Shown piece after piece: positions 1 through 32,000 of a stretch of 32,000 bases of DNA. The notes beneath the pieces were generated by a model. The model did not search any database and had not been told where the DNA came from. It was given only the letters and a program-made list of their open reading frames with translations. The DNA is taken from contig JAISKJ010000003.1 in NCBI GenBank assembly GCA_031260975.1, positions 629,109-661,108 of the forward strand, written 5' to 3'. Positions within the stretch are counted from its first letter, which is position 1. Every line of letters starts with the position of its first letter. This DNA is from Christensenellaceae bacterium (GTDB taxonomy: Bacteria > Bacillota > Clostridia > Christensenellales > UBA1242). Position numbers and translations under genes: made by a program.

Positions 1-1006
1 TAAACAGCAAGAAGTCTTTCTTAAAATAATCCAAAAGCGTAAAAGGAGCCTCACAAGGGCTTCTGCCATCAAAATAGCGCGAATAATTTTCAATCCCGCT
101 GCAGTATCCCAGCTCGCGCATCATCTCAATGTCATAACTCGTGCGCTCACTCAGCCGCTGCGCCTGCAACAGCTTTCCGGCGTCTTCAAAAGCTTTAACC
201 TGCGTTTCTTTATCTTTTTCAATACGCTTCAGCGCTTCTTCAAGCTTAGTCGTGCCCACAGCATAGTGCGTCGCCGGAAAAATCGCCACATGTTTAAGTG
301 TTCCGACAAGCTTTCCTGACACCACATCAAACTCGCAAATGCGTTCAATTTCATCGTCAAAAAACTCCACCCTTATGGCTTTGTCAGTGTAATATACCGG
401 AAAGATATCCAGCGTGTCGCCCTTGGCCCTGAATGACCCGCGCTTAAAATCAATCTCGTTTCGCTCATAGCGTATTTCAATAAGGCGTTTTATAATTTTG
501 CTGCGCTCAAGCTTGTCACCGGCTCTCAAACTTATATGCAAGTCATAATACTCCTGAGGCGCACCCAAGCCGTAAATACACGAAACCGAGGCCACCACAA
601 TCACATCATCGCGCTCCAAAAGACTGCTGGTGGTTGAGTGACGCAGTCTGTCAATTTCTTCGTTGATACTCATATCTTTTTCAATATAAGTGTCACTCTT
701 TACAATATACGCCTCCGGCTGATAATAATCATAATAACTCACAAAAAATTCTACCCTATTCTCAGGGAAAAACTCCCTAAACTCGTTGCAGAGCTGGGCC
801 GCTAAGGTTTTGTTATGCGCCAAAACAAGAGCGGGCCTGCCCGCCTGCTTTATAATATTTGCCATGCTAAAGGTCTTTCCGCTGCCCGTCACACCCAAAA
901 GTACCTGGCTTTTAAGCCCGTCACTTAAGCCTTCAACTATGCTTCTCACAGCCTCGGGCTGGTCACCGGCAAGGTTATATTTACTGTGCAGTTTGAAAAT
1001 ATCCAT
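1..1006 (-). CDS. uvrB: excinuclease ABC subunit B (UvrB), N-terminal part; the gene runs off the left window edge
   Basis: Absent from the ORF track because it is open to position 1. The reverse complement from the ATG at 1006..1004 reads [75 protein letters not shown]. This is the canonical UvrB N-terminus with Walker A GSGKT. Confidence 0.9.
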
Positions 1007-1193
1007 AACATAAATATTATACCATTTTCCCTCAAATATACAAAACAAAAAAACAGCTCACAAAAGTACTCTGCCTGCAGAAAAAATAGACTTGTTCAGT
1101 CAAAATTTATCGAAATTAAGTGATTTTAGCTATTGAATTTTATAATAATTTCTGCTATAATAACCAAGCTATAAGGCTTAAAAGGAAACAAAA

Positions 1194-1931
1194 ATGCAAA
1201 CTGTTGAAACGCAAAAAATAATAGATTATCTAAAAGACCCTTCAATTTTAAGTGAAATTATTAACTACGAACAAGCCCGTCTACAAAAGAACTTCAGAAG
1301 TACTCACATGAATAAAAAGTTTTTTGATTTTTTGGTGTTTTATAATCCAAAGCTTTTAAGGCCAATGCTTATTTGCAAAATGGACTTTGGCAAAACGGTA
1401 GAACTTGTTGTATACGATGTGCTAAATCCCGAACTGCCAAACAAAGTTGAATATCAGGATATAGGCATGCTTAGAATGAATACAGAGATATATAACAGTT
1501 CGATGAAAATAGACCTGCTCAGCATGGAACATAACCTTTTAAATGAAGCGGACTATAAATTTATGGGCATCGGCGGAACCATGATTAAGCTAAGCCAACA
1601 CATAATGGCAAACAAAGAAATTGATACCCTAGAAATTCAGGCAGGCGCCATAGGAAGTCTTTCTTGTGAGGAAGTTGAAAGAATATATACCCGATGGGGC
1701 TTTAAGTCTAATATCATCAACCCCGGTATGCATAAGGCATGGAACCAAACTGATATTCAGGCACTAAAAAACACACCCATAAGCACATTCGACATTCTGC
1801 CGCTTGAAAGTCTCACCCCCGAAACACTTGAAGAGCTTAGCGATAAAGCAAAATTTAAATACTTTACCAAGCATCCGTCCCCAATTTATAATCCTTATAT
1901 CCCCGAACAAGAAACACCTTTTAAAAAATAA
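1194..1931 (+). CDS. hypothetical protein, possibly a GNAT-like fold in the central part
   Basis: 245-aa ORF with an AAGGAA RBS about 8 nt upstream of the ATG. The segment FMGIGGTMIKLSQHI...ERIYTRWGFKS loosely resembles GNAT motif A. A bidirectional terminator follows. Confidence 0.6.
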   Translation: MQTVETQKIIDYLKDPSILSEIINYEQARLQKNFRSTHMNKKFFDFLVFYNPKLLRPMLICKMDFGKTVELVVYDVLNPELPNKVEYQDIGMLRMNTEIYNSSMKIDLLSMEHNLLNEADYKFMGIGGTMIKLSQHIMANKEIDTLEIQAGAIGSLSCEEVERIYTRWGFKSNIINPGMHKAWNQTDIQALKNTPISTFDILPLESLTPETLEELSDKAKFKYFTKHPSPIYNPYIPEQETPFKK

Positions 1932-2004
1932 ATGAACATCAAAAACCGGCATAAGAGTGCACTTGTCTGTCCTCAGAACGCCTTATGAGATAGTACACGC
2001 ATAA

Positions 2005-2033
2005 CAAAAAACACGGATTATCCGTGTTTTTTA
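2005..2033. terminator. bidirectional rho-independent terminator between convergent genes
   Basis: Stem ACACGGA (2011-2017), loop TTA, stem TCCGTGT (2021-2027). An A-run lies upstream and a T-run downstream. Confidence 0.75.
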
Positions 2034-2039
2034 TTCTAA

Positions 2040-5000
2040 TTACTTAATTTCAGGCCCGTTCTCTTCAACGTCAGCGTCTGCCTTAGCTTCTTTTGTCTTG
2101 GCAACTGTAGTCTTTTTGGCACCGGTACCGCTGGAAGTTACTCCTGCTTTTGCCGGCTGTCCTTTAACCTTTCCGCCTCTGATGAAGTATATAATTACGC
2201 CAGCCAAAATCAAGAGAGAAATAACAATAAGAATGGTTCCCAGAACTTCATTTGAAATTCCGCTGGTGCTGCCCTCCACCAAAACGGTGATAGAACGGCT
2301 GAATGTTGCGGTGTTTCCTGCCATGTCAGTGCTGGTTACAGTAAGAGTATATCTTCCTGCCTTGTTAAGCGTCCAAGTATATATCTCGCTGTTGTCACCC
2401 GTTTGAGTAGCCTCCACTCTCACGCCGCTTTCATCTGTCAGAGCAATAGTGTTAACCTTAAGCTTGGGGTCCGGGTTGGTGTCATCATCATCATTTGAAG
2501 CCCTGTCAATGTTGTCGGTAATCAAAAAGTCTGCAAGTGTGTTTATCGAGATAGTTCCGCCGATGGTTATGGTTTCTTTAACTTCCTTTCCTTCAACAAA
2601 TTCAATTACCGGAGGAATAGTGTCACCCACGGTGATTTGTATAGTCTTGGAGTCTGCAGAGTTGCCGTTGAGGTCTTTTGCAGTATATGTTACCGTATAA
2701 GCGCCTCTTCTCGTGGGAGTAAACCAATACTCATTAGCAGTAGTGTCATTTGTATCAAAAATAAGGTTGGTCTTTGAAAGAGCTATCAGTTCAGAACCGC
2801 TCATCGTGCTGCCGTCAACTTCTTTAAGACTATAAGTTCTGTCAGGTCCTACAACCTTAGCCTCACCCGTACTTCTAAGTCCGTCCAACTCATAAGGAAG
2901 GTCGCTCTGGTCATAAGTGATAAACAACGGAACAGAAATTCTTCCATAAAGTGAAGCATCACTTACGTTGGCAAAGAAAATCTGAATAGCGTCAGTCATA
3001 GCGTCACGACCGTCTGTTCTAAGCTCCAAAATAGGCTTACGTGTGTCAACAACTCTTATACTAGCATCCTTAGTGGTCTCATAACCTGCATCATCTATAA
3101 CTGAATATCTTATAGTATAAGTTCCTATGTTTTCGGGAGTAAATATAGTCCCGCTTACAAGGCTTGCATTTTCAACGCAAGTAATTTGTATTCTGTCTGA
3201 AATATCTCCGGGACTTCCACCCACATCATTGTCATGAGCAGTAACATTTCCAAGGTCTTTTCTTGTTCCAAGCTCCATTTCAACCACAGTGCTTGACACT
3301 CCGCTGAGTGTCGGGGGCTCGGTGTCGGTCAACTGCTTGATTTGATAAGTGATTGAACTGAAGTTGTTGCCTACGTCAACCGCGGTATAAGTTACAGTAT
3401 ATTTTTCGGCAAAGTTAGGTGTAAAACTAATACCGGGGTGCTGATATTGATATTTGCGTCCGTTGACGTCTGCTGCAACCTCTGTTCTTACGATTTGACC
3501 AAGGGTTTGATACCCTGTTACAACATTCCCTCTTTCATCTCTCACAGTCACAGCTATTCTCAGTGATGGGTCGTTGTCAAAGAATGTCACACCGCTTACA
3601 TAAAGAGGTGCACCTTGTTCATAGGTGTTGGCGGCTCCCGGTCCGGTTACCCCATCAAAAGCCGAGTCATTTCCGTTGGCTACTGTTACAACAGGCCTTA
3701 CTATGTCATTAGTGTTTTTAACAGATATATTTTTCTTTTGTTCAGTAACATTTCCATAGTCATCGGTAGCTTTGGTCACAATAGTAATCATATCACCGTT
3801 GCCCGGAAGCGTCGCAAGTTCATATATAGTGTTTATGCTGTCAAGTGATAGGTCGTCGCTTTTGAAACTAAGCATAGCGCTGTTATCTTCATCTTCACCG
3901 ATAAAGTATATAGCGTCGCCAATGTTACCACTGCCGTTCAGAGTGATATAATATTGAGTTCTGATATTGGTGTCATAGTTGTCGGTTACGGTAGGTTTTG
4001 TAAATCTATATGTCTTTCCGTCTTCAATAAGTGTAGGAAGGTCAACCGGATATGTTACGGTCGGACCAACACTGTCAACCAAAACATCCTTAATGCTGAA
4101 AGTGAATGTCCAGCTTGCGCTGTAACCGTTTCCGTCACTTACTCTATATGTTACGGTATAGTCACCCGCAACGGTTATTTTTCCGCCCGGTCCTATAGTA
4201 ATTGTAGCTAATTCAGCTGCTCTCTTCTGAGCAGTGTCAGCTCCCGCACTGTGATATATTGCGTCCTGCAGGTCTATTTCAGTAAATCCGGCAACAGTTG
4301 AGGTAATTCTTCGGGTAAACGTCAGATTTTCAAAAGGTACAACAGTGTCTTCACCATAGATTGCCGGAAAAGATATCTGTATCATGTTAAGCCCATAAGT
4401 TGTCGGAACCATCCACTTAGCGTCAGCTCTGTTGATAGTGTCAGCGATTGTAGTGGGATCAGCCGTAAGCTCGGCAGAATAATCCTCAACCACAAAGAGC
4501 TTTGGCGCCATGGTGTCTCTTACATTTTCAATGCTGAAAGGCTCTACTTCGGCTTCGTTTCCATAGAAGTCTCTAACCTTATAAGTTATTTTGTATTCAC
4601 CGTTTTGTTCAGGTATGAAGTAATAACCGTCGTCATCTTTCAAAATCGGAAGAGGTGCACTCAAAGTACTTGCATCAACACGATGCTGAACTGTTATCAA
4701 AGTGTGTACGTTAATAGTTGCGTTTGCATCGTTTTTATTGAAAGCCGAAGCCAACGGAAGTCTTACTTTCTCTTTCAGGCTGGCGCTTGTTGCAAGACCG
4801 CTTACAGTAAAACCAATGTCAAATGTCTTTTTATAAACAGTGCTTCCTACAACAGTCTTGTTAAGGGTAGAAATAACTGCACCATTAAACAGCACTGCGT
4901 ATCTTATAATGTTTGTTCCGGCATCAGGCGTAAACTTGTAGTTTCCGCTGCCGTTGTCAGGAAGCTGCACACCGCTGCTGTTGTCAGAAGAAAGTCTCTG

Positions 5001-5711
5001 GGTGTTAATAACTTCAATCCTAAGCCCATATCCCTGAGCATTGGGATTTGTTGAAAAGTCTATAACATCTCCATTTGCGTCTTTTACAATAGGATTTGGT
5101 ATAACCACATCTACAACGCCGCTGACCGATCCGCCCAACACATTGATGGGAAGAATGATATTGTCATTAGTATCGCCGGGGTTGTTGCCGGGAATCTCAA
5201 TCGTAACCTCTTCGCCCACAACATTTATAATAAAAGTCTGGCTGGTGGTTGAATATTCGTTGGCACCGGGCGTAACATAACCAAAGCCTTCGTTGAGGTC
5301 ATAAGAATATACAACAGTATATCTGTCAGCAGATGTTGGAGTAAACTTAAATCCGTTGCTGGTGTCACTGTCATAAGGTATAACTCTGCCGCTGCTGTCT
5401 TTTATGGTAGGCTTAACATTGGGATTAACGACAAAAACATTAGGCACCACACCGGCATCGGCCAGCGTACCTTTTGGCAACGTAATAATATGCCCTACCT
5501 TGCTCTGAGTAGGAATAGGATCCATAGAAGTATCAACTGATATGATTGCACCCGTCGCTGTCTTATCTCCTACACCGGGAGCTGTAAAAACTGAATAGCT
5601 CCTTGTCTGATAGAACTGCTCTGTTAAACCGCCGATAGGTGGGGCTACTAACGCTCCTCCCATGACGAGTACTAAACTTGATGCAGCCACAATTCTATGA
5701 AATTTTTTCAT
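2040..5711 (-). CDS. large cell-surface protein with tandem Ig-like (HYR/DUF5011-like) domains, an N-terminal signal peptide and a C-terminal TM anchor
   Basis: AGGAG RBS and signal peptide MKKFHRIVAASSLVLVMGGALVAPP. The strand motif Y(T/K)(V/I)TY..D..GN recurs at least 8 times (GEYKITYKVRDFYGNEAE, GDYTVTYRVSDGNGYSAS, EKYTVTYTAVDVGNNFSS, GTYTIRYSVIDDAGYETT, GAYTVTYTAKDLNGNSAD, GRYTLTVTSTDMAGNTAT). Module starts look like DTEPPTL, DTRKPIL, DTIPPVI, DTMAPKL, DSVGPTV. The C-terminus has a helix ILIVISLLILAGVIIYFI followed by a charged tail. No LPXTG motif. Confidence 0.85.
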   Translation of the reverse strand: MKKFHRIVAASSLVLVMGGALVAPPIGGLTEQFYQTRSYSVFTAPGVGDKTATGAIISVDTSMDPIPTQSKVGHIITLPKGTLADAGVVPNVFVVNPNVKPTIKDSSGRVIPYDSDTSNGFKFTPTSADRYTVVYSYDLNEGFGYVTPGANEYSTTSQTFIINVVGEEVTIEIPGNNPGDTNDNIILPINVLGGSVSGVVDVVIPNPIVKDANGDVIDFSTNPNAQGYGLRIEVINTQRLSSDNSSGVQLPDNGSGNYKFTPDAGTNIIRYAVLFNGAVISTLNKTVVGSTVYKKTFDIGFTVSGLATSASLKEKVRLPLASAFNKNDANATINVHTLITVQHRVDASTLSAPLPILKDDDGYYFIPEQNGEYKITYKVRDFYGNEAEVEPFSIENVRDTMAPKLFVVEDYSAELTADPTTIADTINRADAKWMVPTTYGLNMIQISFPAIYGEDTVVPFENLTFTRRITSTVAGFTEIDLQDAIYHSAGADTAQKRAAELATITIGPGGKITVAGDYTVTYRVSDGNGYSASWTFTFSIKDVLVDSVGPTVTYPVDLPTLIEDGKTYRFTKPTVTDNYDTNIRTQYYITLNGSGNIGDAIYFIGEDEDNSAMLSFKSDDLSLDSINTIYELATLPGNGDMITIVTKATDDYGNVTEQKKNISVKNTNDIVRPVVTVANGNDSAFDGVTGPGAANTYEQGAPLYVSGVTFFDNDPSLRIAVTVRDERGNVVTGYQTLGQIVRTEVAADVNGRKYQYQHPGISFTPNFAEKYTVTYTAVDVGNNFSSITYQIKQLTDTEPPTLSGVSSTVVEMELGTRKDLGNVTAHDNDVGGSPGDISDRIQITCVENASLVSGTIFTPENIGTYTIRYSVIDDAGYETTKDASIRVVDTRKPILELRTDGRDAMTDAIQIFFANVSDASLYGRISVPLFITYDQSDLPYELDGLRSTGEAKVVGPDRTYSLKEVDGSTMSGSELIALSKTNLIFDTNDTTANEYWFTPTRRGAYTVTYTAKDLNGNSADSKTIQITVGDTIPPVIEFVEGKEVKETITIGGTISINTLADFLITDNIDRASNDDDDTNPDPKLKVNTIALTDESGVRVEATQTGDNSEIYTWTLNKAGRYTLTVTSTDMAGNTATFSRSITVLVEGSTSGISNEVLGTILIVISLLILAGVIIYFIRGGKVKGQPAKAGVTSSGTGAKKTTVAKTKEAKADADVEENGPEIK

Positions 5712-6108
5712 AATATCTCCTTAAAAGCCATTGATTATCAAATAATCAGTATAGATACGGTTATATTACAACAACCACGCAAAAAAGTCAACAAAATATC
5801 ACCAGATTTTTATAAAACCCTCCGTTTTACTTCTTTAGTGCTGTCTCTAAAAATCGCATCCCAACAGCACCAAAGGCCCGTAGTTTCTTAATTTTTGACA
5901 AAACAAATCTATATTAAACAAAAAGAGAACATTTGCAACTGTCCCATAATATCATGATAGTGATATGATTTTTTATAAAAAACATAAAAGTCATATCAAC
6001 ACAAAAGAAGGCAGTCTTTGGGCTGTTGGGTTCTTACAAAAGATAAAAAAACCGATATGCATTGGTGCACAAATGCACTGGGACAAAACTTTGTTGGAGG
6101 AAGTACAT

Positions 6109-6336
6109 ATGGGCTTTTTTGAAGAAAAAGGCGACTGCGGATGCAACCACGGTTGCGGATTTGGCGGATTTGGCGGAAACAGCTGCTGGCTAATCTTCTT
6201 GCTGCTTATTTGCGGCGGTGGATGTGGCGGCGGATGTGGTCACGACAGAAACATGGGCTGCATAGACGTATGTGAACTGTTGTTCATCATATTCCTGCTT
6301 GGCATATGCGGTCGCGGCTGTCACAAGAACTGCTAA
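6109..6336 (+). CDS. small Cys/Gly-rich hydrophobic peptide (75 aa), possibly related to YjcZ-type tiny sporulation peptides
   Basis: Internal ATG at 6109 is preceded by GGAGG (6097-6101). The track start at 5965 has no RBS. Product: MGFFEEKGDCGCNHGCGFGGFGGNSCWLIFLLLICGGGCGGGCGHDRNMGCIDVCELLFIIFLLGICGRGCHKNC. A terminator follows. Confidence 0.6.
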   Translation: MGFFEEKGDCGCNHGCGFGGFGGNSCWLIFLLLICGGGCGGGCGHDRNMGCIDVCELLFIIFLLGICGRGCHKNC

Positions 6337-6391
6337 TAAAAGCCGCTTAGTCGGATTTTAAGCAGCCTTGCACAACCAAAACTTAATAAAA

Positions 6392-6426
6392 ACTATCCCC
6401 GCATAATGCCGGGGATAGTTTTTTTG
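6392..6426. terminator. bidirectional rho-independent terminator
   Basis: Stem ACTATCCCCG (6392-6401) pairs with CGGGGATAGT (6410-6419), followed by a T-run to about 6425. It lies between the convergent Cys-rich gene and hflX. Confidence 0.75.
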
Positions 6427-6449
6427 ACTTTGTTATTCAATAATAAATC

Positions 6450-7532
6450 TTAAAATAAAATTTTTCCGATTTTTTGCTTCAACTCTTCAATGCCCATATT
6501 CTTTTTTGCGGATATCACAATGCCGTCCTTAGGGGGCTTAATATCCCCCATCTTATCACTTTTGTTATAAGCAATGATTTGCGGTATTTTGTCAGCTCCC
6601 AAGTCTTTTAAAACCTTGTTTACAACCTCCATCTGGTGTTTATACTCAGGGTTAGTTATATCCACCACAACAATCAACAAGTCGGCTGATGCTGCCTCTT
6701 CAAGCGTAGCTGCAAACGCTTCAATAAAAGCATGCGGCAGCTTGTCAATAAATCCAACAGTATCAGTCAGCAGTACCTCTTTGCCATTATCGAGCCACAA
6801 GCTGCGGGTAGTTGTTTCAAGTGTGGCAAACAGCTTGTCGTCGGCATAAATTCCCGCTTTAGTGATTAGATTCATAAGCGTACTTTTTCCGGCATTGGTA
6901 TACCCAACAATAGCCACGCTTTTGGCTCTGTTTACCTTGCGGTTTTGCTGCCGCAGGTGGCGCTGCTCTTTTATTTCTGCTATCTTGCGCTCAAGCTTAT
7001 AAATATTTTCCTTAATCACACGCTTGTCAAGCTCCAGCTTGGTTTCCCCGGGCCCTCTCATACCAACACCCACGCTGCCGTATCTTCCGCTGGTGCCGCT
7101 AATGCCCGCTATTCTGGGAAGCGTATACTTAAGCTGTGCCAACTGCACCTGAAGCCTTCCTTCGTTGGTAGTGGCACGGCCGGCAAAAATATCCAATATC
7201 AAAATGGATCTGTCTATTACCTTAGCACCCACGGCCTCACTTATATTGTTTATCTGCGAGCCCGTAAGTTCACAGTCTAAAATCACAACATTTGCCTGAG
7301 TTTCCTCCACAAGTATTGCTATTTCTTCCACCTTGCCGCTTCCTATAAGCGTAGCGGGAGTTTCTTCTTTTATGTTCTGAAAACAAAGACCCACCACCTC
7401 AAGGCAGGCGGTGTCAGCAAGACTTTTTAGCTCACTTAAAGCAGCTTCTATATCGGTTACCGTCTTATTAAACGAAACACCTACCAGAACCACTTTCTCT
7501 TTTGGTTTGGTAGTTTCTTGTATTTTTGTCAT
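6450..7532 (-). CDS. hflX: GTPase HflX
   Basis: G motifs GYTNAGKST, DTVGF and NKSD plus an HflX-type N-terminal domain. I prefer the ATG at 7532 (MTKIQETT...), which is preceded by GGGAGA, over the track start at 7592. Confidence 0.9.
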   Translation of the reverse strand: MTKIQETTKPKEKVVLVGVSFNKTVTDIEAALSELKSLADTACLEVVGLCFQNIKEETPATLIGSGKVEEIAILVEETQANVVILDCELTGSQINNISEAVGAKVIDRSILILDIFAGRATTNEGRLQVQLAQLKYTLPRIAGISGTSGRYGSVGVGMRGPGETKLELDKRVIKENIYKLERKIAEIKEQRHLRQQNRKVNRAKSVAIVGYTNAGKSTLMNLITKAGIYADDKLFATLETTTRSLWLDNGKEVLLTDTVGFIDKLPHAFIEAFAATLEEAASADLLIVVVDITNPEYKHQMEVVNKVLKDLGADKIPQIIAYNKSDKMGDIKPPKDGIVISAKKNMGIEELKQKIGKILF

Positions 7533-7639
7533 ATTAATTCTCCCTTGCGGGGATGTCCCCACTGACAGTACTTGCTTTGCCTCAAAATACAATTTGTAAT
7601 TCAGAGCCCAAGGGCCGATAGTCCTGCCATAATAATATA

Positions 7640-8374
7640 TTAACTGATAAGTGTATTAAATATAACACTAAAGCTGTCTCTTTTTGCCTCTATTTGGGCC
7701 TTTGCCACAAAACCCAGAGCATCTATATAATCATAAACAACCACAAGAAACTGCGCCGCTTCATATGCCTTGCGGCTCATTTTTGCCCGCTCAAAGTCGG
7801 TCACAGCAGCGTTATAACTTTGTTCAAATGCATCAAGCCGCAAATATATACTGTCATAATTATCCGCTTCAAGTGTATTCTCGCCAACAAACTCCACAAG
7901 GCTTGAAATAACAAAATTATCGGGGTCACTCAGGTCAGTCACGGCAAATCTAAAGGCCTCGTCAAGCATATTTATGCTCACCAAAGCCCTGACATAGCGG
8001 CTCTTAAGTCTGTTGTCCTCGTTTGAAAGCATAACTTTTTGAAGCATTGTGCCTTCTTTTGTGCTGTTTTCGTTCAAAAAGTCCATGAACTCGTCATATC
8101 TTGGCTCTCTCAGCAATATGGGAAAGCATTCCACAATGCTCAGGTCGTTTTTGAATTGAATTGATTTGTTTACTACCAAATAGAGGTCATTTATATTTTT
8201 TGTTTTTTCATAGTTGCTTTTATAAAAATAAAGGCTGATATTTCCGTTTACACCATCAAAAATTTTGGCCATAGTGATAGGGCTGAAAATTCCCAGAAGC
8301 AACGCTAACAAGCCCACAAAACCAATAAGTGAGCCTAAGGTTATAAAAACACTTCTGACAATAGTTCTTTGCAT
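7640..8374 (-). CDS. hypothetical membrane-anchored protein (single N-terminal TM)
   Basis: 244-aa ORF with the N-terminal helix VFITLGSLIGFVGLLALLLGIF. No recognisable SD. An extended -10 element sits 6 nt upstream of the ATG (see promoter feature). Confidence 0.65.
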   Translation of the reverse strand: MQRTIVRSVFITLGSLIGFVGLLALLLGIFSPITMAKIFDGVNGNISLYFYKSNYEKTKNINDLYLVVNKSIQFKNDLSIVECFPILLREPRYDEFMDFLNENSTKEGTMLQKVMLSNEDNRLKSRYVRALVSINMLDEAFRFAVTDLSDPDNFVISSLVEFVGENTLEADNYDSIYLRLDAFEQSYNAAVTDFERAKMSRKAYEAAQFLVVVYDYIDALGFVAKAQIEAKRDSFSVIFNTLIS

Positions 8375-8380
8375 ATAATA

Positions 8381-8409
8381 ATTCTATCACAAAACAAAAA
8401 AAACCGCAA
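8381..8409 (-). promoter_or_regulatory. candidate sigma-A promoter with a TRTG-extended -10 (TGTGATAGAAT), possibly giving a leaderless transcript
   Basis: The reverse complement of 8381-8391 is TGTGATAGAAT. TTGCGG sits at -35 (8404-8409) with a 17-nt spacer. The -10 ends 6 nt before the ATG at 8374. Confidence 0.4.
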
Positions 8410-8535
8410 AGGGTTTTTCAATTTTCTACATCCCCCATTAACGATAAAATGGTATGTTGCTGTAAAATATTTTTTAAACAAATAATTTTATAACTCACGT
8501 ATAAACAGCTGTTCTATTAAATATACCTGCATATC

Positions 8536-9117
8536 TTATTCACTATTTTTTCGTCGTTCAATATCCGCCCATAATTCACTCATCCCTTGACCTGTTTCAG
8601 ATGAGGTAATTATAATTTCACTTTTGGTTATGCCTAAAGCACTTATGATGGCAGTCACTCGGTTATTTTGCTGTGAGCGGGATACTTTATCTGCCTTTGT
8701 AACAACAAAAACAAAAGGGATATTATAAAAATAAAGGAACTTTATCATTTGAATATCTTTTTCAGAAGGCTCTCTGCGTATATCCAAAAGTATATATACA
8801 CACTTAAGGTTTGCTCCGGTTTTTAGATATTCTTCCATGAGTATTCCCCATTTTTTCTGTTCTTTTTTTGGAGCCTCGGCATATCCATAGCCCGGAAGGT
8901 CAACCAGCAAAAATTCCTTGTTTATCAAAAAGTAATTTATAAGCCGCGTTCTGCCGGGAGTATTTGAAGTTTTGGCCAATTTCTTTTGTGTAAGCGCGTT
9001 AATAAGACTGCTCTTTCCGGCATTACTGCGGCCGGCAAAAGCAACCTCTTTAAAGCTGCTCTTATAAAAATTTCGGTCAGCCACACTCGTGACAAATTCA
9101 GCGCTTCTAATCTGCAT
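8536..9117 (-). CDS. engB: ribosome biogenesis GTP-binding protein EngB/YsxC/YihA
   Basis: Motifs GRSNAGKSSLINALT, DLPGYGY and TKADK. AAGGAG RBS 6 nt upstream of the ATG at 9117. Confidence 0.9.
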   Translation of the reverse strand: MQIRSAEFVTSVADRNFYKSSFKEVAFAGRSNAGKSSLINALTQKKLAKTSNTPGRTRLINYFLINKEFLLVDLPGYGYAEAPKKEQKKWGILMEEYLKTGANLKCVYILLDIRREPSEKDIQMIKFLYFYNIPFVFVVTKADKVSRSQQNNRVTAIISALGITKSEIIITSSETGQGMSELWADIERRKNSE

Positions 9118-9171
9118 CTGCTACTCCTTTAAAGAAATTTAACATATTTTGTTCTGTTATGTCAACAAAAT

Positions 9172-9300
9172 GCAGGTGGTGCCCCGCAGTGAGTACGGTT
9201 TTGCACAAAAAACCTTTGGTTTTTTGCAGCACGAAGCAGTAGCTTCGTGCACTGCTGCGCTGGCGCAGCAGGCAAAACCGCACCTTCAGCCTACCACCAC
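9172..9300. other. highly structured intergenic element (closing helix plus three adjacent 8-9 bp hairpins); candidate ncRNA or palindromic repeat unit, strand unknown
   Basis: Closing helix CGGTTTTGC (9196-9204) pairs with GCAAAACCG (9272-9280). Hairpin 1: 9206-9214 with 9218-9226. Hairpin 2: GCACGAAGC (9229-9237) with GCTTCGTGC (9242-9250). Hairpin 3: CTGCTGCGC (9252-9260) with GCGCAGCAG (9263-9271). Outer pairing: GTGGTG (9176-9181) with CACCAC (9295-9300). Confidence 0.45.
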
Positions 9301-9344
9301 ATTAACAAAAAAAACCGAGGTTTTCCCCGATTTTTTTAATTCTC

Positions 9345-10622
9345 TTACGCGCTTGCAACTTCCTTTTCTTTTTTACGTTTTATTTCAGCATCACTTCCTT
9401 TGGTTTCAATAAAATCCTTATGAATTATTATGCTGTCAATAGTTTTGTCTTCAGGAGCGATATACATAAGTCCAAGCATACTCTCTTCAAGGATTGTTCT
9501 GAGTCCTCTGGCTCCTGTCTTAAGCTTAATTGCTTTTTTAGCAACAGCTCTCACAGCTTCCTCATCAAACACAAGATTGATTCCGTCCATATCAAACATT
9601 TTCTTATACTGCTTGGTTATGGCGTTTTTGGGCTCGGTCAAAATCTCTACCAAAGCATCTTCGTCAAGGTCATGTAGCCCTACAATAATCGGCAGCCTGC
9701 CCACAAATTCGGGTATAAGCCCAAATTTGGTGAGATCCTGCGGCTGAATATCTTTAATATAGTTATACTTATCTTTCTCACTCCTTCCCCTAAAACCGCT
9801 GCCAAAACCAAGAGTAGAATCACTTGTGCGTTTTTCAACAATCTTATCAAGCCCCATAAACGCTCCGCCGCAAACAAACAGCACATTGGTAGTGTCAATA
9901 GGTATCATCTCCTGATTGGGGTGCTTTCTTCCGCCCTGAGGAGGAACATTGGCTACAGTACTCTCAATAATCTTTAAAAGTGCTTGCTGCACACCCTCGC
10001 CGCTGACATCTCTCGTGATTGAACGGTTCTCACCGCTCCTTGCAATCTTGTCTATCTCATCAATATACACAATGCCGCGCTCGGCCTTGGATATATCATA
10101 GTTGGCGTTTTGAATAAGCTTTAGTAAAACATTCTCTACGTCCTCACCCACATAGCCTGCCTCGGTCAAAGTTGTTGCATCACTTGAAGCAAACGGAACC
10201 TTCAAAATCTTGGCAAGCGTTTTGGCTATAAGTGTCTTTCCGCAACCCGTGGGTCCAATCATAAGCACATTACTTTTTTCAAGCTCCAAATCATTTTTAT
10301 CAGCAACATTTTTTGTGTCAAATAAATAATTTATACGTTTATAATGATTATATACCGCAACACTCAAAACCTTCTTTGCTTCTTCCTGCCCAACGATAAA
10401 CTCGTCCAACGCCTTTTTTATCTGCGTGGGCTTAGGGAGTTCTATTTTGCCGGGATTTCCGCCGCCATGCTTGGTTTCTCTTACAATTTCCTTACAAATG
10501 CCCACACACTCGTCACAAATGTGTACGTCGCCGTTAGGGTTTGATATAAGTTTTTTTACCTGCGCTCCGGTTTTTCCGCAAAACGAACACTTCATGTCCT
10601 CGTTATTTTCTTTCTCGCTCAA
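9345..10622 (-). CDS. clpX: ATP-dependent Clp protease ATP-binding subunit ClpX
   Basis: N-terminal C4 zinc finger (CSFCGK...CDEC), Walker A GPTGCGKT and Walker [12 protein letters not shown] start at 10622, supported by AAGGAG 6 nt upstream. Confidence 0.95.
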
Positions 10623-10645
10623 ATTAAGCTCCTTCTTATTATTCT

Positions 10646-11236
10646 TTACTTTCTTTTATAAAATATGTCATCTACAATTCCATATTCCTTGGCTTCTTCG
10701 GCGCTCAGCCAAAAGTCGCGCTCACAATCTTTTTCAATCTTCTTAATCGGCTGACCCGTTCTTTCATGAATAAGCTCATAAAGCTTCTTCTTAAGCTTGG
10801 TTATCTTTTCGGCATAAATCGAAACGTCCGTCGCCTGCTGATATCCGCTGCCGCCGCCCTGCAAAGGCTGATGAAGCATAATCTCACTGTTGGGCAAAGC
10901 ATACCTTTTGCCTTTTGTGCCGCCAAGCAGAAGCCATGCTCCGGCCGAGCATGCACGCCCCACCACTATAGTGCTTACGTCACACTTAACATAATCCATG
11001 GTGTCAAGCATAGCAAACATAGCAGCAACATCTCCGCCCGGACTATTTATATAAAATGATATATCCTTATTTGGATTTTTAGCCTCAAGATACAAAAGCT
11101 GAGCAATAACAGTGTTTGCGGTCTGGTCATTAACTTCCCCTGTCAAAAATACTATTCTGTCCTCCAAAAGCCTTGAATAGATATCATAGCTTCTCTCACC
11201 TGTATTTGTCTGGTCCACTACCATAGGTACTAACAT
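10646..11236 (-). CDS. clpP: ATP-dependent Clp protease proteolytic subunit ClpP
   Basis: The N-terminus [18 protein letters not shown], catalytic Ser context [11 protein letters not shown] and His context MLHQP. AAGGAGG RBS. Confidence 0.95.
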
Positions 11237-11331
11237 AATTTTTCCTCCTTGTTAATTATAACATAAATGTTGAAATTTAACTTCGTTCATAAACGTTTGT
11301 GCAAGCACAACAGTTGTCTCACTTCAGTTAA

Positions 11332-11342
11332 ATTATAGCATA
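11332..11342 (-). promoter_or_regulatory. candidate extended -10 promoter for clpP (TATGCTATAAT)
   Basis: The reverse complement of 11332-11342 is TATGCTATAAT (TRTG-n-TATAAT), about 95 nt upstream of the clpP ATG. No good -35. Confidence 0.35.
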
Positions 11343-11402
11343 CTTTGTCTGTCGTATTTTATATATTATTGTTGTTTTTTAAGAGTTTTACTATAAGCAT
11401 AT

Positions 11403-12680
11403 TTACAAATTATTATTACTTTTTAAAAGTTTTATTACCTTGCCCATCAAAACATTATTTTCAAAATAAGCAAGCTGTTCATCACTGATTGTTTTTTTGA
11501 TTTCGTCAATCTTTTTGGGATTATCCTTGTTAAATTCATTAAATTTGTCTTCAATGTCTTTATCAGTTACAGTAATTTTTTCTATCCTTATTATTTCTTC
11601 AAGCACAAGTCTCAGCTTAACCGTCTTTTTAGCGTCTTCCTTGCGGCTGTCTCTCAGCTGCTCAATACTAAGCCCTGTATAATCAAGATATCCCTGAAGA
11701 TTGAGACCCTGCATCTTTAGTCTATATTCAAAGTCGGCAATATAATCGTCAACCTGACGCTCCACCAAAATGTCGGGAACTTCAACCTTAGCACCCGCTG
11801 CCACTTTATCCAAAAGCTCAAACTCCTGTTTGTGCTCGGCCTCGTGCTTGGCGTGATCCTCTATTTTCTTTTTAAGGTCAGCTTCAAACTCTTTTAGAGT
11901 GCCAAACTCACTTATATCACTAATAAAGCTGTCATCAAGCGTAGGCAGAACCTTTTCTTTAACTTCCTTCAATGTCACCGCAAAAACCGCGGGCTTAGCC
12001 TTTAAAGTGTCAACCTGATAGTCTTTGGGGAAGTTTACCTTAATGTCTTTCTTGTCCCCCGGCTTCATGCCCACAATCTGGTCTTCAAAGGTGTCAATAA
12101 AACTGTGAGACCCGAGCTCCAGCTCATAATTTTCTGCCTGCCCACCTTCAAATTTCTTGCCGTCCACCGTGCCCACAAAGTTAATTGTGGCAAAGTCACC
12201 GAGTTTTGCAACCCTTGTTACCTTTTCAAATCTGGCTCTGTTCTGCCGCACCTTTTCAAGTTCATCTTTAACCATCTTATCGGTTATCTTAACCTCAGAC
12301 TTAGGCACAGTCAATCCCTTATATGCCCCGAGTATGACTTCAGGCTTGGTGTCGATGGCAGCGACAATAACAATTTTATTCTCACTCACCTCTGTTATAT
12401 TCAAATTTGGCGCATCAATAGGCTCCAGATTTTTTTCTTTTGAAAGTATCTCAAAATAGTACTTAAAAAAGCATCCGTCAAGCGCTGCGTCATAAAAAGT
12501 AGTTTCTCCGTAATACTTTTCAATAAGCTTCCTCGGTGCCTTGCCCTTAGAAAAGCCCTGAACCTCATATTTATTTTTAGTTTTTTTATAAGCCTCTTCA
12601 ATGGCATCAGTCCACTCTTTTCCTTCTAAAGTTATGGTGATTTCGGCCTGCTGTTTTTTTGTTTTTACTGTATACTTCAT
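11403..12680 (-). CDS. tig: trigger factor
   Basis: FKBP-type PPIase core (GDFATINFVGTVDGKKFEGGQAENYELELGSHSFIDTFEDQIVGMKPGD) and the tig-clpP-clpX synteny. I prefer the ATG at 12680 (MKYTVKTK...), which is preceded by AAGGAGAG, over the track start at 12707. Confidence 0.92.
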   Translation of the reverse strand: MKYTVKTKKQQAEITITLEGKEWTDAIEEAYKKTKNKYEVQGFSKGKAPRKLIEKYYGETTFYDAALDGCFFKYYFEILSKEKNLEPIDAPNLNITEVSENKIVIVAAIDTKPEVILGAYKGLTVPKSEVKITDKMVKDELEKVRQNRARFEKVTRVAKLGDFATINFVGTVDGKKFEGGQAENYELELGSHSFIDTFEDQIVGMKPGDKKDIKVNFPKDYQVDTLKAKPAVFAVTLKEVKEKVLPTLDDSFISDISEFGTLKEFEADLKKKIEDHAKHEAEHKQEFELLDKVAAGAKVEVPDILVERQVDDYIADFEYRLKMQGLNLQGYLDYTGLSIEQLRDSRKEDAKKTVKLRLVLEEIIRIEKITVTDKDIEDKFNEFNKDNPKKIDEIKKTISDEQLAYFENNVLMGKVIKLLKSNNNL

Positions 12681-12728
12681 TTTTCTCTCCTTAAATCTTA
12701 CCGTCACGGCAGTTTTGCCGTATTAATT

Positions 12729-12757
12729 ATTTTAGCACAAAAAACTCACATTTGTAA
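12729..12757 (-). promoter_or_regulatory. candidate tig promoter (TGTGCTAAAAT extended -10)
   Basis: The reverse complement of 12729-12739 is TGTGCTAAAAT. A weak -35, TTACAA, sits at 12752-12757 with a 17-nt spacer. Confidence 0.4.
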
Positions 12758-12769
12758 ACTAAATGTGAC
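12738..12769 (-). terminator. rho-independent terminator after the 132-aa membrane protein gene
   Basis: On the minus strand, TCACATTT, a 7-nt loop and AAATGTGA are followed by GTTTTTT. Confidence 0.6.
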
Positions 12770-12804
12770 GCCTTGCGCTACAAAAAGGAACACTCAGCCC
12801 CCTC

Positions 12805-13203
12805 TTAAACAAATAATCCCGCTATAAGCACTACCAAATAAACCGCAAACAATGCAGCAAGAATTCCAAACAGCACCACCGGTCCCATAGCATCCAGCTT
12901 TGACAGCTTACGCTTTTTTATCAGCTTTTTTTTATAAGGAATACTATACACATCCTCATCAAAATCTATTTTGGTGGCATCGAACACACCTTCGTTTTCG
13001 GGCTCGTAATCCTTGTTGGCTTCATATCTTTTGTGAAAAGCAAAACACAGCATAGCGCTTGCTACAATAAAAAACAGCACGCCCAAAATCAAAAATATAG
13101 GACCTAAAACTCCAAGGCATGCAAATATAATGCCCAAAACCACCAATACCAAAACGGATATATTAAATTTTGACTTAAAAAACTTTTTTATATTCTCTTT
13201 CAT
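12805..13203 (-). CDS. hypothetical membrane protein (N- and C-terminal TM helices)
   Basis: 132-aa ORF with a GAGGGGG RBS. Hydrophobic helices at both ends flank a charged middle. Confidence 0.65.
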   Translation of the reverse strand: MKENIKKFFKSKFNISVLVLVVLGIIFACLGVLGPIFLILGVLFFIVASAMLCFAFHKRYEANKDYEPENEGVFDATKIDFDEDVYSIPYKKKLIKKRKLSKLDAMGPVVLFGILAALFAVYLVVLIAGLFV

Positions 13204-13309
13204 TTTTGCCCCCTCTCAGCAGGATTTGACCATGTTTTTACTCTTTTTAAGGCTGTAATTCTATTGGTATTACATAACATTTCAATGAACGCTTACTCAA
13301 ACATATTCT

Positions 13310-13398
13310 GTGAAAGTGTATATGTGTGTCTATGAACGATTATTAAGACACCGCAGGTGTCGAAGCCCTATTTAAGAGATACACATTTACACTTTCAC
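13310..13398. repeat. long imperfect inverted repeat (22-nt arms) enclosing a small GC hairpin
   Basis: GTGAAAGTGTATATGTGTGTCT (13310-13331) pairs with AGATACACATTTACACTTTCAC (13378-13398) at 20 of 22 positions. The inner hairpin is GACACC-GCA-GGTGTC (13347-13361). Confidence 0.6.
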
Positions 13399-13418
13399 AC
13401 TTACATTATACTCATTTT

Positions 13419-13679
13419 TTAAAACAGCGGAATAATCCTGAACGCTATAATTATGGCAATTGCCATAAGATATAACAGCATCCAGATTATATTACGCTTG
13501 CTTCGGGCATACATAAACCCGCCCGCCGCAACAACAAGCATCATACTGATAAAGGCAATCCACTCGCACACCTGACCGGCATAAGTATCGCTGCCCACAA
13601 AATACATAATCATTATCGAAACAGCAGTGCAGAACAGCGCCACAAATGCAACAAAATGTATAAGTCTTTTCTGTCTCAT
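13419..13679 (-). CDS. small hypothetical membrane protein (3 predicted TM helices)
   Basis: 86-aa ORF with an AGGGAAGGA RBS. The sequence is strongly hydrophobic. Confidence 0.6.
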   Translation of the reverse strand: MRQKRLIHFVAFVALFCTAVSIMIMYFVGSDTYAGQVCEWIAFISMMLVVAAGGFMYARSKRNIIWMLLYLMAIAIIIAFRIIPLF

Positions 13680-13719
13680 ATTTTCCTTCCCTCTACCTTA
13701 TATTTTAACCCTATTTACC

Positions 13720-14643
13720 TTATAAATCAAGTGTTTTCTTAAGTTTATTAAGCACCTCTTCAAAATATTCGGGCAGGGGTGCAACAAAACTCATAGCCTT
13801 TTTTGTTGTAGGATGCACAAATTCCAGCTTATAAGCATGCAGCAACTGCCCCATAAGACCAAACTTGGTGTCTTTTGTACCATAAAGCATATCCCCCAAA
13901 ACAGGGTGCCCGATGTGAGCCGCGTGCACCCTTATCTGATGTGTACGTCCCGTTTTCAGTTCAAATTCCATATAAGTGAAACCCGCAAACCTCTCAAGCA
14001 CCTTATATCTTGTTATGGCAAGCCTGCCCTTTCCTTCGGGCACCACAAAAATCTTTTTGCGCTGGTCTGTGCCTCGGTTAAGATATGTTGTCACTTCGCC
14101 CTCATCTTTAATAATTTTACCTAAAACCACAGCCCTATAAAACCTCTTGCACACCTTTGTCTCAAGCTGGTGCGACAAGTTTAAGTGTGTCCTGTCGTTT
14201 TTGGCTATTACAATCAATCCCGAAGTATCTTTATCCAGCCTATGCACAATCCCAGGCCTTATTTCACCATTTACACCGCTCAGGTCCTTTATGTGATGCA
14301 AAAGTGCGTTTACCAAAGTGCCCTCATAGTGCCCGTCCGCAGGATGAACTACCATACCCTGCGGCTTATTGACAACAGCAAGGTCATCATCCTCAAAAAC
14401 AATGTCAAGCGCTATATCCTGAGGCACAATGTCAGTCACTTTATATTCTATTCTGGCACTTATCTTATCATCAGTTTTAATTTTATACCCCGCCTTAACT
14501 CCCGACCCATTAACCAAAACCTTGCCTGCATCAATTGCGTTTTTTATCTGACTGCGGGTAGTACCTTCAAGTTTTTCTAAAACAAAATTGTCAAGACGCT
14601 TATCTTTGTCACAGCTGACCGCCAAAATTTCAACTGCTTTCAT
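13720..14643 (-). CDS. rluD: RluA-family 23S rRNA pseudouridine synthase (RluD-like)
   Basis: N-terminal S4-like domain and catalytic motif HRLDKDTSGL. ATGA start/stop overlap with lspA (14640-14643). Confidence 0.9.
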   Translation of the reverse strand: MKAVEILAVSCDKDKRLDNFVLEKLEGTTRSQIKNAIDAGKVLVNGSGVKAGYKIKTDDKISARIEYKVTDIVPQDIALDIVFEDDDLAVVNKPQGMVVHPADGHYEGTLVNALLHHIKDLSGVNGEIRPGIVHRLDKDTSGLIVIAKNDRTHLNLSHQLETKVCKRFYRAVVLGKIIKDEGEVTTYLNRGTDQRKKIFVVPEGKGRLAITRYKVLERFAGFTYMEFELKTGRTHQIRVHAAHIGHPVLGDMLYGTKDTKFGLMGQLLHAYKLEFVHPTTKKAMSFVAPLPEYFEEVLNKLKKTLDL

Positions 14644-15224
14644 TTTTCGCCTCCGCCGGATGCCTTTTGAGTACCATTCTTAGTCTCGCCTTGGTTATGC
14701 CCATTATCCTGTGCTTTAGTTGCGCCTTCCTTTACTTCGCCGGCCCCAACACCAGCAATGGCCTCGCGACCCTTTGGTTTATATAAAAATAATAAATACA
14801 CCGCAATCAAAATACATCCGACTGTCAGACTGACATCGGCAAAATTGAATGTAGGAAAAGTCGGCCAGAACTCAAGAAACAAAAAATCACGCACTCCGCC
14901 AAGAGCAATTCTGTCAATCAGGTTTCCGATTGTTCCGCCCAGCAAAAAGCCTATCCCAAGCGAATATACCATATTCTTTTTAGTCTTAAACTTAACATCA
15001 AAAAATATGACTGCAGCAATAAAAACAAATGCCAGCAAACAGAACAGCCAAATATGCCCGCTTAAAAAGCTCCACGCCGCACCGGTGTTTAAAGGCGCAT
15101 ATCTGATGCCTATCAGATATGGCAAAAACGCCGAAGCCGTATCATACAAAAATATTTTGGTAAGCAAATCAATTAAAATTACTCCCGCCAAAACCGATAA
15201 AAAAATAATGTAATGCTTTTTCAT
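14640..15224 (-). CDS. lspA: lipoprotein signal peptidase II with a roughly 45-aa Gly/Lys/Glu-rich C-terminal tail
   Basis: Motifs GNLIDR and FNFAD and four TM helices. The classic lspA-rluD coupling is present. Confidence 0.9.
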   Translation of the reverse strand: MKKHYIIFLSVLAGVILIDLLTKIFLYDTASAFLPYLIGIRYAPLNTGAAWSFLSGHIWLFCLLAFVFIAAVIFFDVKFKTKKNMVYSLGIGFLLGGTIGNLIDRIALGGVRDFLFLEFWPTFPTFNFADVSLTVGCILIAVYLLFLYKPKGREAIAGVGAGEVKEGATKAQDNGHNQGETKNGTQKASGGGEK

Positions 15225-15531
15225 GTTTTTATTATAGCATGATAATATATATTTTCAAAGCAAACACAATAACAAAACGACAAAAGCTGCCACTTTGCTG
15301 TCACGACAATATCAAATTTGCTTTATAATTGCAATATAAATAAAACCTCTCTCAGCATAAAACCCCAACGCTTATAAACCGCCTTTTTTTCCTTCCCCAA
15401 TGATGTTGGTCGGCATATGTATATTACTGAACGCTTCTGCAGACCATGGCAGTAATGCACAAATTAAATTTCTTTACTGTCAGAAACCCCTGTGAAGTGA
15501 CACTTATAAGCCACAAAACAATAAATTTTTG

Positions 15532-15560
15532 TATACAAATTTGCTGTTTTGTGATAGAAT
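15532..15560 (+). promoter_or_regulatory. candidate sepF promoter (TGTGATAGAAT extended -10)
   Basis: TGTGATAGAAT at 15550-15560. A weak -35, TATACA, sits at 15532-15537 with a 17-nt spacer. It lies 33 nt upstream of the sepF ATG. Confidence 0.4.
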
Positions 15561-15592
15561 ATGTCAAAGTAACACAAATAGGAGAACATTCT

Positions 15593-16024
15593 ATGGGATT
15601 ATTTGATTTTATTATGAAAGGCGTAGGTTTTGAAGGCGAAGAAGCTCCTAAAAAATCAAAGCACAAAAAAGCAGCCGCAGAACCCACAAGCCTTGACAAA
15701 TACCAAAACTTTGACAGCGGCCTCGGCAGCACTTTTTCTGCCACTCCGCTTGATGATATGCCCAACATAACAAACATGCCGGGCGGAAAAAACATGGTGA
15801 TTTATGCCCCTAAAAACAACAAAGACATTCAGCTTTTGGTCGACTTTATGAGACGCCACGAGGCCTGTATTATAAATCTCGGCCTGCTTTCTCCACAAGA
15901 AGCAAGCCGCATCCTCGACTTTCTGGCCGGAGCTGCTTACGCCCTTCGCGGTAGCCTAAAAAGACTTCAGGGCGACCTATTCCTGCTCACCCCCGAAGGC
16001 GTAAATATAATGACACAGAAATGA
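15593..16024 (+). CDS. sepF: cell division protein SepF
   Basis: Internal ATG at 15593 with an AGGAGA RBS. The product MGLFDFIMKGVGFEG... has the N-terminal amphipathic helix. The conserved C-terminal domain reads VIYAPKNNKDIQLLVDFMRRHEACIINL...LDFLAGAAYALRGSLKRL. Confidence 0.85.
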   Translation: MGLFDFIMKGVGFEGEEAPKKSKHKKAAAEPTSLDKYQNFDSGLGSTFSATPLDDMPNITNMPGGKNMVIYAPKNNKDIQLLVDFMRRHEACIINLGLLSPQEASRILDFLAGAAYALRGSLKRLQGDLFLLTPEGVNIMTQK

Positions 16025-16026
16025 TA

Positions 16027-16057
16027 AAAAACTGTCGGTAAATCCGACAGTTTTTTT
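16027..16057. terminator. rho-independent terminator (bidirectional context)
   Basis: ACTGTCGG (16031-16038), loop TAAAT, CCGACAGT (16044-16051) and a T-run to 16057, with an A-run upstream. Confidence 0.8.
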
Positions 16058-16150
16058 GTCATTGTGAGGAGTGCACAGGCACGACACGGCAATCTCAAAG
16101 TAACATTTCTAAATATGAGATTGCTTCGTCACTTCGTTTCTCGCAATGAC
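16058..16150. repeat. intergenic palindromic element with matching termini and a divergent centre
   Basis: GTCATTGTGAG (16058-16068) pairs with CTCGCAATGAC (16140-16150), including one G:U pair. GCAATCTCA (16089-16097) pairs with TGAGATTGC (16116-16124). The middles of the arms do not pair. Confidence 0.5.
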
Positions 16151-16165
16151 ATAAAAAGCACTGTT

Positions 16166-16861
16166 TTATACCCTTATAATCTCCGCATCATAATCAATAA
16201 ATAACCCGCTTTCAATGACACCTGTAATACACTTTATTTGTTTTTCAAGAGTTTTGTCAATCTTGTCAAACTTTGCGTCAACTATAAGGTTTCCGTTTTC
16301 CGTTATCATAGGGCCATCTTTTGATTTGCCCGCAAGACGCAAAGATACACTCTTTGCCCCAAGCATAAGCAATTTTTCTTTCACGCTCATTAAACTTTGC
16401 GGCACACATTCAACAGGAACAGCAAATTTTGTGCCGAGAGTTTTTACAAGCTTAGAACTGTCAACAACAATAAACCTTTTTGAAGCGTTTATCATAACCA
16501 GCTTTTCATTAAACATAGCACCGCCGCGGCCTTTAATAAGCCAACCATTGGGGTCTACTTCATCAGCACCGTCAAAACACCATTTGGGCTTTTGGGCATT
16601 TATATTAGAAGTAGGAATATTAAGCGCCTCACACAAATGCAAAATCTCAAATGAAGTAGGAATAGCGGTAATTTTAAGTCCCCCCGCCACCCGCTTACCA
16701 AGCTCCAAAACCGCCAAATAACATGTCGAACCCGAGCCGAAACCGATTACTTCGCCGTCTTGAGCCAAGCCGGCAATCTTTTTGGCTGCAGCAAGCTTAC
16801 TGTCATAATTTGAAATTTCCTGCGGCCATTCAGTTTCAAACAAATCCTTTTTCCAATCCAT
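16166..16861 (-). CDS. rpiA: ribose-5-phosphate isomerase A
   Basis: Motifs GFGSGST, DGADEVD and KGRGGA. AGAGG RBS. Confidence 0.9.
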   Translation of the reverse strand: MDWKKDLFETEWPQEISNYDSKLAAAKKIAGLAQDGEVIGFGSGSTCYLAVLELGKRVAGGLKITAIPTSFEILHLCEALNIPTSNINAQKPKWCFDGADEVDPNGWLIKGRGGAMFNEKLVMINASKRFIVVDSSKLVKTLGTKFAVPVECVPQSLMSVKEKLLMLGAKSVSLRLAGKSKDGPMITENGNLIVDAKFDKIDKTLEKQIKCITGVIESGLFIDYDAEIIRV

Positions 16862-16911
16862 ATCAAACCTCTATACGACGTATTATACCAAACTCCCGGA
16901 GTTTTTACAAA

Positions 16912-16950
16912 CAAATTAAAAGAAAACTAAACCTTAGTTCAGTTTTCTTA
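16912..16950 (-). terminator. candidate terminator at the end of the AAA+/VWA operon
   Basis: On the minus strand, AAGAAAACTGAA, a loop and TTTAGTTTTCTT form an AT-rich stem with one bulge, followed by TTTAATTT. Confidence 0.4.
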
Positions 16951-17000
16951 ATCAAACTCATATTTGTTTGTGCAACTATTTTAAATTTCGACAAGTGAAA

Positions 17001-18587
17001 TTACATTTCCCTTCCCATATCTTGTTGCGGAACGGTTTCAAACTTCATTTTTTCAAGCTCTTCATTGCTTAGCTCAATAACCTTGCCGCCAATGGGCGAA
17101 AAATTAGCCTGACCGCCAAACACCAGCCACATAACACCGTCTGCTTTGGTTTTTTGTTTATGGCTTGACCTGCCGTCCAGCTGCCCGTCAGTAAACACTA
17201 TCTTATTTGTGCGGCACTTTGGGTTTGGAGTAAATGCCGTGGCTGCTGCTTCAAAGTTGGTGCCGTCATCATCCCTTGTTGCACGAAATTCCTCAACCTG
17301 CTTTTTTGAGGTTAATTCCTGAAATCCGTGAAAATTTCCGCCGAAACACCCCACTTTTATGTCAGTTTCCTTAAACATAGGCACAAGCTGCAACAAAAAG
17401 CCGCGCAGCAATGTGTCACTGATGCTGCCGCTGGTGTCAAGCACTACCTCAGTTGTTGCTCTTCCTTCAACTTCAACATCGTCTACACGCACATTCGGAT
17501 TATACTTTGACGAACGCCTGTAGACCCATCGCTCTTCCTGCTCTTCAACAGCCTTTACCAAAAGCCGCTTCCATGAAAGCACGGGCTTCACATATTTGGG
17601 GTCTTTTATTCCGGCGGTTTCAAAAATGCCGGCAAACGCTGCCTTTGTTCTGACTTTTGTTTCTTCATCGCGCTGAATTTCATTTCGCTCAAACTCGCGG
17701 GCTTCGTCAACAGGCCTAGTTATTTCCTTCTTTTCCTGACGCTGCTCAGATTTACTCTCGTCCAGATTTTTTTCATTGGGCTTTCTGTTTTTCATTATTC
17801 TGTTAAGCAGGTCTTTTATGCCCTCGGCTTTCCCGCTGTCCTTCTGCTCTTTTTCAGGCTCATTCCAAATATCATGGTCGTCAAAGCCCTCATAATTTTC
17901 AAGGTCTATATCATCAAGTCCGCCGCCGATTTTTTCATCGTCTTGTTCAGACTTTTCCGGCTGACCTTCTTGCTTATCCTGATTTTGCGGTTGACTTTTG
18001 TCCTGCGGCTGATTTTGCTGTTGATTTTGAGTTTTTTGGTCCTGCCCTTGCTCGCCGGTTTGTGGACTGCCCTCTTTGTTTTGCTGACACTGTTTTTCTT
18101 CCTGCTGTTTTTGTTGCTTTTTTACAAGCTTGTCATAAATCGCTTCGGCGTTTCGATATAACCCGTCAGCAATATCCACATGTCCGCTCATAAGCGGCTT
18201 GCCATCGTCGCCCATCACAGGATTACCATTTCTGTCAAGCACAGGTTTGGGCTTGGGAGGTTCCAATCCGTCTCTTTTTAAAAAGGCGTTAATGCAGGCA
18301 TCGGTCGCTATATTCCAAAGCTTCTGATGCTCCTTATCATTGCCTCGCTGAACATGGTTAAAAGCGATATGACATATCTCATGAGCAAAAACGAAGTCCT
18401 TTTCGTCATCCGAAAGCTCAGCAAAAAAATCTGGATTATAAACTATCTCCTTGCCGTTTGTGCCTGCGGTTTTAATGTCCTTGCTTGCAATGACATTAAC
18501 ATCAAAAATTTTAGCACCAAACGAGGGATATTTCTCCAGCACCCTTTCTTTTATCTCTTCAATTTCATTTCTTTGTTTTGTCGGCAC
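17001..18587 (-). CDS. DUF2201-type protein: N-terminal HExxH metallopeptidase-like domain, Gln/Glu/Lys-rich linker, C-terminal VWA-like domain
   Basis: GTG start at 18587 with a GAGG RBS. HEICHIAFNH...LWNIATDACIN matches the metallopeptidase-like motif pattern. The linker reads QQKQQEEKQCQQNKEG...QNQQQNQPQDKSQPQNQDKQ. The C-terminal MIDAS-like VVLDTSGSIS...GTNFEAA...FTDGQ is VWA-like. Confidence 0.8.
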   Translation of the reverse strand: MPTKQRNEIEEIKERVLEKYPSFGAKIFDVNVIASKDIKTAGTNGKEIVYNPDFFAELSDDEKDFVFAHEICHIAFNHVQRGNDKEHQKLWNIATDACINAFLKRDGLEPPKPKPVLDRNGNPVMGDDGKPLMSGHVDIADGLYRNAEAIYDKLVKKQQKQQEEKQCQQNKEGSPQTGEQGQDQKTQNQQQNQPQDKSQPQNQDKQEGQPEKSEQDDEKIGGGLDDIDLENYEGFDDHDIWNEPEKEQKDSGKAEGIKDLLNRIMKNRKPNEKNLDESKSEQRQEKKEITRPVDEAREFERNEIQRDEETKVRTKAAFAGIFETAGIKDPKYVKPVLSWKRLLVKAVEEQEERWVYRRSSKYNPNVRVDDVEVEGRATTEVVLDTSGSISDTLLRGFLLQLVPMFKETDIKVGCFGGNFHGFQELTSKKQVEEFRATRDDDGTNFEAAATAFTPNPKCRTNKIVFTDGQLDGRSSHKQKTKADGVMWLVFGGQANFSPIGGKVIELSNEELEKMKFETVPQQDMGREM

Positions 18588-18598
18588 TTTTTACCTCA

Positions 18599-18997
18599 CT
18601 AAATTTTTATGTAAGTCAAAAATCTGCTCAGCTTTGGGTTTATTTTTCTGCCCGTGCTGCTGCTTGTCAAAATAATGCAACAGTTGTCGGGCAGTTTGGC
18701 GTTTGAAATTGTGCGATACTTTACAATTTCTAAAAATCTCTCCTGCTCCTCTTCGCTAAGCCTGTCAATATCCTCAAAAACCAGCAGATTAACTTGTTCA
18801 TTCTTTTTTTCTAAAACTGCATTGTACCAACTTGGAAAAACCGCCCCATTCCTTCCCATAAACACGGCAAACTCGGTTTTGGGGGCGTTAGCCTCAACTA
18901 CAACTGAATTTTTAAACTGCTTTGAATCAAAGCCCTCGAGCCACAAAGGCGTAAGGTTATCTTTTATATACTCTTTTACCGTTTTAAACTTATCCAT
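18599..18997 (-). CDS. small hypothetical protein resembling an AAA+ core that lacks a Walker A lysine
   Basis: 132 aa. The ATG overlaps the stop of the upstream ATPase gene (TAATG at 18995-18999). LLVFEDIDRLSEEEQERFLEIV...CCIILTSS resembles Walker B plus sensor-1 spacing. VFMGRNGAV occupies the P-loop position without GK(S/T). Confidence 0.6.
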   Translation of the reverse strand: MDKFKTVKEYIKDNLTPLWLEGFDSKQFKNSVVVEANAPKTEFAVFMGRNGAVFPSWYNAVLEKKNEQVNLLVFEDIDRLSEEEQERFLEIVKYRTISNAKLPDNCCIILTSSSTGRKINPKLSRFLTYIKI

Positions 18998-20910
18998 TAC
19001 TGTTCAACCCCCTTATTAAGGTCTAAGGTTTTATCAGTTTGAGTGCCCATCCTTCCGTATTCAATCGAATTATATACCGCATACATCTCTTCGCCGAGCT
19101 CATCCTTAATAAACTTCTTCACTATGTTCTTATCATCTTTGGAGGTGTTTAGAAGCGAACCTAAAACAAACATTTGGTCAGAAATGTTTTCCATGGGTAT
19201 ATGCTCATAATCCTTTTTCTTAATATCCTCAACGGTTATTTGCGGGCGCGAAACAAACTCACAAAGGCTGGAAGCAACATCCTTGCCCACCATGTCGGAT
19301 ATTCTGTCCTGACTGATTTTGCCGCGCTTTTCGGCCTTATACAAAACCTCCGAAACCTTTTCCCACTTTCGCGGGTCCAGCGTAGGCTTATGGTCACCTG
19401 CCTCGTCATCATATCCACTATAAAGCACTTCAGTGTTGCCCATCACAAATGCCGAAACCAGCGGATGAATTTTTGTCTGTCCGCTGCCGTCAGACTTCAT
19501 CTCATATCCCCACTCTATCCACGAATGTGTGTCCAGCGGAATTTCTATATGCGAATCAAACCTTCTAAACAGCGGTGCCGGCATGTTATAGGCCGCTGTA
19601 GACTCTTCCTTGCTGTTTCCGGCAGCAATCACCACGGCATTGTCGGGGAGCTCCCAAAGGTTTGGACGCACAGTGCGATTAAGCACAATATCATAAACCA
19701 TGCTCTGGGTTGTTTCTTTGACATTGGTCAGCTCATCAATAAACAAAGCCTGCTTTCTGTTAGGTTCTTTTTTACACTTTTCACAAAGCAGCGTATACCA
19801 ATAAGGCGGATAAATCATTCCGGGGTCGCCGTTTGGCTCCTTGCCTCCCACTACCTCCTCGGGCATCATGCCGTTTCTGAGCACAATGCTGGTATAGGTG
19901 GGGTCAAGCTCATAAACCCTTCGTGATTTTCCCACGCCCGACAGACCATGCAGCATCATGCTGCACCCGTCCTCAAAGTTTTCCAGCATCCTCTCTTTTA
20001 TGCTTGCCGAGCGCGTGATTTCAAAAGCCCCCTTTCGTTTGGAGTCCCGAGTCGCTCCGTTTTGAGGTGCAGCAGTGTTTTGAACAGCGCTTTTTTGAGG
20101 GGTTATATCCTTTGCAAAATGGTTGTTTAAATATGCTCCTCCGTCAGACTTATCCAAGTTTCCGTCATAGGTGCCGCTGTTGTTCATCTGAATACCCGCA
20201 TACATAGCGTTTTCGGCCACAGCCCATTCCTTGTTGGTTTTTTTGTCTTTCAGAATTAAAAAAGTTACCGGTTCCACTTTTACCCAGTATTCTTTGCCTT
20301 CTTCAAATTTTGCTCCGCCGGCCAGCTTATTTTGGTCGCCGCTGTCATATGTCAAAGCCTTGACTTTCACATACTTCTGACCGTCCAGAATATATTCCTC
20401 CAGCTCTCTCGGGCTGAATTTTTGTTTATAATATTTTTCTTCGTATTTTGTCGGTACTGAATCTACCGTATACTTCTTACCCGTCTTATTTTTGCCGCCC
20501 CCCAACACACTGTTGAGCCTTTTTTCAAGGTCAGAGCCGGGCTCAACCGCTGTCTGCGGATATTCAAGGTTTGATTTATAAGTAGGAACCCCTTCTGCGT
20601 TTTTCCCCCTCACTCCGTTCGGGGAGATTGTCAGGATGTCAGAGAACAGCGAAGCTGGACGTGCCGCGGGTCTCCTACTGTATGAGTAATACCAATTTCT
20701 AGTTGCGTCGGTGTAGACGGTAATGACATAATCATTATTATGCTTAGAGGCAGACCACCAAACGGAACGACCGTTTGCGGAACTTATATATACACCCAAA
20801 AGTTTGGCAAAGTCAGAGGCTCTGCAAGCTGCCCATTTGCTGGCCGGAGGGTCAAAATCCTCCCAGATTTGAGCCTCAGTGGGAAAGGTCCATTTAACAG
20901 TTGCAGCCAT
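18997..20910 (-). CDS. DGR target protein: N-terminal variable DUF1566/C-type-lectin-like module fused to a MoxR/AAA_5-like AAA+ ATPase
   Basis: GGAGGAG RBS and ATG at 20910. Residues 7-88 (WTFPTEAQIWEDF...GRSVWWSASKHNNDYVITVYTDATRNWYYSYSRRPAARPA) fit the W.(L/F)PT...(Y/W)WS(S/A)...(V/A)R(C/P)(V/A) pattern. Walker A LHGLSGVGKS, Walker B ALFIDELTN, sensor-1 VVIAAGNS and PLFRRFD are present. No signal peptide or TM helix. Confidence 0.85.
   Translation of the reverse strand: MAATVKWTFPTEAQIWEDFDPPASKWAACRASDFAKLLGVYISSANGRSVWWSASKHNNDYVITVYTDATRNWYYSYSRRPAARPASLFSDILTISPNGVRGKNAEGVPTYKSNLEYPQTAVEPGSDLEKRLNSVLGGGKNKTGKKYTVDSVPTKYEEKYYKQKFSPRELEEYILDGQKYVKVKALTYDSGDQNKLAGGAKFEEGKEYWVKVEPVTFLILKDKKTNKEWAVAENAMYAGIQMNNSGTYDGNLDKSDGGAYLNNHFAKDITPQKSAVQNTAAPQNGATRDSKRKGAFEITRSASIKERMLENFEDGCSMMLHGLSGVGKSRRVYELDPTYTSIVLRNGMMPEEVVGGKEPNGDPGMIYPPYWYTLLCEKCKKEPNRKQALFIDELTNVKETTQSMVYDIVLNRTVRPNLWELPDNAVVIAAGNSKEESTAAYNMPAPLFRRFDSHIEIPLDTHSWIEWGYEMKSDGSGQTKIHPLVSAFVMGNTEVLYSGYDDEAGDHKPTLDPRKWEKVSEVLYKAEKRGKISQDRISDMVGKDVASSLCEFVSRPQITVEDIKKKDYEHIPMENISDQMFVLGSLLNTSKDDKNIVKKFIKDELGEEMYAVYNSIEYGRMGTQTDKTLDLNKGVEQ
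20649..20770 (-). repeat. DGR variable repeat (VR), codons 47-88 of the target gene
   Basis: 122 nt aligned without gaps to 22291-22412, 110 of 122 identical. There are 12 mismatches, 11 of them where the TR has A on the minus (sense) strand. Confidence 0.9.
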
Positions 20911-20970
20911 AACAGTCTCCTCCGTTTCAGTTTTTCTTTTTTAGAAAAACCCATTTTTTTTTATATTTTT

Positions 20971-20999
20971 ATTTTATCACATTTTTTTGTTATTGTAAA
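20971..20999 (-). promoter_or_regulatory. candidate internal promoter for the target/AAA+ operon
   Basis: In the 99-nt gap between RT and target, on the minus strand: TTTACA (20994-20999), a 17-nt spacer, then TGTGATAAAAT (20971-20981). Confidence 0.4.
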
Positions 21000-21009
21000 T
21001 ACCAAAACA

Positions 21010-22041
21010 TTACTTTTTTGTTTTTTCTGTTTCTACAGCACGTTTCAGCCTCACGCTTTCGTTGCTGTGCTTGAGATGAGCGCTAAAGGCGTTTTTTCGC
21101 ACTTCAATATAATCATCATCCACAATGTTTTTGGCTCTCAGCTTTAAAAGTGTTTGCAAGTGACGCTTAAGCCTTACCCTTGCCGAACCGCGCAATTTTA
21201 TTATAACCTTGCCCGTTTGGGTCAGATAATGCCTGAACCCCAAAAAGTCTATGCCGTTTTGAACTCTGCCTATCTGCGTTTTGCGGTTTAAAAAAAGCTT
21301 TAGGCTTTGTTCACAAACCTCCTTTATCCGCTTCAAGCAATAATGCAGATATTTTTTGTCACGGTGAATAAGGATAAAGTCATCCATATATCGCACGTAC
21401 CCCTTAATATGAAGCTCCTCCTTAACAAGCCTGTCGATGGGGTCAAGATATAACAGTGCAAACCATTGGCTGGTTTGGTTCCCCAGAGGCAAACCTACTC
21501 CGGTGTAGTTTGGCTGCTCTTTAATCAGCTTTTGAATAAACCACATTTCGTCTGCGCCAAAGCCGCATTTCTTAAGCTTTTCTAAAAGTATATCATGATT
21601 GATGCTCTGAAAATATTTTGAAATGTCACACTTAAGATAATAAATCTTATTATCCCCTCCCCGAAAAAACTCCTGCTTCAAAAATTGTTTGAGCCGCTGC
21701 ATACCAAAATGCGTGCCCTTGTTTTTGCGGCAGGCAGCGTTGTCGTATATCAATCTTTTTTCAAGTCTTGAAAGCAGCGAATTTAAACAAAAACACATCA
21801 TAACTACCCTGTCTTTATAACTAGGCGCCTCAATCAGTCTTTCTTTGGGGTCATATATCTTAAACTCTTTATAGCCTCCAAAGCCAAACTTTTTGCTGAC
21901 TAATTCCTTTTCTAATGCGGCCAAAGTTATGCCGAGCGTGGTTTCAAAACGCACAACCTCTCCTTTGTGTTGCTTGGCTCTTCGGCACCGCTTGTGAGCC
22001 TCATACAAATTTTCAAAACAAAAAATTTCATTTAAGTTCAT
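21010..22041 (-). CDS. DGR reverse transcriptase
   Basis: RT motifs include LPLGNQTSQWFALLYL (the LGxxxSQ signature typical of DGR RTs) and YMDDFILI. I prefer the ATG at 22041 (MNLNEIF...), preceded by GAGGGA, over the GTG at 22053. The TR lies upstream. Confidence 0.9.
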   Translation of the reverse strand: MNLNEIFCFENLYEAHKRCRRAKQHKGEVVRFETTLGITLAALEKELVSKKFGFGGYKEFKIYDPKERLIEAPSYKDRVVMMCFCLNSLLSRLEKRLIYDNAACRKNKGTHFGMQRLKQFLKQEFFRGGDNKIYYLKCDISKYFQSINHDILLEKLKKCGFGADEMWFIQKLIKEQPNYTGVGLPLGNQTSQWFALLYLDPIDRLVKEELHIKGYVRYMDDFILIHRDKKYLHYCLKRIKEVCEQSLKLFLNRKTQIGRVQNGIDFLGFRHYLTQTGKVIIKLRGSARVRLKRHLQTLLKLRAKNIVDDDYIEVRKNAFSAHLKHSNESVRLKRAVETEKTKK

Positions 22042-22053
22042 TTTATCCCTCAC

Positions 22054-22290
22054 GCTTTGACTGCATTAAAAGAACGCCCCCTTAAACTTATAAAGCACAG
22101 GCCGGGCCCGGCATTATTTGTGTGGGCGCTCAATTTCTTCCACCGACACTCGGCGTTTTAGAGTTAATCCAAAAACCATTAGCGGTCAGAAAAGAGAAAA
22201 ATTCCTTCGCTTTAAGGCACGGATGTATTTTGCTTAAAATACACTTATCTGGCCTGTTTTCTAAATCCGCTCAAAACGGTTTCTTCAAAA
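22054..22290 (-). ncRNA. DGR spacer region between TR and RT (expected part of the TR-containing template RNA)
   Basis: Non-coding 237 nt directly 3' of the TR on the minus strand. In the characterised Bordetella phage DGR, the spacer downstream of the TR is part of the functional RNA and supplies the priming site. The function here is inferred from position only. Confidence 0.5.
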
Positions 22291-22412
22291 GCGAATCTGG
22301 ACGTGCCGCGGGTTTCCTATTGTTTGATTAATTCCAATTTCTATTTGCGTCGGTGTTGACGGTTCTGACATTATCATTATTATTCTTAGAGGCAGACCAC
22401 CAAACGGAACGA
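22291..22412 (-). repeat. DGR template repeat (TR)
   Basis: Non-coding copy of the VR. The sense strand is rich in AAY codons (AAT AAT AAT GAT AAT ... AAC ... AAT ... AAT TAA TCA AAC AAT AGG AAA) and contains an in-frame TAA. The 3' end is GC-rich and shared with the VR (CCCGCGGCACGTCCAG). Confidence 0.9.
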
Positions 22413-22455
22413 AACCCAACCATACAATCTTTCCCTTAATTAAAAGCCTTTCGGC

Positions 22456-23043
22456 CTAAAATCCATTTCTATTTTTCTTCCATCTCTGGTCGTCACTTCT
22501 CTTCCATGCCGCAATCAAGTTGATAGCCTCCCCTGTCTGGACAGAAATCTGTTTATACTGCTTTGGCAAAATGCAGCCTGCGCTCTCAGCCACCATGGCA
22601 ACATACCCAAGCATTTTAAGCCTGATGATTGCTTCTTTTTGCAAGTTCTCACGCTCTTTCTTGTTCTCCCCACTGTCCATCCTCAAAAAGTTTGCCCGCA
22701 ACAAGTCTTGTAAGGCTTCAAGCACAAAATTCTGCATCCGGTTCACAAACACTCCGCGGAATTTTGCAGGAGACCTTTGAGTAACCAAAATTATATAAGC
22801 TCCAAGCTTTTTAATGACAGTTATCACAATAAGGTCACTGCTCTCAGCAGGGATTTTACAAACGCTTTCCCATTCACGGTCGCGCCAAGAGGCATCTTTT
22901 TGCGCCTGAGTTTTGTCAAATCTTTGGCCCCTGGCCATAGCCGCAGCATGACCTATTGACACTTCATCTTGAATGCTGTTGATTTTGCCCTCAGCGTCAT
23001 CAACAGTTTTCGGTATCCTTAAACTCTTATCGCGGTCATGCAT
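22456..23043 (-). CDS. avd: Avd-like accessory variability determinant (four-helix-bundle protein) with an N-terminal extension
   Basis: I prefer the ATG at 23043, preceded by GAGAGGGA; the GTG at 23064 falls at or upstream of the predicted transcription start. The C-terminal 130 aa (YIILVTQRSPAKFRGVFVNRMQNFVLEALQDLLRANFL...RLKMLGYVAMVAESAGCILPKQYKQISVQTGEAINLIAAWKRS) fits the Avd helical pattern. The gene lies immediately 5' of the TR. Confidence 0.75.
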   Translation of the reverse strand: MHDRDKSLRIPKTVDDAEGKINSIQDEVSIGHAAAMARGQRFDKTQAQKDASWRDREWESVCKIPAESSDLIVITVIKKLGAYIILVTQRSPAKFRGVFVNRMQNFVLEALQDLLRANFLRMDSGENKKERENLQKEAIIRLKMLGYVAMVAESAGCILPKQYKQISVQTGEAINLIAAWKRSDDQRWKKNRNGF

Positions 23044-23069
23044 TAAATCCCTCTCTTTTGTCACGGCCT

Positions 23070-23098
23070 ATTCTATCACACCTCATTCATTCTTTCAA
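23070..23098 (-). promoter_or_regulatory. candidate DGR promoter
   Basis: On the minus strand: TTGAAA (23093-23098), a 17-nt spacer, then TGTGATAGAAT (23070-23080). It lies about 27 nt upstream of the avd ATG. Confidence 0.5.
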
Positions 23099-23162
23099 TA
23101 GGCAAATATAGAGGCATTTTTTATAACACTCCCTAAAAAACTCCGCAGCATCTGCTTATAAA

Positions 23163-23191
23163 CAAAAAATAAAAGACTGATATTCAGTCTC
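23163..23191 (-). terminator. rho-independent terminator downstream of tRNA-Arg
   Basis: AGACTGA (23174-23180), loop TAT, TCAGTCT (23184-23190). On the minus strand a T-rich run follows (the plus-strand A-run 23163-23173). Confidence 0.6.
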
Positions 23192-23304
23192 AATTTTGGT
23201 GTACAAAACATACCCGAGGGCATGTTTTGCTACGCTCCGTTCAAATCCCTATAAGCTACAGTCATATAATTATAAATATAAAAAAGAGCATATTTTATAC
23301 TCTC

Positions 23305-23381
23305 TGGTGTACCAAGAGGGATTCGAACCCCCGACCCCCGCCTTAGAAGGGCGATGCTCTATCCGGCTGAGCTATTGGTAC
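23305..23381 (-). tRNA. tRNA-Arg (anticodon TCT)
   Basis: 77-nt cloverleaf folded by hand. Acceptor GTACCAA/TTGGTAC, D arm GCTC...GAGC, anticodon stem TCGCC/GGCGG with loop CTTCTAA, T arm GGGGG-TTCGAAT-CCCTC, encoded CCA. Confidence 0.9.
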
Positions 23382-23546
23382 AGGTGCAATTAATATATCA
23401 CAAAGCCCGCCTAAAAGCAAGTTTTTTTAATAAATTCTAATCAATATTATATCATCAGTTGCAAAAATAAAGCAAACAAAACCAATGAAGCAAAAGCCAA
23501 ATAACTAAAATCCTTAAATATAACAAAAAATTATCTGCTTTGCTGA

Positions 23547-23575
23547 TTGATTTTTTATAAAACATATGATATAAT
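23547..23575 (+). promoter_or_regulatory. promoter of the tRNA-Leu/tRNA-His operon
   Basis: TTGATT (23547-23552), a 17-nt spacer, TATAAT (23570-23575) preceded by TATGA (a TRTG-type extension). The tRNA starts 14 nt after the -10. Confidence 0.6.
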
Positions 23576-23589
23576 ACTCTCACCTTAAT

Positions 23590-23675
23590 GCCGCTGTGGC
23601 GAAATGGCAGACGCGATGGACTCAAAATCCATTGAGGGCAACTTCATGTCGGTTCGACTCCGACCAGCGGCACCA
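23590..23675 (+). tRNA. tRNA-Leu (anticodon CAA)
   Basis: 86 nt. Acceptor GCCGCTG/CAGCGGC, anticodon stem ATGGA/TCCAT with loop CTCAAAA, a long variable arm, T arm TCGG-TTCGACT-CCGA, encoded CCA. Confidence 0.9.
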
Positions 23676-23776
23676 AACTTGGTTTATGCCAAGTGACAAA
23701 CACAAAACATAAAACGTAAAATAACATGAAGCACTAAGGATTTCTGCATGTTTTATGTTTTAAGCCTAACACACAT

Positions 23777-23853
23777 GGTGGGTGTAGCTCAGTTGGCAGA
23801 GCGCCAGGTTGTGGCCCTGGAGGTCGTGGGTTCGAACCCCATCGCTCACCCCA
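23777..23853 (+). tRNA. tRNA-His (anticodon GTG) with an encoded G-1
   Basis: 77 nt. An extra 5' G lies opposite discriminator C. Anticodon stem CCAGG/CCTGG with loop TTGTGGC, T loop TTCGAAC, encoded CCA. Confidence 0.9.
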
Positions 23854-23859
23854 TAACAA

Positions 23860-23906
23860 CACATACATAAGACGGATATAAAAACCGACAAATGTATGTG
23901 TTTTTT
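23860..23906 (+). terminator. terminator after the tRNA operon
   Basis: CACATACAT (23860-23868) pairs with ATGTATGTG (23892-23900), followed by TTTTTT. The loop is unusually long (23 nt). Confidence 0.5.
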
Positions 23907-23997
23907 ATTGCAAAAAAATAATTTTTATGCTAAACTGAATTTTGTTAGACAGCTTCTGTAAGCGTATAATTTCTAACCTAAAACATAGGAGGAAATT

Positions 23998-24498
23998 ATG
24001 AACGAACAGAACGATTTTTTTTTAAAACTTCCGCATAATAAATTGGAATTTGCAATTTTTGTTACTATTGTTTCTATTATTTCAGTAAACCTGATTGCAC
24101 CCACAATAGCCTGTTTTGAGCTTGGGTTTGATATTTCTGTTTATTTAGAAACATTAAAAATCTTACCCTTTATTTGGGCAGCAGTAGTAATAATGGTGCT
24201 TATAACCTATCCGCTATGTGAATTTCTAACAAAGAAAATAGTGAGGCAAGGAGACAGCTTCCGTACGGTAATAACCATTAATACTCTTGTAACTGTTTTA
24301 GTGCTGTCTATATTATTAACAATAGTCTGCACATGGATTGGAGCAAGAAATATTTCTATTGAGCCGTTAATTAACTTTCATTATAAATGGCCAAGAAATT
24401 TTACCATAGCTTTGATTATAGAACTTCTAATCGCTCAGCCATTCGCACGATTTATATTATCTGCAATCCACAAAAAACAGGCCAAATCAAAATCATAA
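23998..24498 (+). CDS. hypothetical integral membrane protein (possibly DUF2798-like, internally duplicated 2+2 TM)
   Basis: Strong AGGAGG RBS. 166 aa with four hydrophobic helices in two similar halves. Confidence 0.7.
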   Translation: MNEQNDFFLKLPHNKLEFAIFVTIVSIISVNLIAPTIACFELGFDISVYLETLKILPFIWAAVVIMVLITYPLCEFLTKKIVRQGDSFRTVITINTLVTVLVLSILLTIVCTWIGARNISIEPLINFHYKWPRNFTIALIIELLIAQPFARFILSAIHKKQAKSKS

Positions 24499-24701
24499 AA
24501 ACTGTGTTATTGGTGTAAATATTTTTACCATTACCTATGCCTTTGCACAACCGAAAGATTGCTGTCATAAAATATTAACAGTCTAAAATCTTCAAAAAAT
24601 TAACAAATTTCTTGAAAAAATAATGTAAAAAATTGTTGTTTTATTCGTTATTATATGCTACAATATAGCATACAATAAAATTATAAGGGAGGAGTAAAAT
24701 T

Positions 24702-24920
24702 ATGGCTAAATCCGCATCAACCTATCTTGGAACCGGCTGGATTGTTTCGCTTATCCTATCAATTTTTTTTGGTTGGATCTTTGCGTTCATCCACAGACTT
24801 TTGACAGGACACATCATTTCTGCAATTCTGGCTCTGCCATTCCTGTTTGGTTTCATCTTCTGGATTGTTGACTTGGTTTCGCTGATTGCAACCAAAAAGA
24901 TTTCTTGGCTTTTGTTCTAA
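24702..24920 (+). CDS. small TM2-domain-like membrane protein
   Basis: GGGAGGAG RBS. 72 aa. FIHRLLTGHIISAILAL...FWIVDLVSLI resembles the TM2 pattern (HRFYLG...W.(I/L)D). A terminator follows. Confidence 0.65.
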   Translation: MAKSASTYLGTGWIVSLILSIFFGWIFAFIHRLLTGHIISAILALPFLFGFIFWIVDLVSLIATKKISWLLF

Positions 24921-24934
24921 TAAAACAAATAAAA

Positions 24935-24966
24935 AACATCGGCTTCTGCCGGTGTTTTTATTTTTA
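24935..24966 (+). terminator. rho-independent terminator
   Basis: AACATCGGC, loop TTCT, GCCGGTGTT (one G:U pair), followed by TTTTATTTTT. Confidence 0.7.
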
Positions 24967-24984
24967 CTTCATAATTAAGAGATA

Positions 24985-25013
24985 TTGACAAAAGTATTTC
25001 CATGGTGTATCAT
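24985..25013 (+). promoter_or_regulatory. candidate promoter of the pyrF-pyrE fusion gene
   Basis: TTGACA (24985-24990), a 17-nt spacer, TATCAT (25008-25013). Confidence 0.45.
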
Positions 25014-25085
25014 GTTTATAATCAAATTACAACTACAACCATATTTACAATTTATTTTTTAGGGATTATAAAAGGAAAGAGAAAA

Positions 25086-26606
25086 ATGGGAAACAAAAAA
25101 GTTGAAAATGGCTTTGAAAAATTACAAAGACAAATTGAAAAAAAGAACTCGCGTGTGGTGCTTGGAATAGATCCAACGGATGAAGAGTGGGATAAAGCAT
25201 ACAACTCTCCGTTTACAATAGATTATTTCAAAAAACTTATAAACGAAGCTGCACCTTATGTGGTCGGCATCAAACCCAATCTTGCTTTCTTTGAACGCAG
25301 TGAATATAGACGCGGCATTATGGCGCAAATTATGAAATATGCAGGTGAAAAAGGATTGGTTAAAATAATGGACGCAAAGCGCGGCGACATTACGGATACA
25401 CAAACACAAATGTCAGAAGCGGATATGATAAACTTTAATCCGGATATTGTCACATTACATTCATATTCCGGAAGTGACGCAGTAAAACCGTATTTAGATG
25501 TTAATCCAAATCTTTGCATATATATCATGGCTGCAATGTCAAATCCAAGCGCACAAATACAAAATCTTACAGCAAACGGCCTGAAAGTAGCTCAGCATGT
25601 TGCCGTTGACGCAGGCAGGTGGGGTCAGGGCCGTGTTGGTTTGGTTGTAGGAGCCACACAAGGTGAAGCACTAAAGCATATCCGTATGGCAGAAAAAGAA
25701 TATGGGCTGAATCCTGCACCTGTGCTGGCGCCGGGCCTCGGCAAACAAGGCGGAACACCCTTTGCAGACAGAAATTCAGTCTTCCCTATTTCATCAGGAC
25801 TGACAAAAGAAAAATATCTTAATGGTATGACCACAGGTGAAGCTGCAAAATATTGGCGTGACGTAATAAACACAGAAATTAAAAAGGCACAAGAACCGCA
25901 AAGCCTGAGAGAATATGCAGTAAATAGTCTAATCGAAGGCGGCTTTGTTAAAACAGCAAAATCTCCCGACCTTATTAAAGACGGTTTCTTTTTAAAGAAA
26001 GGCAAAACAAAACTTACCACCGCAGGAATTGTTCTGACAGGCAGCCCAGACGAAAAAGTTGAACAGCTTCGCTCTCTTGTTGGTAACGGCACTCTTTCTC
26101 AAGACGATTTTGCCGCTTTGTTTGTAAATCTGCGTGACATTATGGGTATGACAAATATAGAAGCTCGGGACACCATCGGTCACCTTTACACCAAATTAGT
26201 TAAGGACAGCGGTGTTAAACCGGAGCTCGTAGGCGGCGTTCCTTATGGTGCAATATTTCCCGCTATGCAAGTTGCACAAAATCTTAAGGTTCCTTTTATA
26301 ACTGAGCGAAAGGAAGCTGACATGGTGCATGACAGAATTGTAGGCGGAAAACATGACGGAAAACAAGGCATAATTGTTGAAGATGTCCTTACATCCGGCG
26401 GCTCATCCATCGAATTTGCAAAAAGTCTGCGTGCAAACGGAATTGAAGTAAACGATGTATATGCTTTCTTAGACAGGCAGCAAGGCGCAGAAGAAAATCT
26501 TGAAAAAGCAGACCTTACACTACATGCAGTTACAGATATGGACTCTCTAAAAAAGACGATGAAGAAAAATCCAAATGTTGCAAGCAGTGTAATTGATTTA
26601 ATATAA
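25086..26606 (+). CDS. pyrF-pyrE: bifunctional orotidine-5'-phosphate decarboxylase (type 2) / orotate phosphoribosyltransferase fusion
   Basis: I prefer the ATG at 25086 (AAAGGAAAGAG RBS). The N-terminal half has VVLGIDP...GIKPNLAFFE...MDAKRGDITDT (type-2 OMP decarboxylase motifs). The C-terminal half has GVPYGAI...GIIVEDVLTSGGS (PRPP-binding loop of OPRTase). Confidence 0.85.
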   Translation: MGNKKVENGFEKLQRQIEKKNSRVVLGIDPTDEEWDKAYNSPFTIDYFKKLINEAAPYVVGIKPNLAFFERSEYRRGIMAQIMKYAGEKGLVKIMDAKRGDITDTQTQMSEADMINFNPDIVTLHSYSGSDAVKPYLDVNPNLCIYIMAAMSNPSAQIQNLTANGLKVAQHVAVDAGRWGQGRVGLVVGATQGEALKHIRMAEKEYGLNPAPVLAPGLGKQGGTPFADRNSVFPISSGLTKEKYLNGMTTGEAAKYWRDVINTEIKKAQEPQSLREYAVNSLIEGGFVKTAKSPDLIKDGFFLKKGKTKLTTAGIVLTGSPDEKVEQLRSLVGNGTLSQDDFAALFVNLRDIMGMTNIEARDTIGHLYTKLVKDSGVKPELVGGVPYGAIFPAMQVAQNLKVPFITERKEADMVHDRIVGGKHDGKQGIIVEDVLTSGGSSIEFAKSLRANGIEVNDVYAFLDRQQGAEENLEKADLTLHAVTDMDSLKKTMKKNPNVASSVIDLI

Positions 26607-26611
26607 ATAAA

Positions 26612-26638
26612 AAAACACCGGAAATCCGGTGCTTTTTT
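26612..26638. terminator. bidirectional terminator between convergent genes
   Basis: CACCGG, loop AAAT, CCGGTG, flanked by an A-run and a T-run. Confidence 0.75.
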
Positions 26639-26683
26639 AATGCAATACCGCCCATATTCTTCCATCTTTGAGGTTGTGTTATA

Positions 26684-27091
26684 TTATCCCCCACCTCTGC
26701 ATTTTTTTATTACCAGCTCTTTAAAACCCGTATCCTTATCAAAAGCTCTGTCAAATTCAAAGCTTTCAAGCTCGATTATTACAACCTCAGCTGTGGTATT
26801 TATTGTGCAACCTTCTTTAAGATGTCCGCCAAAAATATTTAGTGCTATGTCCGACACCGAGATATGTAAATGACACCCGTTTTTTGAAACAGTGCCATTA
26901 AGCGAAATAATCTCAAGCGGCTCGGTTTTTTTAATTACCGTTTTGCCGTCAGCCGACCTGATTGTGCAGACACTCAGGCACCCAACCGAACAAACAACAA
27001 TACCCGCTTCAATCTCATGAGACCCTGCATACTCTTCAATTTTAATTTTAAGGTCATCTCCCCTTGCAAGCCTGAATACATGCTCTTTCAT
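26684..27091 (-). CDS. PPC/DUF296 domain protein
   Basis: 135 aa. The pattern FRLARGDDL...EAGIVVCSVGCLS...LEIISLNGTVS...HLHISV...GGHL is typical of DUF296 (PPC) proteins as I recall them. Its ATG overlaps the stop of ogt (TAATG). Confidence 0.7.
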   Translation of the reverse strand: MKEHVFRLARGDDLKIKIEEYAGSHEIEAGIVVCSVGCLSVCTIRSADGKTVIKKTEPLEIISLNGTVSKNGCHLHISVSDIALNIFGGHLKEGCTINTTAEVVIIELESFEFDRAFDKDTGFKELVIKKCRGGG

Positions 27092-27549
27092 TAATCTATC
27101 CCCTTTTCAAGCTGCAATAGTTTTTCCTTAATTTTGAGGCCGCCCGCATATCCGGTAAGTGACCCGTCAGAACCGATTACGCGATGGCAAGGTATAATAA
27201 TTGAAATTGGATTTTTATTATTCGCGCCTCCCACAGCACGCACAGCTTTAGGGCTTCCTATCGCTGAGGCAATCTGACTGTATGTCATTGTCTTTCCATA
27301 CGGAATTTTTTGAAGCTCTGTCCATACCCTTTTTTGAAACGAAGTACCTTCGAGACTTATGGGCAAGTCAAAGTCTTTGCGTTTTCCGTCCAAATACTCT
27401 TCAATTTGTATAGCGGCCTTATCAATAAGCGAAGTACGTTTTAACTCACCCTCTTTACTTAATCCAAAATAAAGAGCTGTAATGGCACCTTTACATTCTG
27501 ATATAGTAATTTTGCCAAGTACAGTTTCATATGTATAACTGTTCTTCAT
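27091..27549 (-). CDS. ogt: methylated-DNA--protein-cysteine methyltransferase
   Basis: Active-site motif IPCHRVIGSDGSLTGYAGG and an upstream helix-turn-helix (YGKTMTYSQIA). Confidence 0.9.
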   Translation of the reverse strand: MKNSYTYETVLGKITISECKGAITALYFGLSKEGELKRTSLIDKAAIQIEEYLDGKRKDFDLPISLEGTSFQKRVWTELQKIPYGKTMTYSQIASAIGSPKAVRAVGGANNKNPISIIIPCHRVIGSDGSLTGYAGGLKIKEKLLQLEKGID

Positions 27550-27612
27550 TTATACCTCACAAAAATTTAAATTTTTAAAACCTCGTTCTGATTTTAAAAA
27601 TATTAACCTTTT

Positions 27613-28467
27613 TTACACCCTCTCAAACAAGGGCGAAATAAGCTGTTTTATCTGCTCAAGCTCTTTTTCATCAAAAATGCTTTTTGAAAGCTTTCGAAAA
27701 CGGGGCTTACCCCAAATTCCTACGCATCTGGGACCAACAAGCCTGTTTTCAGGCACAGGCTTTAGCGCTGCCGTGGTTACACTAAGAGAGCCGGTCTCCG
27801 CGCTGTGCAAAAACAGTTTTGACATCTTTTTTGAAAAATCGCTGACTTTACCGTTAATATCACTTGCTACACAGCCGGGATGGGCGATTGCATACTCAAC
27901 ATTTGGATAAGCCGGCAAAAAGTCCTTTTTCAGCGTAACTATAGCTAGGCTCAACAGCTTCTTTGAGTTGGCATAGGCCTTTAATTTTTTCTCCACCTTA
28001 GCGCTCTCAGCGTCGGTCCAATCAATTTTACTAAATCTATATGAAAACGAGCTCTGAAAAGCTACCTTAGAACCCTGATTTTTGTTGAGCAACGGAGTAA
28101 GCTTAATGGTTAAATAAACCGTACCCCAAAAATTGACCTGATAGGCCCGCTTGCCAATAACTCCGGCGTTGTTTATTAAAAAGTTTATGTTCTTATCTTT
28201 AATCTCCTCGGCAAACTTATCTATCGAAGCGGTGTCGCACAAATCAATTGGATATACACTAATCCTGCTCCCGTCAAATTTAGAGGATAACTCCTCTTTC
28301 AAGGCCTCACCCTCTCCGGGCAGCGCCGGCAAAATAACCTCAGCCCCCATCAGCAAAAAGTTTGTAACAATATGCTTTCCGATGGCACCTGACGCCCCGG
28401 TAATCACAGCTGTTTTTCCTTTAAGGCTACCAAACCTCAAAAGATATTTCTGATTTTTAAATTTCAT
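27613..28467 (-). CDS. SDR-family oxidoreductase
   Basis: Rossmann motif TGASGAIGK, NNAG and the catalytic YANSK. Confidence 0.85.
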   Translation of the reverse strand: MKFKNQKYLLRFGSLKGKTAVITGASGAIGKHIVTNFLLMGAEVILPALPGEGEALKEELSSKFDGSRISVYPIDLCDTASIDKFAEEIKDKNINFLINNAGVIGKRAYQVNFWGTVYLTIKLTPLLNKNQGSKVAFQSSFSYRFSKIDWTDAESAKVEKKLKAYANSKKLLSLAIVTLKKDFLPAYPNVEYAIAHPGCVASDINGKVSDFSKKMSKLFLHSAETGSLSVTTAALKPVPENRLVGPRCVGIWGKPRFRKLSKSIFDEKELEQIKQLISPLFERV

Positions 28468-28774
28468 GTTTACTCCTTTGTTTTAAAAAAACTCTTCATT
28501 AGTATGTACGTTTTATGCTTAATATTGTAATATGTTTATTATTGTTCTCTGCTTATTTTCCCAAATCCATGCAAAATAAATTTGTTTATAAACTTATAAT
28601 AACATAAAGCAAAGGAATAGTTAAGCAAAACACTTATCTTTTTTGCTCAATAAAAAATCCGACGGATAAATACCACCGGAAAATTGGAGCACAACCTTGT
28701 AACAAAATTGGACGGGTAGTCGTTACAAAATCTTGGTGTGGTATTATTGCAGCATTTTAATTTGGCTTTGCAAA

Positions 28775-28799
28775 TAAAAAAACAGCGAGTTAATCGTTG
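28775..28799 (-). terminator. weak candidate terminator after the PHP-ATPase gene
   Basis: On the minus strand, CAACGA, loop TTAAC, TCGCTG (one mismatch), followed by TTTTTTTT. Confidence 0.3.
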
Positions 28800-28811
28800 G
28801 ACTTTTGTTAT

Positions 28812-31619
28812 CTATTGATTTTTGACATACTTATTATTTCGTATATCAAAGGCTTCTTTGCCACCTTCCAATATACCACACGCTTGTTGCTGGATACCAG
28901 TTTGATTTAATGTTCCTTTAATTGTTGTTCGTTTATCGTCGTATCGTGGTTCGTTATTTTCAATCGCACCAGAGCGATATTCAAATGTTTTTAGATTATT
29001 AGGTGCGTCTACACCTTGATGATTTGCAATTATTATTTCTTCCGCATCGCAACCAATAGATATATTTGCATTATGAGTGATGAGAATAATTTGCCGTTGT
29101 TTTTTCTTATCTTTTATGAATTGAACCAAGTCATTGAATATTGACTTATTGTCAAGGTCATCTTCGGGTTGGTCTATCAAAATAGGGTTTGTGCTATCAT
29201 CTAATTCAATAAGCAATTTTAATAATAACAATGCTTTTTTACCTGGCGACATTTGATTTATTAAATCAGTATCACCAAGTGTTGCCCCATATGATATGTT
29301 AAAATAATCATCTAATACAACTTTCAAACCGTCTTCAACAGTATGCCCCGATTTTAAGGCTTTGTTACTTTTCAATAATGCAATAATAAATTCTTTCTTA
29401 TTGCCGTCATCAAAGTCAAAATTGGGGTTTAAAGAGTCATTTCTTATTATCTCTTCATCAATATTTTGTTGTTTTAGAAATGCTTTAATAAAAATTTCGC
29501 CAAATTTTATACAAAACTGTTCTGTTTTGTAGAAAACATTTGCATAAAACGACTTATTCGTATCTGTAAATATCTTCCCAAGTTTTGAAGCATATGTTTC
29601 GTTTTCAATCTTATATGCCCCCGACGATGAAATGAGTTTGTCAATCAACATATTCTTTTCATCATTTACAGTCTTCTGTTGTTTTAGTAATTCCTTAACT
29701 TTATTTAGTTTTTTTGTTTCGGTGTCTATTTGTTCAGTTAATTTCTTAATGGTTTCAGTAATTTCAATTTTAGGTGCTAATTCAGTTACACTCGTGCTTA
29801 ATTTAGTTTTTTCACTTAATTTTGTTTGAATATTAGTATTTATCTCGCTTAATATTTCTTGCTTTTTTATTTCCCATTTTTTGTCAACTTCTTTAATTTC
29901 AGCATTTGCTTCATCGTCCATTGAAGTCTTATATTTTGTTAGAAGATTTGATGGCAAGTATCCCTTTTGTAATAATGATTTAATACTTTCAATAGCGGTT
30001 TTATTATTATTTAATTCGTTCAATTCGTTTTCAAGAGTTAGCAACTTACTCTTATTCTCGGCAAAGTTTTTTATATCATCAACGGAGCAATTATTCTTTT
30101 GTGCAATCTCATCTCTTTGCGTCGTTAGTTTTTTAATTTGCTTTGTAATGGCATCTTCGTTCCCCAACTCTTCAATTTGTTGTTGTAAATCAGTAACAGT
30201 TTCTTCTTTGGATATTAAATCAGCAATATATCTATTTAGATTGTTTTTAATTTCACGCAACTTTTCTTTCAAATTGTCGCTTAGCCTTTTTATGTTTTCA
30301 TCACGCAAAATAATATTTTCAATAAGGTCATCAATTTCAGTTTTATTTTCTTGGTCATCTGTAAGCCTATTTAGATAAGTTTGCGGAATATATGTTATTT
30401 TTCGTTGTTTGTTCGGGATGTTATCATCTTTCCAATAGACAGAAAGTCCTTGAATTATATATGGTTTTGCTTTTGAAATTGTTTCATTTTTTTCATCAAT
30501 CTGTTTAGCGTCAATGTTGCGAGCAATGGCTCTTAAAAGGATTGACTTCCCAGAAGCACGACCACCAATAATGCAAGTTAAATTTTGATTAAAAACTATT
30601 TCTTCTTGTTGAAAATCGGGGTTATTGATAATTACTTTATCTATAAGTTGATAATCATTCTTTTGTTCAGGACGGTTTTCGCAAATACGCACTCTATCTT
30701 TTGGCTCATACATAACTTGTTTTAAGCCATTAAAAGTTGGGTCGGCTTTTATCCAACAATATCTCTTGGTATGGTTGCCCGTGCTGTCAAGTGGTTCAAA
30801 TATCGCATTATTGCTGTGTGCGTCGCAACCGTGCAAACAAGGTTTAAGAGAACCGCATTCGGTTAGGACGGTTTCTTTACTTACTTTTTCTTTTTCGCCT
30901 AAATAGTATTTGATAGAGCCGTCATCACTTGCCAATATAATATCAGCAAATTTTTTAAGTTCAACAGAAAGCGTAATAAGACGAGAAGCACTATTTTGTT
31001 TACTTCCATTTCCTATGGTTGAAATGCCAGCATTTGTTCCATTATCAATAGCAATAAGCGTGTTTTCTCGCAGTTCCTTATCTTTAAATAATTCAATTAG
31101 CGCCTCTGGCGTGATGATAAAATTTTCTATTCCTTTAACATATGCTTGATTATCAGTCAAACTTTTATCACTTTCTTTACCAAGAGAAATTAAATCTGCT
31201 TTACTACAAGATAGATTTCCTTTACCATTCGTGCGTGTCCAAATAAGTTTTGCAAAAAATTTGTTTTCTATTTTGTTAGCAAAAGCAGGATTAAATAAGC
31301 AATGAATGTTTATTGGTTCTTTACCTGTTGGGAACATTCTTAGTTCAATATTTGGAAATATAAATGGTATTTTATCATTCAATCTTGCGTCCCTTATAAC
31401 TTTGTTATAGTTATCAATAGAAAAGTAATCAGTTATGCCTAATCCTGCTATTGCTTTTTGTGGGTCTTTTCCGTCACCAATATAGGTTAAAATATCACTA
31501 TAAAATTTATCCCATTTTTCGATGGGGCTTTGTCCTTCAAAATTATCATTCATTTTGGTTTCAGGCGTGTGAATGTGAATATCCCAACGACGCCATTCAC
31601 TTCCTCTTGTGTATTCCAT
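28812..31619 (-). CDS. PHP-domain phosphoesterase fused to an SMC/Rad50-like ABC ATPase with a coiled-coil insert (Ppl-like defence candidate)
   Basis: The N-terminus has WDIHIHTP and later HGCDAHS (PHP metal-binding His motifs). Walker A IIGGRASGKS is at about aa 350. A Lys/Glu/Leu/Asn-rich coiled-coil region of about 250 aa follows. The C-terminus has MSPGKKALLLL (signature-like), Walker B ILIDQPEDDLD and ILITHN. Confidence 0.8.
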   Translation of the reverse strand: MEYTRGSEWRRWDIHIHTPETKMNDNFEGQSPIEKWDKFYSDILTYIGDGKDPQKAIAGLGITDYFSIDNYNKVIRDARLNDKIPFIFPNIELRMFPTGKEPINIHCLFNPAFANKIENKFFAKLIWTRTNGKGNLSCSKADLISLGKESDKSLTDNQAYVKGIENFIITPEALIELFKDKELRENTLIAIDNGTNAGISTIGNGSKQNSASRLITLSVELKKFADIILASDDGSIKYYLGEKEKVSKETVLTECGSLKPCLHGCDAHSNNAIFEPLDSTGNHTKRYCWIKADPTFNGLKQVMYEPKDRVRICENRPEQKNDYQLIDKVIINNPDFQQEEIVFNQNLTCIIGGRASGKSILLRAIARNIDAKQIDEKNETISKAKPYIIQGLSVYWKDDNIPNKQRKITYIPQTYLNRLTDDQENKTEIDDLIENIILRDENIKRLSDNLKEKLREIKNNLNRYIADLISKEETVTDLQQQIEELGNEDAITKQIKKLTTQRDEIAQKNNCSVDDIKNFAENKSKLLTLENELNELNNNKTAIESIKSLLQKGYLPSNLLTKYKTSMDDEANAEIKEVDKKWEIKKQEILSEINTNIQTKLSEKTKLSTSVTELAPKIEITETIKKLTEQIDTETKKLNKVKELLKQQKTVNDEKNMLIDKLISSSGAYKIENETYASKLGKIFTDTNKSFYANVFYKTEQFCIKFGEIFIKAFLKQQNIDEEIIRNDSLNPNFDFDDGNKKEFIIALLKSNKALKSGHTVEDGLKVVLDDYFNISYGATLGDTDLINQMSPGKKALLLLKLLIELDDSTNPILIDQPEDDLDNKSIFNDLVQFIKDKKKQRQIILITHNANISIGCDAEEIIIANHQGVDAPNNLKTFEYRSGAIENNEPRYDDKRTTIKGTLNQTGIQQQACGILEGGKEAFDIRNNKYVKNQ

Positions 31620-31630
31620 AGTTTTTTCCT

Positions 31631-32000
31631 TTATTTTTTAACTTTCCAATAGCCATTTTTATCACTGCCAATTCTTTCTACTTCGCCGTTGTCTTTTAAT
31701 GTTTTCAAATATCGTTTAACAGTTCGCAAGCCCATTGACAGCGTTGTTGCTATTATGCCAGCCGTAATGTTCGCATTGCCACGAATAACGGCTTTTATCT
31801 TTTCTTCGGCAGTCAGTTTTACAGTGCCATTTACAGTGCCAACTGTATCATTTACAGTGCCAATTAGTAAATCTTTATTATGCAGTTCGTTTTTGCCGTC
31901 AAACAATAAATTATCAAAAAATCTATTTAGATATTCTTGTGTTGCATAAACATTTTTCACAAAGTTTGTGTAATTTGCACGCACAAGGGCGTTCCTAAAA
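31631..32000 (-). CDS. C-terminal part of an AlbA_2/HATPase_c_4-type putative regulator with a C-terminal winged helix; the gene runs off the right window edge
   Basis: The frame stays open to position 32000 (...FRNALVRANYTNF...), so the GTG at 31984 is not the true start. GTVNDTVGTVNGTV precedes ...ITAGIIATTLSMGLRTVKRYLKTLKDNGEVERIGSDKNGYWKV, a typical C-terminus for this family. The stop is 11 nt before the PHP-ATPase ATG. Confidence 0.7.
   Translation of the reverse strand, partial: FRNALVRANYTNFVKNVYATQEYLNRFFDNLLFDGKNELHNKDLLIGTVNDTVGTVNGTVKLTAEEKIKAVIRGNANITAGIIATTLSMGLRTVKRYLKTLKDNGEVERIGSDKNGYWKVKK

What the first reader, a model, noticed from the sequence alone, without database searches (positions are those of the whole stretch)
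16912..23098. Candidate new system: a DGR wired to a MoxR-like AAA+ ATPase, a degenerate AAA-like subunit and a VWA/HExxH metallopeptidase
**What the sequence shows.** One co-directional block contains promoter, avd, TR, spacer, RT, a 99-nt gap with its own promoter-like element, the VR-bearing AAA+ ATPase, a 132-aa ORF (TAATG overlap) and a VWA-peptidase gene (11-nt gap, GTG start with RBS), ending in a terminator-like hairpin. Housekeeping rpiA and a tRNA cluster flank the block.

**Established knowledge.** DGRs diversify ligand-binding C-type-lectin/DUF1566-like folds by adenine-specific mutagenic retrohoming. MoxR-type AAA+ ATPases commonly work with a VWA partner encoded next to them. DUF2201-type proteins combine a putative metallopeptidase domain with a VWA domain.

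**Inference.** The hypervariable N-terminal module may act as a programmable intracellular binder. Engagement could be transduced by the AAA+ ring to the VWA/peptidase partner, giving an adaptive sensor-effector with possible anti-phage or regulatory function. Described DGR targets are mostly secreted or surface receptors, phage tail fibres or STAND/kinase-type signalling proteins with a C-terminal VR. I am not aware of this DGR-MoxR-VWA-peptidase arrangement having been described.
Basis: partly seen in the sequence, partly recalled or inferred. Interest (0 to 1): 0.92.

Follow-up and report, generated by a model that had tools for sequence, protein, structure and literature searches.

The report
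DGR-diversified AAA+ ATPase with peptidase partner
A gut Christensenellaceae bacterium carries a compact five-gene cassette in which a mutagenic retroelement rewrites the tip of a cytoplasmic motor ATPase that is paired with a protease, and the same cassette recurs in other gut bacteria, so it looks like a new variant of the "hypervariable sensor" systems already proposed as bacterial immune receptors.

Summary
On the minus strand lie avd, a 123-126-nt TR, an RT with LGNQTSQ/YMDD motifs, a 637-aa ATPase whose residues 47-88 are the VR, a 132-aa ORF and a zincin-VWA protein. TR and VR differ at 13 positions, 11 of them TR adenines (Fisher p=7e-5). The cassette sits between rpiA and a tRNA cluster.

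It is not a one-off. The ATPase / small ORF / peptidase trio recurs in gut MAGs of Alphaproteobacteria and Clostridia. Of 73 genes with enough upstream sequence, 17 have the same Avd-TR-RT directly upstream, each with an adenine-biased VR at the 5' end of the ATPase gene. Members of 90%-identity clusters differ almost only in the VR.

The ATPase model matches NorQ/CbbQ (MoxR clade). The 132-aa ORF is a P-loop-less copy of the AAA+ core. The peptidase has HExxH and an intact MIDAS motif. No component has a signal peptide or TM segment.

The novelty claim is overstated. DGR-MoxR-vWA-peptidase conflict systems (Kaur 2020; Doré 2024) and a MoxR + metallopeptidase-vWA dyad (Iyer 2021) are published. 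New here: the variable module is fused to the N-terminus of the ATPase itself, in unicellular gut anaerobes. The C-type-lectin fold was not confirmed, and function is inferred. Verdict: a new variant of a known kind.

The parts
23070..23098 (-). sigma-70-like promoter candidate upstream of avd (TTGAAA-17-TAGAAT, TG extended)
   Evidence: The pattern match is not enriched over shuffles.
22456..23064 (-). avd (Avd accessory protein). The ORF is 202 aa from the GTG. An ATG at 23043 preceded by GAGAGGGA is an alternative start. The Avd core is aa ~65-199.
   Evidence: phrog_3206 'Avd protein of DGR' 1.3e-14. Pfam bAvd and NCBIfam DivGenRetAVD hit weakly and below cutoff. It is 39-63% identical to the ORF upstream of the RT in 17 related loci.
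22287..22412 (-). Template repeat (TR): 126 nt, 41 adenines, 10 AAY codons in the VR frame, and an in-frame TAA, so it is not coding.
22054..22286 (-). TR-RT spacer (non-coding; contains the GC hairpin CGGGCCCGGCCTG)
   Evidence: Folding gives z = -1.5, not significant.
21010..22053 (-). DGR reverse transcriptase (347 aa from the GTG; the likely start is the ATG at 22041 behind GAGGG). LGNQTSQ at aa 190-196, YMDD at aa 222-225.
   Evidence: phrog_1423 5e-95; RVT_1 3e-17; motifs. It is 52-57% identical to the RTs of 17 syntenic loci. It is 34-42% identical to RTs of DGR-bearing gut phages (nd12, Faecalibacterium phages), and Bordetella phages are among the matches.
20971..20999 (-). sigma-70-like promoter candidate in the 99-nt RT-target gap
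   Evidence: pattern match only.
18997..20910 (-). DGR target: a 637-aa cytoplasmic protein made of an N-terminal variable binding module plus a MoxR-clade AAA+ ATPase.
20645..20770 (-). Variable repeat (VR), encoding aa 47-88 (WWSASKHNNDYVITVYTDATRNWYYSYSRRPAARPAS). The GC-rich stretch CCCGCGGCACGTCCAG near its 3' end is identical in TR and VR and is IMH-like.
   Evidence: In the model the VR forms strands E51-56, E61-65 and E71-75.
20086..20910 (-). N-terminal ~275-aa module that behaves as one rigid body. The VR-bearing 'W-W-x-S ... R-P-A' part (aa 1-95) comes first, followed by a beta-rich part (aa ~100-270: EYPQT, TGKKYT, KYVKV, YWVKVEPV, YLNNHF motifs).
   Evidence: AF2 pLDDT 90.4, pTM 0.87. 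The module occurs as a unit in 716 representative proteins with other C-terminal partners. Pfam DUF6273 is above cutoff in family members but not in this protein.
19000..20025 (-). AAA+ ATPase module with C-terminal helical domains (aa 296-637). Walker A GLSGVGKS is aa 322-329 (19924-19947). Walker B ALFIDE is aa 388-393 (19732-19749). FRR is at aa 448-450.
   Evidence: Motifs. AF2 pLDDT 87.7. Foldseek top hits are NorQ 9qh6 at 1.3e-8 and CbbQ 6l1q at 1.9e-8, then McrB and dynein. phrog_1297 ATPase 1e-32. Pfam AAA_5 scores 16.2 bits, below the cutoff of 22.
18599..18997 (-). 132-aa P-loop-less AAA+ core paralogue; its start overlaps the target stop (TAATG).
   Evidence: BLASTP against target aa 361-457: 27% identity, E=6e-6. 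It is present after the ATPase gene in 55 of 83 loci. 0 of 48 homologues have GK[ST].
17001..18587 (-). 528-aa zincin metallopeptidase-VWA protein. The DUF2201_N peptidase is aa ~1-165, with HEICH at aa 69-73 (18369-18383). An E/Q/K/D-rich linker spans aa ~160-335. The VWA domain is aa ~375-510, with MIDAS DTSGS at aa 384-388 (17424-17438) and TDG at aa 466.
   Evidence: DUF2201_N 1.4e-27; SprT-like and M48 weak; DUF2201 VWA 23.5 bits, below the cutoff of 26.4. phrog_1314 2.7e-51. Motifs and linker composition. Present in 58 of 83 loci. Homologous over both domains to phage CB7 gp110, which lies next to a phage MoxR.
16920..16949 (-). Terminator-like AT-rich hairpin (13 pairs) followed by a T-run, closing the block

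Best explanation
SHOWN. A chromosomal, cytoplasmic five-gene cassette is present. It consists of a complete DGR (Avd, TR, RT) and a three-gene module: ATPase, P-loop-less AAA fragment, and zincin-VWA protein. The DGR copies the TR through an adenine-error-prone cDNA into the 5' end of the next gene. This rewrites up to ~21 codons (aa 47-88) of a beta-meander in the N-terminal module of a MoxR-clade AAA+ ATPase. The three-gene module is the conserved core. The DGR is attached to it in about a quarter of genes overall, and in 40% of those with the same N-terminal module.

INFERRED. By analogy with the NorQ-NorD and CbbQ-CbbO MoxR/VWA pairs, the ATPase forms a hexamer that grips the VWA domain of the peptidase protein and remodels its long acidic linker. 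The dead AAA fragment may act as a seventh or regulatory subunit. The six hypervariable modules on the ring act as a diversifiable ligand-binding crown. Binding of a cognate, probably foreign, protein either gates the ATPase so that the tethered HExxH peptidase is unmasked, or presents the bound protein to the peptidase. The most likely biological role is a conflict or immunity sensor-effector. This parallels the DGR-diversified MoxR/vWA 'VMAP ternary' systems, but here the sensor is fused to the motor.

CONFIDENCE. Anatomy and DGR targeting ~0.9. MoxR/VWA mechanical coupling ~0.6. Immune role ~0.4.
For: DGR:
- Adenine-specific TR/VR mismatches in the window, in 15 syntenic loci, and in 'orphan' targets compared against the TRs of relatives.
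- RT and Avd assignments.

Ongoing diversification in the family:
- Entropy of 1.5-1.9 bits at the VR versus 0.04-0.4 in the ATPase.
- 90%-identity cluster members differ almost only in the VR.

Conserved system:
- 17 of 73 ATPase genes have an RT directly upstream.
- 15 of 15 RT-positive loci with downstream sequence carry the peptidase-VWA gene.
- No other conserved neighbour exists.
- RT and Avd are 52-57% and 39-63% identical across Alphaproteobacteria and Clostridia.

MoxR clade and VWA coupling:
- Foldseek matches to NorQ-NorD and CbbQ, with intact Walker A/B and MIDAS motifs.
- NorQ remodels a NorD linker through a VWA finger in its pore (PMC13036017).
- A phage dyad of MoxR + metallopeptidase-vWA is homologous to this pair (PMC7824862).

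Other points:
- Cytoplasmic location: no hydrophobic segment in the target, small protein or peptidase.
- Cellular rather than phage: 2 weak hits in IMG/VR, and no phage record covers more than 51% of the target.
- Conflict analogy: PMC7159879 and PMC10907252.
Against: - No experiment and no read-level data exist for this locus. The only other contig carrying it is identical, and a metagenome pattern scan found nothing.
- The C-type-lectin fold expected for a VR host was not recovered. Foldseek against PDB and BFVD gave no hit better than E=0.027 despite pLDDT 90. The window protein gets no DUF6273, DUF1566 or FGE hit.
- Pfam AAA_5 and the DUF2201 VWA domain are below their curated cutoffs.
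- Neighbourhoods are mixed. Some sit beside integrase, IstB, RM or PIF1-WYL genes. Others, including this window, sit among housekeeping genes. There is no PADLOC match beyond generic RT/AAA hits.
- Phage relatives of the dyad were proposed to be assembly chaperones, not immunity proteins.
- No hairpin was found downstream of the VR.
Confidence: 0.5

Rival explanations
1. Non-immune chaperone or processing machine. The MoxR + metallopeptidase-VWA pair is a domesticated phage-type assembly and processing dyad. The DGR-variable module only tunes which cellular client, such as a variable surface or secreted protein precursor or a regulator, is remodelled or cleaved. Under this reading it is programmable regulatory proteolysis rather than defence.
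For: - Relatives of both proteins are adjacent in large phages and are annotated MoxR.
- Iyer et al. 2021 propose a virion-assembly and processing role for that dyad.
- Characterised MoxR/VWA pairs (NorQD, CbbQO, RavA-ViaA) are maturation factors.
- Several loci, including this one, lie among housekeeping genes.
Against: - A housekeeping client would not need 10^10-plus binding variants.
- The distribution is patchy and multi-copy across two phyla with 52-57% identical RTs, which suggests horizontal spread.
- No conserved client gene lies in the neighbourhood.
- Some copies sit next to integrases, RM genes and other mobile or defence-type genes.
Confidence: 0.2
2. Weapon or counter-defence of a mobile element. 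The cassette belongs to an integrative island or satellite and serves that element, for example by degrading host defence proteins or the proteins of competing elements. The DGR would keep pace with variable targets.
For: - The trio sits directly beside a tyrosine integrase and IstB in L085-L087.
- The window cassette abuts a tRNA cluster, a classic integration site.
- The nearest phage RT relatives are gut-phage DGRs, with nd12 at 40% identity.
Against: - The window has no integrase, repeats or other mobile-element genes, and its GC content matches the flanks.
- The family is almost absent from 2.9 million viral contigs.
- No neighbour beyond the five genes is conserved.
Confidence: 0.12
3. 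Relic. The DGR in this particular genome is no longer active and the VR is frozen, so the ATPase works with a fixed N-terminal module.
For: - Only 11 of 41 TR adenines differ, and there are two non-adenine mismatches.
- No polymorphism data exist for this locus.
- Many family loci lack a DGR in cis.
Against: - All ORFs are intact, with catalytic YMDD and LGNQTSQ.
- TR and VR remain 90% identical, with an identical GC-rich 3' stretch.
- Close relatives show abundant VR variation between samples.
Confidence: 0.1

Closest known systems
DGR-associated VMAP ternary conflict systems (MoxR ATPase + vWA protein + VMAP peptidase/effector): Kaur, Burroughs, Iyer & Aravind 2020 (PMC7159879); Doré et al. 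2024 (PMC10907252)
   Same: A DGR is wired to a cytoplasmic MoxR-type AAA+ ATPase, a vWA protein and a peptidase. The hypervariable module is proposed as an invader sensor whose signal is passed through the ATPase to a proteolytic effector.
   Different: - In those systems the variable FGS/C-lectin domain sits at the C-terminus of the vWA protein (or of a separate target), not at the N-terminus of the ATPase.
- Their peptidase is a trypsin or caspase domain on a third VMAP protein, not a zincin fused to the vWA protein.
- No VMAP gene is present here; the third gene is a dead AAA fragment.
- Their hosts are multicellular cyanobacteria and gammaproteobacteria; here the hosts are gut Clostridia and Alphaproteobacteria.
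MoxR AAA+ / metallopeptidase-vWA chaperone-cochaperone dyad of large phages (Iyer et al. 2021, PMC7824862; PHROGs 1297 and 1314)
   Same: The two-gene core is the same: a MoxR-clade ATPase next to a protein with an N-terminal HExxH peptidase and a C-terminal VWA domain. Both proteins are detectably homologous.
   Different: - The phage ATPases lack the N-terminal variable module; matches cover only aa ~290-610 at ~25% identity.
- They have no DGR and no small AAA fragment.
- They sit in a phage context and have a proposed virion-assembly role.
Tentaclins and other DUF6273 DGR targets of gut phages (Baykov et al. 2023, PMC10743442; Faecalibacterium phages, PMC11792537)
   Same: [quoted passage not shown]
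- The nearest phage RTs to this one include phage nd12 at 40% identity.
- The family's N-terminal profile aligns weakly with the nd12 tentaclin VR region (hhalign E=5.8e-4).
- DUF6273 is above cutoff in some family members.
   Different: - Tentaclins are virion proteins with Ig/Fn3 domains behind the DUF6273 domain. Here the module is fused to an ATPase in a cellular operon.
- The window protein itself has no DUF6273 hit.
- The VR is at aa 47-88 rather than ~220-260.
NorQ-NorD and CbbQ-CbbO MoxR/VWA remodelling pairs
   Same: They are the best structural matches of the ATPase module. They also have an adjacent VWA partner with a MIDAS motif and a long linker that the ATPase remodels.
   Different: They are dedicated metal-insertion or Rubisco-activation factors. 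They have no variable domain and no peptidase.
DGR targets with P-loop NTPase domains (STAND/NACHT/AAA_16 in cyanobacteria; Midasin-like 'UVR4' targets in CPR; Wu et al. 2018, PMC5758913)
   Same: DGR diversification of a cytoplasmic NTPase-containing protein.
   Different: In those proteins the NTPase lies upstream and the VR is C-terminal. Only 3 of 372 surveyed DGRs had an N-terminal VR.

Membership tests
Diversity-generating retroelement (DGR) | Reverse transcriptase of the DGR type ([LIV]GxxxSQ motif, YxDD) | tested here: met
   LGNQTSQ at aa 190 and YMDD at aa 222. phrog_1423 5e-95. The best phage matches are RTs of DGR-bearing phages, including nd12, FP_Toutatis and Lelie, with Bordetella phages also in the list. 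No phylogeny was built.
Diversity-generating retroelement (DGR) | TR/VR pair whose differences fall at TR adenines | tested here: met
   11 of 13 mismatches are at A, giving 11/41 versus 2/85 and p=7e-5. The same pattern holds in 15 syntenic loci.
Diversity-generating retroelement (DGR) | Avd-type accessory protein next to TR/RT | tested here: met
   phrog_3206 1.3e-14. Pfam bAvd (20.6 bits, cutoff 40) and NCBIfam (20.9 bits, cutoff 80) are below their curated cutoffs. The ORF is conserved upstream of the RT in 17 loci.
Diversity-generating retroelement (DGR) | VR displayed on a C-type-lectin (or Ig-like) fold | tested here: inconclusive
   A confident model (pLDDT 90.4) gave no significant Foldseek hit in PDB or BFVD, and there is no PDB sequence hit. 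The links are indirect: DUF6273, reported as C-lectin-like in PMC10743442, is above cutoff in family members (P0066 27.2 bits, P0107 28.6 bits), and hhalign to the nd12 tentaclin gave E=5.8e-4.
Diversity-generating retroelement (DGR) | Evidence of actual diversification (VR polymorphism) | tested here: inconclusive
   This feature is met for the family: 90%-identity clusters vary almost only in the VR and there is an entropy peak there. It could not be tested for this locus, because the only other contig is identical and the metagenome scan returned nothing.
MoxR-class AAA+ ATPase | AAA+ fold of the MoxR/AAA_5 clade with catalytic motifs | tested here: met
   Foldseek gives NorQ at 1.3e-8 and CbbQ at 1.9e-8, then McrB and dynein. 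Walker A GLSGVGKS, Walker B ALFIDE and FRR are present. Sequence profiles are weak: AAA_5 scores 16.2 bits against a cutoff of 22, and the PDB profile hits 2r44 and 5c3c have E~0.01-0.04.
MoxR-class AAA+ ATPase | Adjacent VWA-domain partner gene | tested here: met
   A VWA protein lies two genes downstream with MIDAS DTSGS and TDG. It is present in 52 of 80 loci with enough downstream sequence.
VMAP ternary conflict system | Third component is a VMAP protein, and the variable FGS domain is fused to the vWA protein | tested here: not met
   The only other conserved gene is a P-loop-less AAA fragment. The variable module is on the ATPase and the peptidase is on the vWA protein. No VMAP profile was available, so absence is judged from gene content.
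Phage MoxR + metallopeptidase-vWA dyad (PHROG 1297/1314) | MoxR gene next to an HExxH-vWA fusion gene | tested here: met
   phrog_1297 1e-32 and phrog_1314 2.7e-51. There is pairwise homology to phage CB7 gp108 and gp110.
Phage MoxR + metallopeptidase-vWA dyad (PHROG 1297/1314) | Encoded in a phage genome | tested here: not met
   The flanks are housekeeping genes. There are 2 weak hits in IMG/VR. No phage record covers more than 51% of the target.
DUF2201 family (Pfam PF13203 + PF09967) | N-terminal putative metallopeptidase plus C-terminal VWA-like domain | tested here: met
   DUF2201_N scores 97.5 bits against a cutoff of 23.2. DUF2201 scores 23.5 bits, just under its cutoff of 26.4. Most homologues carry both domains.
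Tentaclin (phage DGR target) | N-terminal DUF6273 with a VR, followed by Ig/Fn3 domains, in a phage | tested here: not met
   There are no Ig/Fn3 domains, an AAA+ module follows instead, and the context is cellular. Only a weak profile similarity exists.

The most novel reading that the evidence does not exclude
The cassette is a self-contained, DGR-programmable intracellular 'antigen receptor-protease'. A hexameric MoxR motor carries six hypervariable binding heads. On capturing a foreign (phage or plasmid) protein, the motor mechanically unmasks or feeds a tethered zincin peptidase. This would give unicellular gut bacteria an anticipatory, somatically diversifying immune module. It would be distinct in architecture from VMAP/STAND systems and would spread horizontally between phyla.
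Probability: 0.3. Interest if true: 0.85.

Novelty: new variant of a known kind. Interest (0 to 1): 0.62.

Why it matters
What cellular DGRs are for is still largely open. The best current idea is that they diversify intracellular antigen sensors of NTPase-based conflict systems. That idea rests on large, multi-domain loci in hard-to-handle multicellular bacteria.

This cassette is small: about 6.2 kb, five genes and one VR. It is conserved with its DGR across two phyla of gut bacteria. It places the variable module directly on the motor protein, next to a simple peptidase effector. If it works as inferred, it is a compact and transplantable test bed for DGR-driven sensing. It would also extend the concept to unicellular members of the human and animal gut microbiota.

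The cassette also adds a clear, recurrent case of a VR at the extreme N-terminus of a target. That arrangement was seen in only 3 of 372 DGRs in the 2018 survey.

Tried and rejected
- Fold search of the N-terminal 300 aa against PDB and BFVD gave nothing significant, so I do not claim a C-lectin fold.
- Pfam, NCBIfam and PADLOC searches on the window proteins gave no DUF1566, FGE-sulfatase or DUF6273 hit and no defence-system assignment. PADLOC returned only generic RT hits and a weak DolB AAA hit.
- Circular-permutation test: I placed aa 100-285 in front of aa 1-99. The DUF6273 score of P0043 rose from 20.8 to 26.8 bits and extended to profile positions 28-171. P0066 rose only from 27.2 to 29.2 bits, and the window protein did not score either way. 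I keep this as an idea only.
- Phage or prophage origin of the block is rejected. The flanks are housekeeping genes, there are no structural or integrase genes, and the family is nearly absent from viral contigs.
- Chance repeat is rejected.
- No second VR was found in the window.
- There is no hairpin downstream of the VR and no significant structure in the TR-RT spacer.
- Rfam finds only the three tRNAs.
- VR polymorphism of this exact locus could not be tested. The pattern scan of JGI metagenomes gave 0 hits, and the only other contig (Logan SRR14710919) is identical.
- A search for conserved extra partner genes around 83 loci found none.
- Literature searches for DGR + DUF2201, and for DGR + ATPase targets in the Roux 2021 and Wu 2018 papers, found no description of this architecture. 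The library does not hold all journals.

Full report
**1. Checking the observation**

In order they are:

- avd at 22456-23064.
- A non-coding stretch holding the TR at 22287-22412.
- The RT at 21010-22053.
- A 99-nt gap.
- A 637-aa ORF at 18997-20910.
- A 132-aa ORF at 18599-18997, whose ATG overlaps the preceding stop as TAATG.
- An 11-nt gap containing GAGG.
- A GTG-initiated 528-aa ORF at 17001-18587.
- An AT-rich hairpin with a T-run at 16949-16920.

Sigma-70-like hexamers lie at 23098-23070 and 20999-20971. Such matches are no more frequent here than in shuffled sequence, so they are only compatible with promoters.

The flanks are ordinary chromosome. On one side lie ClpX, ClpP, trigger factor, RluD-like, LspA, SepF and RpiA. 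On the other lie tRNA-Arg(TCT), tRNA-Leu(CAA), tRNA-His(GTG) and a pyrF/pyrE-like gene. GC content does not change across the block.

An identical protein in the public collection is named 'MAG: ATP-binding protein [Christensenellaceae bacterium]' and lies on an 828-kb contig.

**2. The DGR is real**

- TR and VR are 126 nt long and differ at 13 positions. Eleven of these are adenines in the TR (11 of 41 A versus 2 of 85 non-A; Fisher p=7e-5).
- Read in the VR frame, the TR has 10 AAY codons and an in-frame TAA, as expected for a non-coding template.
- The window holds no second VR.
- The RT has the DGR-type LGNQTSQ motif and YMDD, and hits the phage DGR-RT family phrog_1423 at 5e-95.
- Its best matches among sequenced phages are RTs of DGR-bearing gut phages. 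Phage nd12 is 40% identical, Faecalibacterium phages Brigit, Lelie and Toutatis about 34-35%. Bordetella phages are also among the matches.
- Avd is recognised by phrog_3206 (1e-14) but only weakly by the Pfam and NCBIfam models. It carries a ~65-aa N-terminal extension that is conserved in related loci.

**3. The target and its partners**

The VR encodes aa 47-88 of the 637-aa protein, at the extreme N-terminus.

*The N-terminal module*
- An AlphaFold model of aa 1-300, built on 83 homologues, is confident (pLDDT 90.4, pTM 0.87). It treats aa 1-~275 as one body, with the VR forming three short strands.
- Foldseek found nothing significant for this model in PDB or BFVD. Two 'DUF6273 domain-containing' phage proteins appear only at E~0.2.
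- The window protein has no DUF1566, FGE-sulfatase or DUF6273 hit. Some family members do reach the DUF6273 cutoff over the aligned N-terminal region (P0066 27.2 bits, P0107 28.6 bits).
- The family profile aligns weakly (hhalign E=5.8e-4, probability 29%) with the VR region of the nd12 'tentaclin'. DUF6273 is reported as C-type-lectin-like in PMC10743442.
- I therefore regard the fold as unconfirmed but probably DUF6273-related.
- The ~275-aa module occurs as a unit in 716 representative proteins (272 at E<=1e-10). Many are 270-450 aa long or carry other C-terminal domains, so it is a mobile binding module.

*The ATPase module*
- The model of aa 296-637 (pLDDT 87.7) matches NorQ in complex with the NorD VWA domain (1.3e-8). 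It also matches CbbQ (1.9e-8), then McrB and dynein. This is the MoxR/AAA_5 clade.
- Walker A (GLSGVGKS), Walker B (ALFIDE) and FRR are intact.

*The 132-aa protein*
- It aligns with aa 361-457 of the ATPase: 27% identity, E=6e-6.
- None of 48 homologues has a P-loop, and Walker B is mostly degenerate. It is a dead AAA+ core fragment.

*The 528-aa protein*
- It has DUF2201_N (97.5 bits) with HEICH.
- A 175-aa E/Q/K/D-rich linker follows.
- It ends in a VWA domain with MIDAS DTSGS...TDG.

None of the three proteins has a hydrophobic segment or signal-like N-terminus.

**4. It is a conserved system, not a one-off**

- The ATPase has at least 243 homologues.
- A scan of one genome per species returned 78 loci. 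All are from gut or rumen MAGs of Alphaproteobacteria and Clostridia (Christensenella, Eubacteriales, Lachnospiraceae), often with several copies per genome.
- Only two weak hits came from 2.9 million viral contigs. No sequenced phage covers more than the ATPase half.
- A tblastn and ORF-clustering census of 83 loci gave the peptidase-VWA gene in 58, the small AAA fragment in 55, Avd and RT in 18, and no other conserved neighbour.
- Of 73 ATPase genes with at least 3.2 kb of upstream sequence, 17 have the RT directly upstream. All 17 lie among the 43 genes with a detectable N-terminal beta module.
- All 15 RT-positive loci with downstream sequence carry the peptidase-VWA gene.
- In 15 of these loci I recovered a TR between avd and RT, and a VR 150-280 nt into the ATPase gene. 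There were 11-25 adenine mismatches and 0-4 others.
- RTs are 52-57% identical to the window's RT in both phyla, more than the ATPase itself at 36-47%. This points to co-transfer of the whole cassette.
- 'Orphan' trios without a nearby RT still carry VR-like sequence. Their mismatches to the TRs of relatives are adenine-biased. For example, L008 versus the L007 TR shows 20 of 36 A positions against 4 of 83 others.

**5. Diversification is visible in the family**

Among 37 close homologues, column entropy peaks at the VR (1.5-1.9 bits) against 0.04-0.4 in the ATPase. Members of three 90%-identity clusters from different samples differ almost exclusively in the block between 'WSAS' and 'ARPALP'.

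For the window's own locus no such test was possible. The only other contig (Logan SRR14710919) is identical, and a pattern scan of JGI metagenomes found nothing.

**6. How it most likely works**

*Shown.* The DGR rewrites the N-terminal module of a MoxR-clade ATPase. That ATPase is genetically locked to a dead AAA fragment and a zincin-VWA protein.

*Established knowledge.* MoxR hexamers work through VWA partners. In NorQD a finger of the VWA domain enters the ATPase pore, and the motor remodels a NorD linker (PMC13036017).

*Inference.* The ATPase hexamer grips the VWA domain and pulls on the long acidic linker, which controls the N-terminal peptidase. The six variable heads bind a ligand that gates this step or is itself handed to the peptidase. 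The dead AAA fragment may cap or regulate the ring.

The need for massive binding diversity is one pointer to the role. The horizontal, patchy, multi-copy distribution is a second. Occasional placement beside integrase, IstB, RM and PIF1-WYL genes is a third. Together these favour a role in conflict with invading elements, as proposed for DGR-linked MoxR/vWA systems.

Other contexts are plain housekeeping, and the phage relatives of the dyad were proposed to be assembly factors. I therefore put the immune reading at about 0.4 and keep a non-immune remodelling or processing role as the main rival.

**7. Comparison with what is known**

- The general theme is published. Kaur et al. 2020 found that ~80% of cyanobacterial and gammaproteobacterial VMAP ternary systems (MoxR + vWA + VMAP peptidase) are DGR-associated, with the FGS domain usually fused to the vWA protein. 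Doré et al. 2024 proposed these targets as antigen sensors.
- Iyer et al. 2021 described a MoxR + metallopeptidase-vWA pair in jumbo phages. I confirmed homology of both window proteins to such a phage pair.
- N-terminal-domain VRs on DUF6273 are known from phage tentaclins.
- NTPase-containing DGR targets with C-terminal VRs are known from cyanobacteria and CPR. Only 3 of 372 DGRs had an N-terminal VR.
- I found no description of this combination: the variable module fused to the N-terminus of the MoxR ATPase, a zincin-vWA partner, a dead AAA third gene, and gut Clostridia or Alphaproteobacteria as hosts. The searchable library is incomplete.
- The cassette fails the VMAP-ternary, phage-dyad and tentaclin membership tests on defining features. 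It meets the tests for DGR, MoxR clade and DUF2201.

**8. Verdict**

The cassette is a new variant of a known kind. It is interesting mainly because it is compact, recurrent and experimentally approachable.

Noticed in passing
protein clusters of P0028, P0022, P0046: Many members of these 90%-identity clusters are gene calls that begin just after the VR (549, 585 or 594 aa instead of 651 or 688). This suggests that VRs often carry stops or frameshifts, or break metagenome assemblies, so that targets are mis-called as N-terminally truncated.
   Followed up: partly
P0002; P0080, P0090, P0107: There are architectural variants of the target. P0002 (1024 aa) has one variable module followed by two AAA+ modules in tandem. 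P0080, P0090 and P0107 (1031-1087 aa) carry a duplicated N-terminal module.
   Followed up: no
L034, L035, L051, L059-L061, L071, L076: Several Clostridia MAGs have two or three ATPase paralogues in tandem, or within a few kb, without an adjacent peptidase-VWA gene. Some genomes hold three or more separate loci.
   Followed up: no
L008, L088, L001-L004: Trios with no RT within 10 kb upstream still have VR-like sequence. Their differences from the TRs of related loci are adenine-biased. This implies a DGR acting in trans from elsewhere in the genome, or a recently lost one.
   Followed up: partly
L085-L087: A DGR-less trio (630, 130 and 498 aa) lies between an IstB-like gene and a tyrosine integrase. 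It is near an N6-methyltransferase, AAA_15/AAA_21 and ORC/CDC6-like genes, which is a mobile-island-like setting.
   Followed up: no
L090 4283-4795 (Pectobacterium phage CB7): In the phage version of the dyad, a putative HNH endonuclease gene sits between the MoxR gene and the peptidase-vWA gene. This may explain why PHROG 1314 (the peptidase-vWA family) carries the misleading label 'HNH endonuclease'.
   Followed up: no
window 20086-20910 and family members: The order of the two halves of the N-terminal module looks circularly permuted relative to Pfam DUF6273. Swapping the halves raised P0043's DUF6273 score from 20.8 to 26.8 bits and lengthened the match. The effect was small for P0066 and absent for the window protein.
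   Followed up: partly
window 25002-26606 (+): A single 534-aa ORF combines an OMP-decarboxylase domain with a phosphoribosyltransferase domain, a pyrF-pyrE-like fusion.
   Followed up: no
window 22456-23064 and 21010-22053: The mechanical ORF starts (GTG) of avd and RT are probably not the real ones. ATG codons at 23043 and 22041 have better-placed purine-rich Shine-Dalgarno-like sequences. They would give ~195-aa and 343-aa products. The Logan gene call for the RT is 343 aa.
   Followed up: partly

Follow-up and report, generated by a model that had tools for sequence, protein, structure and literature searches.

The 32,000-nt stretch of DNA analysed here, hereafter the window, carries a complete chromosomal diversity-generating retroelement (DGR) in a gut Christensenellaceae genome. 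Read along the minus strand, the cassette runs in the order Avd-like gene, template repeat (TR), structured spacer of ~230 nt, reverse transcriptase (RT) gene and target gene, the last of which contains the variable repeat (VR) and is followed by two partner genes:

23070..23098, minus strand: promoter-like site just upstream of the Avd-like gene (TTGAAA-17-TAGAAT with TG extension, 10/12; consensus match only)
22456..23064, minus strand: Avd-like accessory gene, 202 aa (phrog_3206 'Avd protein of DGR', E=1.3e-14)
22287..22412, minus strand: TR, non-coding, with 41 A in its 122-nt core
22297..22312, minus strand: GC-rich 16-mer, IMH*-like, at the TR 3' end, with the same letters as in the VR
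22288..22295, minus strand: TR strand UUCGCUUU of the predicted TR:spacer duplex (RNAalifold and pair counts, 9 loci)
22223..22244, minus strand: 9-bp stem and tetraloop in the spacer, GUGUAUUUU-AAGC-AAAAUACAU (covariation)
22204..22213, minus strand: spacer strand AAAGCGAAGG of the TR:spacer duplex, candidate primer strand
22189..22200, minus strand: near-invariant spacer box UUUUCUCUUUUC (10/12 columns invariant, 9/9 aligned loci)
21010..22053, minus strand: DGR-type RT, 347 aa (Pfam RVT_1, E=3e-17; phrog_1423, E=5e-95)
20971..20999, minus strand: promoter-like site between the RT and target genes (TTTACA-17-TAAAAT with TG extension, 10/12; consensus match only)
18997..20910, minus strand: target gene, 637 aa, identical to NCBI MDR0850562.1
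20645..20770, minus strand: VR, target codons 47-88 (pairwise alignment, repeat search)
20655..20670, minus strand: GC-rich IMH-like core at the VR 3' end, a 16-mer common to the TR
18599..18997, minus strand: 132-aa gene overlapping the target stop, a conserved partner
17001..18587, minus strand: 528-aa zincin-like metallopeptidase and VWA-like protein (Pfam DUF2201_N, E=1.4e-27)
16920..16949, minus strand: terminator-like hairpin after the 528-aa gene (13-bp stem, then a T-run)

The terminator-like hairpin is the likely end of the cassette, which in the window is surrounded by core genes (tig, clpP, clpX, rluD, lspA, rpiA and tRNAs), is chromosomal and lies outside any prophage. Avd, RT and target each have an intact ORF, and catalytic motifs are retained. 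Homology of the Avd-like protein to Avd spans residues ~65-199 and is preceded by an N-terminal extension of ~65 aa; matches to the curated models lie below cut-off (Pfam bAvd, E=6.6e-4; NCBIfam DivGenRetAVD, E=3.3e-4), the protein is 49% identical over 197 aa to that of a 202-aa gene in the same position of a related locus (L005), and the Avd core is 51-70% identical in 13 further loci. DGR-clade RTs are recognised by [ILV]GxxxSQ in motif 4 together with YxDD, and the RT here carries LGNQTSQ at residue 190 and YMDD at residue 222. The closest phage RTs are those of gut-phage DGRs (Phage nd12, 40%; FP_Brigit, 35%), with matches to Bordetella phages as well, and on motifs and best matches the enzyme probably belongs to the DGR clade.

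On the minus strand, VR 20645-20770 and TR 22287-22412 align without gaps at an offset of 1642 nt, and a repeat search independently found the same direct repeat (D1; 126 nt, 90% identity); throughout the 32,000-nt window the TR is present as one copy besides the VR. The first-pass annotation had described this pair as 122 nt long with 12 mismatches. The alignment reproduces every one of those positions and bases, and the 122-nt core stands, but the homology reaches 4 nt beyond it, to 20645/22287, which adds one T>G mismatch at 20647 (TR 22289). The claim that the mismatches fall on template adenines also holds: 11 of the 12 lie at an adenine of the TR sense (minus) strand, a T on the plus strand, and against a recounted 41 A in 122 nt this concentration is beyond chance (hypergeometric test, P(>=11/12 at A) = 2.0e-5). 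The sole non-adenine core mismatch, at 20723/22365 (TR G to VR T on the minus strand), adjoins an adenine mismatch in the same codon, 63 (AGA>ATT). The altered codons are those named before (H57, Y61, I63, Y66, T70, Y74, Y75, Y77, S78, R80 and A86), and the statement that most of them derive from AAT or AAC template codons is borne out by 7 of the 11.

While the count of 11 adenine positions is right, the 3'-most of them, in codon 86 (TR GAT, VR GCT), does not reflect random mutagenesis: all the related loci examined have the identical A-to-C difference, which is therefore fixed between TR and VR and of the IMH/IMH* type. The shared GC-rich 3' end reported earlier is the 16-mer CCCGCGGCACGTCCAG, found at 20655-20670 and 22297-22312, past which TR and VR diverge stepwise (A/C at 22296/20654, T/G at 22289/20647) until homology ceases. 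A shared 16-mer followed by fixed differences is a putative IMH-like arrangement. The mismatches are not spread over all four template bases, nor does 22287-22412 belong to a coding paralogue, since a TAA at 22328-22330 lies in the VR frame and makes the TR untranslatable in that frame; the copy is also flanked by the Avd and RT genes, with spacer RNA on its 3' side. The pair bears the footprint of past retrohoming, for which 'direct evidence of mutagenic retrohoming' was too strong a description, and its reading as a DGR is supported.

The RNA that flanks the TR is predicted to be structured, with a template:primer duplex and an Avd-type stem-loop. Across 9 loci, 100% of cells in the TR:spacer duplex are paired and compensation is seen at 3 of 8 pairs; one of these changes (U>C with A>G) occurs only in this window. 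CC at 22299-22300 lengthens the predicted duplex by two pairs. Its spacer strand AAAGCGAAGG is a candidate primer strand after the TR117-129:Sp47-56 template:primer duplex of Bordetella phage BPP-1. In the tetraloop stem, compensatory changes occur at 9/9 pairs across relatives, and this stem-loop is a candidate for Avd binding: Avd-binding stem-loops have been described just downstream of TR (bioRxiv 10.1101/2023.10.23.563531), a position that the stem at 22223..22244 fits. For the spacer structure as a whole, 94.7% of cells are paired, with double changes at 12 pairs; in controls, 0 of 500 shuffles scored as high and slid alignments reached at most 60% paired. Just 3' of the VR, where no hairpin had been convincingly seen by eye, computed folding finds none either (fold z-score +1.43; stems of 4 bp only within 130 nt), whereas 7 of 9 DGR-bearing relatives have a GC hairpin of 5-8 bp ~50 nt past the RPAL codons. 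A post-VR hairpin or cruciform is common among DGRs, though not universal.

The target, recorded as 'MAG: ATP-binding protein [Christensenellaceae bacterium]', comprises a DUF6273-like module (aa 1-~275) and an ATPase domain (aa ~300-620) with Walker A GLSGVGKS (322) and Walker B LFIDE (389). An AF2 model of aa 291-637 (pLDDT 87) retrieves NorQ and CbbQ on top in Foldseek (9qh6, E=1e-8, TM 0.64 on target; 6l1q, E=3e-8) at an identity of only ~10-12%, then McrB, dynein and Rea1, and the Pfam AAA_5 match is weak (E=0.003); Walker motifs, Foldseek ranking and the VWA-like partner downstream together argue for a MoxR-class AAA+ ATPase. The protein shows no TM segment and no signal-like hydrophobic stretch, and is cytoplasmic. 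The AF2 model of the N-terminal module (pLDDT 90.6) places the variable codons in strands 61-65 and 71-75 and in the loops next to them. Foldseek with this model gave no match, to C-type lectins or otherwise, better than E=0.3 (PDB) or 0.04 (BFVD), and a Pfam search of the query gave no DUF6273 hit. Pfam PF19789 (DUF6273) is matched by 8 of 55 family members at profile positions ~54-171, and an HMM of the family N-termini, built without the rows already known to hit DUF6273, matches the DUF6273-positive relatives at E ~1e-24 (range 5e-26 to 9e-4). The C-type-lectin assignment of DUF6273 itself comes from the literature, not from this analysis.

The target, 132-aa and 528-aa genes apparently form one operon. 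In L001-L009 the gene after the target is 127-156 aa long; the 132-aa protein has a weak Pfam match (Sigma54_activ_2, E=0.007) and tblastn matches inside the ATPase domains of paralogues, and is possibly a Walker-A-less AAA-like fragment. The 528-aa protein carries HEICH (HExxH) at residue 69 and a DUF2201 (VWA-like) match below cut-off (E=6.2e-5). Most related loci have a tblastn match to it downstream of the one to the ATPase, and DUF2201_N/DUF2201 Pfam hits also occur among the gene calls of L001-L009. A cytoplasmic MoxR-type ATPase is an unusual DGR target, while the mechanism itself is well known and the machinery canonical; in the literature we found no description of a DUF6273-like/MoxR ATPase target in an operon with AAA-like and metallopeptidase-VWA partners. 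The first-pass annotation was silent on both the N-terminal position of the VR and the ATPase nature of the target.

Of 78 species-representative loci, 13 share the synteny including Avd and RT, and among the 23 with the N-terminal module the number is 12; hosts are gut Clostridia and gut 'Alphaproteobacteria' MAGs. The TR arrangement recurs in 13 species-representative loci as well as four assemblies of a further relative, and pooled over relatives 288 of 314 TR/VR substitutions are at A, with 26 at other bases. Related proteins that are >90% identical differ only within the WSAS...ARPA block, and independent assemblies of one relative have a single TR in common and differing VRs. The suggested search for VR variants restricted to template adenines was borne out in relatives with the same synteny but not at the exact locus, for which two metagenome scans returned no variants; the protein forms a single-member cluster, and just one further contig has the locus, 100% identical and apparently from another assembly of this genome. 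The sequence variation that points to DGR activity thus comes from relatives rather than from the exact locus.

The BPP-1 DGR (Avd, TR, spacer RNA, bRT; target Mtd) has the same Avd-TR-spacer-RT order, adenine-specific TR/VR differences, a GC-rich IMH-like core followed by TR/VR differences, and pairing of the TR 3' end with the spacer around a 9-bp tetraloop hairpin, seen there in the bRT-Avd RNP structure and predicted here. Whereas BPP-1 is phage-borne, this DGR is chromosomal with its target downstream of the RT; its VR lies inside the ORF near the N-terminus, so that the IMH is coding sequence, and it combines the absence of a post-VR hairpin with the Avd N-terminal extension and an in-frame TR stop. 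Gut-phage DGRs diversify DUF6273 domains, including those of 'tentaclins' (Phage nd4/nd12, Faecalibacterium phages; PMC10743442, PMC11792537), and resemble the present system in that Phage nd12 supplies the nearest annotated RT and the VR occupies a DUF6273-related stretch close to the N-terminus, where a beta-hairpin with flanking loops is predicted. Tentaclins, however, are presumed virion proteins that contain Ig-like domains and are anchored by a C-terminal Ig domain (PMC10743442, PMC11792537), while the module here is cytoplasmic, chromosomal and fused to the ATPase; domain searches detected no Ig or Fn3 domain in the target, whose C-terminal half is an AAA+ ATPase, and the target does not match the tentaclins.

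MoxR-vWA (VMAP) ternary conflict systems with DGR-diversified sensors are known from cyanobacteria and Chromatiales (Kaur et al. 2020, PMC7159879; Dore et al. 2024, PMC10907252), and there, as here, a DGR is coupled to a peptidase, a VWA protein and an ATPase of the MoxR class, and the domain it diversifies could plausibly sense ligands in the cytoplasm. Those systems are defined by a separate MoxR with an N-terminal WxhapG/PsWRxa region, a vWA protein and a VMAP protein, and where they are DGR-linked an FGS domain is fused to vWA (Kaur et al. 2020, PMC7159879); their VR is located in a C-terminal C-lectin domain of the FGE-sulfatase type that is joined to the vWA protein, a gene of its own encodes MoxR, a VMAP protein makes up the third component, and the hosts are multicellular (PMC7159879, PMC10907252). 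Here, in contrast, the VR is N-terminal, DUF6273-like and on the ATPase itself, and the VWA protein carries a zincin-like DUF2201_N. The locus does not match the VMAP ternary systems, there being no VMAP-like gene and the third gene being the 132-aa AAA-like fragment. NorQ-NorD and CbbQ-CbbO, which provide the best structural matches of the ATPase domain and also encode a VWA-domain partner nearby, have no hypervariable domain and no metallopeptidase on that partner, and serve enzyme maturation.

We consider it highly probable that the locus is a DGR that operates by BPP-1-like retrohoming on the N-terminal module of the ATPase. By analogy with BPP-1, the avd-TR-spacer transcript would fold so that the TR 3' end UUCGCUUU pairs with spacer AAAGCGAA around the 9-bp tetraloop hairpin, to which Avd would bind; RT-Avd would prime cDNA from the spacer strand, copy the TR and misincorporate opposite adenines. 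The cDNA would then replace the VR, and the GC-rich IMH-like core, together with the fixed differences after it, would make this replacement directional. Up to 20 codons (56-80), on the beta-hairpin and adjoining loops of the DUF6273-like module, could in this way be rewritten, giving about 10^19 protein variants. Less certainly, this module may be a hypervariable ligand sensor through which binding of a target would lead to ATP-driven remodelling of the metallopeptidase-VWA protein encoded alongside, as has been proposed for DGR-diversified sensors in MoxR-vWA conflict systems; since no PADLOC defence-system model matched the target module above noise, the sensor or conflict role is proposed by analogy alone.

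Three other readings were weighed. An ordinary duplication or gene-conversion tract, in which the TR would be part of a coding paralogue and its adenine bias a coincidence, has nothing in its favour except that a 126-nt repeat exists, and it must contend with the bias itself (P = 2e-5 here, 288/314 in relatives), the in-frame TAA, the placement of the TR between Avd and RT and the recurrence of that arrangement in 13 loci and four assemblies; base-distribution and coding-paralogue tests refute it, and we give it virtually no credence. That the cassette is a recently silenced relic, an element that no longer mobilises and whose TR/VR differences record past retrohoming, is quite improbable. The lack of variants at the exact locus, the one non-adenine mismatch, the missing GC hairpin and the in-frame TAA, which would make most new events null alleles, all lean towards it, as does the discarding of over half of candidate DGRs as defective by Wu et al. 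(2018). Yet the three ORFs and their catalytic motifs are intact, a compensatory double change found in this lineage alone preserves the TR:spacer duplex, all but 1 of the 12 core mismatches are at adenines, and clearly active relatives also have in-frame TR stops.

The DGR may also be real and its ATPase module something other than an immune sensor, namely the substrate-adaptor of a MoxR-VWA chaperone or protease acting on own or mobile-element proteins, or a host-manipulation module of phage origin. This is possible, if on the unlikely side. It accords with the structural proximity of NorQ and CbbQ, which are maturation or activase chaperones with VWA partners, with matches of the ATPase and DUF2201 proteins to phage families phrog_1297 and phrog_1314 and the presence in phage genomes of MoxR-like ATPases at ~25% identity, with the PADLOC result, and with retention of the three-gene module without any DGR in many relatives. 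A hypervariable binding surface is nevertheless hard to square with a fixed housekeeping substrate, published analyses read DGR-linked MoxR-vWA systems as conflict systems, and the cassette sits among core genes rather than in a prophage.

Textbook DGR design is 'nonsense-free', and the present lineage runs against it: TRs across the lineage carry in-frame stops, and nonsense VR alleles occur in several sampled relatives. TAA is the sole kind of template codon from which adenine-only mutagenesis can yield Trp (together with Phe, Tyr, Cys, Leu and Ser). It is conceivable, though rather unlikely, that the in-frame stop is selected and that the DGR both randomises specificity and stochastically switches ON or OFF a cytoplasmic MoxR-VWA-metallopeptidase sensor system in non-multicellular gut anaerobes. 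Were the stop selected, its cost would be a truncated sensor from roughly 60-75% of homing events, and this could be a means of silencing variants that are self-reactive or costly in a potentially suicidal system.

A 126-nt repeat of 90% identity, recovered by an independent repeat search of the window, forms the template repeat (TR) and variable repeat (VR, 20645-20770) of a diversity-generating retroelement (DGR), both with minus-strand sense. Re-alignment at an offset of 1642 nt reproduced exactly the 12 mismatches that the first-pass annotation had listed between 20649-20770 and 22291-22412, and the claimed adenine specificity holds: in 11 of the 12, the upstream copy carries a plus-strand T, equivalent to A on the minus strand. 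As had been estimated, the TR contains 41 adenines per 122 nt, and the probability that at least 11 of 12 mismatches fall on adenines is 2.0e-5. The sole non-adenine change is a G>T in codon 63 (AGA>ATT), adjoining an A>T change. Within the reading frame of the target ORF (637 aa), the mismatches alter codons 57, 61, 63, 66, 70, 74, 75, 77, 78, 80 and 86, as annotated, and the described prevalence of AAT/AAC template codons is borne out by seven of them. Membership of the 22291-22412 copy in a coding paralogue had been named as a refuting outcome; because the TR reads TAA at codon 75 in the VR frame (plus-strand 22328-22330), where the VR has TAC, a paralogue is ruled out. A 44-aa ORF at 22285-22419 was also rejected, as it lies in a different frame from the VR and is without any support. 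No further TR copy or second VR was found by blastn of the TR against the window. We conclude that the pair is genuine and was rightly read as a DGR with canonical machinery; present activity of the window's own copy is unproven. The cassette comprises the following features.

22456-23064, minus strand: Avd-like gene, 202 aa (phrog_3206 'Avd protein of DGR', E=1.3e-14)
22287-22412, minus strand: TR, followed by a 233-nt spacer
21010-22053, minus strand: reverse transcriptase (RT), 347 aa (RVT_1 E=3e-17; phrog_1423 E=5e-95; motifs LGNQTSQ and YMDD)
18997-20910, minus strand: target gene, a 637-aa ORF downstream of the RT
18599-18997, minus strand: 132-aa gene, downstream of the target gene
Downstream of the 132-aa gene, minus strand: 528-aa protein (zincin-like DUF2201_N domain with the motif HEICH; VWA-like domain DUF2201)

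At 202 aa, the Avd-like protein is longer than typical Avd proteins, and the curated Pfam and NCBIfam Avd models match it only below their thresholds. Its ~65 residues N-terminal to the Avd four-helix region have counterparts in relatives (199-202 aa) that conserve the length and, in part, the sequence. The Avd and target genes each have a promoter-like site upstream, and a strong terminator-like hairpin lies 3' of the 528-aa gene, all as consensus matches only. On one side, the cassette is flanked by hflX-like and engB-like GTPase genes, clpX, clpP, tig, an rluD-like gene, lspA and rpiA, and on the other by tRNA-Arg, tRNA-Leu and tRNA-His; these are core chromosomal genes, so the cassette is not a prophage. 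Elsewhere in the window, a 1223-aa ORF (2040-5711, minus strand) with C-terminal bacterial Ig-like, Big_13 and PKD-type repeats presumably encodes a surface protein; it has no connection with the DGR, and none of its sequence matches a TR-like repeat.

The target protein, identical to NCBI MDR0850562.1 ('MAG: ATP-binding protein [Christensenellaceae bacterium]', on an 828-kb contig), consists of two parts. The N-terminal module (residues 1-290) was modelled by AF2 with a mean pLDDT of 90.6 from a 55-sequence alignment; the variable codons map to strands 61-65 and 71-75 and the surrounding loops and, as judged from secondary structure only, their residues would be exposed. Despite the confident model, Foldseek returned no significant neighbour of this fold in the PDB or BFVD, and the window's module has no Pfam match. 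Pfam DUF6273 is, however, matched at the N-termini of 8 of the 55 family members (profile positions ~54-171), and an HMM of the N-terminal 105 residues of the family, with the rows known to match DUF6273 left out, retrieves DUF6273-positive relatives at E = 5e-26 to 9e-4. Consistent with this relationship, the closest match among annotated RTs of the phage collection (40%) is that of Phage nd12, a tentaclin phage. Searched against 1.84 billion representatives, residues 1-290 match 713 clusters at E<=1e-3, many of them ~270-330-aa proteins or fusions to other domains, so that the ATPase fusion is one architecture of a wider module family. The C-terminal half (residues 291-637, AF2 pLDDT 87) has intact Walker A and Walker B motifs; its best Foldseek matches, NorQ (9qh6, E=1e-8, TM 0.64 on the target) and CbbQ (6l1q), followed by McrB, dynein and Rea1, place the model on the MoxR side of the AAA+ ATPases. 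Sequence searches of the PDB returned nothing above noise for the ATPase, for its family profile or for the 528-aa protein, and PADLOC returned no meaningful defence-system match for the target, 132-aa or 528-aa protein. No hydrophobic stretch compatible with a membrane span occurs in any of the three, which suggests that they are cytoplasmic. The 132-aa product has a Walker-B-like VFEDID motif and no P-loop, and is weakly similar to AAA+ domains (Sigma54_activ_2, E=0.007; tblastn matches within paralogues' ATPase domains); a degenerate AAA+ subunit is one possibility.

The target is one of a large family of ~650-aa proteins, ~35% identical across nearly the full length; in nine loci with gene calls, the genes that follow it encode a 127-156-aa protein and one with DUF2201_N/DUF2201 domains. 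A survey of one genome per GTDB species yielded 78 loci, the hosts being gut Clostridia (Christensenellales, 'Eubacteriales') and uncultured gut 'Alphaproteobacteria' MAGs; 23 of the loci have the N-terminal module, and in 13 Avd and RT lie directly upstream of the target. The RTs of these 13 share 52-56% and their Avd proteins 51-70% identity with those of the window. Summed over 17 DGR-bearing loci, TR/VR substitutions number 288 at A and 26 elsewhere, some of the 26 arising from gapped alignments. One relative is represented by four assemblies (loci L005, L007, L008 and L009) with exactly the window's synteny, including Avd, TR and RT, in which a common TR is paired with four distinct VRs whose substitutions fall at TR adenines in 18/18, 9/10, 16/17 and 13/13 cases. 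Within each of two clusters at 90% identity (P0028 and P0022, with 129 and 51 members), full-length proteins vary essentially only between WSAS and ARPA, that is, in the VR. For the window's own locus, the protein cluster is a singleton, no variants were found in JGI metagenomes by a peptide-pattern scan or an exact TR-pattern scan, and the sole other contig carrying the locus matches it without a difference (100% identity) across 7.7 kb.

In other relatives, the three-gene module (target ATPase, 132-aa-type gene and DUF2201 gene) is retained with no RT or TR within 8 kb. One such relative (protein P0019, loci L001-L004) recurs unchanged in 42 contigs that come from different samples, and sister clusters differ by a few residues within the VR-equivalent block, for which a trans-acting DGR or a frozen former VR are both possible explanations; the neighbourhood includes phage-like genes (Phage_Mu_F, lysozyme). 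Several MAGs carry two or three ATPase-family loci on different contigs or at different places (L021/L018, L047/L049/L073, L053/L061/L064, L051/L069/L086, L025/L067/L074 and L028/L043/L076). Most of these loci have N-terminal regions unlike the window's module, which suggests a paralogous family with exchangeable N-terminal domains.

The RNA between the TR 3' end and the RT start was aligned for the window and eight relatives. RNAalifold predicts a helix joining the last TR bases to a spacer segment, which in the window would pair UUCGCUUU (22288-22295) with AAAGCGAA (22206-22213), plus CC:GG, and enclose a 9-bp stem with a tetraloop at 22223-22244. Across the 19 named pairs only, 94.7% of cells are paired and both-side changes occur in 12 pairs; none of 500 shuffles scored as high, and pairing fell to 32-60% when the partner was shifted by 1-3 columns. 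One compensatory change (U>C with A>G) was found in the window alone among the aligned loci. The predicted arrangement agrees with the cryo-EM description of the RNP from the DGR of Bordetella phage BPP-1, in which TR117-129:Sp47-56 forms the template:primer duplex; of 278 DGRs, 207 have Avd-binding stem-loops of ~9 bp with tetraloops immediately 3' of the TR (bioRxiv 10.1101/2023.10.23.563531). A near-invariant box, UUUUCUCUUUUC, follows the duplex's spacer strand at 22189-22200 (minus strand) in nine of nine loci. In the relatives, a conserved long hairpin and U-run directly before the RT start codon (columns 220-280 of alignment A3) resemble an intrinsic terminator that would separate the DGR RNA from the RT; the window's equivalent, GCCGGGCCCGGC (spacer 22054-22130, minus strand), is weak. 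Rfam identified three tRNAs only in the whole window and no curated family over the DGR spacer RNA.

The adenine at 22296, directly 5' of the duplex's TR strand, is the 3'-most mismatch of the annotated list. At this codon 86 (20654/22296), the TR has GAT and the VR GCT (RPDL vs RPAL) in 17 of 17 related DGR loci, and the difference is therefore fixed rather than a product of random mutagenesis. The difference looks like that between the GC-rich IMH at the VR 3' end and its TR counterpart, IMH*, at the edge of the copied segment, and we infer that 22296 marks the cDNA start. The hairpin sought 3' of the VR found no support in the window: folded as DNA, 20570-20670 has a z-score of +1.43 and forms no more than a 5-bp stem around a 12-nt loop, and an exhaustive stem search gave nothing above 4 bp. 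Most DGR-bearing relatives carry a GC-rich hairpin, perfectly paired over 5-8 bp and closed by a loop of 3 nt (e.g. CCTGCCC-GAA-GGGCAGG) ~50 nt after the RPAL codons, within the coding sequence (loci compared: L036-L039 vs L040; L005, L046, L060, L075, L077 and L087). It is absent from the window and from most DGR-less relatives, and is retained in L040, which is close to L036-L039 and has no local DGR.

The template itself is prone to nonsense. In addition to the in-frame TAA, the window TR has AAG, AGA (twice) and AAA codons able to mutate to stops, such that under uniform misincorporation at 27-50% per adenine the ORF would be left open in only 26-42% of full-length homing events. Three other TR lineages (the L005 group together with L060; L054; and L033) also have an in-frame TAA. 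Sampled VRs of L007, L009, L046, L054 and L060 contain in-frame stops, and that of L008 a 1-nt deletion, the carriers being species-representative or metagenome assemblies; among the listed members of P0028, a 90% cluster of related targets, 11 of 15 have N-terminally truncated gene calls. DGR template codons have been described as avoiding nonsense outcomes (PMC10907252; bioRxiv 10.1101/2024.11.15.621889), a design that the stop-bearing TRs of the window's lineage contradict. Template stops might be a selected ON/OFF device, a tolerated cost or a sign of decay. A template stop codon is the sole route to Trp by adenine-only mutagenesis, and relatives show W, F and Y at the TAA template site.

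By homology with BPP-1, and with each sequence element present and conserved, the transcript would fold into the TR:spacer duplex and prime cDNA synthesis in cis, misincorporation would occur at adenines, and IMH-directed replacement of the VR would follow. Under the window's TR, 20 codons are free to vary, corresponding to ~10^19 proteins. By analogy, the target may function in sensing or conflict, its closest published analogues being the C-lectin sensors, diversified by DGRs, that multicellular bacteria carry in 'ternary' conflict systems of the MoxR-vWA type (PMC7159879, PMC10907252). In contrast to the ternary systems, the window's VR is N-terminal and DUF6273-like, its VR domain is fused to the ATPase rather than to the vWA protein, the vWA protein bears a zincin-like domain, the module has no VMAP protein, and the hosts are not multicellular. 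Assignments to the tentaclins and to the VMAP ternary systems were both rejected, as the window lacks their defining features. A full-text literature search returned no paper treating DGRs and DUF2201 together, and among papers mentioning both DGRs and MoxR, judged partly by titles and abstracts, none was found to describe the window's architecture.

The great majority of DGR targets are surface or virion proteins whose variable domain is C-terminal, and cytoplasmic NTPase-linked targets have so far come mainly from multicellular cyanobacteria and sulfur bacteria. The cassette and its relatives instead place a phage-type, DUF6273-directed DGR ahead of a MoxR ATPase, with the variable domain on the motor itself, an arrangement seen in 13 species-representative gut genomes of Clostridia and 'Alphaproteobacteria'. 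The novelty lies in this target and in the nonsense-prone template, beyond the addition of another DGR to the known set. Recurrent TR stops and nonsense VR alleles challenge the general claim that DGR template codons avoid nonsense, and the compact system, with six genes in ~6 kb and no confounding multicellularity, could serve as a test bed for the idea that AAA+/VWA/protease effectors are driven by hypervariable sensors inside the cell.

Follow-up and report, generated by a model that had tools for sequence, protein, structure and literature searches.

We found that the window, by which we mean the whole 32,000-nucleotide stretch of DNA analyzed here, from the genome of a gut Christensenellaceae bacterium, carries a complete, cell-encoded DGR whose target is a cytoplasmic-looking, 637-amino-acid multidomain protein. 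The variable repeat (VR) lies near the N terminus of this protein, in a module that resembles a DUF6273 (C-type-lectin-like) domain in circularly permuted form, and the module is followed by a MoxR-class AAA+ ATPase. DGR biology was founded on targets with a C-terminal VR, most of which are surface or virion proteins. We favor, with somewhat more confidence than doubt, the reading that the DGR programs the target as an intracellular ligand sensor, or as a substrate adaptor, for a MoxR-vWA-protease conflict module, where ligand, coupling, and role are what we infer from the domains and their relatives.

The evidence for the DGR starts with a 126-nt direct-repeat pair on the minus strand, formed by the template repeat (TR) at positions 22287-22412 and the VR at positions 20645-20770. 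The VR corresponds to target codons 48-88, within one codon of the original prediction (codons 47-88 of 637). In the 126-nt alignment, 11 of the 13 mismatches between TR and VR fall at TR adenines. After masking of the TR adenines to N, the resulting 115-nt pattern matched only the TR and the VR within the window (one mismatch in the VR; 0 matches expected from 100 shuffles), and this adenine-masked pattern retrieved no second VR in the window. The TR contains 11 AAY codons, and an in-frame TAA stands where the target has codon 75. Substituted target codons span 57-86 and the mutable TR adenines cover codons 56-86, yielding about 10^20 possible amino acid variants of the VR. The 3' end of the VR, CCCGCGGCACGTCCAG, is GC-rich, does not differ from the TR, and encodes the conserved motif P-A-A-R-P, features that point to an IMH-like element inside the coding sequence; this GC-rich stretch of 16 nt is the same in both repeats, which diverge after it. 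Downstream of the VR, the best hairpin or cruciform was not better than in shuffled sequence (z = 0.75).

The remaining DGR components are arranged in the order Avd-like open reading frame (ORF), TR, reverse transcriptase (RT), and target, as had been described before, and the gap of 99 nt between RT and target is real. The RT (21010..22053, minus strand; 347 amino acids) matches RVT_1 with an E value of 3e-17. It shares 52 to 57% identity with the RTs of homologous cassettes, which have adenine-biased TR/VR pairs of their own, and 34 to 42% with phage DGR RTs, of which that of gut phage nd12 is closest (40%) and those of Faecalibacterium phages reach 34 to 35%. The Avd-like accessory gene (22456..23064, minus strand) is a 202-amino-acid ORF with a GTG start. 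Its Avd-like portion is confined to the C-terminal ∼125 amino acids, and its true start is probably internal to the ORF. Residues 79-190 match bAvd PF22296 (E = 6.6e-4) and the NCBIfam model DivGenRetAVD (E = 3.3e-4) weakly, both far below the curated cutoffs, and the ORF is 50 to 71% identical to its counterpart in 15 homologous cassettes, which likewise precedes the TR; its position is conserved. The spacer between TR and RT (22054..22286, minus strand) is also conserved and aligns with those of seven cassettes from gut Alphaproteobacteria at a mean column identity of 69%. RNAalifold predicted 66 base pairs in this alignment, 26 of them with compensatory changes, suggesting that the spacer probably forms the structured 3' portion of the DGR RNA, a function proposed from the alignment. 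An Rfam scan returned three tRNAs only.

Cassettes of this type recur in 16 or more further genomes, most of them from gut Alphaproteobacteria. They are located directly upstream of the homologous target in the genomes of 15 GTDB species, while the RT lies ∼6.7 kb away in the 16th. Of the 16 genomes, 14 have a TR/VR pair with a strong adenine bias and a VR located at codons ∼47-96, and all 21 mismatches in a further clade fall at TR adenines (codons 78-115). Homologues that are almost identical vary nearly exclusively in the VR: in two clusters of sequences with at least 90% identity, 16 of 18 and 16 of 22 variable positions lie at about residues 61-84, that is, within the VR. This VR-restricted variation is evidence of diversification activity in the homologous cassettes. 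Given the TR/VR differences in the window, which holds one VR sequence, and the variation among relatives, the DGR of the window appears to be active as well. A single target was observed for it in the window.

The target gene (18997..20910, minus strand) is preceded by a GGAGGAG Shine-Dalgarno sequence and opens a three-gene operon that also includes a 132-amino-acid ORF and the gene for a DUF2201 protein. We retrieved 243 homologues of its product, for which AlphaFold2 (AF2) gave a model with a mean pLDDT of 80.4. The first ∼90 residues had been proposed to form the variable domain; the model instead shows residues 1-270 (20101..20910, minus strand) as one rigid module (pLDDT of 90.6, pTM of 0.88). 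We compared the module with bona fide DUF6273 repeats by profile-profile alignment with hhalign. The C-terminal half of DUF6273 aligned with amino acids 3-91, the half that bears the VR (probability of 98.6%, E = 6e-16), and the N-terminal half aligned with amino acids ∼108-270 (probability of 78%, E = 1.9e-5), in the other half of the module (amino acids ∼105-270), which carries an insertion of ∼85 amino acids. The halves are thus in the reverse of the DUF6273 (PF19789) topology, with the VR-bearing C-terminal half first and the N-terminal half second, and we read this swap as a circular permutation. The permuted domain puts its VR-bearing half first, and for this reason the VR would come to lie at the N terminus. 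Residues 84 and 85 (R84-P85, within the ARPA motif) form the conserved terminus of the element that bears the VR, as predicted; they are invariant in 34 homologues, and the motif aligns with the VRPAL end of DUF6273. The analogy drawn earlier with DUF1566-type domains and their VRCV ending is a loose one, as the detectable relative is DUF6273.

The N-terminal part of the window target gave no Pfam match, to DUF6273 or any other family, at E values up to 1, related ATPases reached 20.8 bits (under the 23.5-bit cutoff), and a profile search with amino acids 1-100 recovered DUF6273 proteins. A Foldseek search with the model of amino acids 1-290 against PDB and BFVD returned no significant neighbor, and no structural similarity to the solved C-type-lectin-like DGR targets Mtd, TvpA, and TaqVP was detected. 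The C-type-lectin-like fold can therefore not be claimed from structure. A sequence profile of the same residues matched PDB chains at chance level only, and in an hhalign comparison of the module with the nd12 tentaclin, the VR segment alone aligned at a low probability (8.5%). The module is present in 1,681 representative clusters, almost always at the N terminus, and the C-terminal domains that follow it vary among clusters (AAA, kinase, ankyrin, and LRR domains are examples), as one would expect if the module were a portable sensor.

A disordered linker (amino acids 274-301; 20008..20091, minus strand; pLDDT below 50), whose length differs among homologues, separates the module from the MoxR-class AAA+ ATPase and its helical C-terminal region (amino acids 302-637; 18997..20007, minus strand). 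Both the Walker A (GLSGVGKS, residues 322-329) and the Walker B (D392-E393) motifs are intact and invariant among homologues, N432 is a candidate for sensor 1, and R449/R450 are conserved. Foldseek placed NorQ and CbbQ at the top (E = 6e-8, target-normalized TM scores of 0.60 to 0.66). Sequence matches were weaker, with a weak profile match to the MoxR-like 2r44 and a score of 16.2 bits for Pfam AAA_5 (E = 0.011) that does not reach the 22-bit cutoff. In no 19-residue segment of the target does the mean Kyte-Doolittle hydropathy rise above 0.79, and the N terminus is acidic, which by this crude test speaks against a transmembrane helix or signal peptide, in line with what had been predicted. 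The target is thus almost certainly cytoplasmic, as judged from its sequence, and together with the Walker motifs this supports the earlier description of an N-terminal VR on a cytoplasmic multidomain ATPase protein. That the diversified surface faces cytoplasmic ligands, maybe derived from phages, is plausible.

Two further proteins are encoded downstream. The start of the 132-amino-acid ORF (18599..18997, minus strand) overlaps the target stop codon. It has no P-loop, matches Sigma54_activ_2 weakly, is homologous to the Walker B/sensor region of the family ATPases, and is kept downstream of the target in many loci; from its sequence, it is a degenerate, AAA-like subunit without a P-loop. It is followed by a zincin metallopeptidase-vWA protein (17001..18587, minus strand) composed of DUF2201_N and DUF2201 (PF13203, E = 1.4e-27; PF09967, E = 6e-5), with a HEICH zincin motif, a Q/E/K-rich linker, and a vWA-like domain with a MIDAS-type DTSGS motif. 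This protein, two genes downstream of the target, is linked to it in most of 79 related loci.

Several features of this locus have precedents. The original prediction regarded the N-terminal VR and the RT-then-target order as departures from characterized DGRs, and yet both are typical of DUF6273/“Ig1” gut-phage DGRs: according to Roux 2021 (Supplementary Note 7), 17 of the 45 Ig1/Ig2 targets of Wu 2018 have an N-terminal VR, and phage nd12 encodes a tentaclin target in the same RT-then-target order as here. The tentaclins or “Ig1” proteins of phages nd4, nd12, FP_Toutatis, and FP_Brigit share with the window target the VR family W-x-x-S ... V ... RPA, the location of the VR in an N-terminal domain, and a target gene downstream of avd-TR-RT. 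They are, however, virion proteins with a complete, unpermuted DUF6273 domain (VR at amino acids ∼219-260 in nd12) followed by Ig-like domains, whereas the window encodes a chromosomal protein with a permuted domain, a VR at amino acids 48-88, a MoxR fusion, and a peptidase-vWA partner. Neither Ig-like nor Fn3 domains were detected in the window target, the C-terminal part of which is the AAA+ ATPase.

DGR targets that are cytoplasmic and coupled to NTPases, and also to MoxR-vWA systems, have already been described (Kaur et al. 2020; Dore et al. 2024). The MoxR-vWA VMAP ternary systems reported in these studies combine a DGR-diversified C-type-lectin-like domain with MoxR and vWA, as here, and their targets were predicted to be cytoplasmic, with a proposed role as sensors. 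In those systems, found in multicellular cyanobacteria or Chromatiales, an FGE-sulfatase-type C-type-lectin-like domain lies at the C terminus of the vWA protein, MoxR is separate, and VMAP is present. Here, in gut anaerobes, a DUF6273-type domain lies at the N terminus of MoxR, the vWA protein carries a zincin peptidase, and no VMAP-like gene was seen. The same two-gene core of MoxR and a DUF2201_N/DUF2201 vWA partner occurs in group 2.2 jumbo phages, where a role in virion assembly was proposed for the pair (Iyer et al. 2021), but without a DGR and without a variable N-terminal module on MoxR. Finally, UVR4/Midasin of Wu 2018 also joins a hypervariable domain and an AAA-type ATPase in one polypeptide; as the papers describe it, its variable region is C terminal, its VR class and RT clade differ, and no peptidase-vWA partner is described. 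In the literature that we searched, this architecture is not described and no paper pairs DUF2201 with a reverse transcriptase, which does not prove absence from the literature; the motif strings of the family are likewise absent from the searched parts of the Roux 2021 supplement. N-terminal VRs, the RT-then-target order, and cytoplasmic, NTPase-linked DGR targets are thus known already, while we found no report of a permuted DUF6273-type domain fused to a NorQ/CbbQ-like MoxR and followed by an AAA-like ORF and a DUF2201 protein.

In the mechanism that we favor for the sensor or adaptor, the RT would copy the TR with adenine-specific errors into target codons 48-88, rewriting a loop-and-hairpin surface on the permuted DUF6273-type, C-lectin-like domain. 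The disordered linker would tether this variable module to the NorQ/CbbQ-like MoxR AAA+ ATPase, and the hypervariable module would bind a protein ligand in the cytoplasm, whose most plausible source is a phage or another invader. The MoxR ring could then couple through the vWA/MIDAS partner, as in NorQ-NorD, and either remodel the bound ligand, hand it to the peptidase, or activate the peptidase. The DGR-diversified C-type-lectin-like sensors already proposed in MoxR-vWA systems support this reading, as do some homologous cassettes that adjoin SNF2/ResIII or PglZ-like genes. Against it stand the absence of a Pfam match to DUF6273 in the window target and of a convincing hairpin after the VR, and also that PADLOC returned no model for target and partner beyond a marginal AAA match to DolB, that the flanks of most cassettes are housekeeping genes rather than defense islands, and that the phage MoxR and peptidase-vWA pair was proposed to serve virion assembly and not defense. 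A more far-reaching version, which we regard as tentative and on the whole doubtful, is an adaptive-like system of gut bacteria for recognition inside the cell, in which ∼10^20 surfaces of a permuted lectin-like domain carried by a MoxR motor would capture matching invader proteins and feed or switch on the vWA-tethered metalloprotease, with the retroelement also serving as a stochastic ON/OFF switch through the N-terminal VR and the TR stop codon.

Among the alternatives, the one that survives best, although we consider it unlikely, is a chaperone-protease module derived from a phage or another mobile genetic element (for particle assembly, host takeover, or counterdefense), which the DGR would retarget to variable host proteins to the benefit of the mobile element. 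The RT lineage, closest to gut-phage DGRs, fits this origin, as does the occurrence of the MoxR and metallopeptidase-vWA pair, found by tblastn in many phages, including Atu_ph07. One group of homologous cassettes is located directly after a GpJ-like tail gene, one cassette has Bro-N and HTH genes nearby, and another a resolvase. The 6-kb cassette of the window, in contrast, has rpiA on one side and tRNA genes on the other; its surroundings show no sign of a phage, an integrase, or an att site, and no direct repeat of at least 12 nt that would indicate island integration at tRNA-Arg; most other cassettes have the housekeeping flanks noted above, and tblastn found no phage record covering the N-terminal module fused to the ATPase.

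A self-directed function seems slightly less probable still. Here, the module would bring proteins of the cell itself to the MoxR chaperone/protease and thereby diversify a regulatory or kin recognition phenotype. Precedents are the classical MoxR-vWA pairs NorQD and CbbQO, which mature host complexes, the DGR tuning of regulatory proteins proposed for cyanobacteria (PMC7517822), and kin recognition, which Dore et al. put forward as an alternative. The large number of variants (∼10^20) and the frequent null alleles, however, would fit an open-ended repertoire of targets better than one fixed host substrate. That the target is instead an extracellular, tentaclin-like binding protein, freed by lysis or an unrecognized route and with an incidental ATPase part, is highly improbable: the nearest described relatives of its VR domain are phage surface proteins, but the hydropathy test argues against a signal peptide or transmembrane helix, the AAA+ motifs are conserved and appear catalytically intact, the vWA partner is present, and Ig-like domains are absent.

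The target family would show a route to an N-terminal VR, the permutation of a DUF6273/C-type-lectin-like scaffold, which places the IMH-like element inside the coding sequence and within a strictly conserved motif. It would also extend the idea of a DGR-diversified cytoplasmic sensor beyond multicellular cyanobacteria and Chromatiales, to unicellular anaerobes that are common in the gut, and to a direct fusion of sensor and MoxR with a protease partner. As the operon is compact (three genes plus the DGR), the ligands of cytoplasmic DGR targets, and the consequences of their binding, would become experimentally approachable.

In some assemblies of relatives, a stop codon within the VR interrupts the target gene, which could suggest that the N-terminal module is a gene of its own or the last part of an ORF further upstream, an annotation or assembly artifact that we practically dismiss, since the ORF in the window is uninterrupted and preceded by a Shine-Dalgarno sequence of its own, dozens of homologues are full length and colinear, and the splits coincide with the TR-encoded stop codon, making them DGR products and not true gene boundaries. 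Misassembly or a frameshift of the target itself, which the original prediction had named as its alternative, was rejected because more than 30 homologues (∼35% identity) are colinear over 96 to 98% of its length. With the VR at the N terminus, a nonsense allele generated by the DGR eliminates the entire protein, and such alleles may add a phase-variation-like behavior to the system.

Every relevant gene of the cassette lies on the minus strand, and the order avd, template repeat (TR), reverse transcriptase (RT), target given by the original prediction is borne out by the ORF coordinates: an avd-like ORF (22456-23064), the 126-nt TR (22287-22412), a 233-nt spacer (22054-22286), the RT (21010-22053) and the 637-aa target ORF (18997-20910), separated from the RT by 99 nt that contain a GGAGGAG ribosome-binding site. 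A 132-aa ORF (18599-18997), whose start overlaps the target stop codon, and a 528-aa ORF (17001-18587) follow. The counterpart of the TR, the variable repeat (VR), lies at 20645-20770 inside the target ORF, and 11 of the 13 TR/VR mismatches are located at TR adenines. An adenine-masked TR pattern of 115 nt matched only two sites in the window, the TR and the VR, while 100 shuffles gave 0 matches. Given these results and the position of the VR at codons 48-88 of the target, the observation of an N-terminal VR is correct, although the interpretation attached to it is supported only in part. Read in the frame of the target, the TR contains 11 AAY codons, the classic design of diversity-generating retroelements (DGRs), and the computed amino-acid diversity reaches ~10^20. 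P-A-A-R-P is encoded by the GC-rich final 16 nt over which TR and VR are identical.

To see how far this architecture recurs, we searched 5.8 billion proteins and found 243 target homologues, many of them ~650 aa long and colinear with the query over 96-98%. A scan of GTDB species genomes yielded 79 loci, every one of them in an uncultured MAG from gut or rumen; most belong to Alphaproteobacteria and Clostridia. The avd-TR-RT block stands immediately upstream of the target in 15 of the 79; a 16th has an RT ~6.7 kb away on the upstream side, at the limit of the locus sequence. Of these 16 RT-bearing loci, 14 show TR/VR pairs with a strong adenine bias (the alignments of the other two, L018 and L029, are noisier), with the VR at target codons about 47-98. 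In a clade with a more canonical VR ("WLRS...LRPA"), all 21 of 21 mismatches fall at TR adenines, at codons 78-115, and the operon is the same. A DUF2201 gene is found downstream in most loci and a small AAA-like ORF in many; P0005, the closest of the full-length relatives, has the same three genes in an operon, but no RT was found near it. Full-length members of three clusters of at least 90% identity differ mainly in the VR: residues 61-84 hold 16 of 18 and 16 of 22 variable positions in two of them, and the third, more divergent overall, still varies most densely there. This concentration shows that the target family is undergoing diversification in nature.

The original prediction likened the "ARPA" motif that ends the variable domain to the end of DUF1566-type VRs. 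This likeness was not borne out. A profile-profile comparison with an alignment of 22 DUF6273 repeats matched aa 3-91 to the C-terminal half of that domain (FLLS..E, PT.YA, WWLRS, VR, VRPAL; probability 98.6%, E 6e-16). The N-terminal half of DUF6273 (VtFGsYPQ, ePIEWlVL, TWe.S.LR.WLN..F) matched the part of the module that follows the VR half and contains an ~85-residue insertion (probability 78%, E 1.9e-5). ARPA therefore corresponds to the canonical DUF6273 domain end, but the fold goes on past it here, and a permutation would be a testable explanation for the structural layout of the target. Modelled alone, aa 1-290 reached a pLDDT of 90.6 and a pTM of 0.88, suggesting that aa 1-270 behave as a single rigid unit. 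The proposed fold comparison gave no significant Foldseek neighbour in PDB or BFVD; sequence profiles of the module against PDB chains and Pfam on the module of the window protein also returned nothing.

A profile of aa 1-100 matched 1,681 clusters among 1.84 billion representative proteins at E ≤ 1e-3, nearly always at the extreme N terminus. It also picked up the C-terminal ~70 residues of every repeat in genuine multicopy DUF6273 proteins. In most clusters the same "middle" region comes next, followed by varied C termini that include AAA, protein kinase, ankyrin and LRR domains, most clusters having no Pfam annotation. The ~270-aa permuted module is N terminal in hundreds of clusters with unrelated C-terminal parts (proteins P0163-P0310; alignment A4), LRR_5, MORN and SH3 among them, and occurs twice in tandem in P0228 and P0258.

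In the full-length AF2 model, built with a 34-sequence alignment (mean pLDDT 80), a very confident block of aa 10-270 (pLDDT about 90-98) is followed by a disordered linker (aa 274-301), an α/β ATPase and helices. The Walker A (GLSGVGKS) and Walker B (DE) motifs are invariant across the family. The top structural matches of the ATPase half were the MoxR-class AAA+ proteins NorQ, also in complex with the vWA domain of NorD, and CbbQ (E 6e-8, TM 0.60-0.66 normalized to the target); matches by sequence were weak (AAA_5 under its cutoff, 2r44 at E 8e-4). The 132-aa ORF is similar to the Walker-B/sensor portion of an AAA core but has no P-loop. The 528-aa protein combines a DUF2201_N zincin peptidase (HEICH) with a DUF2201 vWA-like domain (DTSGS) via a long low-complexity Q/E/K/D-rich linker (about aa 160-330; window 17500-18100), whose length varies among homologues, as seen in split tblastn matches. 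Homologues P0002-P0004 contain two AAA domains each. Some Clostridia MAGs have three or four ATPase-family paralogues on separate contigs (MGBC144555, L030/L045/L058; Lapin-030 bin48, L047/L050/L059/L071; MGBC157798, L038/L053/L060), none with an adjacent DUF2201 gene by tblastn; in many of these loci the small AAA-like segment finds its match within the large gene.

The N-terminal VR and the RT-before-target order had been considered unusual. N-terminal VRs are indeed rare overall, but they are established for the DUF6273/"Ig1" class: Wu et al. include targets whose VR is internal or N terminal, and Roux et al. report 17 of 45 Ig1/Ig2 targets with an N-terminal VR followed by >250 aa. Baykov et al. 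named such N-terminal C-lec plus Ig proteins tentaclins. The RT of the window shares 40% identity with its counterpart in the tentaclin phage nd12, whose 579-aa target likewise lies just downstream of its RT, so gene order and VR placement are lineage traits rather than oddities. Cytoplasmic DGR targets with NTPases are known as well: DGR-linked MoxR-vWA systems have been described, with a proposed sensor role. The system combines a DUF6273-class DGR target with a MoxR-vWA module, both of known kinds and together widespread in gut bacteria; no description of a DUF6273-type variable module that is fused directly to a MoxR ATPase and paired with a peptidase-vWA protein was found in open-access text and parts of supplements.

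The adenine-mutagenesis signature, the architecture with its conservation and the VR-restricted variation are direct observations; the function of this DUF6273-MoxR-peptidase-vWA system is accessible to experiment. We lean, by a little over even chances, toward a reading in which the variable surface would bind cytoplasmic ligands, the MoxR ring and its vWA/MIDAS partner would interact as NorQ and NorD do, and proteolysis by the zincin domain, or remodelling, would be the outcome in a conflict context. A chaperone-protease serving a mobile element seems unlikely. MoxR and peptidase-vWA pairs occur in jumbo and other phages, with a proposed role in virion assembly, and one cassette group, which may be prophage-borne in its alphaproteobacterial lineage, has a GpJ-like tail gene immediately before it and SNF2 and ResIII/endonuclease genes after it (L003 1271-3505 and 12312-17891; also L005, L012 and L016). 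The window cassette (6 kb) is chromosomal: it sits between rpiA and a tRNA-Arg/Leu/His cluster, near genes for trigger factor, ClpP, ClpX, EngB, LspA, RluD and PyrF/E, and no integrase, phage genes or att-like repeat were found around it. An identical target protein is on record from a Christensenellaceae MAG. Flanks elsewhere vary by lineage, with housekeeping genes in most and a resolvase and PglZ-like gene in one. Self-directed regulatory or kin functions are rather improbable as well. An extracellular adhesin is highly improbable, as the predicted lack of a signal peptide or TM helix held in a hydropathy scan (highest 19-residue mean 0.79). An artefact can practically be dismissed.

The TR carries an in-frame TAA (22326-22328) at target codon 75 (20686-20688), where the window VR has TAC and open VR alleles are aromatic. 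A TR stop occurs at a similar position in 4 of 14 related cassettes analysed, and several genomes and independent metagenome assemblies retain it in the VR (TR/VR stop observations: L006, L007, L001, L078, L084 and L085), splitting the gene into an ~76-aa fragment and an ~549-aa ORF; many family cluster members from metagenomic gene calls are N-truncated in that way. Because the VR is N terminal, stop alleles remove the whole protein, and the DGR may thus act in addition as an ON/OFF switch for the system. The retained stop could instead be a consensus-assembly artefact, as a consensus built from a hypervariable population can come to resemble the TR.

Conservation extends to the TR-to-RT spacer, which aligns at a mean column identity of 69% between a Christensenellaceae genome and gut Alphaproteobacteria (window plus L001, L003, L006, L007, L009, L013 and L019). 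Its consensus structure shows compensatory changes in 26 of 66 pairs and it ends in a hairpin and T-run just before the RT start. The spacer probably forms a structured region of the DGR RNA.

Elsewhere in the window, a 1,223-aa protein (2040-5711, minus strand) with several bacterial Ig-like/PKD-type domains, presumably a surface protein, contains no VR copy by the masked-pattern search. About 5.7 kb from the cassette, beyond intervening tRNA and housekeeping genes, lies a candidate defence ATPase, a 935-aa AAA_21/SMC_N protein (28812-31619, minus strand) with a PADLOC match to Ppl (E 5e-21) and weaker ones to AriA and GajA. In two distant versions of the cassette, from a gut alphaproteobacterium (L003 5366-5806) and the genome encoding P0043 (L083 2794-3351), the avd-like gene is directly preceded by a YpsA/SLOG-family gene, possibly an additional accessory component.
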